In this document: in pieces, positions 1 through 63,077 of the stretch
How the letters are laid out: every line of letters starts with the position of its first letter
Position numbering within the stretch: position 1 is the stretch's first letter
Origin: an uncultured Christensenellaceae bacterium
Lineage (GTDB): Bacteria; Bacillota; Clostridia; Christensenellales; DTU072
Assembly (NCBI GenBank): GCA_964432485.1
Contig: CAYSNP010000004.1
Coordinates: 24,319 to 87,395, forward strand
Reading direction: 5' to 3'
DNA length: 63,077 nt
Notes under the pieces: generated by a model
The model's database searches: none
Seen by the model: only the letters and a program-made list of their open reading frames with translations
What the model was told of the DNA's origin: nothing
Translations under genes and position numbers: made by a program

Positions 1-24
1 AAAGTGAAGCAACGCTTACGCCTG

Positions 25-54
25 CCCTGGATTGCTTCGTGCCTCGCAAAGACG
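25..54 (+). repeat. REP-like palindromic element, copy 1 (CTGGATTGCTTCG-N-CTCGCAAAGACG)
   Basis: ccctggattgcttcgtgcctcgcaaagacg shares both arms with copies at 54763-54882, 54909-54950 and, inverted, 54956-54985; lies ~100 nt downstream of the 3' end of the minus-strand PRC-barrel gene. Confidence 0.8.
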
Positions 55-159
55 TCTTGCAGAGGGTTGTTTAACAGTTTTTATTTAAGCAAAATAAACC
101 TTGCCTTTTAGAGCAAAGCTATCTTACAAAGGTTTTTCAGCTTTTACAAAGAACTTTTT

Positions 160-879
160 CTATTTGCTGTTTAGGCTTAGGTCGATTAATTTGCCTATTT
201 GCTTGGCTTGGGCAATATGGCGAGGGGTAATTATGGTGTCTTTTTTAACAAGAAGCTCTTGATTAATACCTATTATATCCCGCAAAACCCTTCTTCCTAA
301 AAGAAAATTGTAGTTAGATATCACCTTTTCTTTAGGAGCAAAAGAGGCTTGATGCACGGCAGGCTGCGCTAGTGTGTCAGGCTGCGAGGGTGATAGCGCA
401 AGAGGCTCTTCTGCCCTTGGAAGCACCATAGTTTGCGGCGCAGGCAGTCTTTTTTGCAATTGTTTTCTTTGCGTGTTAACAATAATGATTCTGCTTTGCA
501 AGCCTACAATTTTTTGCATCCTTACAGCGTATTCCTTGCTAATAAGGCAGGCGTTTGGGCTAGTGGGCGTAAGTTTTATATCGGTAAGTGCGCCTATATG
601 AAACGCTTTTACATCATAGATTTCTGCGCCTATATCCACAAATACATATTGCTGCTCCCCTTCTATAGGTGCTACCATATCATCTTTTAGTATTGTGATA
701 ATATCGTTATGGCAAAAGACATCTTTGATTTTTAACACCTTTTCTGTATCCTCTTTTTCAATCCCAAGGTAGAATGGTGCTTTAGTGGCTTTTTCTATGT
801 ATACGCCTTTAACCACTCCTAACTCGTTAGCAGTGGAGATACTTACAACCATTTTGTTTTTTATATTGCTGTATAACAT
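160..879 (-). CDS. PRC-barrel domain protein (YrrD/YlmC-like)
   Basis: N-terminal PRC-like pattern (IKNKMVVSISTANELGVVKGVYIE); C-terminal FLLGRRVLRDI...KKDTIIT...AKQIGKL module; SD GGAGGTG upstream. Confidence 0.65.
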   Translation of the reverse strand: MLYSNIKNKMVVSISTANELGVVKGVYIEKATKAPFYLGIEKEDTEKVLKIKDVFCHNDIITILKDDMVAPIEGEQQYVFVDIGAEIYDVKAFHIGALTDIKLTPTSPNACLISKEYAVRMQKIVGLQSRIIIVNTQRKQLQKRLPAPQTMVLPRAEEPLALSPSQPDTLAQPAVHQASFAPKEKVISNYNFLLGRRVLRDIIGINQELLVKKDTIITPRHIAQAKQIGKLIDLSLNSK

Positions 880-1043
880 TTATTCACCTCCATACGATAA
901 TATATTGAAAAAGGTTATTAATTATAACAACGCTACAAATTATTGTTGTGTTAGCCCAATGTATTTGATATAATAACGCAAGGGGCGGCAACTTTTGCCC
1001 TGATTTACTCAAAATAAAGCTAGCCAAAGCGCAAAGGTAGAAT

Positions 1044-2672
1044 ATGTATTTTAGCGATAAAGAAATGACTATGTATCAATACCTAAAAGATTCCTTTACT
1101 GATACTTCTCTTGAACGGATTATTTTTTTTAACAGATCGATAGATATTGCAGAAATGTTAGCTGCTATCAATGGCGTATGCAATTACTTGCTTAGCGAAA
1201 AGGTGCAACCCGGGGGTAGCATAGGGGTATGCCTGCCCAATATACCGCAAGCTATATTTTCTTTTTACGGGGTAAATAAGGCAGGTTGCGTTGCCAATGT
1301 AATCCACCCTTTGATAAGCACCAATGCGCTTGTAAAAATCCTTGAAGAAACCGGGACAAAGATATTGTTCCTTATGGATAGATTCTATGTTCAGCATAGA
1401 GAAGCGTTGGACAAACTGGAATGCAAGGTTATAGTATGCAGGGCAAGCGAGTACTTAAAAGGTGTATATAAGTTAGTTTATCAAAAGCTAGAGCCTAAGG
1501 GACAGGCTAACGATATTTTGTTTAAGGATATTTTATTAGATACTGCGGACAGACCCGCTCGGCCGGGTTCTGCTGATGGTAAAGCAATTTATTTGCATAG
1601 CGGCGGCACTACAGGCGAGCCTAAAACCGTTGTTTTATCAGATTATGCAGTAAATTATTTAGCGGACACCACTATACAAATGACTACTAACAACGGACAT
1701 AGATATTTGCCTTCAGAAAGTATGTTGGTAGTCCTGCCGCTATTTCACGGTTTTGGCTTAACTATCTGTATACATGCCGCTCTAACGCTGGGCAAGCTGG
1801 TGCTTATGCCATCTTTTTCTTCGCATAAAGCGTGCTCGTTGCTGCGTAAGCATAAAATCAACTACCTGGCAGGCGTGCCTAATATGTTTGCAAAAATGAT
1901 GAAGGAAAAGAACTTTGCGGGCAAACATTTGCAGCATATAAAACAGGTTTATTGCGGAGGAGATAAGTTAGCGCCTGAGATAAAAGAGAAATTTGATAGC
2001 TTGCTGGCACAATATGGCAGTAGTGCGGAAATGATAGAAGGGTATGGGTTAACAGAAGTTACCACCGTTTGCACTATGAATTTGATTGGCAAGACCCGCC
2101 CCAATTCCCAAGGTGTGCCGGTAACGGGCGCCAGGATTAAAATATTAGGGCAGGAGGGGCAAGAGTTACCCATAGGCAAAGACGGCGAAATCTTTGTAGA
2201 CAGCCCTGCTGTTATGATGGGCTACTTAAATGACCCTAAAACTACCGCAGAAGTTATGCAACAAGACAAGGATGGTGCTGTATGGATTGCAACGGGGGAT
2301 ATAGGCAAGCTGGACCAAGACGGGTATCTTTACTTTATAGACAGAAAAAAGCGGCTAATTAAGATTGGCGGATTTAATGTATTCCCGGCAGAAATTGAAA
2401 GGGTCATTAGTAAAATGCCGGAAATAGTACATTCTTGCGCTGTAGAAGGGGTGTTTGAAGACAAACCCTGCGTTAAACTGCTGATAGAAATGAATAAAAA
2501 GTTTAAGTTTTCGCATCTAATTGAACAAAAAATTAAGATGCAGATAGAAAAAGAAATCATTAAGTATGCTGTGCCCCGAATTATTGAGGTTGTGCCATAT
2601 TTTAAGCTGACCCAAATAGGCAAAGTGGACTTTAAGTATTACGAAAAAGAGAAAATTAGCCAAAAACCATAA
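1044..2672 (+). CDS. Class I adenylate-forming enzyme, probable long-chain acyl-CoA synthetase
   Basis: ANL motifs LHSGGTTGEPK, PLFHGFG, EGYGLTE, ATGDIG, DRKKRLIKIGG, TQIGKVD. Confidence 0.9.
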   Translation: MYFSDKEMTMYQYLKDSFTDTSLERIIFFNRSIDIAEMLAAINGVCNYLLSEKVQPGGSIGVCLPNIPQAIFSFYGVNKAGCVANVIHPLISTNALVKILEETGTKILFLMDRFYVQHREALDKLECKVIVCRASEYLKGVYKLVYQKLEPKGQANDILFKDILLDTADRPARPGSADGKAIYLHSGGTTGEPKTVVLSDYAVNYLADTTIQMTTNNGHRYLPSESMLVVLPLFHGFGLTICIHAALTLGKLVLMPSFSSHKACSLLRKHKINYLAGVPNMFAKMMKEKNFAGKHLQHIKQVYCGGDKLAPEIKEKFDSLLAQYGSSAEMIEGYGLTEVTTVCTMNLIGKTRPNSQGVPVTGARIKILGQEGQELPIGKDGEIFVDSPAVMMGYLNDPKTTAEVMQQDKDGAVWIATGDIGKLDQDGYLYFIDRKKRLIKIGGFNVFPAEIERVISKMPEIVHSCAVEGVFEDKPCVKLLIEMNKKFKFSHLIEQKIKMQIEKEIIKYAVPRIIEVVPYFKLTQIGKVDFKYYEKEKISQKP

Positions 2673-2751
2673 AATAAGGTATTTACCTTAAATGTTTTTA
2701 CTTATTTTTAACCAATCGGAAAAGATTTACTTTTAATTACTCCATTTAGGA

Positions 2752-2780
2752 TTGAAAAAACTTCAGTTAGCCATTATAAT
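2752..2780 (+). promoter_or_regulatory. sigma-A promoter of ispE, probably giving a leaderless mRNA
   Basis: TTGAAA (2752-2757), 17 nt, TATAAT (2775-2780); ATG follows 6 nt later with no SD. Confidence 0.7.
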
Positions 2781-2786
2781 AGAGTT

Positions 2787-3701
2787 ATGGCAAATATTCC
2801 CAATGCTTTTACAGCCTTTGCTAAGGTTAACTTTTCTTTGGATATTACCGGCAAAAGGGATGACGGGTATCATAATCTTGATACCGTAGCTTGCTTGATT
2901 GATTTATACAACCTTGTAAAAGTAAGCAAGTCAAGTTTGCCTAGCTCCGGCTATAGTTTAACTTTTTCGCAAAGCATTAAGCGTATTTATGGCAAAGAGC
3001 TTGCGGAAATTGACTTCAAAAAAGCGGCATTAAAGCTGGCTGAGGAGATAAGAAGCAGTTACAAGACCCCTGCGGTAAATATCGAAGTAGAGGTAAATAT
3101 CCCTTTTGGGGTAGGGCTGGGCGGCTCAAGTGCAGATGCAGGAGCGGTAGCATATTTAATGGGCAGGCTATTTAATATAGCAGAAATAGATGAGCAAATA
3201 TTGCGCTCTGCAGGTGCAGATGTCCCCTTTTTTTATCATAGCTATTGCTGTAGCGGTGCAAAAAGGGTGCAAGAGATAGGCAGCGTTAAAGATAGCTTGC
3301 CTTACAAGCAACTGTACATTGCGCTAGCTTGGACAAAGGCGAAAGCCAATACTGCAGATATATTTGCAGGCTTTGAGGAAAGTAAAAAGGTTGCCCATAT
3401 CAATATAGATAGGGTTGCCGACTACTTTACGGGTAAGACAAGGTTGGAGCATTTGCAACTGAGCAATGCTTTAGAGGATAGCGCATTGCGCCATTCTCCC
3501 AATATAGCCCGCTCTAAACAATGTCTTTTGGATGCAGGGTTTTCTAAGGTAGTGATGACAGGCGCCGGCTCAGGCTTTATAGGTATAGAAGAAGATAAGG
3601 CTGCCTTTGCGCAAAAATATAACATATTGCAGAATATTGCTGTAAGTGATATACAGTTAGGGGCGTATAAAACAATTAACAACAGAGGTGAAAATGGCTA
3701 A
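2787..3701 (+). CDS. ispE: 4-diphosphocytidyl-2-C-methyl-D-erythritol kinase
   Basis: AKVNFSLDITGKRDDGYHNL, IPFGVGLGGSSADA (GHMP), GADVPFF, MTGAGS. Confidence 0.9.
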   Translation: MANIPNAFTAFAKVNFSLDITGKRDDGYHNLDTVACLIDLYNLVKVSKSSLPSSGYSLTFSQSIKRIYGKELAEIDFKKAALKLAEEIRSSYKTPAVNIEVEVNIPFGVGLGGSSADAGAVAYLMGRLFNIAEIDEQILRSAGADVPFFYHSYCCSGAKRVQEIGSVKDSLPYKQLYIALAWTKAKANTADIFAGFEESKKVAHINIDRVADYFTGKTRLEHLQLSNALEDSALRHSPNIARSKQCLLDAGFSKVVMTGAGSGFIGIEEDKAAFAQKYNILQNIAVSDIQLGAYKTINNRGENG

Positions 3702-5586
3702 AAGAGCATGTGACTTTCCTATTTATCTCTTTAACGAAGGCACTAATTACGAAAGCTATAGGCTAATGCGTGCAAGTTATGTAGTAAAGAGCAAGCATAA
3801 GGCTTGGCGGTTTCGCACTTGGGCGCCTTGTGCGGAGAGCATAAGCATTGTAGGCGACTTTAATAAGTGGTCTATAGGTGAGCATCCAATGAAGCCAATA
3901 GGCGGCGGAATATGGGAGGGCTACATTAAGGGCTTAAAAAAGTTCGACAATTATAAGTTTGCTATAACTGATAAATTTAACAGGACATTTCTAAAAGCAG
4001 ACCCCTTTGCCTTGCATGCGGAAACTCCGCCCAGCACAGCCAGCAAAATCTATGATATTTCAGGTTTTAAGTGGAGCGATGCCAAGTTTTTGCAGGAGCG
4101 CAAAGACAGGCAGCATTTTTCTTTGCCAATGAATATTTACGAGGTTCACGCAGGCAGCTTTAAGCGTAACAACGGGCAAAAGATTAGTTATATAGAACTT
4201 GCGGACACCCTTATACCTTATGTAAAAGATATGGGCTATACTCATATTGAGCTTATGCCCTTGACCGAATATCCTTTTGGGGGCAGTTGGGGCTATCAAG
4301 CTACAGGGCTTTATGCCCCTACCTCCCGTTACGGAACTCCGCATGATTTTATGTATTTTGTCAATAAATGCCATGAGAACGGTATTTATGTAATACTTGA
4401 CTTTGTGATTTCTCACTACCCTAAAGATGCTTTTGGGCTGTATGAGTATGACGGAACTAAGCTATATGAATACGCTGACCCAAATAAAATGGAGCATAAA
4501 ACCTGGGGCACTCGTGTATATGACTATTCTAAGCCTCAGGTGCAAAGTTTTCTTATTTCTGCGGTAAACTTTTGGCTAGAATACTATCATATTGACGGGA
4601 TTCGCCTAGATGCGGTAGCAAGTATGCTATATCTCAACTATGACAGAAAAGAGGGCGAATGGCAGCCCAATCAAGAAGGCGGAATAATTAATTTGGAGGC
4701 AAAAGCATTTTTGCAAAAGCTAAATAAAGCGGTGCTTACTAAAAATCCCGGAGTTATTATGATAGCAGAAGAAAGTACAGCTTTTCCTATGATAACTATG
4801 CCTCAGGATATAGGAGGGCTGGGATTCCACTATAAATGGAATATGGGCTGGATGAACGATACCTTAGATTATATTAAAGTAGACCCTTTCTTTAGAAAAG
4901 ACCACCATAATAAGCTGACTTTTTCCTTAACTTACGCCTTTAGCGAGAATTATATACTGCCTTTTTCGCATGATGAAGTGGTGCATGGCAAAGCCAGTAT
5001 GGTTAGCAAGATACCTGGGGAGTATGCCAAAAAGTTTGAAGGCCTTAAAGCTCTTTGCGTATACCAAATGACGCACCCCGGCAAAAAACTCAATTTTATG
5101 GGTAATGAAATTGCACAATTTATAGAATGGGACTATCGCAAGGAGTTGGATTGGATGTTGCTTGATTATAAAACTCATTTAGATTTTCATAATTTTATAA
5201 AGAGGTTAAACCATTTTTATAAAGTTGATGCGCCCTTATATGAGCAAGATTGCCGTGCCGAAGGTTTTAAGTGGATAGTAGTAGATGATAAAGCACAAAA
5301 TGTAATTGCTTATTCTCGATACGACTGTAAAGGTGATGAGACCATAATTGTAATTAATTTTGCGGATGCGGACAGAAGTAGTTACCGTATAGGAGTAGAC
5401 CGATTAGGCAAGTATAGTATAGTTCTCGACTCTTTAGGTATCCAAGATGATAGTTCTGGGCAACCAAAGGGCTTGTTATCAGCTCAAGAAGTGCCAAGTC
5501 ATGGCAGAGAGTACAGTATAGAGTTTACTTTACTTGCCAATCAAGCACTTATAATAAAAAATAACGGGGACAAAGGAGATATATAA
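3694..5586 (+). CDS. glgB: 1,4-alpha-glucan branching enzyme
   Basis: [50 protein letters not shown]; ATG 3694 after SD GAGGTG, overlapping the ispE end. Confidence 0.97.
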
Positions 5587-5587
5587 T

Positions 5588-6793
5588 ATGGGTATAAAGA
5601 GGAAAGAAATGATAGCCATGCTTCTTGCGGGCGGGCAAGGCACCAGGTTAGGCACACTTACCGAAAATGTAGCCAAGCCTGCTGTGCCATTTGGCGGTAA
5701 GTATCGGATAATAGATTTTACATTATCCAACTCCATCAATTCGGGCATTGATACAATAGGGGTGCTTACTCAATACAAACCGTTTGAGCTGAATCAGTAT
5801 ATTGGTAGCGGTCAGCCTTGGGATTTGGATAGGGTTGCCGGCGGCGCTTTTATACTGCCGCCATATCAGCAAGCCAAAAAGGGCGAATGGTACAAAGGGA
5901 CAGCCAATGCAATTTTTCAAAACATTGGATTTATCGACCGCTACAATCCACATTATGTGCTGGTACTGTCAGGCGACCATATTTATAAAATGGATTACAG
6001 CCAAATGTTAAAAGCACATCAAGAAAAGCAAGCGGATTGCACCATTGCGGTAATTAATGTGCCAATAGAGGAAGCCAGCCGATTTGGCATAATGAATACG
6101 CATTCGGATGGCGAAATTTACGAGTTTGAGGAAAAGCCGAAAGAGCCTAAAAGCACAAAAGCATCTATGGGCATCTACATATTTACTTGGGAAAAGCTGC
6201 GGACTTATCTATATCTAGATGAGCAAAATCCTAAGAGCGACAATGATTTTGGCAAAAATGTTATACCTATGATGCTTGCGGATTCTCAAAGGATGTTTGC
6301 TTATGAGTTTGATGGGTATTGGAAAGATGTAGGCACAATAAGCTCACTTTGGGAAGCGAATATGGATATCTTAAAAACAGAGGGCGGCTTGGATTTAGAG
6401 GACAGAAAGTTCAAGATTTATGCACGCAATACTGCAGAGCCGCCTCACTATTTGGGCGAGGGCTCTAAGGTTAACAATTCTATAATAAGCGAAGGCTGCA
6501 ATATAGACGGTGAGGTTATCAATTCGATTGTATTCCGTGGTGCAGATATAGAAAAGGGGGCGGTGGTAAAGGACAGTATTGTTATGCCTGACGCTATTGT
6601 TAAAAGGGGTGCTGTGGTAGCACATTCCATAGTGGCTTGGGAGGCAATTGTAGGCGAAGGCGCACATATAGGAGAGTATCAAACCGCACCCATTGCAGGC
6701 GAATGGCGTATAGCTGTAGTCAGTCCGCAATGTAGCGTGCCGCCCGGAGCCAAAGTGGCAAGCGGCGAAATGTGCAGAGGAGGTGCAAAATGA
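5588..6793 (+). CDS. glgC: Glucose-1-phosphate adenylyltransferase
   Basis: [56 protein letters not shown]. Confidence 0.97.
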
Positions 6794-7902
6794 TTAATGT
6801 AATGAGCGTATTATTTGCAGCCGGTAACGATTCTAAATTAAATGAGTTAACAATCCATAGAACAACCGCATCTATGCCTTTTGGCGGCAGGTATCGGCTT
6901 ATTGACTTTACCCTAAGCAATCTTGTAAACAGCGGTATAACTACAATAGGCATTATTACCCGCAGCCATTACAGCTCGCTTATGGACCATATCAGAATGG
7001 GGCGTGATTGGGACTTAAACCGTAAAAACAGCGGGATAGCAGTATTTCCTCCTTATGCGTACAATATCAATCACGATGTTTTCAAAAGTAAGATAGAAGC
7101 AATACATACCATACTTGACTATATAGAAAAAGCCAAAGAGGATTATGTAATAATCAGCAATTGCAATATAGCGGGCAATATGGACTTTGATGCCATATAC
7201 AATGAGCATATAGAGCAAGGCGCAGATATTACAATCCTGTGCAAGCGTTTGCCTTCTACTACCGGCAGGCGTATTATTATAGAAAAAGATGCTGGCAATA
7301 ATGTAACGGATATGTATGTTTCTGAAAGCGCAGGAGAGGAAGAGCATCTTATTGGGCTGGATATTTACCTAATGAAAAAAGACCTTTTAATCAATTTAGT
7401 CAGTCATGCCTTTGCGCACGGTTACAATGACCTCGAAAAGGATATTTTATTCAAATTAATTGGCGTAAAGCAGTTGAAAGCCAAAGAAATAACCGGCTAT
7501 GTTTCCATAATAGACGATGTCAAGACTTACTATTATGAAAGTATGAAATTGCTGGACAGAAAATTGAGGGATGAGCTTTTTTCTGAACAAAATAAGATAT
7601 ATACCAAAATAAAAGACAGCACTCCTACCAAGTATCTTTCCAATGCAATAGTTAAAAATAGTCTTATAGCAGACGGATGCCAAATTGACGGTGAGGTAGC
7701 AGATTCTATCTTATTCCGTAATGTAACAATAGAAAAAGGTGCTAAGGTTAAAAATAGCATAATTATGGAAGGCGGACATATAATGCAAAACTCAACTATT
7801 AGCTATGCCATTACAGACAAATCCGTAACCATAAAGGAAAACCGCAGCATTTCAGGTTATCAGTCTTATCCTGTTGTTTTGGTAAAAAATAAGGTGATTT
7901 AG
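6790..7902 (+). CDS. glgD: Glucose-1-phosphate adenylyltransferase subunit GlgD
   Basis: [40 protein letters not shown]; ATGA overlap with the glgC stop. Confidence 0.93.
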
Positions 7903-7904
7903 CA

Positions 7905-9326
7905 ATGAAAATACTATATGCAACCTCAGAAGCTGCACCATTTTTGCGTTCAGGCGGACTAGGCGATGTAGCAGGCGCATTGCCAAAAGCATTGCTTAAA
8001 GAAGGTGTGGATATTAGGGTAATTATGCCATTTTATTCGGGCATCCCGCAAAATCTTAGGAAAGAAGCGCAGGCTTTGGGCTCTTGTACCGTGCAACTTG
8101 CTTGGAGAACGCAGTACGCAGGTGTATATTCTGCGCTATATGAGGGCGTAACATATTATTTTATTGACAATGAGTATTACTTTGCAAGAAAAGAATTATA
8201 TGGTCATTATGATGATGGTGAGCGATTTGCTTTTTTTGCAATGGCAATACTGCAAACAATGGAGCTTACAGGCTTTTATCCCGATGTGTTGCATTGCAAC
8301 GATTGGCAAACAGCGCTAGCCCCGTTATTTTTAGATGCTTTTTATAGAAAGGGAGAAAAGTATAGCAATATTAAGAGTGTGCTAACTATACATAATATAC
8401 AGTATCAAGGTAGTTACGACACCTATGTAATAGGGGATGTCTTTGGTATCCCTGAGAGCCTGGCTAACATAGTATGTTATAACGGTAGTGCCAATATGCT
8501 AAAAGCAGGGATAGAATCTGCCAATATAGTTACCACCGTATCACAAACTTATGCGCAGGAGATTCTTACTTCTTATTTTGCTTATGGGCTGGAGGATATA
8601 CTTGCTCAAAGGGCATATAAGCTAAAGGGCATAGTCAACGGTATTGATACAGAAAAATATAATCCGCTTAAAGATAAAGCTCTAAAAGTCGGCTATTCCT
8701 GGCGCAGTCCCGCTCGTAAGGTGCAAAATAAAAATAATTTGCAAAAAGGGCTGGGGTTAGAAGTTTGTGACAAGCCGCTGATAGGTATGGTCACAAGGCT
8801 AACAGGGCATAAAGGGCTGGATTTAGTAGTTAGGGTATTGCATGATATTCTTAATTTGGGTATCCAAATGGTGATTCTGGGTACCGGAGAAAGGGAGTAT
8901 GAGCTAGCATTGCGTAAGATTATGGCAGAAAGAGCGGACAATAGATTAAGGGTAAAGATAGCCTTTTCTGACGAATGGGCAAGCAAAATCTATGCCGGAG
9001 CTGATATTTTTTTGATGCCTAGCAAAAGCGAGCCTTGCGGGCTGGCGCAGCTCATTGCCTTGCGTTATGGCACTATCCCGGTAGTGCGGCGCACAGGCGG
9101 ACTTGCTGATACCGTGCAAGCATTTGATTTGGGGAAGGGGACGGGCAACGGTTTTGATTTTGTAACTTACAATGCGCATGATATGCTGGATGCGGTACGC
9201 AGAGCTGTAAATACTTATTATAATAAGGATTTATGGAAAATTATTATGAAAAATGCTATGAAAGGAGATTACTCCTGGAATAAATCCGCAAAGCTATATA
9301 AGGATTTGTATAAATCTTTGACTTAA
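7905..9326 (+). CDS. glgA: Glycogen synthase
   Basis: RSGGLGDVAGALP (KxGGL-type), HCNDWQT, TIHNIQYQG, MPSKSEPCGL. Confidence 0.97.
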   Translation: MKILYATSEAAPFLRSGGLGDVAGALPKALLKEGVDIRVIMPFYSGIPQNLRKEAQALGSCTVQLAWRTQYAGVYSALYEGVTYYFIDNEYYFARKELYGHYDDGERFAFFAMAILQTMELTGFYPDVLHCNDWQTALAPLFLDAFYRKGEKYSNIKSVLTIHNIQYQGSYDTYVIGDVFGIPESLANIVCYNGSANMLKAGIESANIVTTVSQTYAQEILTSYFAYGLEDILAQRAYKLKGIVNGIDTEKYNPLKDKALKVGYSWRSPARKVQNKNNLQKGLGLEVCDKPLIGMVTRLTGHKGLDLVVRVLHDILNLGIQMVILGTGEREYELALRKIMAERADNRLRVKIAFSDEWASKIYAGADIFLMPSKSEPCGLAQLIALRYGTIPVVRRTGGLADTVQAFDLGKGTGNGFDFVTYNAHDMLDAVRRAVNTYYNKDLWKIIMKNAMKGDYSWNKSAKLYKDLYKSLT

Positions 9327-9386
9327 AATTAGCCTCAACCCCGGATGTGTGCTATAGGGTAGGGCAAAGCTGACAAAGGAGAAAGA

Positions 9387-11804
9387 ATGAAGCACTTAAC
9401 TTATACGGAGCTGAAAAAAGGAATAGAATTAGAGCTGGCAAAAATTTTTGGCGTAAGGTCTGATAAAGCGGGTGAGGAGCAAGTATACAATGCCTTATCC
9501 AGAGTTGTAAAAGATTATACTACTGAACAAAGGATAGATTTTAAGGAGCATTCTCACAAGTTAAAGAAAGTTTATTATATGTCTATGGAGTTTTTACTAG
9601 GACGCTCTTTGCATAACCACCTTTTTAATTTAGGGCTGCTGGAAAAGGCAAGAAAAGCGGTAGAGGAGCTAGGTTTTGACTTTGACAAAGTTTGCGAAAT
9701 AGAAATTGATGCAGGGCTGGGCAACGGCGGGCTAGGGCGTCTTGCCGCTTGTTATATGGATAGCTTAACTACCTTGGGATATCCTGCCAGCGGCTTTTCC
9801 ATAAGGTATGACTATGGTATTTTTGCGCAAAGGATAGTGGATAACGAGCAAGCAGAACGCCCTGACTATTGGCTTAAGACCGGCGATGTTTGGCTAAAAG
9901 AGCGCAGCGAAACTTATGAGGTTAAGTTTGGGGGCTGTGTGGAAGAAGTTTTACAAGACGGCAAAATGGTATTTAACCATATACCTCAAACTATTATTTT
10001 AGCTGTGCCTTATGATATGAATATTACAGGCTATAACAGCCTAATAGTCAACTCCCTACGTCTTTGGAGCGCAAAGAGCAAGTCCGAGCTGGATATGAGC
10101 GCTTTTGCAAGGGGGGAGTATCTAAAGGCAATAGAAGAAAGAGCTATGGCGGAGGCTATCAGCAAGGTGCTTTATCCTGCAGATGACCATATAGAAGGTA
10201 AAGCACTTAGGCTAAAGCAGCAATACTTCTTTGTATCCGCTTCTGTGCAAAATATCTTGTCCAATCACCTTAAATACAATCCGTCGCTGGATAACCTTGC
10301 CGAAAAGGTGGCTATTCATATCAATGACACTCATCCCGCTCTTTGTATACCCGAGCTGATGAGGCTGCTGGTAGATGAGCACGGTTACGGTTGGGAGCAG
10401 GCTTGGGAAATTACCACCAATACAGTATCTTATACTAACCATACAGTAATGCAAGAGGCGCTTGAGAGGTGGCCTGAGCATCTTTTTGTTAGCTTGTTGC
10501 CCAGAATTACGCAGGTAGTCCACGAGATTAACAGACGCTATTGCAATATGCTTTTTGATATTTATCCGGGGCAATGGGAGCGGATAGGCAGAGAAGCAAT
10601 AGTGGCTTACGGCGAAATAAAAATGGCAACCTTGTGTTTGGTAGCATCGCATAAAGTCAATGGTGTATCCAAGCTGCACAGTGAGATATTAAAGAACGAT
10701 GTATTTAATGAATACTATAAAATTGCCCCTGAAAAATTCACCAATGTAACCAATGGCATAGCTTACCGCAGATGGCTGCTTGAAGCTAATCCACGATATT
10801 CTGCCTTGATTACAGAGCTGATTGGCAACAAATACAAGACCCAACCTGACGAGCTGGCAAAATTACTGCCTTTTGCTGACGACAAAAGCGTGCTTGAGCG
10901 TGCCTTTGCTATTAAAAAAGCTAATAAGCAAGATTTAGCCAAGCTGATACACAAAAGAAACGGTATAATTGTAGACCCTGACAGCATTTACGATGTGCAT
11001 ATCAAGCGCATTCACGAATACAAAAGGCAGCTGTTAAATGTTTTTCATATTATAGACTTATATTTTAGGCTGAAAAAAGGCAAAGCCAACGATATTACCC
11101 CCCGCACCTTTATATTTGCAGGCAAAAGCGCACCCAGCTATTATATAGCCAAACAAGTTATTAAGCTAATCAATATACTTGCTAAGTTTATCAATGCGGA
11201 TAAAGAGATAAAAGATAAGTTAAAAGTAGTATTTTTAGAAAATTATTCTGTTTCTTTGGCAGAAGCCATCATTCCGGCAAGCAATATCAGCGAACAGATA
11301 AGTGTAGCAGGTAAAGAAGCATCAGGCACAGGCAATATGAAGTTTATGATTAACGGAGCGGTTACCTTAGGCACAATGGATGGCGCTAATATAGAGATTT
11401 TTGAGCAAGTTGGTGCAGAAAATATGTTTATTTTCGGGCTAAATGCTCAAGAGACCGCCGCACTTGCGCCTAGCTACAATCCCCATGATGTTTACAATGC
11501 GGATGCTAGGATTATAGCAATTATCGATGCGCTTGCTAGCGGCTATTTTGGCGAAGAATTTACTGATTTAGTTAAGTCGCTGCTTGGCGGTGCAAGCGGT
11601 CCGAAAGGTGCTGATGCATATATGGTGCTTAAAGATTTTGACAGTTATGCAGCAGCACAAGACAAGGCAGACAAGGTTTACAAAGATGTTTACACCTTTA
11701 GCAAAATGGCATTTGTCAATACTGCTAAGGCGGGCTTCTTTGCCTCTGACAGAAGCGTGGAAGAATATGTAGAGGGCATTTGGCATTTGCAAAAATATAA
11801 ATAA
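9387..11804 (+). CDS. glgP: Glycogen/maltodextrin phosphorylase
   Basis: SMEFLLGR, GLGNGGLGRLAAC, INDTHP, YTNHT, KRIHEYKRQ, EASGTGNMKF (PLP lysine). Confidence 0.97.
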   Translation: MKHLTYTELKKGIELELAKIFGVRSDKAGEEQVYNALSRVVKDYTTEQRIDFKEHSHKLKKVYYMSMEFLLGRSLHNHLFNLGLLEKARKAVEELGFDFDKVCEIEIDAGLGNGGLGRLAACYMDSLTTLGYPASGFSIRYDYGIFAQRIVDNEQAERPDYWLKTGDVWLKERSETYEVKFGGCVEEVLQDGKMVFNHIPQTIILAVPYDMNITGYNSLIVNSLRLWSAKSKSELDMSAFARGEYLKAIEERAMAEAISKVLYPADDHIEGKALRLKQQYFFVSASVQNILSNHLKYNPSLDNLAEKVAIHINDTHPALCIPELMRLLVDEHGYGWEQAWEITTNTVSYTNHTVMQEALERWPEHLFVSLLPRITQVVHEINRRYCNMLFDIYPGQWERIGREAIVAYGEIKMATLCLVASHKVNGVSKLHSEILKNDVFNEYYKIAPEKFTNVTNGIAYRRWLLEANPRYSALITELIGNKYKTQPDELAKLLPFADDKSVLERAFAIKKANKQDLAKLIHKRNGIIVDPDSIYDVHIKRIHEYKRQLLNVFHIIDLYFRLKKGKANDITPRTFIFAGKSAPSYYIAKQVIKLINILAKFINADKEIKDKLKVVFLENYSVSLAEAIIPASNISEQISVAGKEASGTGNMKFMINGAVTLGTMDGANIEIFEQVGAENMFIFGLNAQETAALAPSYNPHDVYNADARIIAIIDALASGYFGEEFTDLVKSLLGGASGPKGADAYMVLKDFDSYAAAQDKADKVYKDVYTFSKMAFVNTAKAGFFASDRSVEEYVEGIWHLQKYK

Positions 11805-11805
11805 A

Positions 11806-13614
11806 ATGGTTTTATACAATTCCTTTGACCCTAACTATAAGCAACCTTTTGGAGCATTGGAGTGCGGAGGTAATCTTAGCATTACTTTTCCTGTGCACCA
11901 TAGCATAAGGGCGCAAGCTGTTTACATTGTTATACGTGGGGAGCAAGCGCTGCGTTTGCCGCTGCTTAAAGTAAAAAGCCAAAAGGATTATGATTTTTTC
12001 CATATTAGCTTTACTTTGGATAAAGAAGGGCTGTATTTTTATAGATTTGAAATTGATTTTAAGGAAGGTATCCGCTTTGTCGGCAGGGGCGAAAGGGGCA
12101 AGGCAAAGATAGGCGATTGGCTGCCCGAGTGGCAGCAAGCAGTATATAAACAAGGTTTTGCCACTCCTGATTTTATCAAAGGCGGTATTGTATACCATAT
12201 TTTTGTAGATAGGTTTGCACGCACAGAGGGTGCTGCTTTTTGCAAGCAAGGGGTTTTTAAGTGCTGGAACGAGGATGTTAGCACCAGCGACAGAGACGGA
12301 AAATATCGTGCTAATGACTTTTATGGCGGCAACCTTAAAGGCATTATAGGCAAACTAGACTACCTTGCCAGCCTTAATGTTAGCCTTATCTACCTTTCTC
12401 CTATCTTCAAAGCATATAGCAATCACCGCTATGATACCGGAGATTACTTTACAATTGATGAGCTGATAGGCTCTGAGCAAGACTTTAGCGAGCTGATAGC
12501 GCAAGCAAAGCAGTACGGAATTGGCATTATGTTAGACGGGGTGTTTAACCATACGGGCTCTGACAGCATTTACTTTAATAAATATGGCAATTATGACAGC
12601 ATAGGCGCTTGGCAAGGCAAACAAAGCCCGTATTACAATTGGTATACTTTTTTAGACGAGAAAAAGGGCTACCTTTCTTGGTGGGGAATAAAAAATGTGC
12701 CTTCCATAAGGCGGGATGCGCTAGGTTTTCAAGAAATGATTGCAGGCAGTGCGGGCGTGCTGGAAAAATGGACGAGTTTTGGAGTTGCAGGATGGCGATT
12801 GGATGTGGCTGACGAGCTAAGTTTGGATTTTATTAAAAAGATAAGAGACAAGCTAAAGAGCCTTAATCAGCAAACATTGTTACTTGGTGAAGTTTGGGAG
12901 GATGCCAGCAATAAAATAAGCTATGGAGAGCAAAGGCAGTATTTTAACGGTAACTTGCTGGACGGGGTAATGAATTATCCTTTTAGGGAATTAATCTTGC
13001 AGCTTATTAAAGATAAGGATATAGGTAAGTTTATAGAGGGCGTAGAAGCAATAATAGAGAATTATCCCAAACAGGCACTGGATACTTGCCTAGTAATGCT
13101 CTCTTCACACGATACCGTCAGAGCTATTAACGAGCTATCCGGCGCAAGTTGCACAGGGCTTTCAAAAAGAGAAAAAAAGCTGCGCAATCTTACTCTCACC
13201 GAGTACAGCAAAGGCAAAAAAAGACTAAAGCTGGCGAGCTTTTTGCAATATTTTCTGCCGGGAGTCCCCTCTATTTACTATGGGGATGAAGTTGGAATGC
13301 AGGGGTGGGATGACCCGATTAACAGGCGTCCTTTTACAGCAAACCCTGATAAGGAGCTGCTTGCTCATTACATAGAGCTAGGTAAGTTAAGGGCAAAATA
13401 CAAGCCTCACTTTACCTCGCTCATAAAGCTAACATCAAAAAAGGGCTGCTTATTCTTACAGCGGGGCGGGCTTACGGGTATAGTTAATTTAAGCGGGGCT
13501 ACTTTGTCCTTGCAAGAGTTGCTTAGCACAAATAATATAACAGATGAGCTGACAGGTAAAGTAATTGCATTGCTTGATGATATGCAATTTACAGTACTAA
13601 AGAATATTTTCTAA
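11806..13614 (+). CDS. GH13 neopullulanase/amylopullulanase-like enzyme, probable glycogen debranching
   Basis: YHIFVDRF, GGNLKGI, SNHRYDTGDY, LDGVFNH, GWRLDVAD, GEVWED, SSHDT, YYGDE. Confidence 0.88.
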   Translation: MVLYNSFDPNYKQPFGALECGGNLSITFPVHHSIRAQAVYIVIRGEQALRLPLLKVKSQKDYDFFHISFTLDKEGLYFYRFEIDFKEGIRFVGRGERGKAKIGDWLPEWQQAVYKQGFATPDFIKGGIVYHIFVDRFARTEGAAFCKQGVFKCWNEDVSTSDRDGKYRANDFYGGNLKGIIGKLDYLASLNVSLIYLSPIFKAYSNHRYDTGDYFTIDELIGSEQDFSELIAQAKQYGIGIMLDGVFNHTGSDSIYFNKYGNYDSIGAWQGKQSPYYNWYTFLDEKKGYLSWWGIKNVPSIRRDALGFQEMIAGSAGVLEKWTSFGVAGWRLDVADELSLDFIKKIRDKLKSLNQQTLLLGEVWEDASNKISYGEQRQYFNGNLLDGVMNYPFRELILQLIKDKDIGKFIEGVEAIIENYPKQALDTCLVMLSSHDTVRAINELSGASCTGLSKREKKLRNLTLTEYSKGKKRLKLASFLQYFLPGVPSIYYGDEVGMQGWDDPINRRPFTANPDKELLAHYIELGKLRAKYKPHFTSLIKLTSKKGCLFLQRGGLTGIVNLSGATLSLQELLSTNNITDELTGKVIALLDDMQFTVLKNIF

Positions 13615-13616
13615 TA

Positions 13617-13645
13617 TTGCTTTTTTGCTAGCTTTCTATTATAAT
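13617..13645 (+). promoter_or_regulatory. Internal sigma-A promoter for malQ
   Basis: TTGCTT, 17 nt, TATAAT; then SD AGAGGT and ATG 13664. Confidence 0.55.
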
Positions 13646-13663
13646 ATGATAAAGAGGTTAATT

Positions 13664-15178
13664 ATGGAAAATAGGACTAGCGGCATTTTGCTTAACATTG
13701 CCAGTATGCCCGGCAATTTTGCAATTGGCGATTTTTCTTGTAATGTGCTGGAAATAATAGACGATTTTGCTATTATGGGATTTCATTGGTTGCAGACTTT
13801 ACCTATTACCGCAATAGGAGAAGGCAATTCGCCTTACTCATCTAGTAGCGCTTATGCGCTAAATTATCTTTACCTTGACCCTTATAGTTTGCCCGAAAGA
13901 TTTGTTACAAAAGAAGAAATAGCTCCTTATGTTTATAGAGGAGAGCCTTATTTAGTCGATTACGATTACGCCCGAAAAGTTAAAAAAGAAATTCTTAAAA
14001 TAGCATACTCCCGCATTAACGAATTGGATAGAGAAGCAGTTAGCAGTTTTGTTAAAGCGCAGGAATATTGGATTAGCGACTATGCTCTTTATATGGCGCT
14101 AAAGGAAGCGCATAACGGTAAGGCTTGGTACGAGTGGGAAGAAAAGTATAAGTTTAGGTATCCAAATGCCTTGAAAGAGGCAGCCGAAACCTATAAAGAG
14201 CAAATTTACTTTTATTATTTTGAGCAGTTTATTTTACGCACCCAATGGGAGGTGCTTAAAAAACATGCAGATAGCAGAGGCTTTGGATTCTTTGGGGATA
14301 TGCCCATTTATGTGTCTTATGACAGTGTAGATGTATGGGCTAATCGCCAACTTTTTCAATTGGACGAGCAGCTAGTACAAAAAGCGCAAGCAGGAGTGCC
14401 GCCCGATTACTTTAGTGACAACGGGCAGTTGTGGGGCAATCCATTATACGATTACGAGGTTATGCGCAAAGATAACTACCAATGGCTTACCAATAGGATT
14501 GCTTACAACCTTTCATTATACCATTTGCTGCGTATAGACCATTTTAGAGGTTTTTATGAGTATTGGTCTGTGGATAAAGATGCCACCAGCGCGCAAGAGG
14601 GCTTATGGCAAAAAGGACCGGGGCTAGAGATTTGGGATGCGTTGCGCAAGATAGTCCCCAATCCTGCCATTGTGGCAGAGGACTTAGGTATCATCAATGA
14701 TAAGGTAAAAAAGTATCTGGAAAAAACAGGATTCTTTGGTATGAGGGTAATGCAATTTGGGTTTGACGGAAAAAGCGACAATCCGCATTTGCCTCATAAT
14801 TATGCAGAGAATTGCGTTGCCTATACAGCCACGCATGACAACAATACCACTTTGGGTTGGCTTTTTGAGCTAAGCAACGAAAGCAGAGAGTATGTGCTCA
14901 ATTATATTGGCTACGAAGGCAATCCTTTTATAGAAGGGCAAGGCTACTCCAGCGCAGTAAAATCATTTGTTCGTACAGTGCTTGCTTCCAAAGCAGACCT
15001 GGCAATTGTGCCTATTCAAGATATTTGTGGATTTGGAGCAGATACTAGACTTAATGTGCCCGGAGTAGCTGAGGGCAATTGGCGTTACCGCCTTACGCTT
15101 TCGGCATTGTCAGAAATAGATAGGGTGTTTTATTCTACCCTAAACCGCATTTATGGGAGGAACAATAAGACCTTTTAA
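13664..15178 (+). CDS. malQ: 4-alpha-glucanotransferase (amylomaltase, GH77)
   Basis: RTSGILL, GDMPIYVSYDS, GVPPDYFS, GQLWGNPLY, RIDHFRG, AEDLG, THDNNT. Confidence 0.95.
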   Translation: MENRTSGILLNIASMPGNFAIGDFSCNVLEIIDDFAIMGFHWLQTLPITAIGEGNSPYSSSSAYALNYLYLDPYSLPERFVTKEEIAPYVYRGEPYLVDYDYARKVKKEILKIAYSRINELDREAVSSFVKAQEYWISDYALYMALKEAHNGKAWYEWEEKYKFRYPNALKEAAETYKEQIYFYYFEQFILRTQWEVLKKHADSRGFGFFGDMPIYVSYDSVDVWANRQLFQLDEQLVQKAQAGVPPDYFSDNGQLWGNPLYDYEVMRKDNYQWLTNRIAYNLSLYHLLRIDHFRGFYEYWSVDKDATSAQEGLWQKGPGLEIWDALRKIVPNPAIVAEDLGIINDKVKKYLEKTGFFGMRVMQFGFDGKSDNPHLPHNYAENCVAYTATHDNNTTLGWLFELSNESREYVLNYIGYEGNPFIEGQGYSSAVKSFVRTVLASKADLAIVPIQDICGFGADTRLNVPGVAEGNWRYRLTLSALSEIDRVFYSTLNRIYGRNNKTF

Positions 15179-15179
15179 A

Positions 15180-15674
15180 ATGGAAATATTTTATACCTTT
15201 AGCAAGGTAAATAGTGCAGAGTTTGCCTTGCAAGCATTAGAAAAATACTGTACTCAAAAGAAAATTGCTACCCCTGCCAATATCCGCTTGCTGCAAAGCA
15301 AGGGGGGCAAGCCTTTTGCCAACATTTCAGGTGTGCATTTTAGCCTTACGCATACAAAAGGGCTTACGCTTATAGCTACCGCCGACAGAGAGTTAGGGAT
15401 AGATGCGGAAAATATCAGAGAGGTGGATTACCGCCCTATACTAAAAAAATACGGTGTTAAGACAGGGGTAAAAGACAGCAGTGATTTTTTGTGGTGGTGG
15501 ACAAAAAAAGAGGCTCAAGCAAAGCTACTGGATATTCCTCTTGCAAATAGCTTGCGTCTTAGCGACCCGCTGGCTAACTTTATTGCTATTAAGGAAATAG
15601 AGGGATTTATTATTACCTTAGCGTACTATGGTATGCCAGAAGTCTTTTCTTTAGAGGAAATGCCCCCTATATAA
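15180..15674 (+). CDS. 4'-phosphopantetheinyl transferase (Sfp-type); alternative start 15153
   Basis: GKPF, FSLTH, LGIDAE, WTKKEA motifs. Confidence 0.8.
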   Translation: MEIFYTFSKVNSAEFALQALEKYCTQKKIATPANIRLLQSKGGKPFANISGVHFSLTHTKGLTLIATADRELGIDAENIREVDYRPILKKYGVKTGVKDSSDFLWWWTKKEAQAKLLDIPLANSLRLSDPLANFIAIKEIEGFIITLAYYGMPEVFSLEEMPPI

Positions 15675-15773
15675 CAGTTTAAGTAGTTTATGAACAAAAA
15701 AAACAGTATTCCTCTATGCAAAAGAGATTTTATATATTATAATAATTACATTAAAGTATAGGAGCAAAAAGAA

Positions 15774-16778
15774 ATGAAAAAAATCATTGTGCTTATGCTG
15801 TGTATCGTTGCTCTTTCTTCCAGCATTTTTTTGCTTGCAAGTTGCAATGAAAAACAGCTTTTGATTGTATATCTTGGCGATTCTATTGCTGAAGCTCTAG
15901 CAGGGCCTTCCCCTTTATCAGAGCGTGAAAGATATGGTTACTATGGCATGCTTGGTATCCGCAACAATTATATTTACCGCAACCGAGCTGTTTCAGGGAG
16001 CCGCACCTTTGACTTGCTAGCTTATGTTAAGTGCGAGGATGAGGATGCAAAAATCACTCAAACCTTGCTTAAACAAGCAGATATTATACATATTTCCATT
16101 CTAGGCAACGACTTGCTTTTTGCAGATATTGGGGAGCTGCTTACTACCGCCTTAGAAAATGATTTTTCCGGCATTGATGCACTGGTTGCAATTGCGGCTA
16201 ATGCGGTAGGCGAAACTATTGCTACTTTGCGCACATACAATCCCAATGCTACTTTAATTTTTCAAAATGTTTACAATCCAATTCATCCTGCATCTATGCT
16301 GCTTGTAGATGAAATAAAGGACAAAATGGATGCTGCCGGTATCCCGGTAGAAGAATATAGAGAAAAAGGCGAAATAATACTAAGCAGATTAAATAATGTA
16401 TTAGTTGATTATAGCACAGCTCACCCCGGAGAAATCTATATAGCCGACGCTCATAAAGAGTTTAATAGGATTTTTGACCAATCGTCTGAAAAAGGCATTA
16501 AGCTGCAATGCAGTGACGGGGTGCACCCTTCCAGCTATGGGCATGCGGTGCTTGCAGATTTAACTCAAGGTATACTTGAGGAGCTTGGACTGGCTAAAAA
16601 ATCTGCCGCTTTGAAAAATTATAAGAAACTAAGACTGGAACAGCTAGAAAGGATGTATTCGAGCACTACAGTTAATATTAAGGAAACTAAAGCAAATATT
16701 AGAAAAGCAAAAAGTTGCTCTGAAGTTACAGAAGCATATTTTGACGCTACCCTTGGGGTTGTCCCTAAATACTTTTAA
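15774..16778 (+). CDS. SGNH/GDSL hydrolase lipoprotein
   Basis: Lipobox LLASC; block I GDSI, block III GND, block V DGVHP. Confidence 0.82.
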   Translation: MKKIIVLMLCIVALSSSIFLLASCNEKQLLIVYLGDSIAEALAGPSPLSERERYGYYGMLGIRNNYIYRNRAVSGSRTFDLLAYVKCEDEDAKITQTLLKQADIIHISILGNDLLFADIGELLTTALENDFSGIDALVAIAANAVGETIATLRTYNPNATLIFQNVYNPIHPASMLLVDEIKDKMDAAGIPVEEYREKGEIILSRLNNVLVDYSTAHPGEIYIADAHKEFNRIFDQSSEKGIKLQCSDGVHPSSYGHAVLADLTQGILEELGLAKKSAALKNYKKLRLEQLERMYSSTTVNIKETKANIRKAKSCSEVTEAYFDATLGVVPKYF

Positions 16779-16789
16779 GGAGAGGAAGG

Positions 16790-17503
16790 ATGAAAAAAAG
16801 TTATAAGATATTTTTAGTTATATTTACTATCGTTTTTGTATTTGCTGCCGTTTTCTCTCTTTCCGCTTGCGTGGAAAAGCCTTGGCTAATGGAAAAAAGT
16901 ACAATGTTTTACTTGGATATGACCCTTGAAAGTAAAATAATGGGGATTCCTTTTCTTTTTGCTATAGATACCGATAAAAGCGGAGTGCTGCTTAGGCGTG
17001 ACGGTACAGTAAGAGTCACCCTAATAACAAATAGCTTGGTATCGACCTTAATATCCTTGCTTCCTGACCTTAGTAGCCTGCAAATTGACGATGCCACCAG
17101 GACTCTTATTGATACTTTAGCAGCGGACTATTTCCCCGGATTTTCGCTTGATGACCCCATTAATTCCTTAGAACTGGTTGAAAAGGGAGTAAATCTAAAA
17201 CTGGTAGGTTTAGATGACCCTGATTTTCGGCAAGCACTTATACACTTTGGTGAAACGGGTGCTTTGCCTCAAAACTTTTCGATTCCAAAAGGCTTTGGGA
17301 TAGAGTTCAACAGCAAGTATTATCTTAGCAAAGTGCAAGCGCAAGATGGCACAGAATATATAGCTGTTAATATTGGCAAGCATAGCAAGGGCGGCGAAGG
17401 CCCAATATTGCTTACTCTTCTTGAAAACGAGGAAGGCATAAAAGAAGTTACCTTTAGATTCGGAGTATTAGATCTATATTTAAGAGCTGTAGAAAGAGTA
17501 TAA
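16790..17503 (+). CDS. Hypothetical lipoprotein
   Basis: Signal peptide with lipobox SLSAC; SD GGAGAGG; no recognisable domain. Confidence 0.7.
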   Translation: MKKSYKIFLVIFTIVFVFAAVFSLSACVEKPWLMEKSTMFYLDMTLESKIMGIPFLFAIDTDKSGVLLRRDGTVRVTLITNSLVSTLISLLPDLSSLQIDDATRTLIDTLAADYFPGFSLDDPINSLELVEKGVNLKLVGLDDPDFRQALIHFGETGALPQNFSIPKGFGIEFNSKYYLSKVQAQDGTEYIAVNIGKHSKGGEGPILLTLLENEEGIKEVTFRFGVLDLYLRAVERV

Positions 17504-17516
17504 AGCTAGCATTTAC

Positions 17517-17554
17517 AAGAAGGCTGCCAAGCTGTCGTATTGGCAGTTTCTTTT
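17517..17554. terminator. Probable bidirectional intrinsic terminator between convergent genes
   Basis: aagaagg-CTGCCAA, 9-nt loop, TTGGCAG-tttctttt. Confidence 0.6.
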
Positions 17555-18872
17555 AGCTTATAAAGCCATTTATTTTTTCAATCCATTCTGCTACAGCGTT
17601 AGCTTTATAGCTTTGCGGAATATCAAGGATAGCTTGTTTTGCCGCTTTTGACTTGCCTACCACGCTTTTTATCTTTAGCAAGAGTAACGGTTTGCGCCAG
17701 CCTTTTTTAAGTTTTTCAAATATTGCTTTTTTATCCAGCACTATCTCTTGTCCATGCGCTCCCGCCCCCAGCTCTTTTGCGCCCAGGATACCATTGTTAA
17801 ATAAAAAGTTCAGTTCTTTTTCAGTTATTCCCAGCAAAAAGTTCTTTAATACGCAAATGCCAATCATTTTGCTTGCAACTGCAGTAAAATATTCAACTTG
17901 ATAGTCCCAAATATTGTCTATAGTCCATTCCTTTCCCTGTTTGTCAGCTTTAAGTAAGGTATCTGCAAGCATTTTTCCTGCCAAAATGGAGTTAGTAATA
18001 CCGGAGCCGTTAATAGGGATAGGCATAGATGCGGCATCTCCTGTAAGGGCAAAGCTGTCTCCCACTATAAGCGGCAAAGTGGATTTTAGAGGTATATCTC
18101 CCGCATATCCCCCTCGTTTTAGCTCATAGCCGATAGAGGGTTGCGCTTGGCGAAGTTTTTCAAGCACAGCATCCAGCCTTTGTTTGTCAAGAGGTTGCAC
18201 AGCTCCAACTATAATATCCGCCATCCCTTCATTGACCTTATACCACGCCAGCCCTTTTATACCTTCAAACATAAAATAAAAGTTAAATCTATCTGCATTG
18301 ACGATTTTAGCATTGGGTATTAAATTAAAATATGCTCTATATGCCCAAAAAATATCGCTTGGACCATAATTGCTTACAATATTATAGCTTTTCGGCAAGT
18401 GCTTAATAAGCGGCGAGTGTATTCCTGTAGCGTCTATAACAAAGTCAGCTAAAATTTCACCGTCTACGGTAACAATGCCCGCAACTTTATTGGCCGAATC
18501 CAAATAAGGGCGTAAAACTTCTTTTTCGAAATACAATATTGCTCCGCTCTTTAAGGCATTATCAATTAAGTATTTGTACAATACTTTTCTGTCAATGCTA
18601 TACTCTTTTTGGTCTGGACCTGCGTCAATAGATACCGAATTCTTTAAGTTTGGCGGAAAAAAGGTAGAATCAGGCCTGCCCGTATAGTCTTTTTTGCTAA
18701 CTTTTATGCCCGCATATTCAAAAGTGGAAGCGGCTATTGTATCATGCCAATCATACCCCAACTCTTCACGCTTTCGTTTTTCGTATACTTCCACGCTATA
18801 GCCTTGAGCTGCCAAATATGCCGCTGCGGTAAGCCCGCCATGCCCTGCGCCTGCAATTACTATTTTTTTCAT
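17553..18872 (-). CDS. FAD-dependent oxidoreductase (geranylgeranyl reductase/flavoprotein family)
   Basis: IVIAGAGHGGLTAA Rossmann motif with EK; VIDATG; GDAASMPIPINGSGI. Confidence 0.8.
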   Translation of the reverse strand: MKKIVIAGAGHGGLTAAAYLAAQGYSVEVYEKRKREELGYDWHDTIAASTFEYAGIKVSKKDYTGRPDSTFFPPNLKNSVSIDAGPDQKEYSIDRKVLYKYLIDNALKSGAILYFEKEVLRPYLDSANKVAGIVTVDGEILADFVIDATGIHSPLIKHLPKSYNIVSNYGPSDIFWAYRAYFNLIPNAKIVNADRFNFYFMFEGIKGLAWYKVNEGMADIIVGAVQPLDKQRLDAVLEKLRQAQPSIGYELKRGGYAGDIPLKSTLPLIVGDSFALTGDAASMPIPINGSGITNSILAGKMLADTLLKADKQGKEWTIDNIWDYQVEYFTAVASKMIGICVLKNFLLGITEKELNFLFNNGILGAKELGAGAHGQEIVLDKKAIFEKLKKGWRKPLLLLKIKSVVGKSKAAKQAILDIPQSYKANAVAEWIEKINGFIS

Positions 18873-18893
18873 AATACTGCCTCCTTGCCAATT

Positions 18894-18922
18894 AGTATAT
18901 TATGGGAGGGGAATAATGTCAA
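18894..18922 (-). promoter_or_regulatory. sigma-A promoter of the FAD oxidoreductase
   Basis: Minus strand TTGACA, 17 nt, TATACT; then SD AAGGAGG. Confidence 0.75.
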
Positions 18923-18956
18923 GCACCGCCAATTTAGGGCAAAGCTAGTGGCATTT

Positions 18957-19853
18957 TCAATACTTTCTTAAAAACTCCTGCACTTGAGTATTGCTAGGGA
19001 TAGCTGCTGCCGCTCCTTTCTTGGTAGTAGCAAGGGCTGCGGCTGCAGAAGCGTATTGTATAGCTTGCACTACCTCTTTGCCTTGCGCCAGCCCTGCCGC
19101 TAAATATCCGCAATAGGTGTCCCCTGCCGCTGTGGTATCTATTGCTTTTACCTTATAGCTTTTGACAGCGTGTCTATCTTTGCCCTCAATAAGCATAGAG
19201 CCTTGCTCCCCTAATGTGACTATAAGGCGAGCAATGCCTTGCTTTAGCAATGCCTTTACTGCTTTTTCAAAATCAGTACTGCCGCCAAGGGTAGCCAGTT
19301 CGTTTTCATTGGGGATAAGGATATCAGTATAGGAGAGCATATCTAAACATGCAAGATTAGCAGGAGCAGGATTAAGCAAGGTAAGCAGTCCTTTTTGTTT
19401 TGCTTGAGCCAGCCCGTATTTTACTAACTCTAAAGGCACTTCCAACTGCGTTAAAAAAATATCTCCTTCTACAGCTGTCTGCAATAGGGCGTCTATATCG
19501 CTTTTTGCCACTTTGGCATTTGCGCCTGCATTGATAATGATTCTATTGTCCGCATCTACTACTATTATTACAGCAGTGCCCGAAGAGCCGCTTGTTTGGC
19601 GTATATAGTTGCAAGCCACACCTGATTGAGCAAGTGCTGAAAGCATTTGTTCGGCAAAGGTATCAGAGCCTACACAGCCTGCCATATACACTTGTGCTCC
19701 CCCCTTAGCGCAAGCAATAGCCTGATTAGCACCTTTACCGCCGGGGTTTAGCATAAAATCATACCCTATTAGAGTTTCTCCCTTTTTCGGAAAGCGGTCT
19801 GCATTGATAACCACATCCATATTTAAGCTGCCTAACACAAAAATCTTTTTCAT
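18957..19853 (-). CDS. rbsK: Ribokinase
   Basis: GSLNMD, PKKGETL, PGGKGANQA, TQLEVP, PNENE, DTTAAGD. Confidence 0.88.
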   Translation of the reverse strand: MKKIFVLGSLNMDVVINADRFPKKGETLIGYDFMLNPGGKGANQAIACAKGGAQVYMAGCVGSDTFAEQMLSALAQSGVACNYIRQTSGSSGTAVIIVVDADNRIIINAGANAKVAKSDIDALLQTAVEGDIFLTQLEVPLELVKYGLAQAKQKGLLTLLNPAPANLACLDMLSYTDILIPNENELATLGGSTDFEKAVKALLKQGIARLIVTLGEQGSMLIEGKDRHAVKSYKVKAIDTTAAGDTYCGYLAAGLAQGKEVVQAIQYASAAAALATTKKGAAAAIPSNTQVQEFLRKY

Positions 19854-19862
19854 TTTAGCACC

Positions 19863-21488
19863 TTATGCTTTATGCAAAGATAAAACTAAACCTTGATACG
19901 CTGACAACTCTATATTGTTTAGGTCAATAGCTTGCTTATCTTTATTAATACTAAGCAGCACTTGCGCAGCTTTATAGTTGCCTGCATTCTCCAAAGAAAA
20001 AACGCATCCTTTTTTGCTCATATTAAGAGCTACAAATACAGTTTCTTGCTCAGTAGTCCTAAAATACGCTAACACATTTTTAGGAGCTTTTTCGTAAAAG
20101 GCAAACTCGCCAAGTCCTAAAGCATTATTTTTTTTGCGCATCCAAATAAGCTTGCGATAGGTATGCAGCAAGGAGTGCGGGTCTTGCTCCGCTTGCGCCA
20201 CATTTATATTTTTGTAGTCTTTATGTACAGGCAACCAAGGTTCTGCGCTAGAAAAGCCGGCATACTCTTCACTTGACCATTGTATAGGGGTGCGCGCGCG
20301 ATCTCTGCCTCTATGAAAAGGCCAATAGTGCTTGCCTACAGAGTCCATTAGTTCATTCCGCTTTATTTTAACATCCAGCATACCTATTTCCTCGCCCATA
20401 TAGATAAAAGGCGTACCTTTAAGAGTAAGGAGCAAAGCTGCCGCTATTTTAGCCCGTGCCAAAGTCCATTTGCCTTTGGCATACCTGCTGATATGGCGAG
20501 GTATATCATGATTGGAAAGAAAGTAGCTTGGCCAGCCTTTGCCTTGCGTAGCATCAAGCCACTGCTGAATATTTTGCTTAAAGCTAGCAGCCGAAAACTT
20601 AGAATGCATAAAGGCAAAATTAAATACCAAATGCATTCCGTCATTGTTATCCCCATAATACTTTACTGCTTCTTCCACATCTTTAATAAAGATTTCGCCT
20701 ACCAGCATTTTATCTTTATACTTATCTGTAAGTGCTCTCATCATTTTGCCCACTCCAACCGCCTCAGGTCTGTTGCGGTCATAAATATGCTTTTGCATAT
20801 CGTAAGGGCGTATGCCTAAGCAAAAAGGATTGTTGCGCAGCTCGCTGTCTTTATGAGAAAAGTTAAGTACATCCACCCTAAACCCGTCCACCCCTTTTTT
20901 TAGCCAAAACTCCATTGCCGCTAGCACAGCTTTTGCAACTTCGGGGTTTTTCCAATTGAGGTCAGGCTGTTCGGGCAAAGAATTATGATAATAATATTGG
21001 CGGGTCTTAGCGTCCCAATCCCAAGCCCGTCCGCCAAACATCCCCAGCCATTTGTTGGGGTATTTGCCTTGCTTGCCGTCCACCCATATATACCAATCCC
21101 TTTTAGGGCTGTCTTTGCTGGAGCGGGATTCGATAAACCAAGGGTGCAAGTGCGAAGTTACGCTTGGCACAATATCCATAAGGATGCGGATACCTCGCTT
21201 ATGCGCTTCCTCCAGCAATTTATCAAAGTCCGCCATAGTACCGTATTGAGGGTCAATGCCCTCATAATCCATAATGTCATATCCAAAATCATATTGCGGG
21301 CAAGGATATACGGGATTTAGCCAAATAGCGTCTATGCCCAAAGAGTTTTCAGTCCCGTCATTTAAGTAATCCAGCTTTTCAATAATGCCCTTAATATCAC
21401 CTACGCCATCATTGTTAGTATCGTTAAAGCTGCGAGGATACAATTGATATGCAACTGCGCTCTTCCACCATTCTGCCTTGCTATTCAT
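19863..21488 (-). CDS. GH13 alpha-glucosidase-like enzyme (oligo-1,6-glucosidase type) with altered -1 subsite
   Basis: WWKSAVAYQLYPRSF, DFGYDIMDY, QPDLNW, DGFRVD, GE, SNHD; region I reads DIVPSVTS instead of the usual DLVVNHTS; ATG 21488 after GGAGG. Confidence 0.9.
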   Translation of the reverse strand: MNSKAEWWKSAVAYQLYPRSFNDTNNDGVGDIKGIIEKLDYLNDGTENSLGIDAIWLNPVYPCPQYDFGYDIMDYEGIDPQYGTMADFDKLLEEAHKRGIRILMDIVPSVTSHLHPWFIESRSSKDSPKRDWYIWVDGKQGKYPNKWLGMFGGRAWDWDAKTRQYYYHNSLPEQPDLNWKNPEVAKAVLAAMEFWLKKGVDGFRVDVLNFSHKDSELRNNPFCLGIRPYDMQKHIYDRNRPEAVGVGKMMRALTDKYKDKMLVGEIFIKDVEEAVKYYGDNNDGMHLVFNFAFMHSKFSAASFKQNIQQWLDATQGKGWPSYFLSNHDIPRHISRYAKGKWTLARAKIAAALLLTLKGTPFIYMGEEIGMLDVKIKRNELMDSVGKHYWPFHRGRDRARTPIQWSSEEYAGFSSAEPWLPVHKDYKNINVAQAEQDPHSLLHTYRKLIWMRKKNNALGLGEFAFYEKAPKNVLAYFRTTEQETVFVALNMSKKGCVFSLENAGNYKAAQVLLSINKDKQAIDLNNIELSAYQGLVLSLHKA

Positions 21489-21506
21489 AATATTTACCTC
21501 CATATT

Positions 21507-22622
21507 TTATTGCCTGCTAATCATAGATTCTGCAATAATAAGCTCCATATCGCCCCGAGTGTTCTCCGGATTATAGTAGCAATCCAGCATCCTTTCATAA
21601 GGGAGATTGTTAATCCTATCATTCATAATATTCAGCACCTTGATATTAACTTCTACCGCCCTTTTTGCGCTCATCCGCTCCGGATTGATATCAATACCAA
21701 TATACTCTGCAAACCCTGCCGCCTTTAGGGCAAGAAGTCCGGCTTCCGCTTGCTCCCATTCTACTACTCCTACATTTAAGTCTTGGTCGTAATTGCCTAG
21801 CGGCTGACTGTTAAAATGAGGATGGCTCATCCTGCCTTCACGGCAAATTCGTGAAAAAACATAAGGAGTATCTTCATAGCCCATTCGTATATGTCCTATT
21901 TCCGGTTGCATACCTACCAGGCAGAAACCTTGCTCCAGCAGGCTGCGATTGATAGGATTAGCAAGCCTTGCTTCTACATCCCTTGCAAGTAGCAATCCAT
22001 CTGCGCAAGTACGGTAAATATTGTTTGGCACAGGCTCGCAAGGCTTGGTTTCAATGCGTACCATAACGCCGGGCACTTCGTCCATAGCGTCTGCAAGTGC
22101 GCCTTCAAAATTTTCCCACATTTGATAGTATGGGTGCCCATAAGAGTAAGTATAGCCATCTATACCCGGCCAAAGCCCGCAAGCATCCGCTTCTGCTACC
22201 TTAACAAATTTAAGTATTTCAATAAGTTTTTTTGTAGCTTGGTCACGGTATTTTGCTATTGGATTGGACAGTGTGCCAAACTCAAATTCTTTATTATAAA
22301 AGGTATGAGGACCTATGCCCGATATTCTGATGCCCGTTTCTTTTTCCAGTTGTTTGTAAAGGTGAAGGTTTTCTTCGTTTATTTCTACACCATAGTGGGC
22401 TTCTATCCCTTTAACTCCGATTGCCTGCATTTCTGCTACCAGTTCAATTCTTTCCGGTATGCTAATTTCTTTACCATAAGGCTCGTGGAATCTGCTTCCT
22501 CCTGGCGATAAGTACCAAATGCCCACAGTAGGTTTGATTTCCAGCTTAAAATTGCGCAAATGTGCTAACATTTGCTCCTTGTCTCTAAATTGTTTTTGAT
22601 ATTGTAGATTTTGTAGTTTCAT
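21507..22622 (-). CDS. Xylose isomerase-like TIM-barrel sugar isomerase
   Basis: VGIW, EAH, WPGIDGY, IETKPCEP, PEIGH, HPHFNSQ, YDQDL, GID align with XylA/L-RhI motifs. Confidence 0.82.
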   Translation of the reverse strand: MKLQNLQYQKQFRDKEQMLAHLRNFKLEIKPTVGIWYLSPGGSRFHEPYGKEISIPERIELVAEMQAIGVKGIEAHYGVEINEENLHLYKQLEKETGIRISGIGPHTFYNKEFEFGTLSNPIAKYRDQATKKLIEILKFVKVAEADACGLWPGIDGYTYSYGHPYYQMWENFEGALADAMDEVPGVMVRIETKPCEPVPNNIYRTCADGLLLARDVEARLANPINRSLLEQGFCLVGMQPEIGHIRMGYEDTPYVFSRICREGRMSHPHFNSQPLGNYDQDLNVGVVEWEQAEAGLLALKAAGFAEYIGIDINPERMSAKRAVEVNIKVLNIMNDRINNLPYERMLDCYYNPENTRGDMELIIAESMISRQ

Positions 22623-22639
22623 AGTTGCCTCCTTAAAAA

Positions 22640-23560
22640 TTATTTGCTTAGCAGATATTTATTATTTAACTGCTCATAGCTTTCCAGCGTGCCCGATGCG
22701 CCTAACTTGCTCACACATTCCGCCCCTGCGGCATTGCCTAGTGCGGCGCAACCCCTTAGCGAAAGACCGTTGCAGCAAGCGGCTAAAAACCCAGCCACAA
22801 AAGCATCGCCTGCTCCCGTAGTATCTACTACCTTAGCAGGGTAAGCAGGTACTTTTAACTGATTTCCGTTTTCTGAGATCAGGCAACCATCCGCCCCCAT
22901 TTTTATAATAACCGTCCTTGCCCCGTGAATATGAAAAAAATTAGCGGCATCTTCTGCCCTTTTTGCCTTTGATAAGCTCAAAGCCTCTCTAATACTGGGC
23001 AGAAAATAATTCACATAAGCAAGAGCAGGGCGCAAAAGCTCAAAATCTTTGGCTTCTCCCGTAGTGTCTAATGCAGTTTTCAGGACAGCTTTTTGTGCTC
23101 TTTTAAGTAAATTAGCCATACCCATACCGTCTAAGGCAGGCAAATCAAAAGCGCTGCCGATATATAGGCAATCATACTGCTTTAGCGTTTCGTTACTGAT
23201 ATCTTTTTCCGCAAAGGTATGGCAAGCCCCTTTATAGGATAAAAAGCTCCGCTGCCCGTTTTTTTGAATCAGTACAGCAGAACTGGAGGTAGGCAGCTCC
23301 GCTTCAAGCACCAGATTAGTGTCCACTCCTGCGTTTGCCGCTTGCTCCATAATTGCTTGCCCTAGCATATCTTTGCCAATACGGGCAGCAAGTGCAGATT
23401 TTACGCCAAGGGCAGCCAAATTAACTGCCACATTAAAAGCGTCCCCTCCGCCTTTTAGCTCAATGGTGTCAACCTCACTGGTATCTACTTTTAAGCAAGT
23501 GTCTTCCACAGGCTTGATAAGTATATCACATACCGCAAGCCCTGCGCATAGAATCTTCAT
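22640..23560 (-). CDS. PfkB-family carbohydrate kinase
   Basis: GLAVCD, GGGDAFNVA, FLPSIRE, VDTTGAGDAF. Confidence 0.9.
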   Translation of the reverse strand: MKILCAGLAVCDILIKPVEDTCLKVDTSEVDTIELKGGGDAFNVAVNLAALGVKSALAARIGKDMLGQAIMEQAANAGVDTNLVLEAELPTSSSAVLIQKNGQRSFLSYKGACHTFAEKDISNETLKQYDCLYIGSAFDLPALDGMGMANLLKRAQKAVLKTALDTTGEAKDFELLRPALAYVNYFLPSIREALSLSKAKRAEDAANFFHIHGARTVIIKMGADGCLISENGNQLKVPAYPAKVVDTTGAGDAFVAGFLAACCNGLSLRGCAALGNAAGAECVSKLGASGTLESYEQLNNKYLLSK

Positions 23561-23573
23561 AAGCGCTCCCCCT

Positions 23574-24431
23574 TTATCCTGCCTTGCCTGCTAAGGCTGA
23601 AAACAATTTTATTTTTTCTTTTACCAATTCCTTTGCCGCTAGTTGTGCGCTTTTGAACAACTTAAAAACATTATAAGAAAACCCCGTCTCTTGTTGAGCT
23701 TTGGCCAGTTGCGCCCCGTATGCGGCAATAAACTCTGTGCAGATATTTACTTTAGCTATACCGCCTGCAATAGCTTCTGCAACCTTTTTGTCAGGCGTGC
23801 CCGAACCCCCATGCAGCACAAGGGGTATGCTCACTTGCAAAGCTATTTCTTTTAGCCTTTTTATATCAATCTTTGGGGTAGAGGTATAGAACCCATGCGC
23901 AGTACCTATAGCCACAGCCAGCGCATCTATATTAGTACGATTTACAAATTCTTTAGCTTGCAGAGGGTCGGTTAAATGCTCTTGCAAAGAGTCTATCTTA
24001 CCTTCGATGCCTATTAGCTGTCCCAGTTCTGCTTCTACAGTAGCATTGTACCCAGACGCAAGCCTAACTACTTTTTGGACAAGCGCAATATTTTCTTCCA
24101 TTGGCAACATAGACCCATCTATCATTACAGAGGTAAATCCAGCATCTAACACCCTTTCCACTTCTTCATAACTTTCTGCATGGTCAAGGTGCAGGGCTAT
24201 AGGTATAGAAAAAGATTGTGCAGTTATGGTAGCCAATTTATAGGCATTTGGATACCCATACATATAATCTCGCTCATAATGTCCTACTTGCAATATTACA
24301 GGCATGCTCAATTCCTGCGCTGCTTCTGCAACTGCAAAGGCAGAGTCAAGCGACCAAAATTCAAATGCGCCTACTGCATATTTTTGTGCTTTTGCCTGCT
24401 GCAGCATTGCTTTCATATTTACAAGTGCCAT
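23574..24431 (-). CDS. Class II ketose-(bis)phosphate aldolase
   Basis: HLDH, SVMIDGS, EAELG, LAVAIGTAHG, LVLHGGSG, KVNICTE. Confidence 0.92.
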   Translation of the reverse strand: MALVNMKAMLQQAKAQKYAVGAFEFWSLDSAFAVAEAAQELSMPVILQVGHYERDYMYGYPNAYKLATITAQSFSIPIALHLDHAESYEEVERVLDAGFTSVMIDGSMLPMEENIALVQKVVRLASGYNATVEAELGQLIGIEGKIDSLQEHLTDPLQAKEFVNRTNIDALAVAIGTAHGFYTSTPKIDIKRLKEIALQVSIPLVLHGGSGTPDKKVAEAIAGGIAKVNICTEFIAAYGAQLAKAQQETGFSYNVFKLFKSAQLAAKELVKEKIKLFSALAGKAG

Positions 24432-24443
24432 ATACCCTCCATA

Positions 24444-25652
24444 CTATAAAAGCCTTTTCCACAATAAGCTATCTTTGTTATCTTCATCAAATTGCTCATT
24501 GAAAATCAAGGTTGTCGCACCTTTTACAAATAGCTTTTCTTCATTGCATATTTCTATTTTTATATCATCTCTGGTAATAAAATCAGTGCGCTCGAATACC
24601 TTTTGCATTAGGCGATTTTCTAGAGCGGGGAAGCTAGGCAAGAAAGTAGAGTCCAGCACAATAAGTTCAGGGTCGTATGCCTTTATTATATTATCTATAC
24701 TTTGCGCAATATAATCTGTTGCTTGCTCCAATAATTGCATGCTAAACGCATTTTGATTTTTGGCAGACTCAATTATCCAAGCCATATCCAGCTCCGCCTT
24801 AGCAATTTTGTCTAAGCCCTTCTGCTTTTCTGCTTGTGCTTTGGCATAGCTGACTATCCCTAAATTAGAGGCATATAACTCAACACACCCAAAATTGCCG
24901 CAACTACATTGTTCGCCGTTAGGATTGATGCTAATATGCCCAATCTCACCTGCAAAATATCTGCTCCCTCTATATACTTTGCCATCTATTGTTATACCTA
25001 TTCCAATCCCTTCTACGGTAGAAAGATATACAATATTGCTATTAGTTCTATTTGATTTTAAGTATAAAACATTGGCATTGTTATCATTGTCCACAAGCGT
25101 GGGCAAGCTCATTTTTTTGCCCAGAAGCTCACCCAGAGGGATGTTCTTCCACCCTTTGATATGCGGCAATTCCAATATTACTCCTCTTGCAAAGTCAACA
25201 GGACCGGGCACAGATACTCCAATCCCGGCAATATCTTTTTTTTCAATACCGCTCTTTTCAATAATGCAGTGTATTTTGTCCGCTAAAACTTGTACTACTT
25301 CTTCTATTGAGTTATCGGCAAGTTTGAATTTTTCGCTACTGCAGCTAGCTTGCCCAAAAGCAAAATCAAATATGCCAATGCTAATCTGCTCAATACCGAT
25401 AGATACCCCTATTGTATACAAGCTCTTAGGATTTAAGCCATATATTGCCGCTTTTCTGCCTCCGGTAGAGATAGCAAGCCCATTATCTAATACAATTTCT
25501 TGAGCCAGCAGCTCATTGACAAAAGCATTTATAGTGCCTGCTGTAAGCACAGTCTTTTCCCTTAGCTCCTGCTTGGTAAGTTTACCGTGCCGCCTAAAGC
25601 AATCCAGTACCTCTAACATATTTTTGCGCTTAACTAAACTGGTAACTGCCAT
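24444..25652 (-). CDS. ROK-family transcriptional repressor (NagC/XylR-like)
   Basis: N-terminal wHTH plus STGGRK; GVSVPGPVD, VDNDNNA, GEIGH, CSCGNFGCVE. Confidence 0.92.
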   Translation of the reverse strand: MAVTSLVKRKNMLEVLDCFRRHGKLTKQELREKTVLTAGTINAFVNELLAQEIVLDNGLAISTGGRKAAIYGLNPKSLYTIGVSIGIEQISIGIFDFAFGQASCSSEKFKLADNSIEEVVQVLADKIHCIIEKSGIEKKDIAGIGVSVPGPVDFARGVILELPHIKGWKNIPLGELLGKKMSLPTLVDNDNNANVLYLKSNRTNSNIVYLSTVEGIGIGITIDGKVYRGSRYFAGEIGHISINPNGEQCSCGNFGCVELYASNLGIVSYAKAQAEKQKGLDKIAKAELDMAWIIESAKNQNAFSMQLLEQATDYIAQSIDNIIKAYDPELIVLDSTFLPSFPALENRLMQKVFERTDFITRDDIKIEICNEEKLFVKGATTLIFNEQFDEDNKDSLLWKRLL

Positions 25653-25695
25653 TTTTTATACCCTTATTCAACAACTTAATGCAAGTGTTATAATA

Positions 25696-25724
25696 AGTTT
25701 ATCATAGCATTACAAAAATGTCAA
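25696..25724 (-). promoter_or_regulatory. sigma-A promoter of the ROK operon
   Basis: Minus strand TTGACA, 17 nt, TAAACT with extended TG. Confidence 0.6.
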
Positions 25725-25737
25725 TAGCTTTTTTTTA

Positions 25738-25774
25738 TTTAACATAAGGTATTTTCTTTAACATAAGCTATTTT
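25738..25774. repeat. Tandem direct repeat TTTAACATAAG(G/C)TATTTT with 19-nt period, candidate operator
   Basis: Two copies, 17 of 18 nt identical, at 25738-25755 and 25757-25774, between the two divergent promoters. Confidence 0.6.
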
Positions 25775-25837
25775 GCCGACAATAAGGCATTGCATTTTCT
25801 TAAAACAATTAAAGCACTTGTTATTTGGCAATAGGTC

Positions 25838-25866
25838 TTGACATAATACACTCAAGCTAATACAAT
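25838..25866 (+). promoter_or_regulatory. sigma-A promoter of the GPH transporter
   Basis: TTGACA, 17 nt, TACAAT. Confidence 0.75.
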
Positions 25867-25915
25867 GATAAGAAGGTTCTTTTATTTTTAAGAAAAAAGT
25901 TTTACGAGAGGAAAT

Positions 25916-27457
25916 ATGAATAGCATAAAACAAGAAAACACTAAGCAAAACTCTGTCCAAAAACTCTCCAATAGGAATCTTTTGATGTTTTCATTAGGGA
26001 CTTTTGGCAGAGATTTTGTCTATTGCTTATTTGCCGCAAATTTAATTAACTTTATATTATATACCAAGCAGTTGACAGAAGTGCAATTCGGCGCTGTTAC
26101 CGCTATTATTATCGGCGCAAGGCTGTTTGACGCTTTTAATGACCCTATTATGGGCGGCATTGTAGAAAATACCCGAACAAAATGGGGCAAGTTTAAGCCC
26201 TGGCAGCTTATTGGCTCAATCACTACGGGGATAGTAATTATAGCGTTATTTACCAATGATTATCAAGGCAGCTCTTTTGTATGGTTCTTGGGTATTATTT
26301 ATTTTTTGTTTAGTATTACCTTTACTATGAATGATATTTCTTATTGGGGGATGTTGCCTTCGCTTTCCAGCAATGAGCACGATAGAAGCAAGCTAACAGC
26401 AGTAGCTCAAATAGTAGCAGGCGCAGGCGGAGCTTTGGCAGGTGTAGCTATCCCTCTTTTTACTATTGGCAAATCTGCAATAGGCGGCAATGCCGTAACA
26501 GGATATAAGGTGATTTCAATTGTGTCCGTATTGCTAATGATTGCTTTTCAAATGTTTACTATATTGGGAGTAAAGGAAAAGCCTTTAGCACCTATCTTAG
26601 AGAAAAAGGATAAGCTCACCATAAAGCAAATGTTTACTACATTAGCAAAAAATGACCAGCTAATGTGGATAACAATAATAACCTTACTTTTTTGCATAGG
26701 CACAGGAGTAGTGGATGGAGGTCTTAACACTACTTATATTTACTTTGAATTTGGTTACGAAGGCTTGCTAATTACCCTTTTTGGCATCGTGTTTGCGGCG
26801 ATAAGCGGTGTCTTTACAGTAACTTACCCTTGGATAGAAAAGAAATTCTCCAGAACAAAACTGATATATACAACAGGCATAGCTTTAATTGTGGGCTATA
26901 TGCTAATGCTTATTTTTGGATTAATTCTGCCTTCTGGGGCACCAAATACTGCAGCTTGGTATGCCAAATTCATAGTTATGGCTTTAATTAATGGTATAGT
27001 AGGTTTTGGCAGAGGTTTTTATATGATAATGATTATTTCTATTGCCAATACCGTAGAATATAACGAGTACAAATTCGGTAAGCGTGAAGAAGGGCTGATT
27101 TTTTCCTTGCGTCCTTTTACTGCAAAGCTATCCAGCGCAATTTCTCAAGGATTGGTAACGGTAGTATATATTGTGGCAGGGGTGCTAACCTATACTAATA
27201 AAATTTCTGCATTGGAAAACGAAGCAGCTCAAAACATAATTTCTGAAGAAGTAAAGACGGGTAAAATTAAGGATATTATCAGCACTGTTTCTGCAGATGC
27301 AAAAAAAATGTTGTTAGTGTGTATGTGCTTGATTTGCATGTCAATTATGGCTGTGGCATTATTTATTTATAAAAAGAAGTTTACTTTAGACGAAGCTACA
27401 TACTCAAATATTCTCAGAGAGCTAGAGGCAAGGAGAGCTCAAGAAGAGGATAGCTAA
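25916..27457 (+). CDS. MFS glycoside-pentoside-hexuronide (GPH/MelB-like) transporter
   Basis: ARLFDAFNDPIMG, TRTKWGKFKPW, DISYWGM, NTVEYNEYKFGKREEG; about 12 hydrophobic segments. Confidence 0.9.
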   Translation: MNSIKQENTKQNSVQKLSNRNLLMFSLGTFGRDFVYCLFAANLINFILYTKQLTEVQFGAVTAIIIGARLFDAFNDPIMGGIVENTRTKWGKFKPWQLIGSITTGIVIIALFTNDYQGSSFVWFLGIIYFLFSITFTMNDISYWGMLPSLSSNEHDRSKLTAVAQIVAGAGGALAGVAIPLFTIGKSAIGGNAVTGYKVISIVSVLLMIAFQMFTILGVKEKPLAPILEKKDKLTIKQMFTTLAKNDQLMWITIITLLFCIGTGVVDGGLNTTYIYFEFGYEGLLITLFGIVFAAISGVFTVTYPWIEKKFSRTKLIYTTGIALIVGYMLMLIFGLILPSGAPNTAAWYAKFIVMALINGIVGFGRGFYMIMIISIANTVEYNEYKFGKREEGLIFSLRPFTAKLSSAISQGLVTVVYIVAGVLTYTNKISALENEAAQNIISEEVKTGKIKDIISTVSADAKKMLLVCMCLICMSIMAVALFIYKKKFTLDEATYSNILRELEARRAQEEDS

Positions 27458-27478
27458 ACTCCAAGCTACTACATTAAT

Positions 27479-27510
27479 AAGGAAGCCTAAAAAAAGGTTT
27501 CCTTTTTTTT
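27479..27510 (+). terminator. Intrinsic terminator
   Basis: AAGGAAGCCT, A6 loop, AGGTTTCCTT, then a T-run. Confidence 0.65.
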
Positions 27511-27587
27511 ATAATAATTAGCCTAAAAAAAGGTAGCTTATTAAGCTATAAGTGCATATATCCCCTTTTTTTCCGCAAGATTATAAT

Positions 27588-28121
27588 ATGGATATTTACT
27601 CAATAGGCCATTCTACTCATAGCAAGCAGGAGTTTTTATCGATTTTGCATTATTTTTGCATAAAGGTGCTAGTTGACGTGCGCTCTTACCCCGGCAGCAG
27701 GCATGTCCCTCATTTTAGCAAACAAAGTATGCCTTTTTGGTTAAATGAGCAAGGTATCAGCTACGTGCATATCCCAAAGTTGGGAGGGCGCAGACGAAAA
27801 GGGCAACTGCAAGATTCTTCACTGATAGCGGGCTGGGATAATGAGGCCTTTAAGAACTATTCTGCATACACTTTATCAGACGAATATGAGCAAGGTTTGC
27901 TTGAACTATTATATATTGCTAAGGATAAGCAGGCATGTATAATGTGCGCCGAAAGTGTGCCTTGGCGCTGTCATAGGATGTTGATTTCTAATAGTTTAGT
28001 GGTAAGGGGAGCTCATGTGCTGCATATAATGGATAAATATAAGGTAGAAGAGCATCAACTGGACAAATACGGTGCAAAGACCAGCATACAAGGAGAAAGA
28101 ATAATTTATCCAAAAATTTAG
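27588..28121 (+). CDS. DUF488 family protein (alternative GTG start 27552)
   Basis: IYSIGHS, LVDVRSYPGSR, LGGRR, MCAE...CHR. Confidence 0.82.
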   Translation: MDIYSIGHSTHSKQEFLSILHYFCIKVLVDVRSYPGSRHVPHFSKQSMPFWLNEQGISYVHIPKLGGRRRKGQLQDSSLIAGWDNEAFKNYSAYTLSDEYEQGLLELLYIAKDKQACIMCAESVPWRCHRMLISNSLVVRGAHVLHIMDKYKVEEHQLDKYGAKTSIQGERIIYPKI

Positions 28122-28211
28122 GCTCTTTACCTGTAAAACAATAGTAAAAAAATAATCTTTTGCAGCAATTTATTATATAATGGAAAAATAATTATTTTTA
28201 CGGAGATACAT

Positions 28212-30662
28212 ATGAAGATAGTAATTGTTGGCGGTGTTGCCGGCGGGGCTACTGTTGCGGCACGCCTTAGAAGATTAAGCGAAGAGTATGAAATAATAAT
28301 ATTAGAACGAGACTCCTATATATCTTATGCCAATTGCGGACTGCCATATTATATTGGCGATGTGATAACTGATAAGGAAAAACTGGTAGTTCAAACTCCG
28401 CAGGCTATGGGGATGCGTTTTAATTTGGATATACGCACAAAGCACGAAGTGCTTAGCATAGATAAAGCTAATAAAAAGCTGCTTGTAAAGAATCTTGAGA
28501 GTGGAGAGGATTACGAGCAAAGCTATGATAAGCTAATTCTTTCTTGCGGAGCAAAACCGCTTAAGCCGCCAATCAAAGGGCTTGACAGGGCGCAAAATGT
28601 CTTTACTTTGCGCAATATTCCTGATACATTTGCAATAAAAGAGTATATTCAAGCTAATAATGTTAAAAAAGCGGCAGTTATTGGCGGCGGATTTATTGGC
28701 GTAGAAATGGCAGAAAATCTGGCTAAGCTAGGCATAGAGGTCAGCTTAATAGAAAAATTGCCTCAGGTTTTAAGGCAGCTAGACTTCGAAATGGCGCAGT
28801 TTGTGCATGCCGAGCTTTGCGGTAACGGCATAGAATTGATTTTGTCAGACCAAGTTGAGGCTTTTGCCGATAAAGGGCGCACCATAGTGTTAGGAAGCGG
28901 CAGAAAAATAGCTTGCGATATGGCTGTGTTGGCCATTGGGATTGCTCCGGATAATATATTGGCAAAATCAGCAGCTCTCAAGCTGGGCGATTTTGGGCAT
29001 TTGCAAGTGTCGGAGACTTTTAATACTTTTGATAAGGAAAGCGGAGCTAAAGAGGCGGATATATATGCCATTGGCGATATGATAGAGGTAGTCAATCCAC
29101 TGGATAACAGCACTTATGCTGTAAGTCTTGCTTGGGGAGCAAATAGGCAAGGCAGGCTACTTGCCGACCATATTTTTGGCAGTAAAATCAAGGCTAGTAA
29201 GATTTTAGCTACTAATGTAATAAGCGTCTTTGAGCTTACCGCTGCCGGCACAGGAGCTAATGAGGAAACATTAAAAGCAAAAGGCATACCTTACAAGGCT
29301 ATCCATGCGCATCGCTCTAACCATGCCAGCTATTATCCGGGCTCTTTTAATATTTCGCTAAAACTTTTATACGAAGAAAAGACCGGCAGAATATTAGGTG
29401 CGCAAGCAGTAGGCAGGGCAGGTACAGAAAAGCGTATAGATACAATTGCTACGGCAATGCGTTTTGGCGGCACTATTTTTGAGCTAAGCGATTTGGAGTT
29501 TTGCTATGCTCCGCCTTATTCGTCTGCCAAAGACCCCGTCAATATACTAGGCTACATTGGCGAAAATATTGAAGCAGGCGCATACAAGCCTGTTTACCAT
29601 TACCAAATTGATGAAATAGCAAAAAATGGTGGCTATATTTTAGATGTCAGGACTCCGATAGAATATAATAATGGCAAAATTGAGGGCTCTATCAACTTAG
29701 AAGTTGACTCTTTGCGGCAAAATATTGATAAGATTACCTTGTCTAAAGACGCTCCTCTTTATGTAACTTGCCAAGTTGGGCTAAGGGCATATATTGCTAT
29801 AAAAATCTTAAAAGCGCATGGTTTTACCAATCTTTACAACCTTTCGGGCGGGTATTTAACTTATAAAATGTATCATTATCAGCCTATTGTAAATAAAAAG
29901 TTAAGACATATAGAAGTCAATGACTTACAGCAAAAGAAAGAAGTAAAAGAAATAGATGTAACAGGTTTGCAATGCCCGGGTCCGCTAATGGCAACGTATA
30001 AAGCGGTAGAAGCACTTGCCACAGGCGAAAAAGTTCGCATTTTAGCTACTGACACCGGTTTTGCCAATGATATTGAAAATTGGTGTCAAACGAACGGTCA
30101 TATATTAGAAGGGTTAAAGACTGAGGGTGGCAGAATTGTAGCAACTATTGCAAAAGGCGACGAAAGCAGGGGCATATTAGGCGCAATAGATCAAAGGAAT
30201 GCCACAATTGTAGTATTTAGCGGAGCGCTAGATAAGGTGCTGGCTGCTATGATTATAGCGCAAGGCGCGGCGGCTCAAGGCAAAAATGTTACCATGTTCT
30301 TTACCTTTTGGGGACTTAATGCGCTAAGAAGGTCAGAAAAAGTTAAAGTAAAAAAGAGCGCAATGGAAAAAATGTTTGGCACTATGATGCCAAAAGGTGC
30401 GGACAGACTGCCTTTATCTTCTATGAATATGGCAGGCATGGGAGCAAAAATGATAAAAGGCATTATGAAAAAGAAAAATGTGGACTCCTTGCCTCAAATG
30501 ATAAAGCATGCTCAAGCAGCCGGAGTGCGTATGATAGCTTGTACTATGAGCATGGACCTGATGGGTATCAAAAAAGAGGAGCTTATAGACAATATTGACT
30601 ATGCAGGCGTAGCAACTTATATCAGCAAAAATGAAAATGTAGGCACCACTTTATTTATCTAA
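28212..30662 (+). CDS. CoA-disulfide/persulfide reductase fused to rhodanese, TusA/SirA and DsrE-like domains
   Basis: GGVAGG, SYANCGLPY, GGGFIG, YAPPYS; LDVR...CQVGLR (rhodanese); DVTGLQCPGP (TusA); FFTFWGL and ACTMSMDLMG (DsrE2). Confidence 0.9.
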   Translation: MKIVIVGGVAGGATVAARLRRLSEEYEIIILERDSYISYANCGLPYYIGDVITDKEKLVVQTPQAMGMRFNLDIRTKHEVLSIDKANKKLLVKNLESGEDYEQSYDKLILSCGAKPLKPPIKGLDRAQNVFTLRNIPDTFAIKEYIQANNVKKAAVIGGGFIGVEMAENLAKLGIEVSLIEKLPQVLRQLDFEMAQFVHAELCGNGIELILSDQVEAFADKGRTIVLGSGRKIACDMAVLAIGIAPDNILAKSAALKLGDFGHLQVSETFNTFDKESGAKEADIYAIGDMIEVVNPLDNSTYAVSLAWGANRQGRLLADHIFGSKIKASKILATNVISVFELTAAGTGANEETLKAKGIPYKAIHAHRSNHASYYPGSFNISLKLLYEEKTGRILGAQAVGRAGTEKRIDTIATAMRFGGTIFELSDLEFCYAPPYSSAKDPVNILGYIGENIEAGAYKPVYHYQIDEIAKNGGYILDVRTPIEYNNGKIEGSINLEVDSLRQNIDKITLSKDAPLYVTCQVGLRAYIAIKILKAHGFTNLYNLSGGYLTYKMYHYQPIVNKKLRHIEVNDLQQKKEVKEIDVTGLQCPGPLMATYKAVEALATGEKVRILATDTGFANDIENWCQTNGHILEGLKTEGGRIVATIAKGDESRGILGAIDQRNATIVVFSGALDKVLAAMIIAQGAAAQGKNVTMFFTFWGLNALRRSEKVKVKKSAMEKMFGTMMPKGADRLPLSSMNMAGMGAKMIKGIMKKKNVDSLPQMIKHAQAAGVRMIACTMSMDLMGIKKEELIDNIDYAGVATYISKNENVGTTLFI

Positions 30663-30681
30663 AAAAAAAAGTGCAAAAATC

Positions 30682-30713
30682 AACCCTTTGCTAGTTTGGC
30701 AAAGGGTTTTTTT
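30682..30713 (+). terminator. Intrinsic terminator
   Basis: AACCCTTTGC, 7-nt loop, GCAAAGGGTT, then a T-run. Confidence 0.85.
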
Positions 30714-30810
30714 GTGTAATCTAATAAAAAAAAGAAAATTTGGATGTTGATAAATTTGTAAAAATATATTATTATAGTTTTACTTTACTAAGGAGAAAAA
30801 TTAATGAGTT

Positions 30811-33297
30811 ATGAAAAAGATGCTAAAAGAACTATATTTTTTTGGACTACTTATTTTATTTACTTTACTGCTTAGCTTAAATAGCCCATTGTCCATTAAT
30901 GCATATGCTAATAGCGTTGGCATTATTTTGTATTTGGATAACTTTGAAGGGAATATTAGCATCCACGATGAGTTGTACAATAATGATAACGAGTCTTTAT
31001 ATTATATAGAACCTGAAGAAGAGTACAGAGCAGTTTCATCCGATATTTCTGGTTACGAAATTACTTTTTGTATAATGCCTACCAATCCTTTTATAGAATA
31101 TCAAGTTCAAATTGCAGAAGGAGAAATCGAATATTTTGCAGGAAATCAATGTTTTGTATGGATAAAAGATGCACCCTCTTGTAATATTACTCTTGGAGTT
31201 AAACAAGAAGAGGAAGCAGAGCCGCCCGCACCGCTTATGCTGATTGTAGAGTTTGATATAGGCGACGGCACAACTTTAGATGGGGATTTACTAATTCAAG
31301 AAGTGGCAGAAGGCGGCTCTGCTATAGAGCCGGATATTATCCCTCCTGAGGGCTATGATTTTCAGGGCTGGGATACTCCTTTTTCCGATATTTCATCAGA
31401 TATTGCAGTAAATGGAAAGATTACCATAAAAGCTGAATACAAAATATTAAAGTATCAAGTTAATTACTATACGGAAGGCGGGCTTTTTTCCACAATTGAG
31501 CAAGAATATAACTCTCTTTTAAAATTGCCTCTTAATGACCCTATTATGGAAGGGCATTACCTTTTGCATTGGGAAGACGAGAGTCAGATAGCCTACGACG
31601 AAACTTATAGAGTAACTGCAGACCTAGCTTTACATGCTGTCTTTAAGCGCAATCAATATACAATTACCTTTTATGACGGAGAAGCAGAGTTAGGAGAAAA
31701 AGTAGCCCTATTTGGTGATATTATACCCAAAATATTAAATCCGCAAAAGGACGGGTATAGCTTTGAAGGGTGGTATACTGATAAGAGTTTTCAAAACAAA
31801 TTGATTTATACAAGCGATAGCCCCATTGTGGAAGACAATACCGCTATATATGCAAAATTTCAGCTTAATAACATTATAATAACTTATAAGGACAACTTGC
31901 AAGGGGAGTATCAAACGCTTCAAGCCCCCGCTTTTAGCGTGCTGGTACTTGCCCCTGCCCTTACCATTGGCTATAAGATAGCAGTACAAGCAGTAGACTC
32001 CCAAGGAGCAGAATATGCAATAGAAAATATGGAGGTAACTTGCTCCTTTTATAATATAGAAATTACTTACACTTACGAAAAAGATACTTTTTATTTAGCA
32101 TTTGAATGTGCCCTTTTGCCTAGCATTGCTCCCGATACCATAGAAGCCCTTTTTGAGGAAGCAATTAACTTGCCTACTGTAGAAGAATACGGTTACTCCT
32201 TTTTAGGTTATTATCAAGACGAGCATTTTTCATTGCCTGCAGAATATATGACAATGCCTTACTCTGCCAATACGGATAAGACAACTACTCTATATATTAA
32301 GCTGCAAAAAAAGCAATATAATATTACTTTTGACTCTCAAGGCGCTCAAGAGTTTGATACTGTTATAGCAGAGTATATGGACAGCATTGACTTAGACGAA
32401 TACCGTCCAAATAGAGAAAATATGCTATTTTTAGGCTGGTTGGATTCTTTCGGGCAACTGCAAGAGCCTTTTAGCGGCACTTTTTTAGTAGAAAGAGATA
32501 CCCTTTTTACTGCAGTCTTTCAAATGATTAAAGAAAACTTTAATATTAGTTTTGTACTGCCAAGTTCCCTTACCTTTGATTTGCTTGACGGGCAGGAATA
32601 TGTTATTCCTGTAATATGCCCTGACACAATTACAATTAAGTATAAAGAAACGCCGGACATTCTTCCCGACCCGCAAGCGGAAGGACATATCTTTTTGGGC
32701 TGGTTTACAGATAGGGAGTGTGCCCAAAGCTATACTCCTTTGCCTATTGCTGATGACATTATCCTTTACGGATTATTCGAAACAGTTACGCTTACAGCAA
32801 CTTTTTGGTGCCGCAATCAAAAAATTGTCAAGAATGTAGAATATTACTCTCCTATGCCCACGCTGAACCCTTTAGAGGTGATAAGCGAATACTATACTTT
32901 TACAGGTTGGGATAAAACTGTTGACTATATCACCGAGGATATTGAATTTATTGCCCTTTATACCCCTTTATATAATATTGTTGTGCTTGATAAGGCCAAT
33001 CAAATGATAATAAGACCGCACGATTGCAAGCTGGATGCCTTTTTATCCTCTTTGGATTTAGCTCTTGAAGAAGACGAAGTTTTTTTGGGCTGGAAGCTGG
33101 AAGTTTATGACCAAGACACAAATACTTTTGCCTATGTGCCCAATATAGTTAAGACAACTCAATCGGGCATTATAGACGAAAAAGATTTAATGCTACTTTG
33201 CTCCCTTATAGCTAACTTATTATTGCTTGTATCCCTTATGCTAATCATTATTTCTTTTAAGGTCAAGGCAAAGACATTAAAATTGAAAAAGTTTTAA
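30811..33297 (+). CDS. Acidic surface protein with ~8-9 InlB-B (Listeria/Bacteroides)-type repeats and a C-terminal membrane anchor
   Basis: Signal peptide; recurring Y.ITF...P..EGY.F.GW..D...LYAKF units; hydrophobic C-terminus followed by a Lys-rich tail. Confidence 0.8.
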   Translation: MKKMLKELYFFGLLILFTLLLSLNSPLSINAYANSVGIILYLDNFEGNISIHDELYNNDNESLYYIEPEEEYRAVSSDISGYEITFCIMPTNPFIEYQVQIAEGEIEYFAGNQCFVWIKDAPSCNITLGVKQEEEAEPPAPLMLIVEFDIGDGTTLDGDLLIQEVAEGGSAIEPDIIPPEGYDFQGWDTPFSDISSDIAVNGKITIKAEYKILKYQVNYYTEGGLFSTIEQEYNSLLKLPLNDPIMEGHYLLHWEDESQIAYDETYRVTADLALHAVFKRNQYTITFYDGEAELGEKVALFGDIIPKILNPQKDGYSFEGWYTDKSFQNKLIYTSDSPIVEDNTAIYAKFQLNNIIITYKDNLQGEYQTLQAPAFSVLVLAPALTIGYKIAVQAVDSQGAEYAIENMEVTCSFYNIEITYTYEKDTFYLAFECALLPSIAPDTIEALFEEAINLPTVEEYGYSFLGYYQDEHFSLPAEYMTMPYSANTDKTTTLYIKLQKKQYNITFDSQGAQEFDTVIAEYMDSIDLDEYRPNRENMLFLGWLDSFGQLQEPFSGTFLVERDTLFTAVFQMIKENFNISFVLPSSLTFDLLDGQEYVIPVICPDTITIKYKETPDILPDPQAEGHIFLGWFTDRECAQSYTPLPIADDIILYGLFETVTLTATFWCRNQKIVKNVEYYSPMPTLNPLEVISEYYTFTGWDKTVDYITEDIEFIALYTPLYNIVVLDKANQMIIRPHDCKLDAFLSSLDLALEEDEVFLGWKLEVYDQDTNTFAYVPNIVKTTQSGIIDEKDLMLLCSLIANLLLLVSLMLIIISFKVKAKTLKLKKF

Positions 33298-33317
33298 GCT
33301 ACTCTAAAAGGAAATAA

Positions 33318-33346
33318 TTGATAATACAATAATCTTATTGTATAAT
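33318..33346 (+). promoter_or_regulatory. sigma-A promoter
   Basis: TTGATA, 17 nt, TATAAT with extended TG. Confidence 0.7.
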
Positions 33347-33360
33347 ATTTTGGGGTAGCT

Positions 33361-35058
33361 ATGAATAAGTTTGTTGAATTTTATAAAGGCAATAAAAGGG
33401 TAGCATTGTTTGCTACTGTCCTTGCAGTATCGATATCACTAATTTTGCTGTTTTTCGGGCTGTCAATGCTTGCTTTTATATCCGCTGTTTTGCTTGTACT
33501 ACTTGCGGCAGCGATGCTGGTAAGCATAGCGGTAAAAGATAAGCTGGCCCTTTTTTTACTTGCGCCTTTTGTAGCCATTATCATAGGGCTTTTGATAGCA
33601 AATATCTTTTGGGGGGCGGAAAGTTTTGCTAAAAGGCTTTTTTATAACTTAGCCTTTTTAATTGTACCCATTGCAGGCGTCTACATTTTGTTTAACAATC
33701 AACGATTCCCTAAAATAGCAAGTAAAAAATTTACAGCTTTAATTACCCTTTCCGCAGTAAGCGTTGCATGCATAACCTATGTGTTTATGTTGCCGCTTAG
33801 GTATAAACCAAATGTAGCTCCAATGACCAAAGGATACAGCGCATATTTTGCTTCAGAAAAGCAAGCCAAACCCAATGCCCCTAATGTACTGCTTATCAAT
33901 ACTGATATTGATATAGACTCTTTGCCTTGTTACGGCGGCAATAATGAAACACCTAATATTTGCGCGTTAGCAGAAGATGGAATGGTATTTTTGAATTACT
34001 TTTCTCAAACTAACAAAGAGTTTGCCTTGCTTACGGGCAGATATCCGGAGCGTGGCGGGCTAAACAATGCGATATACCCTACCAAAACTTCGGCTTTATC
34101 CCGATATAACAATGCTTTTCTCTCCTCAAACAATGTCAATGGCATTTTAGGAGACGAAATATCTCTCCCCGCAATATTACAGGCAGGGGGTTATAGCTGT
34201 GGGTGCTTTGGGATATGGAATTTGGGCGATTATGGACAATACTTGCCTACCAAGCATGGATTTGACAATTTTTATGGCAGTTATTTTGCCGGCAGCTCCT
34301 TTGCAATAGTAAATGAAAAAGAGGGAAAAGCAGAACTTATAAGCCGCTCAAAAGATATAGACAGCATAACTATAAAGGCACAAGAGTATATATCACAAAA
34401 GGCCGACACTAAGTTTTTTATAGAATATTCTATGCCCTTGCAGCCTTTTGCAGGCAAAAACAGCGTATCTGCTCAAGATATCCTTGCTTTTGATAAGCAA
34501 GTGGGCGCACTTATAGATACGCTTAAAACAAAAGACCTATACGATACAACTTTAATAATACTTTCCGGCGGTACGCAAGATAGCTTTGGCAGGGCGCCTT
34601 TTATTGTTACATATATTAATGGCAATCTTAACTCAGGCAATTATGCAGGCAGAGAGCTAACCGCTCCTATTGCAACAATAGATGTTTATCCTACTGTACT
34701 TAATTTTGCCGGTCTTACCAAACCTAGCGATAGGGAGATAGATGGGGTTGACCTTTACAATTTATTAAAAGCCTTTATTTATGGAGATAGCAAACTACAT
34801 AGTGCACTTTACTTTTTTAAGGGAGGCAAGCCTGTGGCAATATTAAAGAGAGAAAGCATAGACAGCAAGAATTATGATTTTCTTTACTACACTAAAGCTG
34901 CTAGTAGCAGTCGCACAGAAGCCTTGTTCAATCTTACTTTAGACCGACAGGAAAAAGAAAACCTAGCTACGCAAGAGCAAAATATAGCCCAATCTTTAAG
35001 TGATAACCTTAAAGATTATGCCCGCACCTTTTCAAAAAATAAACGAGGTGCGGCATAA
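33361..35058 (+). CDS. Membrane-anchored sulfatase-fold protein lacking the catalytic C/SxPxR motif
   Basis: About 4 N-terminal TM helices; PNVLLI, CYG..NETPNI.AL..DG..F, ALLTGRYP, LPTKHGFDNFYG, IDVYPT, IDGVDL, LFNL..D..E..NLA. Confidence 0.8.
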   Translation: MNKFVEFYKGNKRVALFATVLAVSISLILLFFGLSMLAFISAVLLVLLAAAMLVSIAVKDKLALFLLAPFVAIIIGLLIANIFWGAESFAKRLFYNLAFLIVPIAGVYILFNNQRFPKIASKKFTALITLSAVSVACITYVFMLPLRYKPNVAPMTKGYSAYFASEKQAKPNAPNVLLINTDIDIDSLPCYGGNNETPNICALAEDGMVFLNYFSQTNKEFALLTGRYPERGGLNNAIYPTKTSALSRYNNAFLSSNNVNGILGDEISLPAILQAGGYSCGCFGIWNLGDYGQYLPTKHGFDNFYGSYFAGSSFAIVNEKEGKAELISRSKDIDSITIKAQEYISQKADTKFFIEYSMPLQPFAGKNSVSAQDILAFDKQVGALIDTLKTKDLYDTTLIILSGGTQDSFGRAPFIVTYINGNLNSGNYAGRELTAPIATIDVYPTVLNFAGLTKPSDREIDGVDLYNLLKAFIYGDSKLHSALYFFKGGKPVAILKRESIDSKNYDFLYYTKAASSSRTEALFNLTLDRQEKENLATQEQNIAQSLSDNLKDYARTFSKNKRGAA

Positions 35059-35134
35059 GAGTATCAAAGCAAAAGGTGCATACTTGCTTTTTGTTTGGCA
35101 TATTTGCTATAATGGTTTTCTAAAAAGGTGACTT

Positions 35135-37486
35135 ATGTTAAAATTAAAGGATATTAAAAAGAATTACTATGTAACGGGGCAAACTATACCTGCTTTGCAA
35201 GGGATAAGCCTGGAGTTTGGCACCAACGAATTTGTATGCATATTAGGTCCTTCCGGATGCGGCAAAACTACGCTAATGAATATTATTGGCGGGCTTGACC
35301 AGGCCACCGGCGGAGAGATATGCTACAACGATATTTCTACCAAGAAGTTTAAGGATATAGATTGGGACAATTACCGTAATAAAAAGATAGGTTTTGTTTT
35401 TCAAAGTTATAATTTGATACCGCACGCCAGCATACTTGCCAATGTTGCCCTTGCGCTTACTCTTTCCGGAGCAACGCCTGCGGAGCGGCATGCAAGGGCA
35501 AAGGAAGTGCTTGACAGAGTTGGACTTTCTACAGAATATAATAAGAAGCCTAATCAGCTTTCAGGCGGACAAATGCAAAGGGTGGCAATAGCAAGAGCTA
35601 TTATCAATTCGCCCGAAGTGCTGCTTTTGGATGAACCAACGGGCGCTTTGGATACCCAAACCAGCATACAGATACTTGATTTGATAAAAGAGATAGGCAA
35701 AGATAAGTTGGTAATAATGGTCACTCACAACTCCGAGCTTGCTCAAATGTATGGTACCAGGGTAATACATATGCGGGACGGTCTGATTCTTAGCGATTCC
35801 AATCCTTATTATGAAAAAGTAAAGATAGTATCTTCCGCTGCTCCAAGAGCTCAACGCAGTTCCATTTTCAAAAGGGATAAAACCAGTATGTCTTTTATTA
35901 CAGCTTTAGGGTTATCTTTAACCAATTTGCTAACTAAAAAAGGCAGAACAATTATGACTTCTGTAGCAGGCTCTATCGGCATTATCGGGATTGCGCTTAT
36001 TCTTTCACTTTCCAATGGGATGAATCTTTTTATTAGCAAAATGCAAACGGATACTCTTGCGGGATATCCTATTACTATTACCACTACCGCTATAGATGTG
36101 GCACAAGCTATGAAAATGATGCGTCAACAAAGCAATTCTACAGTAGAATATGAAAAATTCCCTATTGTGCGCAAGGTGTTTGCGGAAAAAAGCATTAACA
36201 TTATGGATATAATCTCCAGAAATGATATTACCAGAGAATATATAAATTACATAGAAACCAATTTAGATAAAGCTACTTATAACGATATAACTTATAAAAC
36301 AGGCTTAAACTTAAATGCATTTGGCATTAAGGCAGGGCGCAGCAATTATTCCAAAATCAATATAAGCGGCGATTCTATAGTTTCTAATCCATTGAGCAGC
36401 GGCGCAACTTGGCAAATGCTACTATCCGAAGATTTCTTATCAACTCAATATGATGTGCTTGCGGGTTCAATGCCTAGCAGCAAAGAGGATATTGTGCTTA
36501 TAATCAATGAAAGCAACCACTTGTTTAATCAGGCTTTAGATGCACTTTTTTTAAGAGAGAACCGCAATGTAGACGCAATTGATTTTGATGAGATAATAGA
36601 TAAGAAGTATAAGATTTTTACCAATGATGAGCTTTATAAAAAGGTAGGAAACAAATATACAGAGAGAGCAGAATCCGAACTGGATTATGATGCTGCTTTA
36701 ACTGTAAGGATTTCGGGGATACTGCGTATTAAAAAGGGGATTGAGACAGGTGCGCTAATACAAGGTATTGGCTATACAAAAGGGCTATACAATTGGCTAC
36801 AGACAGAAAATATGAACTCAGAAATTATCGAATGGATGAAAGAAGAAGGCAATGAGAAAAAGAGCCCGCTTACCGGCAATAATACGGAAAACAGAGATAG
36901 TATTTTCAGAGCTTTAGGCGGTAACGATATACCTGACGAAATTAATATATATCCCGTAGATTTTGCCTCAAAAGAGGTAATTAAGCGTACTCTTGACGCC
37001 TACAATACAACCTCAAGCAACAAGATTATGTATATAGATATGTCTGAAATTATGGGCGAAATGCTTAAAACTTTTATTAATATAATTAGCTGGGTGCTTA
37101 TTGCGTTTACAGCTATTTCGCTGATTGTATCAAGTATAATGATAAGCATAATTACCTATGTATCAGTACTGGAGCGCACTAAAGAAATAGGTATCCTTAG
37201 AGCAATAGGCGCGCGTAAGATAGATATCAGCAGGGTATTTAATGCAGAAACTTTTATTATAGGGCTAATATCAGGTATGGTGGGCGTTGTTATTGCCTTG
37301 CTTTTAACTGTTCCTATCAATATGCTGACCCGCACTTACTTAGAAGTGGATAAACTGGCTGTGTTAGGGTTGCTCTCCGGTGCTATCCTTATACTTATAA
37401 GCATAGGGCTTACTGTGCTTTCAGGGCTTATCCCTGCCAGAAAAGCGGCTAAAAAAGACCCTGTCTTGGCTTTGCGCACAGAGTAA
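35135..37486 (+). CDS. ABC transporter ATP-binding/permease fusion (MacB/FtsX-type)
   Basis: GPSGCGKT, LSGGQMQR, LLLDEP, VTH, ERTKEIGILRAIGA, PARKAAKKDP. Confidence 0.93.
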   Translation: MLKLKDIKKNYYVTGQTIPALQGISLEFGTNEFVCILGPSGCGKTTLMNIIGGLDQATGGEICYNDISTKKFKDIDWDNYRNKKIGFVFQSYNLIPHASILANVALALTLSGATPAERHARAKEVLDRVGLSTEYNKKPNQLSGGQMQRVAIARAIINSPEVLLLDEPTGALDTQTSIQILDLIKEIGKDKLVIMVTHNSELAQMYGTRVIHMRDGLILSDSNPYYEKVKIVSSAAPRAQRSSIFKRDKTSMSFITALGLSLTNLLTKKGRTIMTSVAGSIGIIGIALILSLSNGMNLFISKMQTDTLAGYPITITTTAIDVAQAMKMMRQQSNSTVEYEKFPIVRKVFAEKSINIMDIISRNDITREYINYIETNLDKATYNDITYKTGLNLNAFGIKAGRSNYSKINISGDSIVSNPLSSGATWQMLLSEDFLSTQYDVLAGSMPSSKEDIVLIINESNHLFNQALDALFLRENRNVDAIDFDEIIDKKYKIFTNDELYKKVGNKYTERAESELDYDAALTVRISGILRIKKGIETGALIQGIGYTKGLYNWLQTENMNSEIIEWMKEEGNEKKSPLTGNNTENRDSIFRALGGNDIPDEINIYPVDFASKEVIKRTLDAYNTTSSNKIMYIDMSEIMGEMLKTFINIISWVLIAFTAISLIVSSIMISIITYVSVLERTKEIGILRAIGARKIDISRVFNAETFIIGLISGMVGVVIALLLTVPINMLTRTYLEVDKLAVLGLLSGAILILISIGLTVLSGLIPARKAAKKDPVLALRTE

Positions 37487-37581
37487 GACTGTCAATGCTG
37501 ATATATTGTAACAATATTTATCCTTATACAAAGCAATGCATAAAAGCTGAGGATTTCTTATAAACTACATAAAATGGCTAA

Positions 37582-37610
37582 TTGACAAAGTTGTTAATAA
37601 ATATTATAAT
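37582..37610 (+). promoter_or_regulatory. Consensus sigma-A promoter
   Basis: TTGACA, 17 nt, TATAAT. Confidence 0.85.
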
Positions 37611-37647
37611 TCAAGTGTAACACTTGCAAAAAAAAAGGAGGCCGAAA

Positions 37648-39441
37648 ATGAAAAATAAAAAGATATTAATTTTAGTTTTATTATTAACATTACTGCTAGT
37701 TTTTAGCTTAGGAGGCTGTAGCTTTCTGGCAAGACTTTTTGGTAGGGACAATGGCACAGATGATGAGCCATCTCCTACAGACCAACCTTTAACTGAACAA
37801 GAAATATTGAATTTAACAAGCAACCCTATTGATACATCATCCAGCTTTACGCTATATATTGTCATTGACACAATGGGCGTATCGGGTATGACGCAAATAG
37901 ATTGCCAAGTAGTAGATGGTATCCCTAATCTCCGAATAGAGAAAGAAAACGATGATGCAACAGGTACAGAGGAGACTTATATATTAAAGCTAGCCGGAGA
38001 GTATGGCTTTCAACAAATAGAGGTAAGCAGATCTTATGTCGGCGAAACTACTACTAAAGTAAAAAGGTTGTCCGAAATACAAGCGCAAATGAAAATGAAC
38101 AGCTTAATTCTTGATACAGTTCCCTTTTTACATGAATATATTCCTGAGATTAAGAAGTTAGGATTGCTGGCAAAATCTTATGATAGCTCTTTGGGCAACT
38201 TAGAGATGTCAGGCGTGCGTCATATCAATGCCCAAAACCAACTTGAATCTATAGAAATCAATGCAAGCTCAAAGATAGTGCTAGATTTTGTTAACAGAGC
38301 GGGTGCATTTAGCTACTATAATAAATTCAACTCTCAAACTAAATTGACTGAGGCTAAAGTACAATTCATATTGGATAAGGAGTATCTGCCTACCAATTAT
38401 GATTACGAAACAACCAGCAAAAAAGATATTCTTTCTGCTAATGTTTCAATAGAATATGGCAATGTTAGCATACAAACTCCAAATCTTGACAATGCTATTA
38501 ACCTTGATGCTTCTGAAATTCAAATTCAATTGGTTGATAATTATGGCGTTACTCTTGACGGACTTTACCAAGAAAGTTTTATAACAGGGTCAGAGATAGG
38601 GGCAGGCGATGTTAATATGTCAGCGCAAACTGTTGAAATGCAGTTTCAAGGTATTTATTATGATTCGGATTATAAATACCCTATCGGCAACACTATAAAT
38701 ACCGGATTTACTACCCCGCTAAGATTATATTGTAATTGGAAAGGAACAAAAGTTAATTTACAACTAAATGGCGGTGTTCTTGAAGAAGAACAAGAGTATT
38801 TTATACTTGGTAAGTATACGGATCTTGAGCCTATCAGATCGGGATATGAGTTTGGCGGCTGGTATAAAGACCAAAACTATACAGAAAAATTAGAGAGTTG
38901 GGATGCAACGCTAACAGATACCGCAATTACCCTTTATGCAAAATGGACTCCCTATGTAAAAATTACCCTTAATGCAGGAGTAAGCTATAAGCTTCTACCA
39001 ATTATCGGTGTAGCCGGCAAGCCAATTGCTTATCCTGTCGGAGATGCTATTAATAAAAAAGGGCATTTATTTGATGATTGGTGGCAAGATGCGGCTCTTA
39101 CTCAAGTTAAACTTGCAGCCTTCCCTGCTGCTTCTACAACGGCATATGCCTCTTTTAAGGAAGCCTGGGTAGTTACTTTATCTCAGCATGCCGATTATAA
39201 GCTGGATCACTTGCCCAAATATGTTAATATAGCAAAGAATCCTGCCAATCCTGCAACTGCTTTTAATGCACTTATTCAAAAAATAACGGAAGGTAATAAT
39301 GCTATTACTTTTGGCGGCGAGGGCGGAGGCTATATTTTTGATAAATGGTATCTTGATAGTGCTTTCACTACTCCTTTTACTGAATATCCTACCGGTAATA
39401 TTACTTTATATGCAGGCTTCAAAACAGCACAGCCAATCTAA
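37648..39441 (+). CDS. Lipoprotein with C-terminal InlB-B-type repeats (paralog A)
   Basis: SD AAGGAGG; lipobox LGGC; PIRSGYEFGGWYKD...ITLYAKW; collinear with 39560-41314. Confidence 0.8.
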   Translation: MKNKKILILVLLLTLLLVFSLGGCSFLARLFGRDNGTDDEPSPTDQPLTEQEILNLTSNPIDTSSSFTLYIVIDTMGVSGMTQIDCQVVDGIPNLRIEKENDDATGTEETYILKLAGEYGFQQIEVSRSYVGETTTKVKRLSEIQAQMKMNSLILDTVPFLHEYIPEIKKLGLLAKSYDSSLGNLEMSGVRHINAQNQLESIEINASSKIVLDFVNRAGAFSYYNKFNSQTKLTEAKVQFILDKEYLPTNYDYETTSKKDILSANVSIEYGNVSIQTPNLDNAINLDASEIQIQLVDNYGVTLDGLYQESFITGSEIGAGDVNMSAQTVEMQFQGIYYDSDYKYPIGNTINTGFTTPLRLYCNWKGTKVNLQLNGGVLEEEQEYFILGKYTDLEPIRSGYEFGGWYKDQNYTEKLESWDATLTDTAITLYAKWTPYVKITLNAGVSYKLLPIIGVAGKPIAYPVGDAINKKGHLFDDWWQDAALTQVKLAAFPAASTTAYASFKEAWVVTLSQHADYKLDHLPKYVNIAKNPANPATAFNALIQKITEGNNAITFGGEGGGYIFDKWYLDSAFTTPFTEYPTGNITLYAGFKTAQPI

Positions 39442-39453
39442 AAACTAAACTTG

Positions 39454-39486
39454 AGCCCCGCTTAAGTGCGGGGCTTGCTTTTCTTT
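39454..39486 (+). terminator. Intrinsic terminator
   Basis: AGCCCCGC, 6-nt loop, GCGGGGCT, then a T-rich tail. Confidence 0.8.
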
Positions 39487-39487
39487 A

Positions 39488-39516
39488 TTGACAAACGGGT
39501 AAGAATGCCTTACAAT
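39488..39516 (+). promoter_or_regulatory. sigma-A promoter
   Basis: TTGACA, 17 nt, TACAAT. Confidence 0.8.
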
Positions 39517-39559
39517 TTAAGTAAATAATGGAGAAGCAAAATCTCAAGAGGAGAAAAAT

Positions 39560-41314
39560 ATGAAAAGTAAAAAATTGTTAACGCTAACTTTATTGCTGCT
39601 ACTAATATCTGTATTGACTCTTTCTGCATGCGGCAAACGGCCTGATGGTCCTACGCCAACACCTGATGACCCGCCTGTGTTACAACATCCTCTTAGCGAA
39701 CAAGAAATAGCTGCCTTATTTACAAAGCTAGTGGATACCAGCTCAAGTTTTACCCTAAACAAGACATACTACTCAGGCGGAAGTGACAGCGGGGTAGAGC
39801 TAAAGTATAGTGCGGGGACAAGCCCTAAGGCATATGTTGCTGACAGATATGAGCAACAAGTAAGCGAATATTATTTGGGTAAAAAGGGAGATACTTATTA
39901 TTACTTTGGAATTGAGGATTCAGATGTAGGATATCAAAAACTTACTGATATTCAATTTCAGTTATTAATAAATGATTTACTTGAAGAGTATACTATTGAC
40001 TCAGATTTTTTTGTAATGTTAAACCAAGATAGTATAATAGCTAAAAGTATTGACGAATCTCTTGGCATTGTTAGTTTAGCAGGCACACGCTTTGTTAATG
40101 AGCAACAGGAATTAGAGCGCATAGAAATTACTGCTTTTTGCAAAAACGCATATGGTTATTTTGCAGAAGCTGTCAACTATTCTTTTGAATTTGATAATCA
40201 AGAGCGACTTAATAAGATAACGTATGATAGCCAAATAGATGCTGAGTATCTGCCTACAAGCTTATCTTTAGACATGCAAGAAGAATACAATAGCAGCAGA
40301 ACAATCACAATTGAGTATGGCGAGGTAGAGATTACATTGCCCGGACTTGCTGACGGAGAAGATATAAGTGCGTCTACTGTATCATTATACTTAGTTGATA
40401 GTTACGGAGTAGAGTTATCAGAATATAGTTTTGACGCAGACACAGAAATAACTATTGCAGACTATCTATCCGTACCTGAAGCTGTTGAGCCATTTTTTGA
40501 AGGGCTGTATTATGACTACCAGTACCAGCATCCTGTAAGCAATACTTTAGAATTAGGTTGCTTCCAACACTATGAACTTTATTGCAAATGGAATATTCCA
40601 AAGGTAACATTAGAGCCTAACGGAGGACAGCTTTTATTTTCTCAAACGCTATATTCGCTAAATGATTGTTATTATTACGACCCCGTACGAACAGGTTATG
40701 CGTTTGCAGGATGGCATGCGGACTCCGAGTTGACCCAAGAAATTGACGAGGACAATTACGACCTTATAGTTGCGCCTATTACGCTTTATGCAAAGTGGCA
40801 GCCATATGTAAAGGTGGTATTTAACGCTGACTTAGGCTATAAAGTGCTACCCAAAATAGGATTAGAAGGCGAAGAAATTTATTACCCTGATACCTATATA
40901 GCTAAAAAAGAATATATCTTTAGAGGCTGGTATTCAGACGAAGAAACGGCTATCCCTGCGCCTATGCAATTCCCTGCCAGCTCTATTACGGTTTACGCTC
41001 AGTTTGAACATGCTTGGTGTATTACTTTTGTGCAAGACCCTAAGTTTAATATTAAATATTCTACCAAATATATTAATGTAGAAAAACTGGCAGAGCCTAC
41101 GCAAGACGATTTTGAGGGAGTATATACATCAATTACTTACCATTTTTATCTTGTAGACGGAGATGGAGAGCGAAGAGTCTTTGACGCTGGCGGCGGCAAG
41201 CGCTATATTTTTGACGACTGGTATACAGACCCATCTTATTTACACAAGTTTTCCGAATACCCCGATGCAAACATGGTGCTATACGCTAAGTTTGATATTT
41301 ATAATCCTGATTAA
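39560..41314 (+). CDS. Lipoprotein with C-terminal InlB-B-type repeats (paralog B)
   Basis: Lipobox LSAC; Pro-rich linker; DTSSSFTL, EYLPT, LVDSYGV, PVRTGYAFAGW, ITLYAKW match paralog A. Confidence 0.8.
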   Translation: MKSKKLLTLTLLLLLISVLTLSACGKRPDGPTPTPDDPPVLQHPLSEQEIAALFTKLVDTSSSFTLNKTYYSGGSDSGVELKYSAGTSPKAYVADRYEQQVSEYYLGKKGDTYYYFGIEDSDVGYQKLTDIQFQLLINDLLEEYTIDSDFFVMLNQDSIIAKSIDESLGIVSLAGTRFVNEQQELERIEITAFCKNAYGYFAEAVNYSFEFDNQERLNKITYDSQIDAEYLPTSLSLDMQEEYNSSRTITIEYGEVEITLPGLADGEDISASTVSLYLVDSYGVELSEYSFDADTEITIADYLSVPEAVEPFFEGLYYDYQYQHPVSNTLELGCFQHYELYCKWNIPKVTLEPNGGQLLFSQTLYSLNDCYYYDPVRTGYAFAGWHADSELTQEIDEDNYDLIVAPITLYAKWQPYVKVVFNADLGYKVLPKIGLEGEEIYYPDTYIAKKEYIFRGWYSDEETAIPAPMQFPASSITVYAQFEHAWCITFVQDPKFNIKYSTKYINVEKLAEPTQDDFEGVYTSITYHFYLVDGDGERRVFDAGGGKRYIFDDWYTDPSYLHKFSEYPDANMVLYAKFDIYNPD

Positions 41315-41344
41315 AACTATTCTTTTCTTAATTAATTAAAACTT

Positions 41345-41382
41345 AAAGGCGCAAGCGAGACCCTCGCTTGCGCCTTTTTTTT
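41345..41382. terminator. Bidirectional intrinsic terminator
   Basis: AAAGGCGCAAGCGAG, ACC loop, CTCGCTTGCGCCTTT (15-bp perfect stem), T-run; between convergent genes. Confidence 0.9.
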
Positions 41383-43207
41383 AGTTATACGCTTTATGGT
41401 TAAAAGAGGAGACCATACGCTTTAGATACTCCAGCACTTTTTCTTTATCATTATTATGCGCGCACTCTATTAGTTTATCTAAATTGCCCTTAAACAATGC
41501 GGTATCGAAACTCTTTTGCGAGCCTATAAAGATTTTTTTGTTTGGCGTGGTAGCAAGCCCTTCGCTTTCCAGCAGTAGCTCCTCAAACAGCTTTTCTCCC
41601 GGCCGCAAGCCCGTTATTTCTATCTTAATATCCTTATTTGGCTCATAACCTGCCAGCTTAATCATTTTTTCTGCAAGGTCAAGGATTTTTATAGGCTCTC
41701 CCATATCCAATACAAAGACTTCGCAGCCCAGAGCTTGCGCTCCTGCTTGCAGCACCAGAGATGCCGCTTCTTTTATGGTCATAAAGTAGCGAACTATATT
41801 CTCATCAGTTACAGTAATTGGTCCTCCTGAGGCAATTTGTTTCTTAAATAAAGGGATTACCGAACCATTGCTGCCTAGCACATTGCCGAATCTAACAGAT
41901 GCAAATACTGTGCCGCCCTCCTCGCCAACCATTCGGATTACTTTTTCCGCTACACGCTTAGTTGCACCCATAATGTTGGTAGGGTGAACCGCTTTATCCG
42001 TAGAAATCAAAATAAACTTTTGCACCTTAAAACTTTGCGCCATTTGCGCAACAATCAGCGTGCCTTCCACATTGTTTTTAACAGCTTGCTCAGGAGTAAT
42101 TTCCATAAGAGGAACATGTTTGTGAGCGGCGGCATGAAAAACTAAGTCAGGTTGGTGAGTATTAAAGAACAACTTTAGCCTTGATTGGTCTGTAATAGAA
42201 AAAATCTCCACCACAAGGTTAAGCGCTTCTCCATATTTATGTATCAGCTCTTGCTGAATCTCATAAGCATTGTTTTCATAATTGTCTATTATCAGCAGCT
42301 TAGCAGGGGCATAAGTGGCAATTTGGCGGCATAGCTCGCTGCCTATAGAGCCTCCGCCGCCGGTTATTAGGCAGGTCTTATTATTAATTAGCGCTTTAAT
42401 ATCCTTATCGTCAAATTTAGCACTTTCTCTGCCTAATAAGTCCTCAATTTTTACGCTTTCTATTACATTGAAACTCTTTGCGCCGCTAAGAATATCGTTG
42501 ATATCAGGCAGTGTCTTTAGGTCACAGCCGCTCTTTAAGCAAATATTGAGGATGCGCCTTTTATTGTAATCGTCGCAATCGGGCATAGCAAAAATAATGC
42601 TTTTAATATTGTAATGTTGGCATATATCCAATATATCCTCGCTAGAGCCAAGTACAGGTATATCGTCTATTGTACGGCTGTGCATTTCGGACCTATCGTC
42701 TACAAAACCAATAGGGTTATAGCGGCTGTGGTAACCTTTTAGCTCTGCCAAAATGTTTTTTGCAGGCCATCCTGCGCCAATAATTAAGGTGGGGTTGGCA
42801 GGCTTGTAATATAGTTGCCTTGCGCTAGTTTTACCGGTATTATAAATTAATCTAATACTGATTAGTGTAAGGGTGGCAAGCGCAGCGGATATAATAAATA
42901 TCAATAGCTCGCCGGGCAAATCGAGTATTGTCATAGCAAGCATAGCAGAAATAAAGCCCGCCAGCGTACAGGCGGTCAGCAGCCGCAAGTAATCATGATA
43001 TACTGCATATCTCCAAACAGGCTTATAGATTCTAAAAACTTCAAAAGCGGCATAGTAGGTAAAGAGCAAAACAAGAGCGGCAAGGATAGTTTTGCCGCTT
43101 GAGATATTGGCAAGGTTGCCTTTATTTACAAGGAAAACTAAAAAAGTATAAACACCTAAAATAATAGCAGAATCAATAAGCCTTAGCAGCAGTTTTCTTT
43201 TGCTCAT
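41381..43207 (-). CDS. Nucleoside-diphosphate sugar 4,6-dehydratase (CapD/PglF/WbpM-type)
   Basis: N-terminal TM helices; IIGAG; ITGGGGSIGSEL, FHAAAHKHVP, STDKAV, MGATKR, VRFGNVLGS, GLRPGEKL. Confidence 0.93.
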   Translation of the reverse strand: MSKRKLLLRLIDSAIILGVYTFLVFLVNKGNLANISSGKTILAALVLLFTYYAAFEVFRIYKPVWRYAVYHDYLRLLTACTLAGFISAMLAMTILDLPGELLIFIISAALATLTLISIRLIYNTGKTSARQLYYKPANPTLIIGAGWPAKNILAELKGYHSRYNPIGFVDDRSEMHSRTIDDIPVLGSSEDILDICQHYNIKSIIFAMPDCDDYNKRRILNICLKSGCDLKTLPDINDILSGAKSFNVIESVKIEDLLGRESAKFDDKDIKALINNKTCLITGGGGSIGSELCRQIATYAPAKLLIIDNYENNAYEIQQELIHKYGEALNLVVEIFSITDQSRLKLFFNTHQPDLVFHAAAHKHVPLMEITPEQAVKNNVEGTLIVAQMAQSFKVQKFILISTDKAVHPTNIMGATKRVAEKVIRMVGEEGGTVFASVRFGNVLGSNGSVIPLFKKQIASGGPITVTDENIVRYFMTIKEAASLVLQAGAQALGCEVFVLDMGEPIKILDLAEKMIKLAGYEPNKDIKIEITGLRPGEKLFEELLLESEGLATTPNKKIFIGSQKSFDTALFKGNLDKLIECAHNNDKEKVLEYLKRMVSSFNHKAYN

Positions 43208-43265
43208 ATGTATATTTTGTACTTAAACTAACGAAAAAATCAGACAAAAAGAGCAAAATGGTATT

Positions 43266-43883
43266 TTATATCTTTTTAGCTTTTTTTAAAAAAGACCTAA
43301 ACAGCAAAACTGCAACAGCAAGGAAAGCAATAAGTAAAAAAGCAAATAAAATTACATCTAAATATGCTATAAAGAGCCAACATAACAAGGTCATAATTAG
43401 GGCGGAACATAAGTTGCCCAGTGCTATGGCAACAAGGGCGGGAGCAAACCTTAAGTTGAGCAGTACAGCAATGGCGCACCCTGACCAAACTCCTGTCATA
43501 GGCAACGGAATGGCTACAAACAGCATTAACGCAAGCAATTTATATCTTTCTACCTCTCTGTCTTTTGCCAGCTTCATTGATTGTGCATAAACGCTTTGTG
43601 CCTTTTTTGCAAAAAGGGCTTCCAATGCAGTTGCCAGCTTGCTTATTAATTTAATCTTTTTTAGAGCATTCAAGACGGGATAAAAGAATAACAATAGCAA
43701 AGGAATAATTAACATTGACCCTGTAAGCGAAAACAGCAAGGCATAAGCAGGACTCATACCTCCGGCAAAAGCTATAGGCACTGCGCCTCTGACTTCTATT
43801 ATAGGGATAGCGGAAATTATGCCCACTACAAGTGCATTGCTGCCTAGTAACCCTTGCAAATATATTACAATTGCTTTTGTCAT
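43266..43883 (-). CDS. Small multidrug export-like membrane protein (COG2426-type)
   Basis: IPIIEVRGAVP and FVAIPLPMTGVW motifs. Confidence 0.8.
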   Translation of the reverse strand: MTKAIVIYLQGLLGSNALVVGIISAIPIIEVRGAVPIAFAGGMSPAYALLFSLTGSMLIIPLLLLFFYPVLNALKKIKLISKLATALEALFAKKAQSVYAQSMKLAKDREVERYKLLALMLFVAIPLPMTGVWSGCAIAVLLNLRFAPALVAIALGNLCSALIMTLLCWLFIAYLDVILFAFLLIAFLAVAVLLFRSFLKKAKKI

Positions 43884-43886
43884 TGG

Positions 43887-44906
43887 CTATGGTGTCCTAA
43901 AGTTATACTCTGCCTTAAATACCTCTTTACTGCGGGCAATACATAAGCTGTTAGCGGGAACATCCTTAGTAACAGTGCTGCCTGCGGCAATAAAAGCTCC
44001 ATCTCCTATAGAAAGAGGCGCAACTAAATTGGCATTAGCTCCTATAAACACATTTTTACCCACTTGCACCCCTCTCTTTTGCTTTCCGTCATAGTTGCAA
44101 AACACTGCACCGCAGCCCACATTTGTGCCCGAGCCCACAAAGCTATCGCCTATATATGCCAAGTGCGCCGCTTTTACATTATCCGCAAGCGTAGAGTTTT
44201 TTATTTCTACATAATCGCCCACCCGGCAATTATCGCCTATATGAGTACCGCTTCTAAGGCAAGCAAAAGGACCGATTGTGCAATTCTTGCCTACAAAAGC
44301 ACCTACACAAAAGGAAGAGCGCACTTCGCTATTGTTATCAATGCTGGTATCGACTAAGTTGCTGTAAGGATAGACAGTTACCCCTTCGCCTATTATAGTC
44401 CTCCCTTGCAGCCAATTCATAGGATATACAACACTCCCTTTGCCAATGACCACAGAAGGTTCGATATAAGTAGTCTCCGCATCCATAATCAGCACATTGT
44501 TAGCTAGCCATTTTTGGCAGCTAGCATGCTTTAGATAGGAAAACATTTTTGCAATATCCGCCATAGAAGTTACTACAAGCGCTTTTTCTTCGGTAGCAGT
44601 TATATTATCTCCCAATGCCGATTGCATGTCAACAATAAACCCATTGCCAATAAAACATTTAGCAATATTATGTTTGCGCATCTGCTTGCATTTTTCCTTA
44701 ATAAACTCAATATCGCATAAAGGAGTGTCATTGTAAATTACCGCTATAAAACCGCTATAATTGTAATCTATCTCGCTTTCCGCCCCTATTATTTGAGCTT
44801 CTGCCAAGTTATACCTTGCATATTGTCCGACAGCCCTGCCCATTATTATAAGTTCCGCGCCTAAATAGTTTCTTTCAATTAAATATATCTTTAGTTCCTT
44901 CCCCAT
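43887..44906 (-). CDS. glmU: GlmU-like glucosamine-1-phosphate acetyltransferase with a shortened, degenerate uridylyltransferase domain
   Basis: LbH domain intact (IGPFACLR, VEIKNS, HLAYIGD, CNYDG, FIGAN, AGSTVT); no AAGxGTRM loop; only 339 aa. Confidence 0.8.
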   Translation of the reverse strand: MGKELKIYLIERNYLGAELIIMGRAVGQYARYNLAEAQIIGAESEIDYNYSGFIAVIYNDTPLCDIEFIKEKCKQMRKHNIAKCFIGNGFIVDMQSALGDNITATEEKALVVTSMADIAKMFSYLKHASCQKWLANNVLIMDAETTYIEPSVVIGKGSVVYPMNWLQGRTIIGEGVTVYPYSNLVDTSIDNNSEVRSSFCVGAFVGKNCTIGPFACLRSGTHIGDNCRVGDYVEIKNSTLADNVKAAHLAYIGDSFVGSGTNVGCGAVFCNYDGKQKRGVQVGKNVFIGANANLVAPLSIGDGAFIAAGSTVTKDVPANSLCIARSKEVFKAEYNFRTP

Positions 44907-46186
44907 ATTATCTCTCTTGTCTTGTTTGTAAGCCGGCAGCTTAATTGCGCTACAGCTTCCTCATCTTCGCCTTGTACCATAACCCTGACAATGGGCTCTG
45001 TTCCGCTTTTTCTAATTACTGCATTGACTCCTAAGCGCGCAAGCTCCTCTGTGCTTATAATCTCCTCTATTTTCAAATCTATGCTTGCATTTTTCGGCAA
45101 TTTTATTGAACTCAGCAATTGAGGACAGCTTGTAAATAACCTCTCTGTTTTAATTTTGCCCTCAATGTAAAGCTGGCTTAGCAGCAGCGCAATCAGCAGT
45201 CCGTCCCCTGTGTTTTGATAAAGGGTATTGACAATATGCCCTGATTGCTCTCCGCCTAAGGTATAACCTTCCTTTTTGATAAGTTCAAGTACATTTTTAT
45301 CGCCTACTGCCACCCTATGCAAGGTAATCCCTTTTTTGGCAAGCGCACGCTCCAGCCCCAAATTGCTCATTACCGTACCCACTACCCCGTTATGAGCAAG
45401 CGTGCCTTCATCGTGCATTTGCTGAGCCAATATTTCAAGGATATAATCGCCGTTTAAGGTTTTTCCGTCTACCCTGCATACCACTCTATCCCCGTCACCG
45501 TCAAAGGAAAACCCCAGCTTTATACCGTTGTTATCCATAAACTTTTCTAATGCCGCAGGATAAATTGCACCACAATCCTTATTAATATTATGTCCGGAAA
45601 TTTCCTCATTTATGATAAAAGCCTTGCACCCAAGTCTGGAAAATAAATCTCTTGCCACCACAGCGGTTGCCCCGTTAGCGGTATCCAAAGCAAGTGTCAA
45701 GCCTGCAAGGTTAGGCGCAATGACTTTGATTAGGTATCTAATATACTCTTCATTGGCAATTGATTCATATATAATAGTACCAGAATTGCCGAAAATAGAC
45801 GGGATTTGCTCAAGAGCTTGTTCAATTTTATCCTCCAAAGCAGAGTTGATTTTATATCCGTCTTTATCAAATATCTTTAGTCCGTTATCTTGAGGCGGAT
45901 TGTGTGATGCGCTTATCATAATCCCTGCATTTGCCCCGTGCACTCTGGTATAAAAAGCTAGTACAGGAGTTGGAGCTAGACCTAGTGATACAACATTCAC
46001 CCCAATTTTATTTAATACCTTTGCTAAAGCAGTTTCAATATCTTTGCCGCTGACTCTGGTATCTCGGGCAAGCACATATTCGCCTTGCCCAAAGACCTTA
46101 ACTATTGCCCCGGCAAACTTTTCCAGAAAATCAAGTGAAAAAAAATCGGCATTTTTCCTTATGCCATCCGTTCCGAAATACTTCAT
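44891..46186 (-). CDS. glmM: Phosphoglucosamine mutase
   Basis: YFGTDGIR, RDTRVSG, ISASHNP, DGDGDR, GGEQSGH, RKSGTEP. Confidence 0.92.
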   Translation of the reverse strand: MKYFGTDGIRKNADFFSLDFLEKFAGAIVKVFGQGEYVLARDTRVSGKDIETALAKVLNKIGVNVVSLGLAPTPVLAFYTRVHGANAGIMISASHNPPQDNGLKIFDKDGYKINSALEDKIEQALEQIPSIFGNSGTIIYESIANEEYIRYLIKVIAPNLAGLTLALDTANGATAVVARDLFSRLGCKAFIINEEISGHNINKDCGAIYPAALEKFMDNNGIKLGFSFDGDGDRVVCRVDGKTLNGDYILEILAQQMHDEGTLAHNGVVGTVMSNLGLERALAKKGITLHRVAVGDKNVLELIKKEGYTLGGEQSGHIVNTLYQNTGDGLLIALLLSQLYIEGKIKTERLFTSCPQLLSSIKLPKNASIDLKIEEIISTEELARLGVNAVIRKSGTEPIVRVMVQGEDEEAVAQLSCRLTNKTREIIWGRN

Positions 46187-46276
46187 AAAAATTCTCCCTA
46201 TATTATTTATATGTCAAATAGTGCATATTACTAGAATGCATTTAGGGGAGAACATAATTTTTTTTAATCCGTTTAT

Positions 46277-47647
46277 TTAATCGGCAAATCTATCTGATTT
46301 TATCAGTTTATTATTTCTATCCACCATAATAAATAGCATAGATACCACCAAAACAAAGGGCAAGGGAGTAAAGTAGCCTACATTGACCATAGAATAAGCG
46401 GCAAAGCCAAGTATAGCAAGCATGGCAAAAGCATTGAATTTGCTTTTGGCGGCAAGCAGCGCTTTAGCCCTGTAAAGAGCTTGAATAAGATATGCCACAA
46501 TCCCGACAAGACCCAAACTGCCTATAATTTGAAATAAGGTCGAATGATACCAATATATACACATAGCTTTAGGAAAGTAATACATTTGCGGATTGTAAGC
46601 CAGACCTGTGCCTACTATAGGGTGTTTTTTGAACAGTTCAAGTGCCAACTTGTACATTTTCATCCTGCTTTCGCCGCTGGAAATATGCAATTGTCTGGTG
46701 ATAGTTTCATAATGCGGCAGCAACAAGCCTATAAATGCGCCTATAAATATTAAAAAAGTAATAATTAGCTTTATTCTATGCCCTTTTGCATAATAAAGAC
46801 AAAATGCTATGCCTCCCACAAGCCCAATAGCAGAAAAAATCATTCCCCCACGAGATAGGGAAAGCACTAAAGAAAAATATTGCAAAATTGCCAAAATAAA
46901 TAAGAGCAACGGTCGCTTTGAGCGGCTGGCTAAATAAAAAGTAAAAGGCATTGTTAAAAGCAAGTTATTGGATAAGTTGTTGCCCCATTGAAAGTATGAA
47001 TTAAAACGCCCAAAGCTAGTTTCGATAAGCTCATAGTGGCGAATATAATTGCTTGCTATCATTATTATGCCCATAATACCTGCGCAAACCATAATTCTTG
47101 CAAAGAAATCAATTTGATTGCGGGTACAGCGGGCAGGCACTCCGCCTTCTAAAAAGGTATAAATAAACAGCATACCAAAGCCTAAGCCAATAGTGTAATA
47201 CATAACGGGCATACTAAAATACTCTTTGAAACTAAGAAACCCTACGCCCCCAATCGTAACTGCAATAGCTACCGCTAAAGTAGGGACAAAGTAGTACCCT
47301 TTTCTTAATTTGGTGGGAGTAAAAATAATGCGGGCAATTACAGCGGGTATAACAATAGCAAGGGAGTAGTATAAAGGATTAAAGTAATCTTTTTGATTGT
47401 AGCGAGCCAGCGGAGTCATGCCCACTATCATTACTGCAATAAAAAAGGGAGTAATATCTTTGCAAAAAGCAAATCCTGCAAATGCAAAAACTAATATGAT
47501 ATATATAGCAATAATTTCTTGACTGGCTACGAATCCCCATGCGCCGATAGCGGTAATAAAAAGCAGATAAAACCAAGAATGATAAAATTTATCCGCTATA
47601 TGATGCAGCTTTGCAAGTTTTTCTGATTGCGTAAACTTAGTTGCCAT
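46277..47647 (-). CDS. O-antigen ligase/polymerase-like (Wzy_C) membrane protein
   Basis: Multi-TM; SLSRGG, R...YKLA..LF..HPIVGTG, WYHSTLFQIIGSLG.VG. Confidence 0.75.
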   Translation of the reverse strand: MATKFTQSEKLAKLHHIADKFYHSWFYLLFITAIGAWGFVASQEIIAIYIILVFAFAGFAFCKDITPFFIAVMIVGMTPLARYNQKDYFNPLYYSLAIVIPAVIARIIFTPTKLRKGYYFVPTLAVAIAVTIGGVGFLSFKEYFSMPVMYYTIGLGFGMLFIYTFLEGGVPARCTRNQIDFFARIMVCAGIMGIIMIASNYIRHYELIETSFGRFNSYFQWGNNLSNNLLLTMPFTFYLASRSKRPLLLFILAILQYFSLVLSLSRGGMIFSAIGLVGGIAFCLYYAKGHRIKLIITFLIFIGAFIGLLLPHYETITRQLHISSGESRMKMYKLALELFKKHPIVGTGLAYNPQMYYFPKAMCIYWYHSTLFQIIGSLGLVGIVAYLIQALYRAKALLAAKSKFNAFAMLAILGFAAYSMVNVGYFTPLPFVLVVSMLFIMVDRNNKLIKSDRFAD

Positions 47648-47699
47648 AATACTAATTTCCTCTTAATATCCATTTTTATTAAACGCTAAGGAGATTTGT

Positions 47700-48269
47700 T
47701 TAACTTTTATGCAGTATGCCCTTATGATATTTATTATAAAGTTGCAGCTTATTATTAAGAATCTCTATCATTTCTTGCGCGCACATAGCAGGATAAACCA
47801 TATCATTTTCTATATTTTCATAGCGTTGACGGTAATCAATAGGAGAGCCCGCCAGCTTATTTGACCAACCTTTCACACCGGTAAAGCCAATTATCAGCCT
47901 GCCAAGCGCCCAAGCCATACTCATTTCGCTAAGGGTGCCTGTGCCGCCGCCAATAGCTACCACCGCAGAAGCATTGGCTACAATGACATTGCGGTAAATA
48001 TCAAGTCCTGTGGGTATCACAATATCAGCAAATTCATTAGCGGCCGAAGGGTCAAATCCGGGCAATATTGCAATAGTATCGCCCTCTTTATAGCAAGCGC
48101 TGCTCTTTGCTCCCTTAAACGCTGCTTCCATTATGCCGTCCAGTCCGCCGCTTTGCACACGGTAACCGTTATCTACCAGCGCTTTTCCTGTTTCAAATGC
48201 AAGTTGATATTTCTTTTCGTTACTCTTTATTCCAGCATCGCCAATTACGGCAATAATTCTTCTTCTCAC
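47700..48269 (-). CDS. LOG/SLOG-family protein (TIGR00725-like); GTG start
   Basis: IAVIG, SGGLDGIMEAA, ILPG, RNVIV, GGGTGTLSE. Confidence 0.8.
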   Translation of the reverse strand: MRRRIIAVIGDAGIKSNEKKYQLAFETGKALVDNGYRVQSGGLDGIMEAAFKGAKSSACYKEGDTIAILPGFDPSAANEFADIVIPTGLDIYRNVIVANASAVVAIGGGTGTLSEMSMAWALGRLIIGFTGVKGWSNKLAGSPIDYRQRYENIENDMVYPAMCAQEMIEILNNKLQLYNKYHKGILHKS

Positions 48270-48288
48270 AGTAGCTTCCTCTTGTAAA

Positions 48289-48864
48289 TTATAAATCTTT
48301 TCTATCTCTTAACGCTTTTTGCAAGGTTATCTCATCAGTATATTCAATTTCGCTGCCCATAGGAATACCATGCGCTATCCTGCTGACTTTAATTCCCAGC
48401 GGCTTGATTAAACCTGCAAGATAGGCAGAAGTCATTTCGCCGGAAATATCTGCATCCAGCGCAATAATTATCTCCTTTACCCCGTCCAGTCTGCTCAAGA
48501 GCTCCTTTAGCCTTATATCGTCTACGCTAACACCTTTTTGAAAATCTATTGTCCCGTGTAAACAATGGTATACCCCTTTATATTCGCCCATTTTTTCTAA
48601 GGCTATAATATCTCGAGGTGCTTTTACCACGCAAATTGTAGACTTGTCACGGTTAATGCATATTTCACAAAGGCTGTCCTCAGTATAATTGCCGCAAACC
48701 TTACATAGCCTAATATTATTCTTAACATCCAGCAAGGCTTTAGCAAAGGCCTCAACCCTATCTGCATCCGTTTCAATTATGCTGTAAGCATAGCGCATAG
48801 CGCTTTTATGACCTACTCCCGGCAGCCGCTTAAAGCATGCCGCAAGAGCTTCTAAGCTATCCAT
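48289..48864 (-). CDS. recR: Recombination mediator RecR
   Basis: LPGVG, Zn finger CKVCG...CEIC, GVYHCLHG, RIAHGIPMGSEIEYTD..TL..AL. Confidence 0.93.
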   Translation of the reverse strand: MDSLEALAACFKRLPGVGHKSAMRYAYSIIETDADRVEAFAKALLDVKNNIRLCKVCGNYTEDSLCEICINRDKSTICVVKAPRDIIALEKMGEYKGVYHCLHGTIDFQKGVSVDDIRLKELLSRLDGVKEIIIALDADISGEMTSAYLAGLIKPLGIKVSRIAHGIPMGSEIEYTDEITLQKALRDRKDL

Positions 48865-48870
48865 TTTCAA

Positions 48871-49218
48871 TTAAAACAGCCCACCCATATTGCCTAGCCC
48901 AGCAAGCGGTCCCATAATGCGCTCGCTTTCTTCCTCTGCCATTTTCATAGCCTCATTAATACCTGCTACAATCATATCCTCAAGCATTTCTACATCTTCA
49001 GGGTCAACAGCGGCAGGATTGATTTTGATAGAACTAAGTTGTTTATCGCAACTCATAACAACTTCGATCATACCGCCGCCGCTGGTAGCTATAACTTCAG
49101 TATCGGCTATTTCCTCTTGCGCTTCTTTTAGCTGCTGCTGCATTTTTTGCGCTTGACGCATTAAATCTTGCATATTGCCGCCACCGCCGCCCATACCGGG
49201 GAATCTGCCTTTTGCCAT
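48871..49218 (-). CDS. ybaB: YbaB/EbfC nucleoid-associated protein
   Basis: MQDLMRQAQKMQ, SGGGMI, DPEDVEMLEDMI; dnaX-ybaB-recR synteny. Confidence 0.92.
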   Translation of the reverse strand: MAKGRFPGMGGGGGNMQDLMRQAQKMQQQLKEAQEEIADTEVIATSGGGMIEVVMSCDKQLSSIKINPAAVDPEDVEMLEDMIVAGINEAMKMAEEESERIMGPLAGLGNMGGLF

Positions 49219-49272
49219 TTTTCACCTCGCTCGTTATATTTATTATATGTTAAGAGCGTATCTATTGCCCTT

Positions 49273-50973
49273 TTAGTATCTTTTTTTATTTTTAATATGC
49301 AGCTCGTTAGGAAAGAGCTCCTTGAGCTTGCCCATTAGCTCTTTACCGTTTTCATAAATAGTTTGTCCTTTTTCCACGCATTCAAATTGCAAATCCGCTA
49401 TTTCTTTTAGCGCGGTATTAAGAATGCTTATATTTGCCTTTTCAGATAAGTATAGGTATCGTGCTCTGTTATCAGTCCTAATAATCAGTTTGCCCGCTTC
49501 GATTATTACATCGTCCTCATTTGCAAGCGCCATCCTTAGCGCACCCATTGGGTCATCTTTTGCAAGCTTGACCACCAGAGCGGCAAGCATATCTCTGGCT
49601 TTGCCCGCCCCTAGCGGCTCATTGGAAAATAGGGCTTTTGCCGCCTTATCGTCTAACGCTGTTTCAGTAAGCAAATCCAGACTTGCTATATTTTCTTGTA
49701 CATTTTCTTGTGCTTTTTCTTTTTTATAAGTTTCTGCAATATTGGGCTTTTGGGTATCCGAACCTTTATCTTTGGTAGTCACGATAGGGGTTTTATCCTC
49801 TTGCAAAGAAGGACTTACTACTTTGCCTTTAAGCATTTTTTCTATTGCAGCAATACGGTTTGCTATTGCATAAGCATCAAAGGCGCTGCCCAGCTCACTG
49901 GCTTGTATCAGTGCCGCTTCTAAAAGGATTTGCGGCTGAAGCGAATACCTAAGGTCGCCTTCCAGTCCGCCTATTATATCCATTGCTCTGCCTATGCGCA
50001 GGTTATCGTGCAACGCACCAAGAGCTTTCATATTTGCAGCTTCTTGCACGGAGGCATAGCCGCCAAGATTATAGTCAGGGATATTTTTAGCCCTCATTAG
50101 CTGACTAAAGTATTCTGCCAGGTCTTTAGCAAGATTAATTGCGCTAACCCCTTTTCTATTGCATTCATCTGCCAGCCTAAGTACTACCCCTGTATTGCTT
50201 TCCAGTATTGCTGCGGCAAAAGTGTGCAACACATTTTTTTCCGTAGAGCCCAGCAGAAATAGCAGCTCTTGATACGAAATGCCTTTGCCGCCATAGCTTG
50301 CCGCCATATCCGCAATGCTAAGCGCATCACGCACGCTTCCTTCACCGTGCATTGCAATTAAATCTATCCCTTTTTCCTCACAAACAAAGCCAATTTCACT
50401 ATAAATGTCTTTAATAAGAGAGGCTATTTTATCTTTGGCAATAAGGCGAAAGTCAAAACGCATACAGCGTGAAAGTATTGTGGCAGGCAGTTTTTGCACT
50501 TCTGTTGTAGCAAGTACAAAGATAATATGCTCGGGAGGCTCTTCCAAAGTTTTCAAAAAAGCGTTAAAAGCGGAAGGCGAAAGCATATGCACTTCATCAA
50601 TTATATATACTTTGTATTTACCTATTGAGGGCTTAAATTTAACGCTATCGTTTAATTCTCTTATTTCGTCCACACCGTTATTGCTTGCCGCATCAATTTC
50701 AATTACATCAAGATTGTCCGCACTTTGCATAGCCTTGCAAATATAGCAAGTGCCGCAAGGCGAACCTTTTTGAGGATTCTCACAATTTACTGCCCTGGCA
50801 AAGATTTTTGCTACACTGGTCTTGCCCGTGCCCCGTACACCGGTAAATAAATAGGCGTGGCTTATCTTACCTGACGCAATTTGATTAGTTAGCGTCTTAA
50901 TAATATGGTCTTGGCCAATGACTTTGTCAAAATTGTCAGGGCGAAAACGCCTATATAAAGATACATAGCTCAT
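49273..50973 (-). CDS. dnaX: DNA polymerase III subunit gamma/tau
   Basis: LYRRFRP, GVRGTGKT, EIDAASN, IIDEVHML, FLKTLEEPP, TILSRC. Confidence 0.97.
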   Translation of the reverse strand: MSYVSLYRRFRPDNFDKVIGQDHIIKTLTNQIASGKISHAYLFTGVRGTGKTSVAKIFARAVNCENPQKGSPCGTCYICKAMQSADNLDVIEIDAASNNGVDEIRELNDSVKFKPSIGKYKVYIIDEVHMLSPSAFNAFLKTLEEPPEHIIFVLATTEVQKLPATILSRCMRFDFRLIAKDKIASLIKDIYSEIGFVCEEKGIDLIAMHGEGSVRDALSIADMAASYGGKGISYQELLFLLGSTEKNVLHTFAAAILESNTGVVLRLADECNRKGVSAINLAKDLAEYFSQLMRAKNIPDYNLGGYASVQEAANMKALGALHDNLRIGRAMDIIGGLEGDLRYSLQPQILLEAALIQASELGSAFDAYAIANRIAAIEKMLKGKVVSPSLQEDKTPIVTTKDKGSDTQKPNIAETYKKEKAQENVQENIASLDLLTETALDDKAAKALFSNEPLGAGKARDMLAALVVKLAKDDPMGALRMALANEDDVIIEAGKLIIRTDNRARYLYLSEKANISILNTALKEIADLQFECVEKGQTIYENGKELMGKLKELFPNELHIKNKKRY

Positions 50974-50980
50974 AATCTTA

Positions 50981-51009
50981 ATTATAAACTAAAAAGTTGT
51001 AAAAATCAA
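50981..51009 (-). promoter_or_regulatory. sigma-A promoter of dnaX, probably giving a leaderless mRNA
   Basis: Minus strand TTGATT, 17 nt, TATAAT; ATG 7 nt later; no SD. Confidence 0.7.
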
Positions 51010-51218
51010 TTATAAAACCGCTTTAAGCTCTTTACAACATAGCCCTAGAAAATACTCAGCGCAAAAATTAAAGTAAAATAAAGAACAAGGTTTGCGTGCA
51101 GTTAGAGCAATACGCTTAAAATACTATGCTTTTTTCAGCAAATCCTTAGCAATATGCATACCTAATGAATTTGACTTTTGTAAGGCAGTTTGTTATTATT
51201 TTAATAATAGGTGTTTTT

Positions 51219-52028
51219 ATGAAGAATTTTGTTTTTAACAATGGAATAGCAATGCCAATTATCGGCTATGGCACTTTCAAAATAGAGGATATGCAGGCTT
51301 ATCAATGTGTGCTGGATGCTCTTGAAGTAGGCTATAGGCGTATAGATACTGCCGCTTTTTATGCCAATGAAAAGGGAATAGGTAAAGCGCTGGCAAACAG
51401 CGGTATGACAAGAGGGCAAATCTTTGTAACTTCTAAATTATGGACAGATGCTAATACCGCTCAGCGTGTAAATGCAGCAGTTGACAAAATGCTAAGTAGC
51501 CTTAAAACAGATTACTTGGATTTGCTGCTAATCCATTGGCCGACTGCTGCCAATCTTACTGTTTGGCAAGCTATGGAAAAGCTAGTCAAGGCGGGCAAGG
51601 TCTTGTCAATAGGAGTAAGCAATTTTAAGGAGCACCATTTGGCAGAATTATTATCTTATTGCAATATTCCTCCTGTGCTTAACCAAATAGAACTGCATCC
51701 GCTATTTCAACAAAAGGAGCTTAGGCAATTTTGCACAGACCACAATATTATAGCAGAGGCTTGGTCGCCGCTAATGAGAGGGGATGCGTTGGCTTTGCGA
51801 GAGTTGCAAGCTATTGGCAATAAGTATAATAAAAGCGCCGCTCAAGTTATATTGCGTTATTTAATAGAAAACAATATAGCAATCATTCCAAAAACCTTAT
51901 CTAAGGCAAGGATGCAAGAAAATATCGATATTTTTGATTTTTCCTTATCTGATAAGGATAAACTAGCAATAGCCGCTCTGGACAGCAAGCAAAGACAATA
52001 CCGTGATCCCGACAGCCACGGTTTTTAG
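51219..52028 (+). CDS. Aldo/keto reductase (2,5-DKG reductase-like, AKR5)
   Basis: IGYGTF, IDTAAFY.NE, TSKLW, DLLLIHWP, IGVSNF, NQIELHP, IPK. Confidence 0.93.
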   Translation: MKNFVFNNGIAMPIIGYGTFKIEDMQAYQCVLDALEVGYRRIDTAAFYANEKGIGKALANSGMTRGQIFVTSKLWTDANTAQRVNAAVDKMLSSLKTDYLDLLLIHWPTAANLTVWQAMEKLVKAGKVLSIGVSNFKEHHLAELLSYCNIPPVLNQIELHPLFQQKELRQFCTDHNIIAEAWSPLMRGDALALRELQAIGNKYNKSAAQVILRYLIENNIAIIPKTLSKARMQENIDIFDFSLSDKDKLAIAALDSKQRQYRDPDSHGF

Positions 52029-52055
52029 CTGTTACCGTACTAAGGCGCAAAATAT

Positions 52056-52658
52056 ATGGAAAAACGAAAAAAGTATGCAAAAATATTTCTAACTTGCTTT
52101 TATATTAGCAGCTTTACCTTTGGCGGCGGGCTTGTAATAGTATCTTTACTTAAAGATAAGTTTGTAAACAAGCTAAAATGGCTGGAAGAAAAAGAAATCC
52201 TTGACCTTATAGCCATAGCTCAAGCATCTCCAGGCTCAATTGCAGTCAATACCTCAATTTTAATTGGCTATAAGTTGGGCGGATTTTTAGGTGCACTAGT
52301 TGCGCTGTCAGGCACGATATTGCCGCCTTTGATAATAATTTCGCTTATTTCATTGCTTTATAACTTTATCAAAGGTAGTATAATAGTAGAAGCAATTTTT
52401 GCAGGGATGAGGGCAGCGGTAGCGGCATTAGTTATAGATGTGCTTATTACTATGTCGCTTGGAGTAGTTAAAGAAAAGAGTGTATTGTCCTTGGCAATAA
52501 TGGTAATTGCTTTTATTTTGATTTTTTTCCTGAAAGTAAATGTAATCTATGTTATTTTAGCCGCTATTGGCATAGGCATATTGCTTGCTATATTTAATAA
52601 AAATAAGAAAAGCAAAATCAATGCACCGCCGACAGAACAGGAGGATATGTTTTTATGA
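52056..52658 (+). CDS. chrA: Short-chain chromate transporter (CHR), half 1
   Basis: FTFGGG, AIAQASPG, GTILPP. Confidence 0.87.
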   Translation: MEKRKKYAKIFLTCFYISSFTFGGGLVIVSLLKDKFVNKLKWLEEKEILDLIAIAQASPGSIAVNTSILIGYKLGGFLGALVALSGTILPPLIIISLISLLYNFIKGSIIVEAIFAGMRAAVAALVIDVLITMSLGVVKEKSVLSLAIMVIAFILIFFLKVNVIYVILAAIGIGILLAIFNKNKKSKINAPPTEQEDMFL

Positions 52659-53218
52659 TATATCTTAAGCTGCTTTGGGTGTTCTTTCAAGTTGGCTTAT
52701 TTGGCATTGGCGGAGGATATGCCGCTATCCCTATTATTCAATCCCATGTAGTAGGCGCAGAAGGCTGGCTTACCGTTGCAGAGTTTACCGATTTGCTGGC
52801 AATAGCCGAAATGACTCCCGGACCAATAGCTATCAACTCTGCTACCTTTGCAGGTATGCAAGTAGCGGGAGTGCTTGGAGCTGTTGTTGCCACGCTAGGA
52901 TTTGTGCTACCTTCATTGATTATTGTTACTATACTAGCTTATAGCTATTACAGATTTCAAAACCTTTCAGCTATGAGGACTATATTAAAGACTTTGCGCC
53001 CTGCAGTAGTTGCCGCTATTGCTTCTGCCGCAATATCTCTTGCCATACTTGCATTTTGGGGAGGGGAGAGCTTTGCCCTTAATATTAATAAGTTGGATTT
53101 TATAGCAGTTGGCATCTTTATAGTTGCTTTGTTGATATTGCGCAAATTCAAGCCCAATCCGGTTTTAGTTTTGTTAGGCGCAGGGGGTATTGGCGCAATT
53201 TTTTATTTACTAATTTGA
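52655..53218 (+). CDS. chrA: Short-chain chromate transporter (CHR), half 2
   Basis: GIGGGYA, AEMTPGPIAINSATF, LPSL; ATGA overlap with half 1. Confidence 0.87.
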   Translation: MIYLKLLWVFFQVGLFGIGGGYAAIPIIQSHVVGAEGWLTVAEFTDLLAIAEMTPGPIAINSATFAGMQVAGVLGAVVATLGFVLPSLIIVTILAYSYYRFQNLSAMRTILKTLRPAVVAAIASAAISLAILAFWGGESFALNINKLDFIAVGIFIVALLILRKFKPNPVLVLLGAGGIGAIFYLLI

Positions 53219-53241
53219 AATAATGGATAAGGAGAACAATA

Positions 53242-53562
53242 ATGAAAATAGGTGTAATATTAGAGACAAAAGACTACGAAAAAGCTTGGAATGCAATGCG
53301 TTTTGCAGTTACAGCTAAAAAGCAAGGGCATCAAACTAAGGTTTTTTTAATGGGCGAAGCAGTAGAGATAGAGAATTTGACTCATGAGAAATTCAATATA
53401 TCAATACAAGTCAATGCTTTTCTTGATGCTGGGGGCGAGATTCTAGCTTGCGGCTCTTGCTTAAAATCCAGAAGTATGGAAGGGAGCGATTGTTGTCCTA
53501 TTTCTACAATGTTAGATTGCCTTGATATGGTTGTTTGGGCAGATAAAGTAGTCACTTTTTAG
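53242..53562 (+). CDS. DsrE/DsrF-like sulfur relay protein
   Basis: AWNAMRFA, VFLMGEAV, ACGSCLKSR, CPISTM, ADKVVTF. Confidence 0.82.
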   Translation: MKIGVILETKDYEKAWNAMRFAVTAKKQGHQTKVFLMGEAVEIENLTHEKFNISIQVNAFLDAGGEILACGSCLKSRSMEGSDCCPISTMLDCLDMVVWADKVVTF

Positions 53563-53570
53563 GTAGAGTA

Positions 53571-54596
53571 ATGGAAAAGAAAATTGTTAATAGAGCGCGC
53601 TGTGCCAAAGAGCTATTTGAGCAAGGGCATAATTGTGCCCAATCAGTATTGTTACCTTTTTGTGAGGAGCTGGGTTTGGAAAAAGATATGGCCTTGCGCC
53701 TTGCTTCTTCCTTTGGAGGAGGTATGGGCAGGCTAAAAGAAGTATGCGGTGCGCTTACTGCCGCCTTTATGGTTATAGGCTTAAAAAAAGGGTATACATA
53801 CCCCGTTACTAGCGAGCAAAAGGAAAAATATTATTTGCTTATCCAATCTTTTGCCGAAAAGTTTAGAGAAAAGTACGGTTCTATTTTATGCAAAGACCTT
53901 AGAGATTGGAGCGGAGAAATGCCCCACCAATGCGCAACAATTGTAGAGTTTGCGGCACAAATGTTAGAAGCGGACATTATGAATTTATTTGACCAACAAT
54001 GCAATGCTTATGATGCTTGGTTTGACAGGCATCCTAATAAATACGCATCAGAGTTAGCGGCAATTAAAGAGTTTGTTCCTTTAGGCAAAGGGGGCATAGA
54101 GATTGGAGTAGGCACAGGGAGGTTTGCTTCCCCTTTGGGTATTAATGTGGGGGTTGAGCCTTCCGCAGGTATGGCGGCGCTTGCAAGGGCAAGAGGGATA
54201 AAGGTAATAGATGGGCAAGCGGAAGACTTGCCGTTACCGAGTGAAAGCTATGATTTTGCGCTTTCAGTTACCTCAATTTGCTTTTTTAGCAACCCAAAAG
54301 CTGCTTTACAAGAAATTTATAGAATTATTAAACCCAAAGGATATTTGGCAATTGCCTTTGTAGACAAGGATAGCAAGCTAGGCAAACAGTATCAAGAGCG
54401 AAAAGCCGCAGGGCATTCTTTTTACAAAGCCGCAAGTTTTTATTCTGTACAAGAAGTGCTAAATATGCTAACCTCCGCAGGCTTTAAGAATTGCGAAATT
54501 AAGCAAACCCTAATAAGCGACCAAGATATACCGGAGCAACCCAAAGATGGCTATGGTGAAGGTAGCTTTATAGTTATTAAAGCGTGTAAAGGGTAA
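53571..54596 (+). CDS. C_GCAxxG_C_C-family domain fused to a class I SAM methyltransferase
   Basis: HNCAQSV, SFGGGMG, VCGAL, ILCKDL, C; then EIGVGTGRF, GVEPS, AEDLP, ICF. Confidence 0.8.
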   Translation: MEKKIVNRARCAKELFEQGHNCAQSVLLPFCEELGLEKDMALRLASSFGGGMGRLKEVCGALTAAFMVIGLKKGYTYPVTSEQKEKYYLLIQSFAEKFREKYGSILCKDLRDWSGEMPHQCATIVEFAAQMLEADIMNLFDQQCNAYDAWFDRHPNKYASELAAIKEFVPLGKGGIEIGVGTGRFASPLGINVGVEPSAGMAALARARGIKVIDGQAEDLPLPSESYDFALSVTSICFFSNPKAALQEIYRIIKPKGYLAIAFVDKDSKLGKQYQERKAAGHSFYKAASFYSVQEVLNMLTSAGFKNCEIKQTLISDQDIPEQPKDGYGEGSFIVIKACKG

Positions 54597-54597
54597 A

Positions 54598-54721
54598 GTA
54601 CTGCCTAACGGCGGCATTATGTACCACCTAATGGTGGCATTATGTATCAATGCTGACGCATTGACATTATGTATTGCCTAAAGGCAACATTATGTACCGC
54701 CTGTCGGCGGCATTATATGTA
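54598..54721. repeat. Array of five sequence-variable hairpins joined by a constant CATTATGTA linker
   Basis: Linker at 54615, 54638, 54665, 54688 and a variant at 54711; inserts CTGCC-taac-GGCGG, CCACC-taat-GGTGG, TCAATGC-tgac-GCATTGA, TTGCC-taaa-GGCAA, CCGCC-tgtc-GGCGG. Confidence 0.93.
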
Positions 54722-54762
54722 GTATTAACTTATATGTAAAGTTGAGCTGTGCTTGCGCATGT

Positions 54763-54985
54763 CCTGGATTGCTTCGTCGCTTATTTATACCCTCGCATTG
54801 CTCACGCAATTGCTCGTGGGCTCCCACTACTGACTTGCCACAGGCAACTCAGCTTAACGCGTCGCCTCTCGCAAAGACGGTAGAGGATAAAAGCCTTGCT
54901 ACCGTAAGCCCTGGATTGCTTCGTCGCTTACACTGCTCGCAAAGACGGTAAGAGTGTCATTGCGAGCGACAGCGAAGCAATCCAG
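54763..54985. repeat. BIME-like composite of three REP-like elements (direct and interrupted, direct, inverted)
   Basis: cctggattgcttcgtcgctta...ctcgcaaagacggta twice, then gtcattgcgagcgacagcgaagcaatccag (reverse complement of the same element). Confidence 0.88.
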
Positions 54986-55054
54986 ACCCTCAAAGCCTTG
55001 CTTCTTGCCTTACCAATCCCACCTATTTCATCACGCGTTAGCGTGTATTAATGT

Positions 55055-55936
55055 TTACCAACCTCTTACAGAAAATAGGTTTTCTTTTTCAATATTGCCA
55101 ATATTAATCCCTGCCATTGCTTCGCCCAAATCTTCGCTAAGGGCGGCTAATAGGTTAGCATCATTATAATGAGCTACAGCTTTTACAATGGCATTTGCTC
55201 TTTTATCGGGATTGGCGGACTTAAATATTCCCGAGCCTACAAATACACCTTCGCTGCCAAGTTGCATCATTAAAGCGGCATCCGCCGGGGTGGCAATTCC
55301 GCCTGCGGCAAAGTTTAACACAGGCAAGCGCCCATTCTCGTGCACCCATAAGACCAACTCATAAGGTGCGCCCGTCTCCTTAGCAAAGCTCATTAGCTCT
55401 TCCTTTGGCACACCTTGCACCCGCCTAATTTCGCCCATAACAGTACGCATATGGTATACAGCCTCCACCACATTGCCTGTGCCTGCCTCGCCTTTGGTCC
55501 TAATCATAGCCGCCCCTTCGCCTATTCGGCGCAGCGCTTCGCCAAGATTTCTTGCACCGCATACAAAAGGTGCGCTAAAAGTATGTTTATCAATATGAAA
55601 CATATTGTCAGCAGGCGTAAGCACTTCGCTTTCGTCTATATAATCCACACCTAACGCTTGCAATATTTGCGCTTCGGCAATATGCCCTATCCTAACTTTA
55701 GCCATAACAGGGATAGTTACCGCTTGTTGAATTTCCTTAATAATTCTAGGGTCGCTCATACGGGCTACTCCGCCTTGTTTGCGAATATCTGCAGGCACTC
55801 TCTCTAGTGCCATAACTGCAACCGCCCCTGCTTTTTGCGCAATTTCAGCTTCCTTGGCGTCAATAACATCCATAATAACCCCGCCTTTTAGCTTTTCCGC
55901 AAGTGTCTTGCCTTTGCTATTCAATTGCTTATCCAT
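55055..55936 (-). CDS. pdxS: Pyridoxal 5'-phosphate synthase lyase subunit
   Basis: [48 protein letters not shown]; ATG 55936 after GGAGG. Confidence 0.97.
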
Positions 55937-55962
55937 TTGCAACCTCCTTTTTTAACTTGTAA

Positions 55963-55991
55963 TTGACATTTAACTATTATACATTTATAAT
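55963..55991 (+). promoter_or_regulatory. Consensus sigma-A promoter of pdxR
   Basis: TTGACA, 17 nt, TATAAT. Confidence 0.8.
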
Positions 55992-55998
55992 TATATTA

Positions 55999-56051
55999 CA
56001 ATCTGGCATGGTTGCAATAGCCAGATTGAAAATACTCTATGGTGCCAGATT
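55999..56051. promoter_or_regulatory. Candidate PdxR operator (inverted plus direct repeats)
   Basis: CAATCTGGC (55999-56007) and GCCAGATTG (56020-56028) form a perfect inverted repeat; a second GCCAGATT at 56044-56051. Confidence 0.75.
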
Positions 56052-57470
56052 ATGCTAAATCTAACTTTTAATTTTCAGCCTTACGCAAAAATCCCCTTGT
56101 ATAGGCAACTATATACTTTTATAAAAGGAGAAATTACAGAAGGAAAGTTAGCTGCAAATGAAGTATTGCCTTCTACCAGAGGGCTTGCGCAGCATCTTGG
56201 AGTTAGCCGAAATACCGTAGAGTCCGCTTATGCTCAATTAGTGGCGGAAGGATATATAAAGGCAAAGCCTAAAAGCGGGCATATTGTTTGCAAGCTGGAG
56301 GGAATGGTAGGCAAAAATAAAGCGGCAGCCTTAAAAAAAGATAAAGTATACAATAGCCAACCTCAAGAGCAAAATTATAAATATGATTTTAAGACCAATG
56401 CTGTTGACCTTGCCAGTTTCCCTTTTGCCTTATGGGCTAAAATATCTAGAGAAATTATTCATGACAAAAATAGGGAGCTGCTCAAGCTAACCCACCCTCA
56501 AGGAGATTATACCCTTAGGGCAACGCTGGCTAAGTACTTGCATAGCTTTAGGGGCGTTAATTGTTCTGCAGAGCAAATTATTATAGGAGCAGGCACAGAA
56601 TATCTGCTAAGTTTGCTTTTCCAGATATTAGGCGATAATGCTGTTTATGCAATAGAGAATCCGGGGTATTTTAAGGTATACAATATCTTAGGTAGCTATA
56701 AAAAAAAGGTCAATTTAATAGGTTTAGACAATGAGGGGATTGATATAACTAGCTTGGAGCAAACCAACTCCAATGTAGTTTATGTTACTCCCAGTCACCA
56801 TTTTCCTCTTGGAACAATAATGCCTGCCAGCAGAAGGTTGCAACTGCTAGCTTGGGCAAGCAAATCTGCTGACAATTACATTATAGAGGACGATTATGAT
56901 AGTGAGTTTAGATTTGTGGGGCATCCTATACCCGCTTTGCAAGGGCTAAAAGAAAGCGACAAGGTTATTTATATCAGCACCTTTTCTAAAACAATTGCCC
57001 CATCTATACGGGCAAGCTATATGGTGCTGCCGCATAGCTTGCAAAAAAGGTATCAAGAGCATTTTTTATTTTACTCCTCTACTGTACCCAGGTTTGAGCA
57101 ATATACCCTTAATAAGTTTATACAAAATGGACATTTTGAAAGGCATCTTAACAAAATGCGCAATATCTATAAAAGCAGAAAAGATGCGCTGGTAGATACA
57201 ATTAAACAATCTCCCTTTGGCTGTTATATTGATATTATTGGTGCGGATGCCGGACTGCATTTACTGCTAAAAATACATAGCACAAAGAGCGAACAAGAGC
57301 TGTTAAAACTTGCACAAAGTGTAAATATAAAACTTTACGGGCTAAGTGAATACTATTTAAGCCCTACTGCAAATATGCCAAATAATATTGTAGTATTAGG
57401 CTATGCTCACCTTACTCCTCAAGAAATAAAAGAGGCAGTTTCGCTTTTGCTTGCTGTTTGGTTTAATTAG
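56052..57470 (+). CDS. pdxR: MocR/GabR-family PLP-dependent regulator, divergent from pdxS
   Basis: GntR wHTH (LPSTRGLAQHLGVSRNTV); YVTPSHHFPLG, IIEDDYDSEF, TFSK. Confidence 0.85.
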   Translation: MLNLTFNFQPYAKIPLYRQLYTFIKGEITEGKLAANEVLPSTRGLAQHLGVSRNTVESAYAQLVAEGYIKAKPKSGHIVCKLEGMVGKNKAAALKKDKVYNSQPQEQNYKYDFKTNAVDLASFPFALWAKISREIIHDKNRELLKLTHPQGDYTLRATLAKYLHSFRGVNCSAEQIIIGAGTEYLLSLLFQILGDNAVYAIENPGYFKVYNILGSYKKKVNLIGLDNEGIDITSLEQTNSNVVYVTPSHHFPLGTIMPASRRLQLLAWASKSADNYIIEDDYDSEFRFVGHPIPALQGLKESDKVIYISTFSKTIAPSIRASYMVLPHSLQKRYQEHFLFYSSTVPRFEQYTLNKFIQNGHFERHLNKMRNIYKSRKDALVDTIKQSPFGCYIDIIGADAGLHLLLKIHSTKSEQELLKLAQSVNIKLYGLSEYYLSPTANMPNNIVVLGYAHLTPQEIKEAVSLLLAVWFN

Positions 57471-57475
57471 GTTAT

Positions 57476-58417
57476 TTAACTAAAAAAAAGGTTGGCTATT
57501 GCTTTTTTGCGTTTTAGGCTGTAGGAGCATTTGCCAAAAAATATATCTATAGGAGCTACTACCTTTCTTATTAGTTTTGAGCCGGGATGCAGCCATCCAC
57601 TATAACTGGCAGGTGTATCAGTTTTTGCTTTGCTTTTGCCTAGCGGCAAATCTGCTATCAAAACTCCTTTTGTTTGAGAATCTAGGATTGCTGCAATCTC
57701 ACCGTTGTAAAATAGAGAAGAGCCGCCGCATAGCTTATAAATATCAGGATTCACCAATTTTCCAAACAAACCGCCCATAGGTGCAAATGTGCCCACTTGA
57801 TTGGCTATTACCGCAGGTGTGCCCAAACCTTGCGAATATATTTTGCCAATAGTGGGCAAGATATTTTTTTGTGCTTCAATATCTTTTTGGCTTATATAAC
57901 CGGTAGTCTTAAAAGGTGCAAAAGAGGCATGCGGCATTAGTAGTAAATCAAAATTAAGGCGAGCAAGTTTCTTATAAAAGGCCAACAAATGATTGTCAGC
58001 GCAAATACCAATAGCAATTGCGCCTAAGTTTGTAGCTATTACATTACCTATATCACAAGGCTTAAAGCAATGATATTCTACTTTAACTTTGCGGACTTGT
58101 CCTGCTATTGTGCTGTTAGGACAAGCAATTAAATAAGTGTTGTAAAAGTCCTTACCGTCTGTTTCTACATAGCCTGCCCCAATATGTAAAGAGTACTTGC
58201 CCGCCATATTGCATGCCCACTTGGCAGTTTCGCCATTGGCATACTCTGCGTATTGCCAAATGGTACTGTTAGGAATGTAGCCGCAGCTAGATAGCTCCGG
58301 CAGCACAGCTAATTTTGCACCGTTTTGAGCGGCTTTCAAAATTAATTTTTCTGCGCTGGCAAAAGATGCCTGTTTATTTCCCATATAATTATTTAATTGG
58401 ATTGAAGCAATTTTCAA
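57476..58417 (-). CDS. Carbon-nitrogen hydrolase (nitrilase/amidase superfamily); TTG start
   Basis: Glu-Lys-Cys triad (LPEL, RKVK, ICAD); SD AAGGAGG before TTG 58417. Confidence 0.85.
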   Translation of the reverse strand: MKIASIQLNNYMGNKQASFASAEKLILKAAQNGAKLAVLPELSSCGYIPNSTIWQYAEYANGETAKWACNMAGKYSLHIGAGYVETDGKDFYNTYLIACPNSTIAGQVRKVKVEYHCFKPCDIGNVIATNLGAIAIGICADNHLLAFYKKLARLNFDLLLMPHASFAPFKTTGYISQKDIEAQKNILPTIGKIYSQGLGTPAVIANQVGTFAPMGGLFGKLVNPDIYKLCGGSSLFYNGEIAAILDSQTKGVLIADLPLGKSKAKTDTPASYSGWLHPGSKLIRKVVAPIDIFFGKCSYSLKRKKAIANLFFS

Positions 58418-58440
58418 TATATTTCCTCCTTGTGTTATTG

Positions 58441-59853
58441 TTAATTCCAAATATTTAGGGTCTTGCCATGTTCTTTTCGCAACTTTAAGTCTTTTAATAT
58501 ACGCTGGTGGTCAGCTCGTGAAAAGTGATAAAAAAAGTAAGGCAAGGTAGAGCAAGCTATCCCCACAATAGCAATGAGATTAGGTAGGTAAAACAGCCCT
58601 TTTAAGGTGTATTCTGATTGGGTGGCAGCATTGGGAACATACTTAATTATGCTTACTATTATAACAGTAGAAAGCATACCCAAAGAGCCGGTAACTTTGC
58701 CTAAAAAACCTTCTATCGCAAGCACCATTCCGTCATTTCGCTCGCCTGTGCGCCACTCCAAATAATCTACGCTATCTGATATCATTGACCAATACAGTAT
58801 ACCTTTGAGTAAAGACGGAAAGAACATAAGCATATTGATTAGGCATACAAACCACATACTTTGGTATCCCACAATCAAATATAACGCTAATAGAGCAATA
58901 TGAAAAGCATTTGCTCCAATCACTATGGCGCTTTTATCGAATTTCTTCATAAGGTAAGGTGCAAGCACACTATTTAGCGCAAGCATTGGTATACCAGTAA
59001 TCCCAATATAAGTTAGCAATGCAGGGTTGCCTAAGTTATAGGTATAGAACCATAAAGAGGTGTTGCCCGCATTGATAAGAGCGCCAATAGAATTGGAAAT
59101 AATCATAATCAGTAGCAGTCTGTTTTTGAAAAAATCCTTAAACATATCCTTGGTAGATTGCTTTTCTGTAGGGACAAGCAGCACCCTTTCTTTTACATAT
59201 TTGACAATAAGGTAATTATAGGCTATAAAACAAGCGGCAACCAGGATGGCAGTACCAAAATAAATATAGGTTTTGGCAATAATATCATCATTGGCAAAGA
59301 AACTTAGCGCAATAGGTATAACTCCGATTATTGCACCGCTGCCCATACTGGAAAAAAGGCGGGAGATAGAAATAACCTTGCCTCGCTCTTGTACATTAGG
59401 GGTAATGGAGTTGTAAAAACTCATAAAAGAAATACCGTTAAGAGTGTGCATCCATTCGAACATTATATAAGTAGCAAGCGCATAAGCTGTCCTTAGCCAC
59501 ATATTAATGCCGGGATTGTCCGAAAAAGTAGGACAATAAAATATTGCTATAATCAAGATAGCTATGGGTAGCGTTGTTTTTTGCAAAAAAGGCTTGGCTT
59601 TGCCCGAAGAAGAGACTCTTTTGTCAAAATAAACTCCAATAATAGGGTCATTTATCCCATCCCAAAGCCTTCCGCCTATCAATATTATAGACAATGCCAC
59701 GCCGGAAAGTCCCATAATATCTATGTAAAAATAGGACAGATACCCCATTATCGCATAGCTCATATCACGAAAAAGAGCCGCCATATAAAACGCCGCTTGC
59801 TCTTCTTTATCCACATATTTTATTTCTTGTTCTACTAACTTAACTTTTGCCAT
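58441..59853 (-). CDS. MFS GPH-family transporter (copy 2)
   Basis: RLWDGINDPIIG, DSVDYLEWRTGERNDG; about 12 TM. Confidence 0.88.
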   Translation of the reverse strand: MAKVKLVEQEIKYVDKEEQAAFYMAALFRDMSYAIMGYLSYFYIDIMGLSGVALSIILIGGRLWDGINDPIIGVYFDKRVSSSGKAKPFLQKTTLPIAILIIAIFYCPTFSDNPGINMWLRTAYALATYIMFEWMHTLNGISFMSFYNSITPNVQERGKVISISRLFSSMGSGAIIGVIPIALSFFANDDIIAKTYIYFGTAILVAACFIAYNYLIVKYVKERVLLVPTEKQSTKDMFKDFFKNRLLLIMIISNSIGALINAGNTSLWFYTYNLGNPALLTYIGITGIPMLALNSVLAPYLMKKFDKSAIVIGANAFHIALLALYLIVGYQSMWFVCLINMLMFFPSLLKGILYWSMISDSVDYLEWRTGERNDGMVLAIEGFLGKVTGSLGMLSTVIIVSIIKYVPNAATQSEYTLKGLFYLPNLIAIVGIACSTLPYFFYHFSRADHQRILKDLKLRKEHGKTLNIWN

Positions 59854-59885
59854 TATATTCTTCCTAACATCAATCTCTAAAGTCC

Positions 59886-59914
59886 ATTATATAAAAATAA
59901 ATCACTTTATTCAA
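59886..59914 (-). promoter_or_regulatory. sigma-A promoter of transporter copy 2
   Basis: Minus strand TTGAAT, 17 nt, TATAAT. Confidence 0.65.
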
Positions 59915-59958
59915 TATCTATTTTACTTAAAGGATAGAAAAATGCTAAAAGAGGTTCT

Positions 59959-61374
59959 TTATCCGCACCAAATATTTAGTTTTTTGGCATCTTCTTTGCG
60001 TAGCTGCAAGTCTTTTAATATGCGTTGGTGGTCAGCTCTAGAAAAGCGGTAAAAGAAATATGGCACAGCAGAAAGAGACAGACTAACAATATTGATAATA
60101 TTAGGTACATAAAATAGTCCTTTTAGGGTGTATTCGGACTGAGCGGCGGCATTTGGCACATATTTTATTATACTTACAATAATAACAGTCCATAGTGCGC
60201 CAATAGAACCTGTAACTTTTGCCAAAAAGCCTTCTATAGCCAACACCATACCATCATTTCGTTCGCCTGTGCGCCATTCTAAATAATCTATGCTATCGGA
60301 AAGCATAGACCAATAAAGCATACCTTTAAGCATAGACGGAAGAAACATTAGCATATTAAAAAAGCATACCAACACCAAATTGCCATACCCTACAATTGTA
60401 TAAAGTATAATTATAGCAACATGAAAAGCTCTAGATGCAATAACTATCTTGTTTTTGTCAAACTTCTTCATTAAATAAGGTGCAAGTATACTGTTGAGTG
60501 CAAGCATAGGGATAGCAGTAAGCCCAACATAAGTTTGCAGAGCAGGATTGCCTAAATTATAAGTATAAAACCACAGCGAAGTATGCCCTGCATTAATTAG
60601 CGCAATTACAGCATTGGACACAATCATAAGAAAGAGCAGCCTATTCTTAAAAAAGTCCTTAAACATACCTTTTGTAGTTTGTTTTTCTATGGGAACGAGT
60701 AGCACTCTTTCTTTAACATAGGTTACAATTAAATAATTATAAATAATAAAACATATCCCTACAAATACAGCAACTCCAAAGTAAATATAGGTTTTGGCTA
60801 CAATATCATCATTGGCAAAGAAGCTAAGTGCAATAGGTATCACTCCGCCAATTGCGCCTGTACCCATTTCAGAAAATAGGCGAGATATGGATATTACCTT
60901 ATTACGCTCTTGTACATTAGGAGTAATAGCATTGTAAAAGCTCATAAAAGAAATGCCGTTTAGCGTATGTAGCCACTCGAATATTATGTAAGTAGCAAGC
61001 GCATAGGCAGTTCTTGCCCACATATTTATTGTAGGGTTGGGCGAAAACACGGGCGCATAAAAAATAGCAATTATCAGCACTCCAAGGGGGATAGCTGTTT
61101 TTCTTAAAAATGGCATTGCCTTGCCCGAAGAAGATACTCTTTTGTCAAAATAAACGCCAATAATAGGGTCGTTTACCCCGTCCCATAGCCTGCTGCCTAT
61201 CAAAATTATAGAAAGCGCAATGCCGGAAAGCCCCATTACATCTATGTAAAAATAAGATAAATATCCCATGATTGCATAGCTCATATTGCGAAAAAGAGCT
61301 GCCATATAAAAGGCAGCTTGCTCTTTCTTGCTTACATACTTTTTTGCTTGAATATTCGAAACTTGATTTGCCAT
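59959..61374 (-). CDS. MFS GPH-family transporter (copy 1)
   Basis: RLWDGVNDPIIG, DSIDYLEWRTGERNDG; collinear and highly similar to copy 2. Confidence 0.88.
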   Translation of the reverse strand: MANQVSNIQAKKYVSKKEQAAFYMAALFRNMSYAIMGYLSYFYIDVMGLSGIALSIILIGSRLWDGVNDPIIGVYFDKRVSSSGKAMPFLRKTAIPLGVLIIAIFYAPVFSPNPTINMWARTAYALATYIIFEWLHTLNGISFMSFYNAITPNVQERNKVISISRLFSEMGTGAIGGVIPIALSFFANDDIVAKTYIYFGVAVFVGICFIIYNYLIVTYVKERVLLVPIEKQTTKGMFKDFFKNRLLFLMIVSNAVIALINAGHTSLWFYTYNLGNPALQTYVGLTAIPMLALNSILAPYLMKKFDKNKIVIASRAFHVAIIILYTIVGYGNLVLVCFFNMLMFLPSMLKGMLYWSMLSDSIDYLEWRTGERNDGMVLAIEGFLAKVTGSIGALWTVIIVSIIKYVPNAAAQSEYTLKGLFYVPNIINIVSLSLSAVPYFFYRFSRADHQRILKDLQLRKEDAKKLNIWCG

Positions 61375-61389
61375 ATTTATCCTTTGTGA

Positions 61390-62403
61390 CTATAAAATTA
61401 GGGCTTCTTGCGCCATTGCCTCTACATTTTTGCCGCTTACATTGTCCAGTAGCGCTTCATGGCTGGGGGAAAGTATATAATGCTTGCCAAAGATGCCCTT
61501 TAGCCGTCTTACTTCTGCCGCTACTTGCTCGGGAGTGGCAAAGGGCAGGATATGCTGGGTATCCAGTCCGCCCATAAATATCAAATCGTTGCCATACTTA
61601 TCTTGCAAGAGTTGAGCGCCCATATCCTTAGCGCATGCTTGTATGGGATGCAGGATATCCACACCTGCCGTAATGAGGTCAGGAATAAACTTTTCTATAG
61701 ACCCGCAGGAATGAAATGCAACTTTTAATTTGTAGCTTTTGGCTTGGTCAATAAGTTTCTTTGCACCCGGCAAAAAGAATTGTCTAAAGAACTTCGGGCT
61801 AACCAAAGTATCCAATTGGGTACCCAAATCGTTAAAAAAGAATACCGCATCAATCCTTTCGGCAAACTTTTCATAAAGCGCTTTGTTTGCCCTTAAATAG
61901 ATTTCTACAATTTTGGCTACCGCTGCTTCCACCACTTCAGGATGAGTATACATCTTAATAAAGCACTCCTCCATGCCAAAATAGTCTAGCAGCATATGCC
62001 AAAAATAAGTGCCCATACCGCTAAATACGGCAAGGTTGTGCTGTTGTGCAAATTTTAGATTAACATACATTTGAGGAAACCAAAACCGCTGTCTTCTGGT
62101 CCAATAAATTTTCTCCACTTGCTCAATATTTTCTGCAACTGCAAGCAGCCCCCTTTGCCCTGTAGAGCTTTTTTTCTTTAAGCCTGTAGGCCAAAATAGT
62201 ACGGGATTGAGCATATTACTTTCGCCCGAAAGCCAAATAAGCTCGCTTTTAAGTTTGAGTATAAGCGCTTTATGGGAGGGCACGCCAAAATATTGCTTGT
62301 AAATGCGTAGCGCCTTAGGATGCGGCTTACCCAGCCAAAACCCGCTGCGGTCTACCTCTTGTCTATGTAATATCCTTACTATCCTTTCTTTTGGGCTAAG
62401 CAT
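61390..62403 (-). CDS. Uroporphyrinogen decarboxylase/MtaA-CmuA-like TIM-barrel protein
   Basis: SPKERI, NDLGTQ..TLVSP, FHSCG, LHPIQ, FMGGLDTQ, YILSPSH; ATG 62403 after AAGGAG. Confidence 0.82.
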   Translation of the reverse strand: MLSPKERIVRILHRQEVDRSGFWLGKPHPKALRIYKQYFGVPSHKALILKLKSELIWLSGESNMLNPVLFWPTGLKKKSSTGQRGLLAVAENIEQVEKIYWTRRQRFWFPQMYVNLKFAQQHNLAVFSGMGTYFWHMLLDYFGMEECFIKMYTHPEVVEAAVAKIVEIYLRANKALYEKFAERIDAVFFFNDLGTQLDTLVSPKFFRQFFLPGAKKLIDQAKSYKLKVAFHSCGSIEKFIPDLITAGVDILHPIQACAKDMGAQLLQDKYGNDLIFMGGLDTQHILPFATPEQVAAEVRRLKGIFGKHYILSPSHEALLDNVSGKNVEAMAQEALIL

Positions 62404-62573
62404 TTTAGATCTCCTTTGGCTTTTCCCCATTGTGACTCATTATATAGTAACATATATCATAATAAAATAGCGTTAAAGTTAAAGAAAAGTAAAAATGACG
62501 AAATTACAATCCCTAATAAAAAAAACGCCGACGGGCTCTTGCTATTGTTTTGTCAAGTAAAAATCAGCTTAGA

Positions 62574-63023
62574 TTAAACAAAAATATTGCGCTTTTCAGG
62601 CTTGGATATTTGCTCTAGGGCATCTTTAGCTTCGCTCATAGTGTTTCGAGAGGTAGCTATATCGCCAATAGCACATACTCCAACCAGCTTTTCGCCTTCA
62701 ACTACGCATAGCCTTCTGATTTTATTTTCCGCCATTAGCTTTGCCGCTTTTTCTATGCTGGCATTATGCTCTACCGCTATACAGCCTGAGGTCATAATTT
62801 CGCTAATCTTAGTAGTGTCCTTTTTGCCCTCTGCGTACCCTCTAATCACTAAATCTCTATCTGTTACAACGCCTACTATACTGCCTTTGCTGATAATGGG
62901 CAAGAAGCCGATATCGTTGTTTTTCATTAGAATAGCCGCCTCTCTAATGGATTCGTCCGCTTCCATAACTATGGCATCAAAGCTCATTATATCGCTAACC
63001 TTTTTTTCTGCACTTAAATTCAT
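62574..63023 (-). CDS. CBS-domain pair protein (YhcV-like)
   Basis: VSDIMS, AAILMKNNDIGFLPI, GVVTDRDL, MAENKIRRL.V. Confidence 0.9.
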   Translation of the reverse strand: MNLSAEKKVSDIMSFDAIVMEADESIREAAILMKNNDIGFLPIISKGSIVGVVTDRDLVIRGYAEGKKDTTKISEIMTSGCIAVEHNASIEKAAKLMAENKIRRLCVVEGEKLVGVCAIGDIATSRNTMSEAKDALEQISKPEKRNIFV

Positions 63024-63077
63024 AATACAATATCCTTTTTTACTTTTTGCTATGTAAAGATAATTGCCACTGTATAT

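Follow-up and report, generated by a model that had tools for sequence, protein, structure and literature searches.

Gene neighborhood and protein architecture

The window, by which we mean the whole 63,077-nucleotide stretch of DNA analyzed here, carries an open reading frame on its forward strand (33361-35058, +) whose 565-residue product, labeled P0001, is predicted to combine an N-terminal anchor of five transmembrane (TM) helices with an outward-facing ectodomain of the S1 (formylglycine-type) sulfatase fold. The features to which we refer are the following.

30811-33297 (+): upstream neighbor, a surface protein of 828 residues that carries Listeria-Bacteroides (Flg_new) repeats and has a C-terminal helix; synteny kept in 3/3 lineages
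33318-33346 (+): promoter-like TTGATA-17-TATAAT (11/12), 15 nt before the ATG; from a consensus scan only
33361-35058 (+): whole open reading frame, five-TM anchor and a putatively non-catalytic ectodomain of the S1 sulfatase fold; Pfam, phmmer, AF2 and Foldseek
33361-33810 (+): membrane domain, residues 1-150, five helices, predicted N-in/C-out, a family-specific module; AF2 and K/R distribution
33610-33636 (+): outer loop WGAESFAKR between TM3 and TM4; family alignment
33877-35058 (+): extracytoplasmic sulfatase-fold domain, residues 173-565; Pfam, AF2, Foldseek and dN/dS
33898-33921 (+): former metal-binding DD segment, now NTDIDIDS; family alignment
34003-34023 (+): former formylglycine motif, now SQTNKEF; family alignment and PDB matches
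34210-34227 (+): GIWNLG, replacing GKW(N/H)LG; family alignment
34432-34446 (+): MPLQP, replacing TPWPH(Y/F)P, with the catalytic His deleted; family alignment
34564-34590 (+): SGGTQDSFG, the scar of a large deletion that took SDNG (Asp and Asn metal ligands) and the loop to RGRK; family alignment
35035-35049 (+): KNKRG at the C-terminus, the retained family-wide (K/R)xNRRG tail motif; family alignment
35135-37486 (+): downstream neighbor, a fused MacB-like ABC ATPase/FtsX permease of 783 residues that includes a large extracytoplasmic domain; synteny kept within the genus
37624-41314 (+): genes for two lipoproteins with Flg_new repeats, at 37624-39441 and 39560-41314; in the sister species the ABC gene is followed by one orthologue

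The downstream gene product has ABC_tran and FtsX domains and matches NCBIfam MacB at E 8.9e-77. A scan found no terminator-like site between the upstream repeat-protein gene, the pseudo-sulfatase gene and the ABC gene; promoter-like sites, by consensus scan, precede several genes, so that co-transcription is no more than possible.

The homology of P0001 to S1 sulfatases is well above chance. Its score against Pfam Sulfatase (PF00884) is 56.8 bits for a gathering cut-off of 25 (E 2.8e-15), phmmer matches it to GALNS (4fdi) at E 1.7e-21, and the 64 PDB matches at E<=1 comprise only S1 sulfatases and related choline-sulfatase and phosphonate-monoester-hydrolase chains. An AF2 model of the full protein (pLDDT 85.7, pTM 0.86) was searched with Foldseek, for which the best 50 matches are all S1 sulfatases (E 1e-20 to 2.9e-22) and human steroid sulfatase gives the longest fold alignments (535-543 columns). 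A sequence-only reading of this DNA had described a membrane-anchored sulfatase scaffold with disrupted motifs and had proposed a Pfam HMM alignment and an AlphaFold/Foldseek comparison as checks; both bear it out, every string that it quoted is found in the translation, and the losses map on the family alignment described below. The motifs lie at residues 197-210 (TPNICALAEDGMVF), 212-221 (NYFSQTNKEF), 222-229 (ALLTGRYP), 284-289 (GIWNLG), 295-306 (LPTKHGFDNFYG), 440-445 (IDVYPT) and 522-533 (LFNLTLDRQEKE), with the altered segments NTDIDIDS at 180-187 and SGGTQDSFG at 402-410. Retained structural motifs comprise TPNI, LLTGRY, LGDYG..LPT..GFD.FYG, D.YPT and DGV.L.

The membrane anchor of that reading likewise stands, in that AF2 predicts helices at 12-32, 35-59, 64-84, 89-111 and 122-143 and the K/R distribution is consistent with an N-in/C-out topology. 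The membrane domain (residues 1-150) has no Pfam match. As a test against the membrane domains of YejM, EptA and LtaS, residues 1-172 were modeled alone with AF2 (pLDDT 79.6) and searched against the PDB by Foldseek, which returned nothing at E<1, the YejM, EptA and LtaS TM domains included; no homology to these modules is demonstrable. Within the WGAESF(G/A)K loop, conservation in the five-TM sulfatase family as a whole reaches at least 90% at G85 and A86, the other letters being the commonest residues only (E87 and S88 at ~46-49%), and the entire WGAESFAKR loop is retained in the clade to which P0001 belongs.

Parent family, catalytic losses and the missing maturase

The parent group is a small family of five-TM-anchored sulfatases within one family of Clostridia. 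Approximately 55-59 full-length relatives have the same membrane domain and keep DD, C-x-P-x-R, GKW(N/H)LG, PWPH, SDNG and RGRK; the direct active relatives are 28-36% identical to P0001 over the full length, and for one family member, P0004, the NCBI annotation goes no further than 'sulfatase-like hydrolase/transferase [Clostridia bacterium]'. P0001 resembles them in its membrane module, WGAESF(G/A)K loop, NVDGILGDEI insert, NRRG tail and placement in the tree, whereas the active members have the full catalytic set and a maturase gene immediately downstream and the pseudo clade is without both. This clade, the window's genus, alone lacks the catalytic motifs; its members P0001, P0002, P0003 and L014 show the same gaps and represent three lineages, 52-73% identical to one another, of a single genus of uncultured, gut-type Clostridia. 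The closest orthologues of P0001 (73% and 52-54% identical, from independent assemblies) share its deletions and losses, and CxPxR is retained only in relatives at most 36% identical, so that the sign of recent decay named in the sequence-only reading, CxPxR in close orthologues, is not seen.

The losses were mapped by aligning P0001 to 59 catalytically intact family members, the old catalytic positions being given in ASA numbering (D29, D30, K123, His229). D29 has become T181 and D30 is kept as D182, in a segment with a clade-shared deletion that spans one residue in one alignment and four in another; the first metal Asp is Thr in P0001 and Cys in P0003. At the nucleophile, SQ----TNKEF aligns to SxPVCSPSRF, such that the Cys falls within a four-residue deletion, Pro is replaced by N218 and Arg by E220, and the Cys deletion, Asn and Glu recur in all three lineages. 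K123 corresponds to I285 in P0001, whereas the orthologues have Val or Glu there. The three pseudo lineages read N/G/R at the His of GKWHLG, a position that is uninformative because Asn already occupies it in most active relatives. His229 of PWPH, the one testable catalytic His, is deleted in the pseudo clade; SDNG is deleted together with most of the stretch to RGRK, and the second catalytic Lys is replaced at T405 (T/T/A across the lineages). One of the four metal ligands (Asp, Asp, Asp, Asn) is left, and in the family alignment ~35 residues are deleted from the active-site loops. In all, the clade has lost nine of ten canonical positions for catalysis and sulfate binding, mostly via short shared deletions, and keeps the metal-ligand Asp D182. 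Residues at the old active site differ in part from one lineage to another (I/V/E, N/G/R, Q/S/G), which argues against a new catalytic center and also provides no binding-site signature. The family alignment lists 118 residues that are invariant in, and specific to, the clade.

Monophyly of the pseudo clade is supported at SH-aLRT 100, and its stem of 1.13 substitutions/site lies inside the five-TM family, which is itself split from soluble sulfatases at SH-aLRT 100; the clade forms one of three basal branches, with an exact placement that is uncertain because the stem is long. The losses have a single origin on the genus stem. When 1.84 billion representative proteins were searched for further dead relatives, the pseudo state was found only in the P0003 cluster. 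A literature search on pseudo-sulfatases and membrane-anchored anSME-type sulfatases found nothing relevant, an absence that is not proof of novelty, and it found no description of the parent family, in which Christensenellales-like gut bacteria have polytopic sulfatases that face outward and depend on anSME. The conserved membrane module of this family hints at a membrane-associated, possibly lipophilic, sulfated substrate.

A radical-SAM (rSAM-SPASM, anSME-like) maturase gene lies directly downstream of the active sulfatase gene in 19 of 20 fetched loci, at the position held in the window by the MacB-like gene. An anSME-like match at E<=1e-60 is present in all family genomes with the active form (32/32) and in neither genome with the pseudo form (0/2). 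The best rSAM match to TIGR03942 in the window's genome reaches 104 bits for a cut-off of 349, FGE (PF03781) has no match in either genome of the pseudo genus, and the window's genome (97% complete) holds no second sulfatase above the Pfam cut-off, the other genome of the genus likewise lacking one. With the two genomes 97% and 93% complete, absence of an anSME or FGE gene from the pseudo genus is probable, not certain.

Among the 20 active loci the maturase is the only constant neighbor when compared with the window's gene set. In the genus g16, no more than 3-5 kb separates the sulfatase gene from orthologues of the window genes at 48289-48870 and 49273-50973, a weak hint that the arrangement may represent the same chromosomal region as the window.

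Selection and competing explanations

Purifying selection was estimated by NG86 from the P0001/P0002 pair only, dS being saturated in every P0003 comparison. This pair gives dN 0.193, dS 1.41 and an omega of 0.137 that is approximate because dS is near saturation (1.4); omega is 0.115-0.122 for the ectodomain and 0.19 for the TM domain, and pairs of active relatives give 0.05-0.134. The open reading frame is intact in all three lineages and in independent assemblies, even where dS is saturated. P0001 accords with an operational definition of a pseudoenzyme, in which catalytic residues are lost and purifying selection acts in several lineages. Judged from these alignments and rates, P0001 is a selected pseudoenzyme, neither a product of recent decay nor a Thr-type LtaS/EptA enzyme, and the earlier view of a retained rather than decaying pseudo-sulfatase holds up, with orthologues that share the losses and dN/dS ~0.14.

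We propose that P0001 descends from a Cys-type formylglycine sulfatase, polytopic and facing outward, whose cytoplasmic maturation was carried out by a radical-SAM (anSME-like) maturase encoded directly downstream. On the genus stem one episode of loss took the nine catalytic and sulfate-binding positions, mostly through the short shared deletions, and in the same lineage the maturase gene would have gone from the genome. The parts kept, namely the five-helix module with its outer loop, the alpha/beta core, the C-terminal subdomain and the NRRG tail, remain constrained by purifying selection to about the degree seen in active relatives. The present role may be a non-catalytic one, in which the protein, exposed at the surface and tethered to the membrane, serves for binding or as a scaffold, most likely in the setting of a co-oriented cell-surface cluster with the repeat surface protein, the MacB-like mechanotransmission ABC protein and the repeat lipoproteins. 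We regard it as highly probable that an ancestral sulfatase was turned into such a retained, non-catalytic surface module. P0001 probably has a non-enzymatic job, and adjacency inside one genus suggests a link to the cluster.

Two alternatives deny that P0001 has become a functional non-enzyme. A gene that was inactivated recently and is now disappearing, or an artefact of assembly, would account for the missing catalytic residues and maturase, and the small genome (1.9 Mb) implies that gene loss is ongoing in the lineage. The same deletions, however, recur in the window, in two ENA metagenome contigs and in the GTDB genome G031, which are independent assemblies (the G031 protein being near-identical to one of the two ENA contig proteins), and at 27-48% protein divergence, with dS saturated, neither a stop nor a frameshift has appeared. 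Shared deletions, intact reading frames and low omega contradict recent pseudogenization and artefact alike, which we consider extremely unlikely. Continued catalysis with another nucleophile or metal site, by a Thr or Ser as in LtaS, EptA/MCR-1 or phosphonate monoester hydrolases, has in its favor that the alkaline-phosphatase superfamily often switched nucleophile, that two of the three lineages have T217 close to the former Cys position and that D182 is retained; LtaS, EptA and MCR-1 also resemble P0001 in having a five-TM N-terminus and an outward PF00884-type domain. Yet T217, the only candidate, is Glu in the third lineage (P0003/L014), the Asp/Asn (or Asp/His) metal ligands and their carrier loop are deleted, the old active-site positions differ between lineages, and the 64 PDB sequence matches (E<=1) and the best 50 fold matches include no LtaS, EptA or MCR chain. 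P0001 has neither the conserved Thr nucleophile nor its Glu/Asp, Asp and His ligands, and its ectodomain is nearest to S1 sulfatases. We rejected a Thr-type enzyme on these grounds, which also dispose of the LTA-synthase/EptA-type nucleophile that the sequence-only reading had named as a refutation, and an enzyme of any such kind appears very improbable.

Three further alternatives accept a non-enzymatic P0001 and differ on what is selected. Were the ectodomain a lectin-like receptor that recognizes the glycan or lipid moiety of the ancestral substrate without hydrolysis, then the kept fold and surface location, the adjoining surface repeat proteins, the cell-envelope glycan genes nearby and the long alignments with steroid sulfatase, a membrane-embedded enzyme for lipophilic sulfates, would all be in keeping; but the residues that hold sulfate (two Lys, His, the metal site and Arg) have been removed, the Arg position is a Glu beside Asp182 and the active-site loops are deleted, which implies a pocket that is shortened and no longer basic. 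This makes the receptor quite unlikely, and canonical sulfate binding in the old pocket is unlikely because its Lys/His/Arg set is gone and Arg has become a conserved Glu. The sulfated- or phospho-glycan binding protein or sensor of the sequence-only reading corresponds to this receptor, and binding of such glycans in the old pocket is unlikely given the same loss of the anion-binding Lys, His, Lys and Arg. It is likewise rather improbable that selection acts on a role of the five-helix module itself, such as binding of lipid or a membrane partner, with the dead ectodomain serving as a cap for stability or insertion. The strong conservation of G85 and A86, the intact loop, the higher identity of the TM region at the deepest split (59% versus 54% for the ectodomain) and the precedent of PbgA/YejM, which needs its TM domain but can do without its sulfatase-like periplasmic domain (PMC6921655), speak for the module; the lower omega of the ectodomain, the location there of 66 of the 71 surviving family-conserved columns (of 150) and of many positions newly fixed within the pseudo clade, and the lack of detectable likeness of the module to YejM, EptA or LtaS TM domains or anything in the PDB speak against it. 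A narrower version of our explanation would make P0001 the dedicated extracytoplasmic partner of the MacB-like type VII ABC protein, with ATP-driven movements of the FtsX-type permease acting on, or gated by, the pseudo-sulfatase as in FtsEX-EnvC. The two genes are co-oriented across a 76-nt gap in which no terminator-like hairpin was scored, the ABC gene sits exactly at the maturase position of active relatives, the gene order (repeat protein, pseudo-sulfatase, MacB-like protein, repeat lipoprotein) is conserved in the 52%-identity species and, up to the contig end, in the 73%-identity lineage, and MacB/FtsX-type proteins act via extracytoplasmic partners that include a pseudoenzyme (PMC7668044). 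Against this, conservation is limited to one genus, many MacB-like paralogues exist in the bacterial family, and a TATAAT with a weak hairpin between the genes means that the ABC gene may have its own promoter. At 10 loci of other genera, moreover, MacB orthologues (49-57% identity) have unrelated neighbors by BLAST, with no sulfatase-like or Flg_new neighbor, and Pfam assigns ten flanking genes to unrelated families. We therefore rejected the MacB-like gene as an ancestral partner, its adjacency being confined to the window's genus, and the dedicated partnership is possible but doubtful. The MacB-like partner suggested by the sequence-only reading stands as regards adjacency conserved within the genus and fails outside it; for the new functions that it proposed, nothing beyond gene adjacency was found in support.

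Comparison with known systems and implications

Among S1 formylglycine sulfatases (SulfAtlas S1), P0001 shares the two-subdomain alpha/beta fold with human GALNS (4FDI), arylsulfatase A (1AUK), steroid sulfatase (1P49) and the carrageenan sulfatase PsS1_19B (6PSM). Unlike the active enzymes it is without C/S-x-P-x-R, both Lys and His229, and no maturase was found in its genome; its 150-residue five-TM domain is missing from characterized S1 enzymes. In architecture it is similar to PbgA/YejM (LapC) of Enterobacteria, which likewise has five TM helices and an outward domain of the alkaline-phosphatase/sulfatase superfamily, and whose main role is regulation or binding (LPS sensing, LapB-FtsH control) rather than substrate turnover (PMC6921655, PMC7240159). 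YejM derives from the LtaS/EptA (Thr-type) branch, however, whereas P0001 derives from S1 sulfatases and the TM modules have no detectable similarity; as the host is Clostridia-type and without LPS regulators, the likeness is only an analogy. A second comparison is offered by FtsEX, with which PcsB, CwlO and RipC work as EnvC does. EnvC is a catalytically dead member of an enzyme family and the extracytoplasmic partner of a type VII (MacB/FtsX-fold) ABC protein (PMC7668044), and the window has a dead enzyme encoded beside a MacB-like gene; EnvC, in contrast, is a soluble LytM/coiled-coil protein whose contact with FtsX has been shown experimentally, and the pair in the window is known from genus-level synteny.

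That the sulfatase became a membrane-tethered module working with the MacB/FtsX-type ABC protein and the repeat (lipo)proteins strikes us as unlikely. If it were true, there would be a Gram-positive equivalent of EnvC-FtsEX or YejM-LapB that uses the S1 sulfatase fold, and P0001 would be, as far as we know, the first S1 pseudo-sulfatase from bacteria to have a defined role other than catalysis.

When gut metagenomes are analyzed, sulfatase genes are routinely scored as a capacity to break down mucin or glycosaminoglycans. A Pfam-sulfatase-positive protein that can lose its whole active site and yet, as selection suggests, stay functional can mislead annotation and at the same time serves as a natural experiment. 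Since the loss occurred once, coincided with the probable loss of the maturase and left selection in place, P0001 would represent a clean case of conversion from enzyme to non-enzyme in the alkaline-phosphatase superfamily, and one that arose from the formylglycine branch rather than the Thr-type branch that gave YejM. It also brings to light a parent family of polytopic sulfatases, apparently anSME-dependent, in Christensenellales-like gut bacteria.

Fold and membrane anchor of the window protein

The pseudo-sulfatase is encoded by the sole long frame in its region, and all of the peptide strings quoted in the sequence-only reading were located in its translation.

33361-35058, + strand, pseudo-sulfatase ORF, 565 aa

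Pfam assigns residues 175-354 to PF00884 Sulfatase (56.8 bits, above the cut-off of 25; E 2.8e-15) and matches residues 411-552 weakly to SGSH_C; the arylsulfatase and choline-sulfatase matches in NCBIfam were all far below threshold. A phmmer search of the PDB returned only S1 sulfatases and related choline-sulfatase or phosphonate-monoester-hydrolase chains, headed by human GALNS (4FDI, E 1.7e-21); LtaS, EptA and MCR chains were absent from the 64 hits at E<=1. The AlphaFold2 model, which rests on a 46-sequence alignment (pLDDT 85.7, pTM 0.86), places five long N-terminal helices (12-32, 35-59, 64-84, 89-111 and 122-143) ahead of an alpha/beta sulfatase fold whose top 50 Foldseek matches in the PDB are S1 formylglycine sulfatases throughout (E 3e-22 to 4e-18), human steroid sulfatase giving the longest alignments; the modeled TM module has no structural relative detectable by Foldseek in the PDB. 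Because Lys and Arg cluster at the N-terminus and within the loops at 59-63 and 112-123, we infer an N-in/C-out topology that fits the positive-inside rule and would place the sulfatase-like domain outside the cell.

Loss of the catalytic motifs and of the maturase

Database searching recovered about 38 full-length homologues (540-735 aa) from Clostridia/Christensenellales metagenome-assembled genomes, all sharing the N-terminal membrane domain, and 28 more came from 81 genomes of the same taxonomic family. In alignments, LMDD, S-x-P-V-C-(S/T)-P-S-R, GKW(N/H)LG, PWPH, SDNG and RGRK are retained in 59 intact members. All six motif sets are missing from four sequences with identical gaps: the window protein, its 73%-identity orthologue P0002, and P0003 with the near-identical L014 (52-54% identity). 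The catalytic loss read from the window sequence is thus borne out in its orthologues.

Replacements in the four dead sequences (alignment)
Metal-binding segment: NT(D)-IDID instead of LMDDMAYSD
Formylglycine motif: SQ----TNKEF instead of SxPVCSPSRF
Lys motif: G(I/V/E)W(N/G/R)LG instead of GKWNLG
PWPH segment: MPLQ--P instead of TPWPHYP
SDNG-RGRK region: GGTQDSFG instead of SDNGPG...RGRKNTTFDGG, a ~25-30-residue deletion

Among 150 columns conserved at >=90% in active members, 71 are retained throughout the three pseudo sequences, mostly core Gly, Pro, Tyr, Asn and Asp together with the LLTGRY, LGDYG..LPT..GFD.FYG and DR.IDGV motifs; the remaining 79 have been altered or deleted and include every catalytic position bar one Asp, D182. 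In an exhaustive search of 1.84 billion representative proteins, run without a profile, only 13 clusters reached E<=1e-30, and the dead state was found in the P0003 cluster alone.

Members of the intact parent family (P0004-P0038 and L015-L042) are S1 sulfatases that begin with a conserved membrane module of five helices, its outer loop reading WGAESFGK, and end in an NRRG tail. The family is present in 32 of 79 genomes of the taxonomic family outside the window's genus (34 of 81 when the two pseudo-form genomes are added). Most members read GKWNLG, with Asn where the catalytic His is usual, and one subclade retains GKWHLG together with a 25-residue insert in the outer loop. As the fold aligns over its greatest length with steroid sulfatase, the substrate could conceivably be lipophilic and associated with the membrane. 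Within this otherwise Cys-type family, P0010 (648 aa) has Ser for Cys in the formylglycine motif (SSPVSSPSR). The more distant sulfatase P0075 (537 aa) carries Gly there instead (PSPEGTPSR); its remaining motifs are intact, and it may be a further dead or unusual sulfatase.

An anSME-like radical-SAM (rSAM)/SPASM gene of 351-380 aa almost always follows directly downstream of active members (for example L003:8001-9881 with L003:9932-11002), adjoining them at 19 of the 20 loci retrieved from genomes of the taxonomic family. At E<=1e-60, anSME-like matches occur in 32/32 genomes with an active-type member and in 0/2 genomes of the window's genus, both of which carry the pseudo form; the best rSAM match to the anSME model in the window's genome scored 104 bits against a cut-off of 349, and no FGE domain was found in either genome of the genus. 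By gene content, the maturase would have disappeared along with the active site. No other sulfatase exceeded the Pfam cut-off in the window's genome (97% complete), so the pseudo gene is the lineage's sole family descendant and not a spare duplicate. The only other PF00884-like signal there, G000:C8:44274-44516 (sub-threshold, 22 bits, model positions 205-300, 416-aa frame), probably belongs to a different protein of the alkaline-phosphatase superfamily rather than to a sulfatase.

In g16, another genus of the taxonomic family, four genomes without the 5-TM sulfatase hold anSME-like genes with one in-frame stop (TAA or TAG), which look like maturase genes decaying after sulfatase loss; an intact copy persists in six other g16 genomes without the sulfatase.

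Stop-bearing anSME-like genes in g16
G061:C76:988-2022
G062:C1:14783-15802
G063:C88:10161-11189
G065:C73:4888-5910

Single loss, continued selection and gene neighbourhood

In a maximum-likelihood tree the membrane-anchored family splits from soluble sulfatases (SH-aLRT 100), and the three pseudo sequences form one clade (SH-aLRT 100), a small one of three lineages in one genus of uncultured bacteria, with a stem of 1.13 substitutions per site, whose length leaves the exact sister group uncertain, and short internal branches (0.14-0.53). Codon comparison with the 73% orthologue gave dN 0.193, dS 1.41 and omega 0.137, a rough ratio because dS is close to saturation, which nonetheless points to purifying selection. 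Regional values for this pair were 0.115 and 0.122 for the N- and C-terminal halves of the ectodomain and 0.19 for the membrane domain; ten pairs of intact relatives at similar divergence were compared, and the seven with unsaturated dS gave 0.05-0.134. Reading frames are intact even in assemblies with saturated synonymous sites (comparisons with P0003), which together with the low omega argues that the gene is not decaying and that the dead ectodomain is constrained no less than the anchor. The pattern points to one ancient loss followed by continued selection.

Genes and sites around the pseudo-sulfatase
Upstream, co-oriented, 63-nt gap: Flg_new-repeat surface protein, 828 aa
35135-37486, downstream, co-oriented, 76-nt gap: fused MacB-like ABC/FtsX gene
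After the MacB-like gene: two Flg_new lipoprotein genes
37582-37610, 39452-39477, 39488-39516, 41345-41377: promoter-like or terminator-like sites around the Flg_new lipoprotein genes

No terminator-like hairpin was scored between the first Flg_new gene, the pseudo-sulfatase gene and the MacB-like gene, but promoter-like sites precede several of these genes, so co-transcription could go either way. Both Flg_new lipoprotein genes have promoter-like sites close to the consensus (12/12 and 11/12), and a GC-rich hairpin resembling a terminator follows each of them; their transcription may therefore be independent of the pseudo-sulfatase and ABC genes. Just upstream of the cluster, an 816-aa fusion (28212-30662) with pyridine-nucleotide disulfide reductase, rhodanese, TusA-like and DsrE-like parts, by sequence motifs, ends in a strong bidirectional terminator (30682-30708) and does not seem to be related to the pseudo-sulfatase. 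Genes 48289-48870 and 49273-50973 lie some 14 kb downstream of the pseudo-sulfatase; their g16 orthologues (41-62% identity) sit 3-5 kb from an active sulfatase-maturase pair (L071, L074, L078-L081), which may be a trace of a chromosomal position once shared.

Candidate roles of the window protein

With the nucleophile, the maturase, the metal site and the sulfate-binding Lys/His/Lys/Arg all missing, the window protein is shown to be incapable of formylglycine chemistry. The sequence-only reading had named an LTA-synthase/EptA-type nucleophile as an alternative; we reject a Thr-type mechanism with reasonable confidence, since the third lineage has Glu in place of T217 and the loop that would carry the ligands is deleted. 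A new catalytic centre is likewise disfavoured because the old active-site positions differ among lineages (I/V/E, N/G/R, Q/S/G). The proposed binding of sulfated glycans fares poorly: the S-site basic residues are gone, Arg is replaced by a conserved Glu beside D182 and ~35 pocket-loop residues are missing, so canonical sulfate recognition is unlikely.

Partnership with the adjacent MacB-like protein, also proposed, draws on a gene order kept in the sister species (L001/L055, 52% identity) and in the 73% relative as far as its short contig L002 extends. Ten loci of other genera with MacB-like orthologues (49-57% identity) have no sulfatase neighbour, however, and instead adjoin unrelated genes (RimK-like, ABC-F, metallophosphatase, methylase and others). 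The association is thus limited to the window's genus, with modest weight as functional evidence, and we regard the partnership as rather doubtful. Fused MacB-like ABC/FtsX paralogues are numerous in the window's genome and its relatives (up to 11 matches per genome), and the window's genome has a second tandem pair on another contig (G000:C2:19867-23175, 48% and 54% identity). Orthologues of the copy in the window are usually solitary, amid unrelated genes.

Two precedents lend plausibility to a structural or protein-binding role. PbgA/YejM, which combines five TM helices with a periplasmic domain of the sulfatase superfamily, has a regulatory function (PMC6921655, PMC7240159), and the dead LytM protein EnvC partners the MacB-fold FtsEX on the extracytoplasmic side (PMC7668044). 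They serve only as analogies, the first to the five TM helices and sulfatase-superfamily domain of the window protein, the second to a dead enzyme paired with a MacB-fold ABC protein.

Pseudoenzymes as such are not new, and a famous membrane-anchored one is already on record in the alkaline-phosphatase superfamily. In a literature search of incomplete coverage we found no report of a dead sulfatase of the S1 (formylglycine) type maintained by selection, nor of the polytopic anSME-linked parent family, and the parent family appears undescribed. Gaps shared by three lineages, intact frames and low omega uphold retention over decay, and the window protein is probably a selected, non-catalytic pseudo-sulfatase. 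It would act without catalysis on the outward side of the membrane. Conserved in it are the scaffold, the membrane module's outer loop, the insert NVDGILGDEI specific to the family and the NRRG tail at the C-terminus, a pattern that fits a structural or protein-binding role.

Follow-up and report, generated by a model that had tools for sequence, protein, structure and literature searches.

A short GlmU with a vestigial nucleotidyltransferase domain in a Christensenellaceae bacterium without detectable NagU

The two activities of GlmU are essential in bacteria and are antibiotic targets. The first exception to an essential bifunctional GlmU came from a 2026 preprint, in which NagU was shown in S. 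aureus and truncated GlmUs were described in NagU-bearing taxa (bioRxiv 10.64898/2026.06.23.733835). Here we describe a short GlmU encoded in a stretch of 63,077 nucleotides (hereafter the window) from contig CAYSNP010000004.1 of an uncultured Christensenellaceae bacterium, whose genome is a draft of 95 contigs, 97.2% complete. The protein suggests that the uridylyltransferase half of GlmU has also been lost in a gut-associated clostridial order without NagU and GlmR. No prior description of such a NagU-free short-GlmU arrangement was found in the literature searched.

The short glmU gene and the two halves of its product

The gene, its neighbours and the parts of the encoded protein are as follows.

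46277..47647, minus strand: Wzy_C/O-antigen-ligase-like membrane protein, upstream of glmM (Pfam Wzy_C, 58.5 bits)
44891..46186, minus strand: glmM, phosphoglucosamine mutase, 431 aa (TIGR01455, 380 bits, model positions 1–438 of 442; four PGM_PMM domains)
43887..44906, minus strand: short glmU, 339 aa, candidate monofunctional GlcN-1-P N-acetyltransferase (open reading frame, with GlmU-model matches to the C-terminal half)
44592..44906, minus strand: vestigial nucleotidyltransferase domain of short GlmU, residues 1–105, retaining Y58-N-D-T-P-L63 but neither the GxGTRM..PK loop nor the Q..LGxGHA block nor the sugar lobe
44487..44591, minus strand: linker and long alpha-helical arm, residues 106–140 (DSSP helix 115–135 in the model; aligns with GlmU model positions ~216–250)
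43890..44486, minus strand: left-handed beta-helix acetyltransferase domain and C-terminal tail, residues 141–339, with invariant catalytic and substrate residues
43266..43883, minus strand: COG2426/PF06695 small membrane protein, directly downstream of short glmU (Pfam Sm_multidrug_ex, 108.7 bits)
41381..43207, minus strand: CapD/PglF-like UDP-GlcNAc 4,6-dehydratase, 608 aa, consuming UDP-GlcNAc directly (Polysacc_synt_2, 384.7 bits)

The end of glmM, the sole glmM-like gene in the source genome, overlaps the start of short glmU by 16 nt, and the two genes are translationally coupled. Because an in-frame stop lies 18 codons 5' of the short glmU ATG and glmM fills the upstream DNA, a hidden N-terminus is impossible; a first-pass annotation, made from the letters alone, had drawn the same conclusion from the overlap. 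Synteny extends beyond this gene pair. The order Wzy_C–glmM–glmU–COG2426–CapD recurs in a homologous cluster (L062), where the COG2426 gene occupies the same place 3' of short glmU, and the CapD/PglF-like dehydratase neighbourhood is kept with glmM and short glmU in loci L054–L063. Among contexts sampled from other genomes and metagenome contigs, 8 of 10 show the overlap of glmM and short glmU, and adjacency or outright fusion of the two is found in relatives as well as in metagenome contigs.

Aligned with the closest full-length clostridial GlmUs, the short protein carries four deletions totaling 111 aa: 31 aa (the GTRMKSSKPK... loop and a helix), 8 aa (the Q..LG block), 65 aa (the sugar-binding lobe), and 7 aa. 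Gone from the N-terminal domain are three features by which GlmU is recognized in TIGR01173, namely the L-x2-G-x-G-T-(R/K)-M-x4-P-K loop (GxGTRM...PK), the uracil-binding Q...G block, and the lobe that binds GlcNAc. The uridylyltransferase domain described as collapsed in the first-pass annotation has thus had its catalytic apparatus deleted, not merely mutated. Neither NTP_transferase family (PF00483, PF12804) matches the protein in Pfam, which returns Hexapep/LbH domains only, and in an alignment of 72 homologs just 5 of the 105 N-domain columns are at least 90% conserved (G23, P62, L63, L69, G87). The other particulars of that annotation hold as stated: a length of 339 aa, a missing GxGTRM loop, and the retained motifs YNDTPL (residues 58–63), HLAYIGD (248–254) and CNYDG (270–274).

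The N-domain folds confidently in the AlphaFold model (pLDDT ~96, with 94.5 for the whole protein), and more than 70 homologs of 318–350 aa have the same architecture; the short GlmU is not an assembly artefact. Ortholog comparison gives a pN of 0.27 against a pS of 0.93 for this domain, where synonymous sites are saturated (pS 0.7–0.95) and only the pN/pS contrast, not a per-domain dN/dS, is usable. Searched alone (residues 1–125) against 1.84 billion representative proteins, the domain gave no match with E of 1e-3 or below; its divergence is too great for a single-sequence search, and its family size is therefore not measurable by that route.

The remainder of the protein is that of a GlmU. 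The TIGR01173 score is 246.5 bits, short of the 366.85 cut-off, with residues 105–335 aligned to model positions 216–447 only, and the NCBIfam GlmU models likewise align only from model position ~214 on. Hexapep (PF00132) scores 85.8 bits against a cut-off of 27, and GlmU chains in the PDB match from the arm onward (best 9dqf, E 1.7e-55). Compared with GlmU structures in Foldseek, the whole-chain AF2 model has a TM-score on query of 0.81–0.83 with matches that span the entire chain. It retains the long alpha-helical arm that links both domains (helix 115–135), and its beta-helix starts near residue 140, in agreement with the earlier estimate of about 135 aa before the beta-helix. R218, K236, H248, Y251, N262, N271, K277 and R325 are invariant in all 72 homologs and E234 in 71 of them; the first seven correspond by alignment (offset 114) to R332, K350, H362, Y365, N376, N385 and K391 of S. 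pneumoniae GlmU. This conservation bears out the earlier reading of an intact acetyltransferase. By its beta-helix and arm, the protein would thus be classed with bifunctional GlmU; by its N-domain or whole-protein score, it would not.

Distribution among relatives and the search for known replacements

The split pathway proposed in the first-pass annotation depended on there being no full-length glmU elsewhere. None was found in the source genome (97% complete), in a genome of the same genus, or in 24 genomes of the same family. Mapping across taxa, which had also been suggested, yielded the homologs counted above and no canonical GlmU above the cut-off in any of 25 family genomes; in the order's other families, 8 of 16 genomes have one. 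Across 251 genomes of the order at a completeness of at least 90%, canonical GlmU is present in 94 and absent in 157. Relatives' proteins of ~400 aa that match GlmU model positions 3–330 were considered as archaeal-type GlmU and rejected; they are GlgC orthologs, and the GlgC of the source genome gives the same pattern.

In several relatives the acetyltransferase half is joined to GlmM itself: GlmM–LbH fusion proteins of 657–682 aa occur in three genomes (G004, G019, G012), and a reversed LbH–GlmM fusion of 650 aa in a fourth (G021). Related lineages either drop the N-domain entirely or swap it for GlmM. Because these genomes fuse the beta-helix directly to GlmM, acetylation of GlcN-1-P by the beta-helix domain is supported.

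The source genome also carries a second short glmU paralog elsewhere, with a product of 341 aa, and orthologs of both paralogs are present in the same-genus genome. The first-pass annotation had foreseen neither this paralog nor the truncated GlmUs of the 2026 preprint.

UDP-GlcNAc is evidently needed by this organism, since MurA and MraY signatures are present in the genome and the CapD/PglF-like dehydratase adjoins short glmU. No GlmS or NagB was found by motif, and the HMM search gave only a SIS-domain, half-GlmS-like protein. Of the described replacements, the eukaryote-like UAP/UDPGP enzyme suggested in the first-pass annotation fares poorly: PF01704 (UDPGP/NagU/UAP) is absent from the source genome and from all 25 family genomes. 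The control was silent when the source genome was searched alone, and this absence became meaningful once a positive control (genome G031, 143 bits) matched. GlmR/YvcK, considered as an accessory uridylyltransferase, was rejected as absent, with its control matched in 11 of 14 genomes. A 398-aa NTP_transf_3 protein on contig C56 was rejected as a sugar nucleotidyltransferase; it is IspDF. That GlcNAc-1-P would be uridylylated by another enzyme, as first proposed, still stands, given that no full-length glmU was found and that the N-domain active site is deleted.

The proposed pathway and its candidate uridylyltransferases

We consider it probable, from sequence and its conservation, that the short GlmU acts as an acetyltransferase only, that its relic N-domain is catalytically dead, and that uridylyl transfer is carried out in trans by an enzyme other than GlmU, NagU/UAP or GlmR. 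GlmM, encoded by the overlapping gene, would turn GlcN-6-P into GlcN-1-P; the trimer-forming beta-helix of the short GlmU would acetylate GlcN-1-P with acetyl-CoA to GlcNAc-1-P; and a separate enzyme would convert GlcNAc-1-P to UDP-GlcNAc in trans. The relic domain of ~105 residues, folded and under weaker purifying selection, is probably kept for stability or as a spacer for the arm, and would be dispensable where it has been exchanged for GlmM or lost altogether. What each enzyme does, and which one is the uridylyltransferase, we infer from sequence.

Other explanations of the locus have some evidence behind them. It is barely credible that the short protein still uridylylates through a cryptic activity of its N-domain: the domain is confidently folded and under purifying selection, and D60-T-P-L, the equivalent of the Mg-binding GDxPL of GlmU, is 78–99% conserved, but the deletions take out the complete GxGTR(M)x4PK loop together with the Gln/Gly block that binds uracil and the sugar lobe of 65 aa. 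The absence of any NTP_transferase match, the restriction of conserved positions to structural Gly, Pro and Leu, and the loss of the domain or its exchange for GlmM in related lineages also count against such an activity. A canonical glmU or nagU could alternatively lie in the unassembled ~3% of the draft, with the short gene as an accessory paralog. The division of the genome into 95 contigs and the existence of two short paralogs leave some room for this, but several of the 25 family genomes, none with a GlmU above the cut-off or a PF01704 match, are 96–99% complete, the 157 order genomes without canonical GlmU tell the same story, and both paralogs have same-genus orthologs; we regard a hidden gene as very improbable.

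It is also unlikely, in our estimation, that the window copy is a PglD-like sugar N-acetyltransferase of a neighbouring bacillosamine-type glycan pathway, recruited from GlmU. All GlmU-specific GlcN-1-P and acetyl-CoA residues are invariant, the gene overlaps the genome's sole glmM, and in relatives the domain is fused to GlmM. The position of short glmU between the Wzy_C and CapD/PglF-like dehydratase genes would suit a glycan role, as would the second paralog and the continuation of L062 with a DegT aminotransferase, Bac_transf and glycosyltransferases; but a GNAT–Bac_transf fusion is already there in L062 to fill the PglD role.

If the short GlmU is indeed an acetyltransferase only, two enzymes may be considered for the uridylyl step. 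Contig C16 (29878–30579) does encode a stand-alone NTP-transferase of the sort raised in the first-pass annotation, a sugar-1-phosphate nucleotidyltransferase of 233 aa, which is a genuine candidate on sequence grounds. As a pyrophosphorylase (GlcNAc-1-P + UTP to UDP-GlcNAc + PPi), it would make this a truly split GlmU, a reading that we hold as possible but doubtful. The protein has an intact GGKGTRLxPLTxxxPKP nucleotide-binding signature. It scores 173 bits with PF00483 and 143.7 bits with TIGR03992, the model of the archaeal-GlmU N-domain, and belongs to an archaeal-GlmU-N/GMPP/MurU-like group; in the PDB it is closest to a UTP-sugar-1-P uridylyltransferase (8x7s, 3.9e-45). However, it falls below every NCBIfam cut-off, and a Man-1-P guanylyltransferase model scores equally well (154.9 bits). 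Stand-alone orthologs (at least 50% identity) are confined to genomes without canonical GlmU (16/33 vs. 0/8), and within the family the protein co-occurs with short GlmU (12/4/2/7, Fisher p = 0.017), both sets of counts ignoring shared ancestry; but it is missing from G004 and G019 (99% and 96% complete), whose GlmM–GlmU(C) fusions would need the same step. In G022 and G010 a COG2426 gene adjoins a C16-type nucleotidyltransferase, just as one adjoins short glmU here, but the C16 gene is never next to glmM or glmU, and its conserved neighbours in 11 relatives, RNase J and serC, are an uninformative context. Its homologs in relatives with canonical GlmU, moreover, are NTase–LbH–PGM/PMM fusions typical of GDP-mannose synthesis, and NTase–LbH–phosphomutase fusions of the GDP-mannose-pyrophosphorylase type are also its closest relatives. 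The LbH and PGM/PMM fusion partners, tried as a clue to substrate, fail to separate GlcNAc-1-P from Man-1-P.

The other candidate, not considered in the first-pass annotation, is a class-II GalT together with GalU. The GalT would pass UMP from UDP-glucose to GlcNAc-1-P, GalU (contig C48) would rebuild UDP-glucose from UTP, and GalT would draw on the HexNAc-1-P pool that salvage by the kinase NahK (contig C56) also supplies. The preferred substrate of characterized class-II GalTs is N-acetylhexosamine-1-P, UDP-Glc being the donor, and the N-acetyl pocket of BlGalT2 is formed by F176/M179/A182 (bioRxiv 10.64898/2026.09.13.751320); this segment is flexible and poorly alignable to the GalT of the source genome, and the PDB copy used holds no class-II GalT. 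The source-genome GalT (contig C3, 78295–79824) is of class II, with an intact SHEHFQ motif (HxHxQ) and a CxxC Zn site, and scores 65.8 bits with PF01087 (cut-off 22.1) and 579 and 483 bits with NF003629 and TIGR01239, both below the models' own cut-offs; GalU scores 254 bits with TIGR01099, below the cut-off of 327. NahK (E 1.7e-95 to 4wh1) is a further GNB/LNB-type module gene present.

Class-II GalT is found in 24 of 25 family genomes and NahK in 22, among them every one of the seven with neither short GlmU nor the C16 protein. Among genomes without canonical GlmU, 30 of 33 have class-II GalT, against 2 of 8 with it, in counts that ignore shared ancestry; without the focal family the figures are 6/8 and 2/8 (p = 0.13), and significance is lost. 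An operon-like run of glmM, short glmU, nahK and galE occurs in L059–L061, where galK and class-II galT are no more than 12 kb away, and the run also in G014; galT in the source genome is divergent from galK, an ordinary Leloir context. We propose only tentatively, from these sequence patterns, that in well over half of this Christensenellales-like order class-II GalT, a HIT-family enzyme, moves UMP from UDP-glucose to GlcNAc-1-P without a GlcNAc-1-P pyrophosphorylase. GalU would then be the only UTP-consuming step toward UDP-GlcNAc, an essential precursor of peptidoglycan, and de novo supply (GlmM and acetyltransferase-only GlmU, sometimes in one polypeptide) and NahK salvage would merge at GlcNAc-1-P, such that cell-wall synthesis would rest on a Leloir enzyme. 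Stages in the decay of the GlmU uridylyltransferase domain would then be seen in proteins of 450, ~400, ~335 and ~225 aa, and in those where GlmM has taken its place.

Comparison with described GlmU systems

For these abundant, mostly uncultured bacteria, an essential cell-wall uridylylating enzyme now has two concrete candidates, and GlmM fusions and intermediates of domain decay together form a natural series. Automated "bifunctional GlmU" labels on such genes over-predict pathway completeness. With canonical bifunctional GlmU (TIGR01173; S. pneumoniae 1G97/4AAW, S. aureus 9DQF, E. coli 1HV9) the short protein has in common the arm, beta-helix, tail and acetyltransferase residues; its N-terminal pyrophosphorylase domain, in contrast, is reduced from ~225 to ~105 aa, with the nucleotide and sugar elements gone except for the DxPL remnant. 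The S. aureus Ser169 variant of GlmU similarly combines a functional acetyltransferase with a compromised uridylyltransferase and reliance on another enzyme, but there a point change in a domain of full length leaves residual activity, whereas here the active site is deleted. C-terminal fragments of GlmU reportedly keep acetyltransferase activity, according to Pompeo et al. in 2001. The engineered E. coli C-terminal constructs (4AA7, 3TWD; 222–231 aa), which align to residues 129–331 (E ~1e-34), form a stable beta-helix alone; they are laboratory truncations, whereas the short GlmU is a natural, conserved gene product with an additional relic domain.

The Bifidobacterium GNB/LNB module (NahK, class-II GalT = LnpC/BlGalT2, and GalE) is paralleled here by a close NahK homolog, a class-II GalT and GalU, and some relatives carry nahK and galE immediately after glmM and short glmU. 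The bifidobacterial module, however, is catabolic and accompanied by canonical GlmU, whereas here it would be an anabolic route to UDP-GlcNAc, and galT in the source genome lies with galK. A further likeness is to the truncated GlmUs of NagU-bearing bacteria (bioRxiv 10.64898/2026.06.23.733835), which are also acetyltransferase-only, also lack a full-length GlmU in the genome, and lead to the same inference about the pathway. Those cases, described by Fong et al., were found starting from NagU (UDPGP/UAP1-like), mostly in the PVC superphylum, whereas NagU is absent from the 25 family genomes here; a vestigial N-domain is kept, GlmM fusions occur, and the candidate partners are GalT with GalU or a stand-alone NTase. 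C-terminal-only GlmU was thus already reported in 2026, and the protein described here is a NagU-independent form of that known kind.

Structure of the short GlmU

The first-pass annotation described a GlmU with an intact acetyltransferase and a collapsed uridylyltransferase domain, encoded directly behind glmM:

43887-44906, minus strand: short glmU, open reading frame of 339 codons
44891-46186, minus strand: glmM (TIGR01455, 380 bits, model positions 1-438 of 442; four PGM_PMM domains)

By TIGR01455 and Pfam, the upstream gene encodes a complete phosphoglucosamine mutase. The short glmU ATG sits 16 nt inside its 3' end, an overlap previously taken to argue against a missed upstream start. 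An in-frame stop 18 codons 5' of this ATG and the common start of homologs (MGKELKIY, MEREVKIY, MGFNIKVY) bear this out, so no longer N-terminus can be hidden. Pfam recognizes only hexapeptide/LbH domains in the product; all NCBIfam GlmU models match it only from about position 214 to the model end, and TIGR01173 scores 246.5 bits, below its cut-off of 366.85. GlmU structures in the PDB align from the helical arm onward (best, S. aureus 9dqf, E 1.7e-55).

The collapse of the uridylyltransferase domain is evident in an alignment of 76 short forms with 15 full-length clostridial GlmUs, all from one homolog search, in which nucleotide loop, uracil block and sugar lobe are deleted. Relative to the closest canonical protein there are four clean deletions, summing to 111 aa:

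Deletion 1: 31 aa (GTRMKSSKPK...), nucleotide-binding signature loop and following helix
Deletion 2: 8 aa, Gln/Leu-Gly block that reads uracil
Deletion 3: 65 aa, entire sugar-binding lobe
Deletion 4: 7 aa

The remainder of the N-domain (residues 1-105) comprises the first strand, one strand-helix unit, and a strand with the D-T-P-L remnant of GDxPL, present as YNDTPL at residues 58-63, as annotated; a G-x-G-[YF]-I remnant and the long helical arm are also left. An AlphaFold2 model based on 72 homologs has high confidence along its whole length (mean pLDDT 94.5; N-terminal blocks 95-97); in it a small, compact alpha/beta domain precedes a helix (115-135) and the beta-helix, and Foldseek ranks full GlmU structures first against it (query-normalised TM-score 0.81-0.83).

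In the 72-sequence alignment R218, K236, H248, Y251, N262, N271, K277 and R325 are invariant, and E234 is present in 71 of 72; alignment to the PDB chain, at an offset of 114, leads to R332, K350, H362, Y365, N376, N385 and K391 of S. pneumoniae GlmU. The motifs HLAYIGD (248-254) and CNYDG (270-274) are kept. Among acetyltransferase residues only the Ser404/405 position departs: short forms have Ala or Cys there, and the nearest full-length clostridial GlmUs likewise carry Cys. With its catalytic residues invariant across the 72 homologs, the acetyltransferase half is predicted to be intact, as the annotation held. Judged on sequence, the protein has the acetyltransferase features of the bifunctional GlmU equivalog and lacks two of its defining features, the score and the N-terminal domain.

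Among the 105 N-domain columns, no more than 5 reach 90% conservation in the 72 sequences, every one Gly, Pro or Leu. Between the source genome and a same-genus ortholog, pN is 0.27 against a pS of 0.93 in the N-domain, and 0.14 against 0.74 in the beta-helix; synonymous sites are saturated, which leaves only the pN/pS contrast usable. The relic domain is clearly constrained, yet its rate of evolution is roughly double that of the catalytic domain. As a query alone against a representative protein library, it returned no match.

Partial forms and fusions across the order

The source genome (G000) is a draft MAG of 1.94 Mb in 95 contigs, 97% complete, in which a profile search found nothing above the GlmU cut-off. 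A full-length glmU, which the annotation had named as contrary to its split-pathway reading, is thus not found there. The genome does contain:

C26:10510-11535 (= L001:1153-2178), plus strand: second short GlmU paralog, 341 aa, 50% identical to the window copy
Contig C16: stand-alone NTP-transferase, 233 aa (the C16 enzyme)
Contig C48: GalU
Contig C56: IspDF
Also in this genome: GlgC and GlgD

The paralog adjoins an mtnN-like nucleosidase gene, with no glmM there; an mtnN-like neighbor marks the conserved site of glmM-short glmU in other lineages. The duplication is old, because both short GlmUs have orthologs in a same-genus genome.

The family's 24 other genomes all lack canonical GlmU, which does occur in 8 of the 16 genomes sampled from the order's other families (546-574 bits). 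When the sample is widened to 251 genomes of the order, each at least 90% complete, only 94 reach the GlmU cut-off, 35 have no match at E <= 1e-40 and about 122 carry partial forms only. Named relatives are uncultured Clostridia and Christensenella-like MAGs.

The partial forms can be arranged as a series running from intermediates of 390-445 aa, whose N-domain is longer yet degenerate (as in the relative G038), through the roughly 320-345-aa type found in the window, to beta-helix-only proteins of 205-250 aa and fusions. In G004, G019 and G012 one protein of 657-682 aa joins the arm and beta-helix to the end of a complete GlmM; G021 has the opposite order, LbH-GlmM (650 aa), and comparable frames of 690-702 aa occur in other families. 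The GlmM/GlmU beta-helix fusion loci are:

L028:3328-5316, minus strand
L029:1730-3703, plus strand
L033:969-3017, minus strand
L030:2964-4916, plus strand

The reversed fusion adjoins nagB, with galU about 1.5 kb off. At loci L031:3023-4225 (minus strand) and L032:1915-2991 (plus strand), G038 has a 400-aa intermediate with a longer, motif-less N-domain and a separate GlmU-N-like gene (196 bits) beside a GHMP-type kinase and a phosphohexomutase.

Ten contexts were sampled from further genomes and metagenome contigs. In eight of them short glmU overlaps glmM or lies directly next to it. In a ninth (G014) the ORFs called for the two genes share about 280 nt, pointing to a wrongly called start; in the tenth, short glmU is found at the site of glmU in the classical Firmicutes order glmU-pth-mfd, a sign of decay in place.

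Predicted function and gene neighborhood

Gene fusion with GlmM is the strongest functional evidence for the short GlmU. Because of these fusions, the adjacency to glmM and the need for UDP-GlcNAc, we read it as a predicted GlcN-1-P N-acetyltransferase acting directly on the GlmM product. That need shows in the gene content: MurA and MraY signatures are present in the genome, and a CapD/PglF-type UDP-GlcNAc 4,6-dehydratase is a conserved neighbor of glmM-glmU. One related cluster (L062) has the gene order of the window, followed by a bacillosamine-type glycan pathway. Two other genes lie nearby in the window:

43266-43883, minus strand: COG2426/PF06695 'small multidrug export' membrane protein
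47700-48269, minus strand: SLOG cluster-4/LOG-like protein, 189 aa, just upstream of the Wzy_C gene

The COG2426/PF06695 gene keeps its place between short glmU and the CapD-like gene in L062 too, and adjoins a C16-type nucleotidyltransferase in two relatives (G022, G010). Giant Flg_new-type genes lie downstream of short glmU in several metagenome contigs. A single 7046-codon ORF of the source genome that lies outside the window (C2:76693-97833, minus strand), a chance motif match, begins with 50 residues resembling a lipoprotein-type signal peptide.

Full-length GlmS was found neither in the source genome nor in most of its family, with the control positive in 14 of 14 genomes. In the source genome the search matched only PurF and, outside the window, a protein of about 345 aa (C19:31150-32175, minus strand). 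The latter aligns with GlmS positions 251-605, its SIS/isomerase half, and resembles enzymes of the GlmD/NagB-II/AgaS type. A search of the genome for the classical NagB motif was negative. GlcN-6-P may be made with ammonia by the C19 enzyme, or the organism may rely on amino-sugar salvage.

Candidate uridylyltransferases and known systems

The first-pass annotation assigned GlcNAc-1-P uridylylation to another enzyme, possibly a eukaryote-like UAP/UDPGP-type enzyme or a stand-alone NTP-transferase. The former does not hold here: PF01704 (UDPGP/NagU) is silent in all 25 family genomes, the source genome included, though it gives 143 bits in G031, a relative lacking GlmU altogether. G031, from another family of the order, encodes a UDPGP/NagU-like protein (L015, G031:C3:65088-65996, minus strand; 407-aa frame) and has no GlmU acetyltransferase or uridylyltransferase domain, which fits the NagU account of Fong et al. 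(June 2026, bioRxiv 10.64898/2026.06.23.733835). GlmR/YvcK, which is reported to be an accessory uridylyltransferase in Listeria (PMC10128056), is also absent.

The latter proposal stands insofar as such a gene exists; the C16 enzyme, its catalytic loop intact, is a candidate. It stays below every cut-off, the nearest models being those of the archaeal-GlmU N-domain, GDP-mannose pyrophosphorylase and MurU. Its stand-alone orthologs are found only in genomes without canonical GlmU and follow short GlmU within the family (both in 12 genomes, GlmU C-terminal domain only in 4, C16 enzyme only in 2, neither in 7; Fisher p = 0.017, uncorrected for shared ancestry). All four genomes with the domain only carry it in 660-695-aa frames, and the three inspected (G004, G012, G019) are the GlmM-LbH fusions. 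Against this, the C16 neighborhood is uninformative, two near-complete genomes, G004 and G019, lack the enzyme, and its closest homologs in canonical-GlmU relatives are fusions of GDP-mannose type, combining NTP_transferase, short LbH and phosphohexomutase domains (744-816 aa):

L066:407-2641
L067:421-2871
L068:389-2779

That the C16 enzyme uridylylates GlcNAc-1-P is possible but less likely than not. A class-II GalT with GalU is the somewhat more probable candidate, though also short of even odds. The class-II GalTs that have been characterized draw on UDP-Glc as donor and favor N-acetylhexosamine-1-phosphates (bioRxiv 10.64898/2026.09.13.751320); GalT would transfer UMP from UDP-Glc to GlcNAc-1-P and GalU would regenerate UDP-Glc, for a net reaction equal to that of the lost GlmU domain. 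The source genome encodes a class-II GalT (509 aa; NF003629, 579 bits; TIGR01239, 483 bits) in which both the HIT motif (SHEHFQ) and a Zn site of the CxxC type are present, and GalT occurs in 24 of 25 family genomes. It also encodes a close homolog of Bifidobacterium N-acetylhexosamine 1-kinase:

C56:4704-5822, minus strand: NahK homolog (E 1.7e-95 to PDB 4wh1; no NCBIfam model matches)

Of the 25 family genomes 22 carry NahK, among them all seven that have neither short GlmU nor the C16 enzyme, so the family must uridylylate HexNAc-1-P independently of C16. In two lineages nahK and a galE-like gene lie directly 3' of glmM-short glmU, one with galK and class-II galT within 12 kb. Only 2 of 8 relatives with canonical GlmU have GalT, the same two that have NahK; outside the focal family, GalT occurs in 6 of 8 genomes without canonical GlmU versus these 2 of 8 (p = 0.13, shared ancestry uncorrected). 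Promiscuity of GalU itself is improbable as the source of the missing activity, and the remaining probability falls to something else.

Our literature search found no description of a NagU-free arrangement. What appears new is this NagU-free setting of an acetyltransferase-only GlmU, its extent, since most of an order shares the state, the persistence of the relic domain, the fusions with GlmM, and two specific candidates, class-II GalT with GalU and the C16 enzyme. S. aureus uses the UAP1-like enzyme NagU, which agrees with one of the annotation's two proposals, and in many NagU-bearing bacteria GlmU is wholly missing or reduced to its C-terminal acetyltransferase domain (bioRxiv 10.64898/2026.06.23.733835). 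Those C-terminal-only GlmUs are the closest precedent, and the short GlmU would work alike; their defining partner, however, is NagU, whereas the short GlmU resides in a genome without it.

Follow-up and report, generated by a model that had tools for sequence, protein, structure and literature searches.

The array of five hairpins that follows the methyltransferase gene in this window (the whole stretch of 63,077 nucleotides analysed) is real and structured: its stems co-vary while the junction between them is fixed. It is one copy of a multi-copy, dispersed repeat family of Clostridia that is apparently undescribed so far, and for which REP/BIME elements are the closest known kind. The explanation we favour, to which we would give an even chance, is that the array is a module of a dispersed, lineage-specific, BIME-like mosaic repeat that works most likely as an RNA read from the minus strand. 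Clostridia are not known for REP/BIME-type repeats, and the hairpin family found here is dispersed and modular, its units turning over between strains and its insertions being polymorphic.

Read directly from the sequence, the five hairpins are all different, have stems of 5-7 bp and are strung on a fixed 9-base junction, CATTATGTA, which is present in four exact copies followed by a variant, CATTATATGTA, at spacings of 23, 27, 23 and 23 nt and confined to 54615-54721 (Table 1). An earlier note on this DNA had described the same arrangement, and the spacings that it gave were reproduced. The copies are unique in the window: the exact junction is found four times on both strands of the 63 kb, against 0.73 expected, and four or more copies were seen in 0 of 100 shuffles. 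The array sits between two converging genes with housekeeping functions. The upstream ORF, whose stop codon TAA lies at 54594-54596, is a C_GCAxxG_C_C and Methyltransf_11 fusion according to a Pfam/NCBIfam scan. Followed along the minus strand, the array leads into the antisense of the methyltransferase gene; along the plus strand it leads into mosaic DNA that is noncoding, beyond which pdxS is encoded on the opposite strand. In this mosaic, positions 54910-54985 form a long hairpin. Pfam/NCBIfam scans of all large ORFs found no transposase or nuclease in the 63 kb window, as had been noted before.

Table 1. Features of the hairpin array and of the adjoining mosaic, in window coordinates.
Feature	Position	Strand	Remark
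Left boundary AAGTA, truncated junction	54596..54600	+	Overlaps last A of the methyltransferase stop; minus strand UACUU, U-rich and placed behind the final hairpin
Hairpin 1, type A', CTGCC-TAAC-GGCGG, one T.G pair	54601..54614		CCGCC here in ortholog L112
Junction 1, CATTATGTA (minus strand UACAUAAUG)	54615..54623		Exact copy
Hairpin 2, type C, CCACC-TAAT-GGTGG	54624..54637		Type also at L110, L186, L193, L212
Junction 2, CATTATGTA	54638..54646		Exact copy
Hairpin 3, type D, TCAATGC-TGAC-GCATTGA	54647..54664
Junction 3, CATTATGTA	54665..54673		Exact copy
Hairpin 4, type E, TTGCC-TAAA-GGCAA	54674..54687		Related CTTGCC..GGCAAG in L100 and L183
Junction 4, CATTATGTA	54688..54696		Exact copy
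Hairpin 5, type A, CCGCC-TGTC-GGCGG	54697..54710		Encloses the predicted minus-strand transcription start (~54705)
Variant junction CATTATATGTA	54711..54721		Complement gives the putative -10 hexamer TATAAT (54717-54712)
Conserved array tail GTAGTATTAACTTATATGTAAAGTTGAG	54719..54748		Unique in the window; kept after every class II array
Promoter-like site, TTTACA (54740-54735)-17 nt-TATAAT (54717-54712)	54712..54740	-	11/12 consensus positions; points into the array
Long palindrome arm, three copies, neighbouring mosaic modules	54763..54985		CCTGGATTGCTTCG at 54763 and 54910, complement at 54973
Second hairpin-array family, single unit: junction CTATTTCATC and hairpin ACGC-GTT-AGCGT	55023..55045		Adjoins the pdxS stop codon

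The pairing of the stems is maintained across the family. In a set of 17 distinct 14-nt units taken from related loci, pairing holds for 97.6% of the stem cells and four of the five stem pairs have undergone double compensatory changes, which bears out the earlier remark that the stems change on both arms while the linker is fixed. The covariation score of 0.547, compared to 0.252 for shuffles, was matched by none of 500 shuffles, and pairing falls to 22-58% when the register is slid. It had also been argued that simple slippage duplication does not give this pattern. Tandem Repeats Finder does not call the region, and the array is thus not a plain tandem repeat, but a block of 73 nt has been duplicated and has diverged: units 1-2 match units 4-5 at 80% identity, and their stem differences are compensated. 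Duplication followed by compensated divergence is therefore part of the history of the array. We propose that the stems stay paired after duplication because it is as a single strand, in folded form, that the element functions. Palindromes may however also stay paired through template-switch correction, without selection on folding, and this counts against the explanation we favour.

We refer to arrays of the type found in the lineage of the window as class II, and to those found beside PF05635 genes in other Clostridia as class I. A cross-genome pattern search, proposed in the earlier note, revealed that the array is not a singleton: arrays of 2-8 units occupy at least seven distinct loci of the same lineage, and the same junction-plus-hairpin arrays are present in MAGs of other Clostridia, as the note had suggested. 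The hairpins are not unique inserts; they belong to a few recurring types (A-E) which are reused at other loci in shuffled order. Class II arrays are always bounded by (A)AAGTA before the first hairpin and by the same tail after the last one, and every unit of every class II array is oriented head-to-tail. Their neighbours are long palindromes and the second hairpin-array family, two further palindromic repeat modules in the mosaic.

A two-junction scan of the genome collection returned ~108 stretches, about the chance number for 18 specified bases, in which only L018, L078, L100 and L107 are true arrays, the others being mostly chance matches or a conserved gammaproteobacterial coding repeat. 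A three-junction scan of metagenomes yielded true arrays at L110, L112, L183, L186, L193 and L212 only, the remaining matches being mostly plain tandem repeats. No arrays were found in viral contigs, phage records or plasmid records. A hairpin-chain scan of all related loci, used as a background control, was uninformative because this locus set is enriched for CATTATGTA tandem repeats. Matches to described families were absent: at the gathering score, Rfam 15 gave 0 matches in the window and only tRNA and 5S in ten related loci, a permissive search (E <= 10) of 54400-55200 returned nothing relevant, and literature searches with the junction and long-palindrome sequence strings returned primers and unrelated matches only.

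Comparison between strains, also suggested at the outset, uncovered differences in unit number. The ortholog in a 96.5%-identical strain (L112/L246) has 6 units, compared to 5 in the window, and its array differs from that of the window by 5 substitutions, of which the loops account for 3. L246-248 do not have the long palindromes at this locus, and there are 3 units of the second hairpin-array family versus 1 in the window. Two more distant relatives, with 83% (L244) and 70% (L245) methyltransferase identity, have no array, the syntenic locus of the latter being an 85-nt spacer; the array is therefore a lineage-specific insertion. Look-ups of the exact methyltransferase fusion and PdxS proteins led to a single short-read sample, in which contigs end in repeats. 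The repeat accounts for short-read assembly breaks at such loci, and can be useful as a strain marker.

Judging from features of the tail and of the minus strand, the array probably has its own promoter and is expressed as a small RNA rich in hairpins. It folds better than every shuffle on either strand, with z = -3.25 for the plus strand and z = -4.40 for the minus strand; this strand bias, and the promoter-like TTTACA-17-TATAAT in the tail, had been overlooked in the earlier note. Such a site lies at the same position in seven of eight class II arrays, and is also present in L246-248. On the minus strand, G.U and U-A pairs lengthen the stems to 7-9 bp, and the loops are mostly GNNA or GNA, with an A as the last base in nearly all units and a G as the first base in about two thirds of the loop types. 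Three out of four wobble-type stem mismatches are G.U on this strand, but the T.G mismatch of hairpin 1 favours the plus strand and speaks against a minus-strand model. The predicted minus-strand transcript has a fold z of -4.59. The two promoter hexamers show no higher conservation than the stretch that separates them in the tail, and this count does not point to selection on the promoter itself. The minus strand carries no convincing intrinsic terminator, just a GC hairpin followed by UACUUU, and the transcript may therefore continue antisense into the methyltransferase gene.

In the mechanism we propose, the module would have inserted between the converging methyltransferase and pdxS genes, with units drawn from a small vocabulary (A-E) and joined head-to-tail by the invariant 9-nt junction. 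Recombination or slippage at the identical junctions could then lead to the gain, loss and reshuffling of units. A sigma-A-type promoter in the tail, whose -10 would be built from a junction with a 2-nt insertion, would fire into the array and produce a transcript of ~110-150 nt starting near 54705, in which hairpins of 7-9 bp with mostly GNNA loops would alternate with single-stranded (UA)CAUAA(UG). With the hairpins as spacers, a short motif would be exposed several times over, a layout that could suit the RNA to being a multivalent decoy of, or a substrate processed by, an RNA-binding protein or endoribonuclease with sequence specificity. It is from such sequence features that we infer the firing of the promoter, RNA rather than ssDNA as the active form, and a binder or cutter of the junction. 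The earlier note had hedged between a site for an RNA-binding protein or RNase, an HUH/REP substrate and template switching; an RNase site (the MazF hexamer UACAUA) and a REP-like element are both still candidate readings.

Two kinds of RNA provide points of comparison for this layout. The sponge RNAs CsrB and RsmZ also repeat a single-stranded motif between or on non-identical hairpins, but their motif is GGA and each is a single conserved gene, whereas the motif here is (UA)CAUAA(UG) and belongs to a dispersed repeat. In type III toxin-antitoxin systems, ToxI is made of 36-nt repeats that are nearly identical, with a terminator and then the toxin gene behind them. The array resembles ToxI in being a promoter-driven tandem array of short structured units with an endoribonuclease site (promoter and site both being predicted here), but its units differ from one another, no toxin gene follows and it is multi-copy in the genome, which sets it outside that class.

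Class I arrays always had a tRNA/5S terminator on one side and a PF05635 four-helix-bundle gene on the other, at six of the six distinct loci examined, with PF05635 proteins that are 56-100% identical to the query. They share with the window array the junction (CATTATGTA or CATGATGTA), the unit size and the loop polarity, and the hairpin types TTGCC..GGCAA and CCACC..GGTGG are common to both classes. Unlike class II arrays, they open with a long helix that covaries (TTTTGCGAAC/GTTCGCAAAA), inside which lies an inverted mini-array of two units, and they do not have the antisense promoter tail. No antisense promoter was consistently found in class I elements, a point against the explanation we favour. 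Searches by tblastn and with the family HMM detected no PF05635 gene in the window or in the lineage loci. PF05635 is the 23S rRNA IVS/Avd-like four-helix-bundle family. To our knowledge, the DGR accessory protein Avd is the sole characterised relative and the stand-alone members have no known role; class I arrays are a concrete candidate nucleic-acid partner for these proteins.

REPs are defined by stems of mostly 6-9 bp, rarely 5, loops of 2-4 nt and many extragenic copies (PMC3733652). The family described here has stems of 5-7 bp (7-9 bp on the minus strand), loops of 3-4 nt and at least seven loci in the lineage, and it varies between genomes in unit number (5 versus 6), in the presence of palindrome modules and in the presence of the array itself, which the 70% and 83% relatives do not have. 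As in REP/BIME elements, hairpins, fixed short linkers and other palindromes form a mosaic with compensated sub-types (PMC3733652, PMC3116915, PMC3479197), often located between converging genes or just past stop codons and plausibly transcribed. The array departs from these elements in that one 9-nt junction joins at least five different hairpins, and in its own promoter-like tail. REPs also occur mostly as inverted dimers or REPINs, whereas class II units are all head-to-tail and class I alone has an inverted mini-array. A REP survey reported none in Clostridia.

This kinship raises the possibility that the array is a selfish repeat acting at the DNA level, with GTA-tagged, REP-like mini-palindromes amplified as ssDNA hairpins by a RAYT-like HUH or other enzyme encoded elsewhere in the genome. 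We consider this rather unlikely, and likewise its corollary that the promoter-like tail is incidental and effects on neighbouring genes are by-products. Multi-copy, extragenic mosaics whose presence and copy number vary between strains and species are REP/BIME hallmarks (PMC3733652, PMC3116915), and REP families normally have sub-types with alternative complementary stem residues (PMC3733652). GTA precedes every hairpin on the plus strand, class I elements have been duplicated along with their terminator in L107 and L233, and PF05635 genes are known to be inserted in unrelated loci (PMC3936711). The tag is however GTA followed by a paired C or T, unlike the unpaired terminal GTAG (or GYAG/GTRG) of REPs, GTAG itself occurring once at the locus, in the tail (54719-54722). 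Strict head-to-tail units are rare or absent in REP families. Pfam/NCBIfam scans found no RAYT (HUH Y1) in the 63 kb window, which has no other transposase either, and L110 has only an unrelated DDE-like transposase ORF. A DNA-level repeat also fails to explain why the loops are so strongly asymmetric between strands and why a near-consensus promoter is present, and the retention of one and the same 9-mer junction in genomes that differ greatly in composition speaks for a trans-acting partner that is conserved.

An element of the plus-strand 3'-UTR is improbable in our view. Here the hairpin stack would, like E. coli REPs, weakly terminate transcription, block 3'-to-5' exonucleases or stall the terminating ribosome. 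The array begins 1 nt after the stop codon in the window and directly after a trpB-like stop in L193, where TAAAGT overlaps the stop codon, and a bidirectional barrier would be useful because the two genes converge. Three plus-strand hairpins followed by the U-rich CAUUAUGU were also flagged as weakly terminator-like. But the L186b array is antisense to both flanking genes, other arrays lie far from any stop codon, and the syntenic locus of L245 works without an array. The plus strand also has shorter stems (with an A x C mismatch beside each), UNNC loops and the poorer z-score.

Coming back to the minus-strand RNA that we favour, one special case is that it is directed at MazF. Its junctions would expose U^ACAUA, and it would act either as a decoy titrating MazF or as a precursor cut into hairpin monomers of 23-27 nt, much as the ToxI array is reportedly processed by ToxN. 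We regard this as a long shot. UACAUA is reported as the exact site of the MazF/NdoA of B. subtilis, Listeria and S. aureus, and MazF as a protein conserved by most Bacillota, Clostridium among them (bioRxiv 10.64898/2026.08.06.743204); this preprint mentions no such RNA. The minus-strand junction, UACAUAAUG, contains this Bacillota MazF hexamer, and six minus-strand TACATA lie in 54618-54733, compared to 27 elsewhere in the 63 kb. Four of the six are within the predicted RNA, and the hairpins would keep the sites single-stranded. The match was however made post hoc, after several other motifs had been tried, and the invariant core of the wider family is CAU(A/C)AUG rather than UACAUA, with variants such as UACAUC, CACAUA, UGCAUA and GUCAUA, and with L241 devoid of any such site. 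In addition, the site begins with a U and an A that are base-paired at each hairpin foot, and a search with an approximate query sequence found no MazF gene in the window or related loci. Equally doubtful is a wider proposal, in which a multi-copy sRNA family with promoters of its own would have UACAUA as its sole constant single-stranded element, kept open between hairpins that are non-identical by design. It would antagonise a type II toxin, as an RNA decoy or in a type-III-like manner, or would be processed by MazF into hairpin RNAs of 23-27 nt, and a related form would be wired to PF05635 genes beside tRNA/rRNA operons. If true, this would provide a testable link from the repeat family to a conserved toxin RNase.

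That the array encodes guide RNAs, as TIGR or CRISPR arrays do, and that its variable arms are spacers, is scarcely credible: the likeness is a superficial one of layout, short constant motifs alternating with variable sequence, and the two arms of a unit complement one another and are reused at other loci. In CRISPR arrays, repeats of ~23-48 nt alternate with unique spacers of about the same length, and cas genes lie close by; here only 9 nt are constant, what varies is palindromic and recurrent, and there are no cas genes in the 63 kb. The CRISPR-like architecture of the earlier note does not extend to mechanism. The array is one module of a larger mosaic repeat inserted at this locus. A TIGR unit has two 8-12 nt spacers, each between a box C (CCA-like) and a box D (UG), with a period of 36 nt or as a stem-loop enclosing two 14-nt intervals (PMC12045711; bioRxiv 10.64898/2026.09.09.750476). 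TIGR stem-loop arrays also have variable palindromic stems, with only very short motifs constant (PMC12045711; bioRxiv 10.64898/2026.09.09.750476), and for this reason both they and the window array are missed by CRISPR finders. TIGR-Tas, to which the literature on tandem-hairpin arrays had pointed, was ruled out by the unit anatomy (23-27 nt units and 3-4 nt loops in the window) and by the absence of a Tas gene: the neighbours are the methyltransferase fusion and PdxS, and Pfam/NCBIfam scans of the large ORFs in the 63 kb found no gene for a Nop-domain Tas or a Cas protein. The guide-RNA reading is refuted by these comparisons of anatomy and gene content.

Several other motifs were considered and dropped. 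TTATGTA resembles a XerD arm, but by eye there is no full dif/Xer site, and Fur/PerR and DnaA boxes were likewise set aside by eye. A mini-ORF reading was abandoned because the unit length is not a multiple of 3. The UUCG tetraloop was discarded, the loops of L100 being TTC triloops (GAA on the other strand). A fixed short motif between non-identical hairpins, together with a promoter of its own, is also the design that engineers use for non-recombining multivalent RNA scaffolds.

The array between the methyltransferase gene and pdxS is a real, structured, multi-copy element. Direct reading of the sequence reproduces exactly the layout given in the earlier note, five hairpins with a recurring linker: from 54601 they run CTGCC-TAAC-GGCGG, CCACC-TAAT-GGTGG, TCAATGC-TGAC-GCATTGA, TTGCC-TAAA-GGCAA and CCGCC-TGTC-GGCGG. 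The junction between them is otherwise absent from both strands of the 63 kb window, where 0.73 copies are expected, and four copies were reached in none of 100 shuffles. Tandem Repeats Finder makes no call in the array region; the fold of the array on either strand beats all shuffles. A repeat search identified units 1-2 and 4-5 as a diverged 73-nt block duplication (80% identical) with compensated stem differences (CTGCC/GGCGG versus TTGCC/GGCAA; CCACC/GGTGG versus CCGCC/GGCGG). The stem covariation claimed earlier held in a formal test on 17 distinct 14-nt units: 97.6% of stem cells are paired, four of the five pairs show both-sided changes, and the covariation score of 0.547 (0.252 ± 0.041 in shuffles) was reached by 0 of 500 shuffles. 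Slid registers pair only 22-58% of cells.

Features of the array, its surroundings and related elements (window positions unless a locus is named; L-numbers are related loci or contigs fetched for comparison, with (-) for a minus-strand reading)
Feature	Position	Strand	Details
ORF upstream of array	53571-54596	+	C_GCAxxG_C_C domain fused to class I methyltransferase domain
Methyltransferase stop codon	54594-54596	+	TAA
Junction between hairpins	starts 54615, 54638, 54665, 54688		CATTATGTA
Closing junction	starts 54711		CATTATATGTA
Conserved array tail			GTAGTATTAACTTATATGTAAAGTTGAG
Promoter-like site	TTTACA 54740-54735; TATAAT 54717-54712	-	17-nt spacer; promoter scan, 11/12 consensus positions
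Long-palindrome arms (three in gap)	54763, 54910; complement at 54973; extra copy at 26		CCTGGATTGCTTCG
Long palindromic repeat	26-60; 54763-54785; 54910-54985; L242 2440-2545		CCTGGATTGCTTCG..CTCGCAAAGACGG / GTCATTGCGAG..CGAAGCAATCCAG
Second hairpin family, one unit	55023-55045		CTATTTCATC + ACGC-GTT-AGCGT
Second family elsewhere	L246 3660-3790; L110(-) 1600-1720; L186(-) 280-390; L212(-) 1420-1510		
pdxS	55055-55942	-	
Hairpin type A			CCGCC..GGCGG
Hairpin type B			CATTGC-TAC-GCAATG
Hairpin type C			CCACC-TAAC-GGTGG
Hairpin type D			TCAATGC-TGAC-GCATTGA
Hairpin type E			TTGCC-TAAA-GGCAA

Similar arrays occur at other loci of the lineage. Most matches to a three-junction pattern in metagenome contigs were unrelated tandem repeats, with true arrays on six contigs. 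These class II arrays open with (A)AAGTA, followed by a hairpin of type A, contain 2-8 units from a small vocabulary (A-E) in an order that varies by locus (ABECBCDA, ABCDE, ADECBA, AE), and all close with the same tail. Because the units are drawn from this shared vocabulary in varying order, the hairpins are recurring types; the earlier note rightly described hairpins that differ within the array, but they are not unique inserts, as the same types recur across loci. Beside the class II arrays lie long palindromes, 3-4 units of a second hairpin family, or both.

In the window, 458 nt of noncoding sequence separate the plus-strand methyltransferase gene from pdxS; the array comes first, and the remainder of this gap is also repetitive. 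The second family likewise combines a constant junction (GYATTTCAYC) with variable hairpins, its GNA loops lying on the strand opposite to those of the first family. The long palindrome that accompanies the array has no Rfam match; a 40-nt stretch matches two plasmids of Methylocystis rosea (Alphaproteobacteria) at 92.5% identity, and the palindrome is therefore found across phyla. When all large ORFs in the window were scanned against Pfam and NCBIfam, the genes proved to be of ordinary housekeeping kinds, among them a Firmicutes-type glgB-glgC-glgD-glgA-glgP cluster and dnaX-ybaB-recR; genes for a transposase, HUH enzyme, recombinase, nuclease, Nop-domain protein, PF05635 protein or MazF were absent, in agreement with the earlier statement that the window holds neither nuclease nor transposase. 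The window also encodes two neighbouring paralogues of ~600 aa with Listeria-Bacteroides repeat domains (PF09479; 37624-41314) and an internalin-like LRR protein (30811-33297). At L110(-), a split DDE-type transposase ORF (614-1440; IS5-like by eye) lies ~350 nt from one array and runs in the same direction as the predicted array transcript.

Unit number differs between strains, a comparison raised in the earlier note: L112, the same locus in a strain 96.5% identical overall, has six units to the window's five, the extra one being type B. Five further substitutions separate the two arrays: three fall in loops, and the other two produce stem changes of wobble type. The 392 nt at 54658-55049, a noncoding mosaic of tail plus long palindromes, are identical in both strains, and the flanking genes differ by ~4 per 100 nt; this identity points either to strong constraint or to a segment that was recently homogenised or transferred. 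In three further samples (L246-248) the methyltransferase protein is the same as that of L112, and the locus has a six-unit array and three second-family units without long palindromes, for a gap of 279 nt (481 nt in L112). A relative with a 70%-identical methyltransferase retains the DsrE-methyltransferase-pdxS synteny around an 85-nt gap containing neither array nor mosaic, and an 83% relative has no array either. Array and mosaic are thus an insertion specific to the lineage, with module turnover among close strains, and do not belong permanently to the adjoining operons. In the only public sample with the exact window strain, short-read contigs end inside the array or mosaic from both sides, 57 nt past the methyltransferase stop (L001) and 83 nt past the pdxS stop (L243). 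Short-read MAGs will systematically lack elements of this kind.

In species-representative genomes, the number of two-junction matches was close to chance expectation. Four are genuine arrays, in Clostridia or Christensenellaceae MAGs, in agreement with the earlier note's mention of similar arrays in other Clostridia. At L100, L107 and L183 the array follows a tRNA or 5S gene and its rho-independent terminator and precedes a small gene of PF05635 (E = 1e-22), the four-helix-bundle family of 23S rRNA intervening-sequence proteins. Contigs taken for three homologues of the protein (75%, 65% and 56% identity) all repeat this class I layout, each 3' of a different tRNA, so that at all six loci the PF05635 gene is preceded by a tRNA/5S terminator and a class I element. 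The order is terminator, ATGTA with a long helix, 2-9 hairpins joined by CATGATGTA or CATTATGTA, promoter and PF05635 gene. The helix, TTTTGCGAAC ... GTTCGCAAAA, encloses two hairpins in inverted orientation joined by TACATMATG, with sense-strand loops mostly GNA/GNNA. It covaries (TTTTGCAT/ATGCAAAA in L107, TTTTGCGAG/CTCGCAAAA in L237, CAAATTCGC/GCGAATTTG in L241), and RNAalifold recovers it with both inner hairpins. Left and right junctions are altered together in L241; the whole element stands twice in tandem in L233 and on either side of the PF05635 gene in L107. The predicted promoter -10 ends exactly 6 nt 5' of the PF05635 ATG at all six loci (L100, L107, L183, L233, L237, L241), a spacing that predicts putatively leaderless mRNAs. 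The tie to PF05635 genes is a feature of the elements in other Clostridia; the window and the class II loci have no such gene.

The array is best placed among extragenic-palindrome and mosaic-repeat elements. In our proposal it belongs, as one module, to a dispersed mosaic repeat, which would spread and be remodelled as DNA, the identical junctions of the array allowing growth and shrinkage by recombination or slippage. The array would work in single-stranded, folded form. The most probable such form is a small minus-strand RNA from the array's own promoter, and the non-identical hairpins of this RNA would expose a short single-stranded motif several times over, for recognition by a protein or RNase with sequence specificity. 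Alternatively, it may be a REP-like selfish DNA element without an RNA role. REP/BIME elements are the closest known kind, sharing extragenic palindromic units, compensated sub-types, fixed-linker mosaics and strain polymorphism (PMC3733652, PMC3116915), but their tag is an unpaired GTAG where the array has GTA plus a paired base, and the array's units are strictly head-to-tail. This grammar of fixed junction and variable hairpin is unusual, and the array also has a built-in promoter-like site. Rfam, a check raised in the earlier note, has no match for the array in the window or related loci, and we found no published description of these arrays in a search covering few subscription journals.

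Strand asymmetry points to the minus strand as the folded one. There the stems gain G.U and U-A pairs from the junction and reach 7-9 bp; plus-strand stems are abutted by an A x C mismatch. Plus-strand loops have T first in nearly all units and C last in most, reading G-N(-N)-A on the minus strand, and three of four wobble-type stem mismatches are G.U on that strand. The promoter-like site lies within the conserved tail and is directed into the array, its -10 being formed by the final junction, which carries an extra AT (TACATATAATG). The same hexamer pair occupies the same place in seven of eight class II arrays, and L246-248 have TTTATA-17-TATAAT; the hexamers are no more conserved than the spacer between them, and class I elements lack such a promoter. 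The predicted RNA (start near 54705) has a fold z of -4.59. The 3' arm left over from the promoter-proximal A hairpin could pair with the distal A hairpin (window, L112, L110, L193), which would close the array into a cloverleaf-like junction. Both terminal hairpins are altered together to TCGCC/GGCGA in L193, but in three other arrays the final hairpin is type E, not A. The closest approach to a terminator on the minus strand, a GC hairpin with UACUUU after it, is not a clear one.

A less likely alternative, a stabiliser or terminator in a plus-strand 3'-UTR, would suit the position directly 3' of a stop codon in the window and of a trpB-like gene in L193; class II orientation relative to neighbouring genes is mixed, and the L186b array is antisense to both flanking genes. 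A guide-RNA array is the least likely reading: it would share the repeated layout, but TIGR and CRISPR arrays each have defining features that this one lacks. It also lacks defining features of ToxI-type arrays.

For the proposed minus-strand RNA, MazF is a candidate partner. The minus-strand junction reads UACAUAAUG, and a 2026 preprint reports the strict hexamer U^ACAUA as the cleavage site of MazF (NdoA) from B. subtilis, Listeria and S. aureus, and MazF itself as conserved in ~80% of Bacillota reference species, including Clostridium (bioRxiv 10.64898/2026.08.06.743204). TACATA occurs six times on the minus strand in 54618-54733 versus 27 times in the remaining window, and four of the six would fall in the predicted RNA, each flanked by two hairpins. 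The junction hexamer as a MazF site is a lead, not a finding: the match was noticed only after other motifs had been tried, the invariant core of the wider family is CAU(A/C)AUG, itself palindromic (CAT-N-ATG), the junction variants UACAUC, CACAUA, UGCAUA and GUCAUA also occur, the site's U and A are paired at the hairpin foot, and the window and fetched loci contain no MazF gene.

The pattern CATTATGTA-N18-CATTATGTA also occurs in many Gammaproteobacteria (L002, L006, L009, L010, L015 and ~40 other loci) around a conserved, in-frame-looking insert (..TG.T....GG.TAY..); we rejected it as a relative of the array, as it is probably an unrelated conserved coding repeat. A Tannerella MAG from a termite-gut-like sample carries 23-nt tandem units (L017 250-420, L034(-) 7780-8000, L060(-) 260-520), in which a constant GCAYT is joined to a palindrome of 18 nt (ATRTAYGYCGSCRTAYAT) whose variants are compensated; this is the array's grammar in a Bacteroidota genome, possibly of independent origin.
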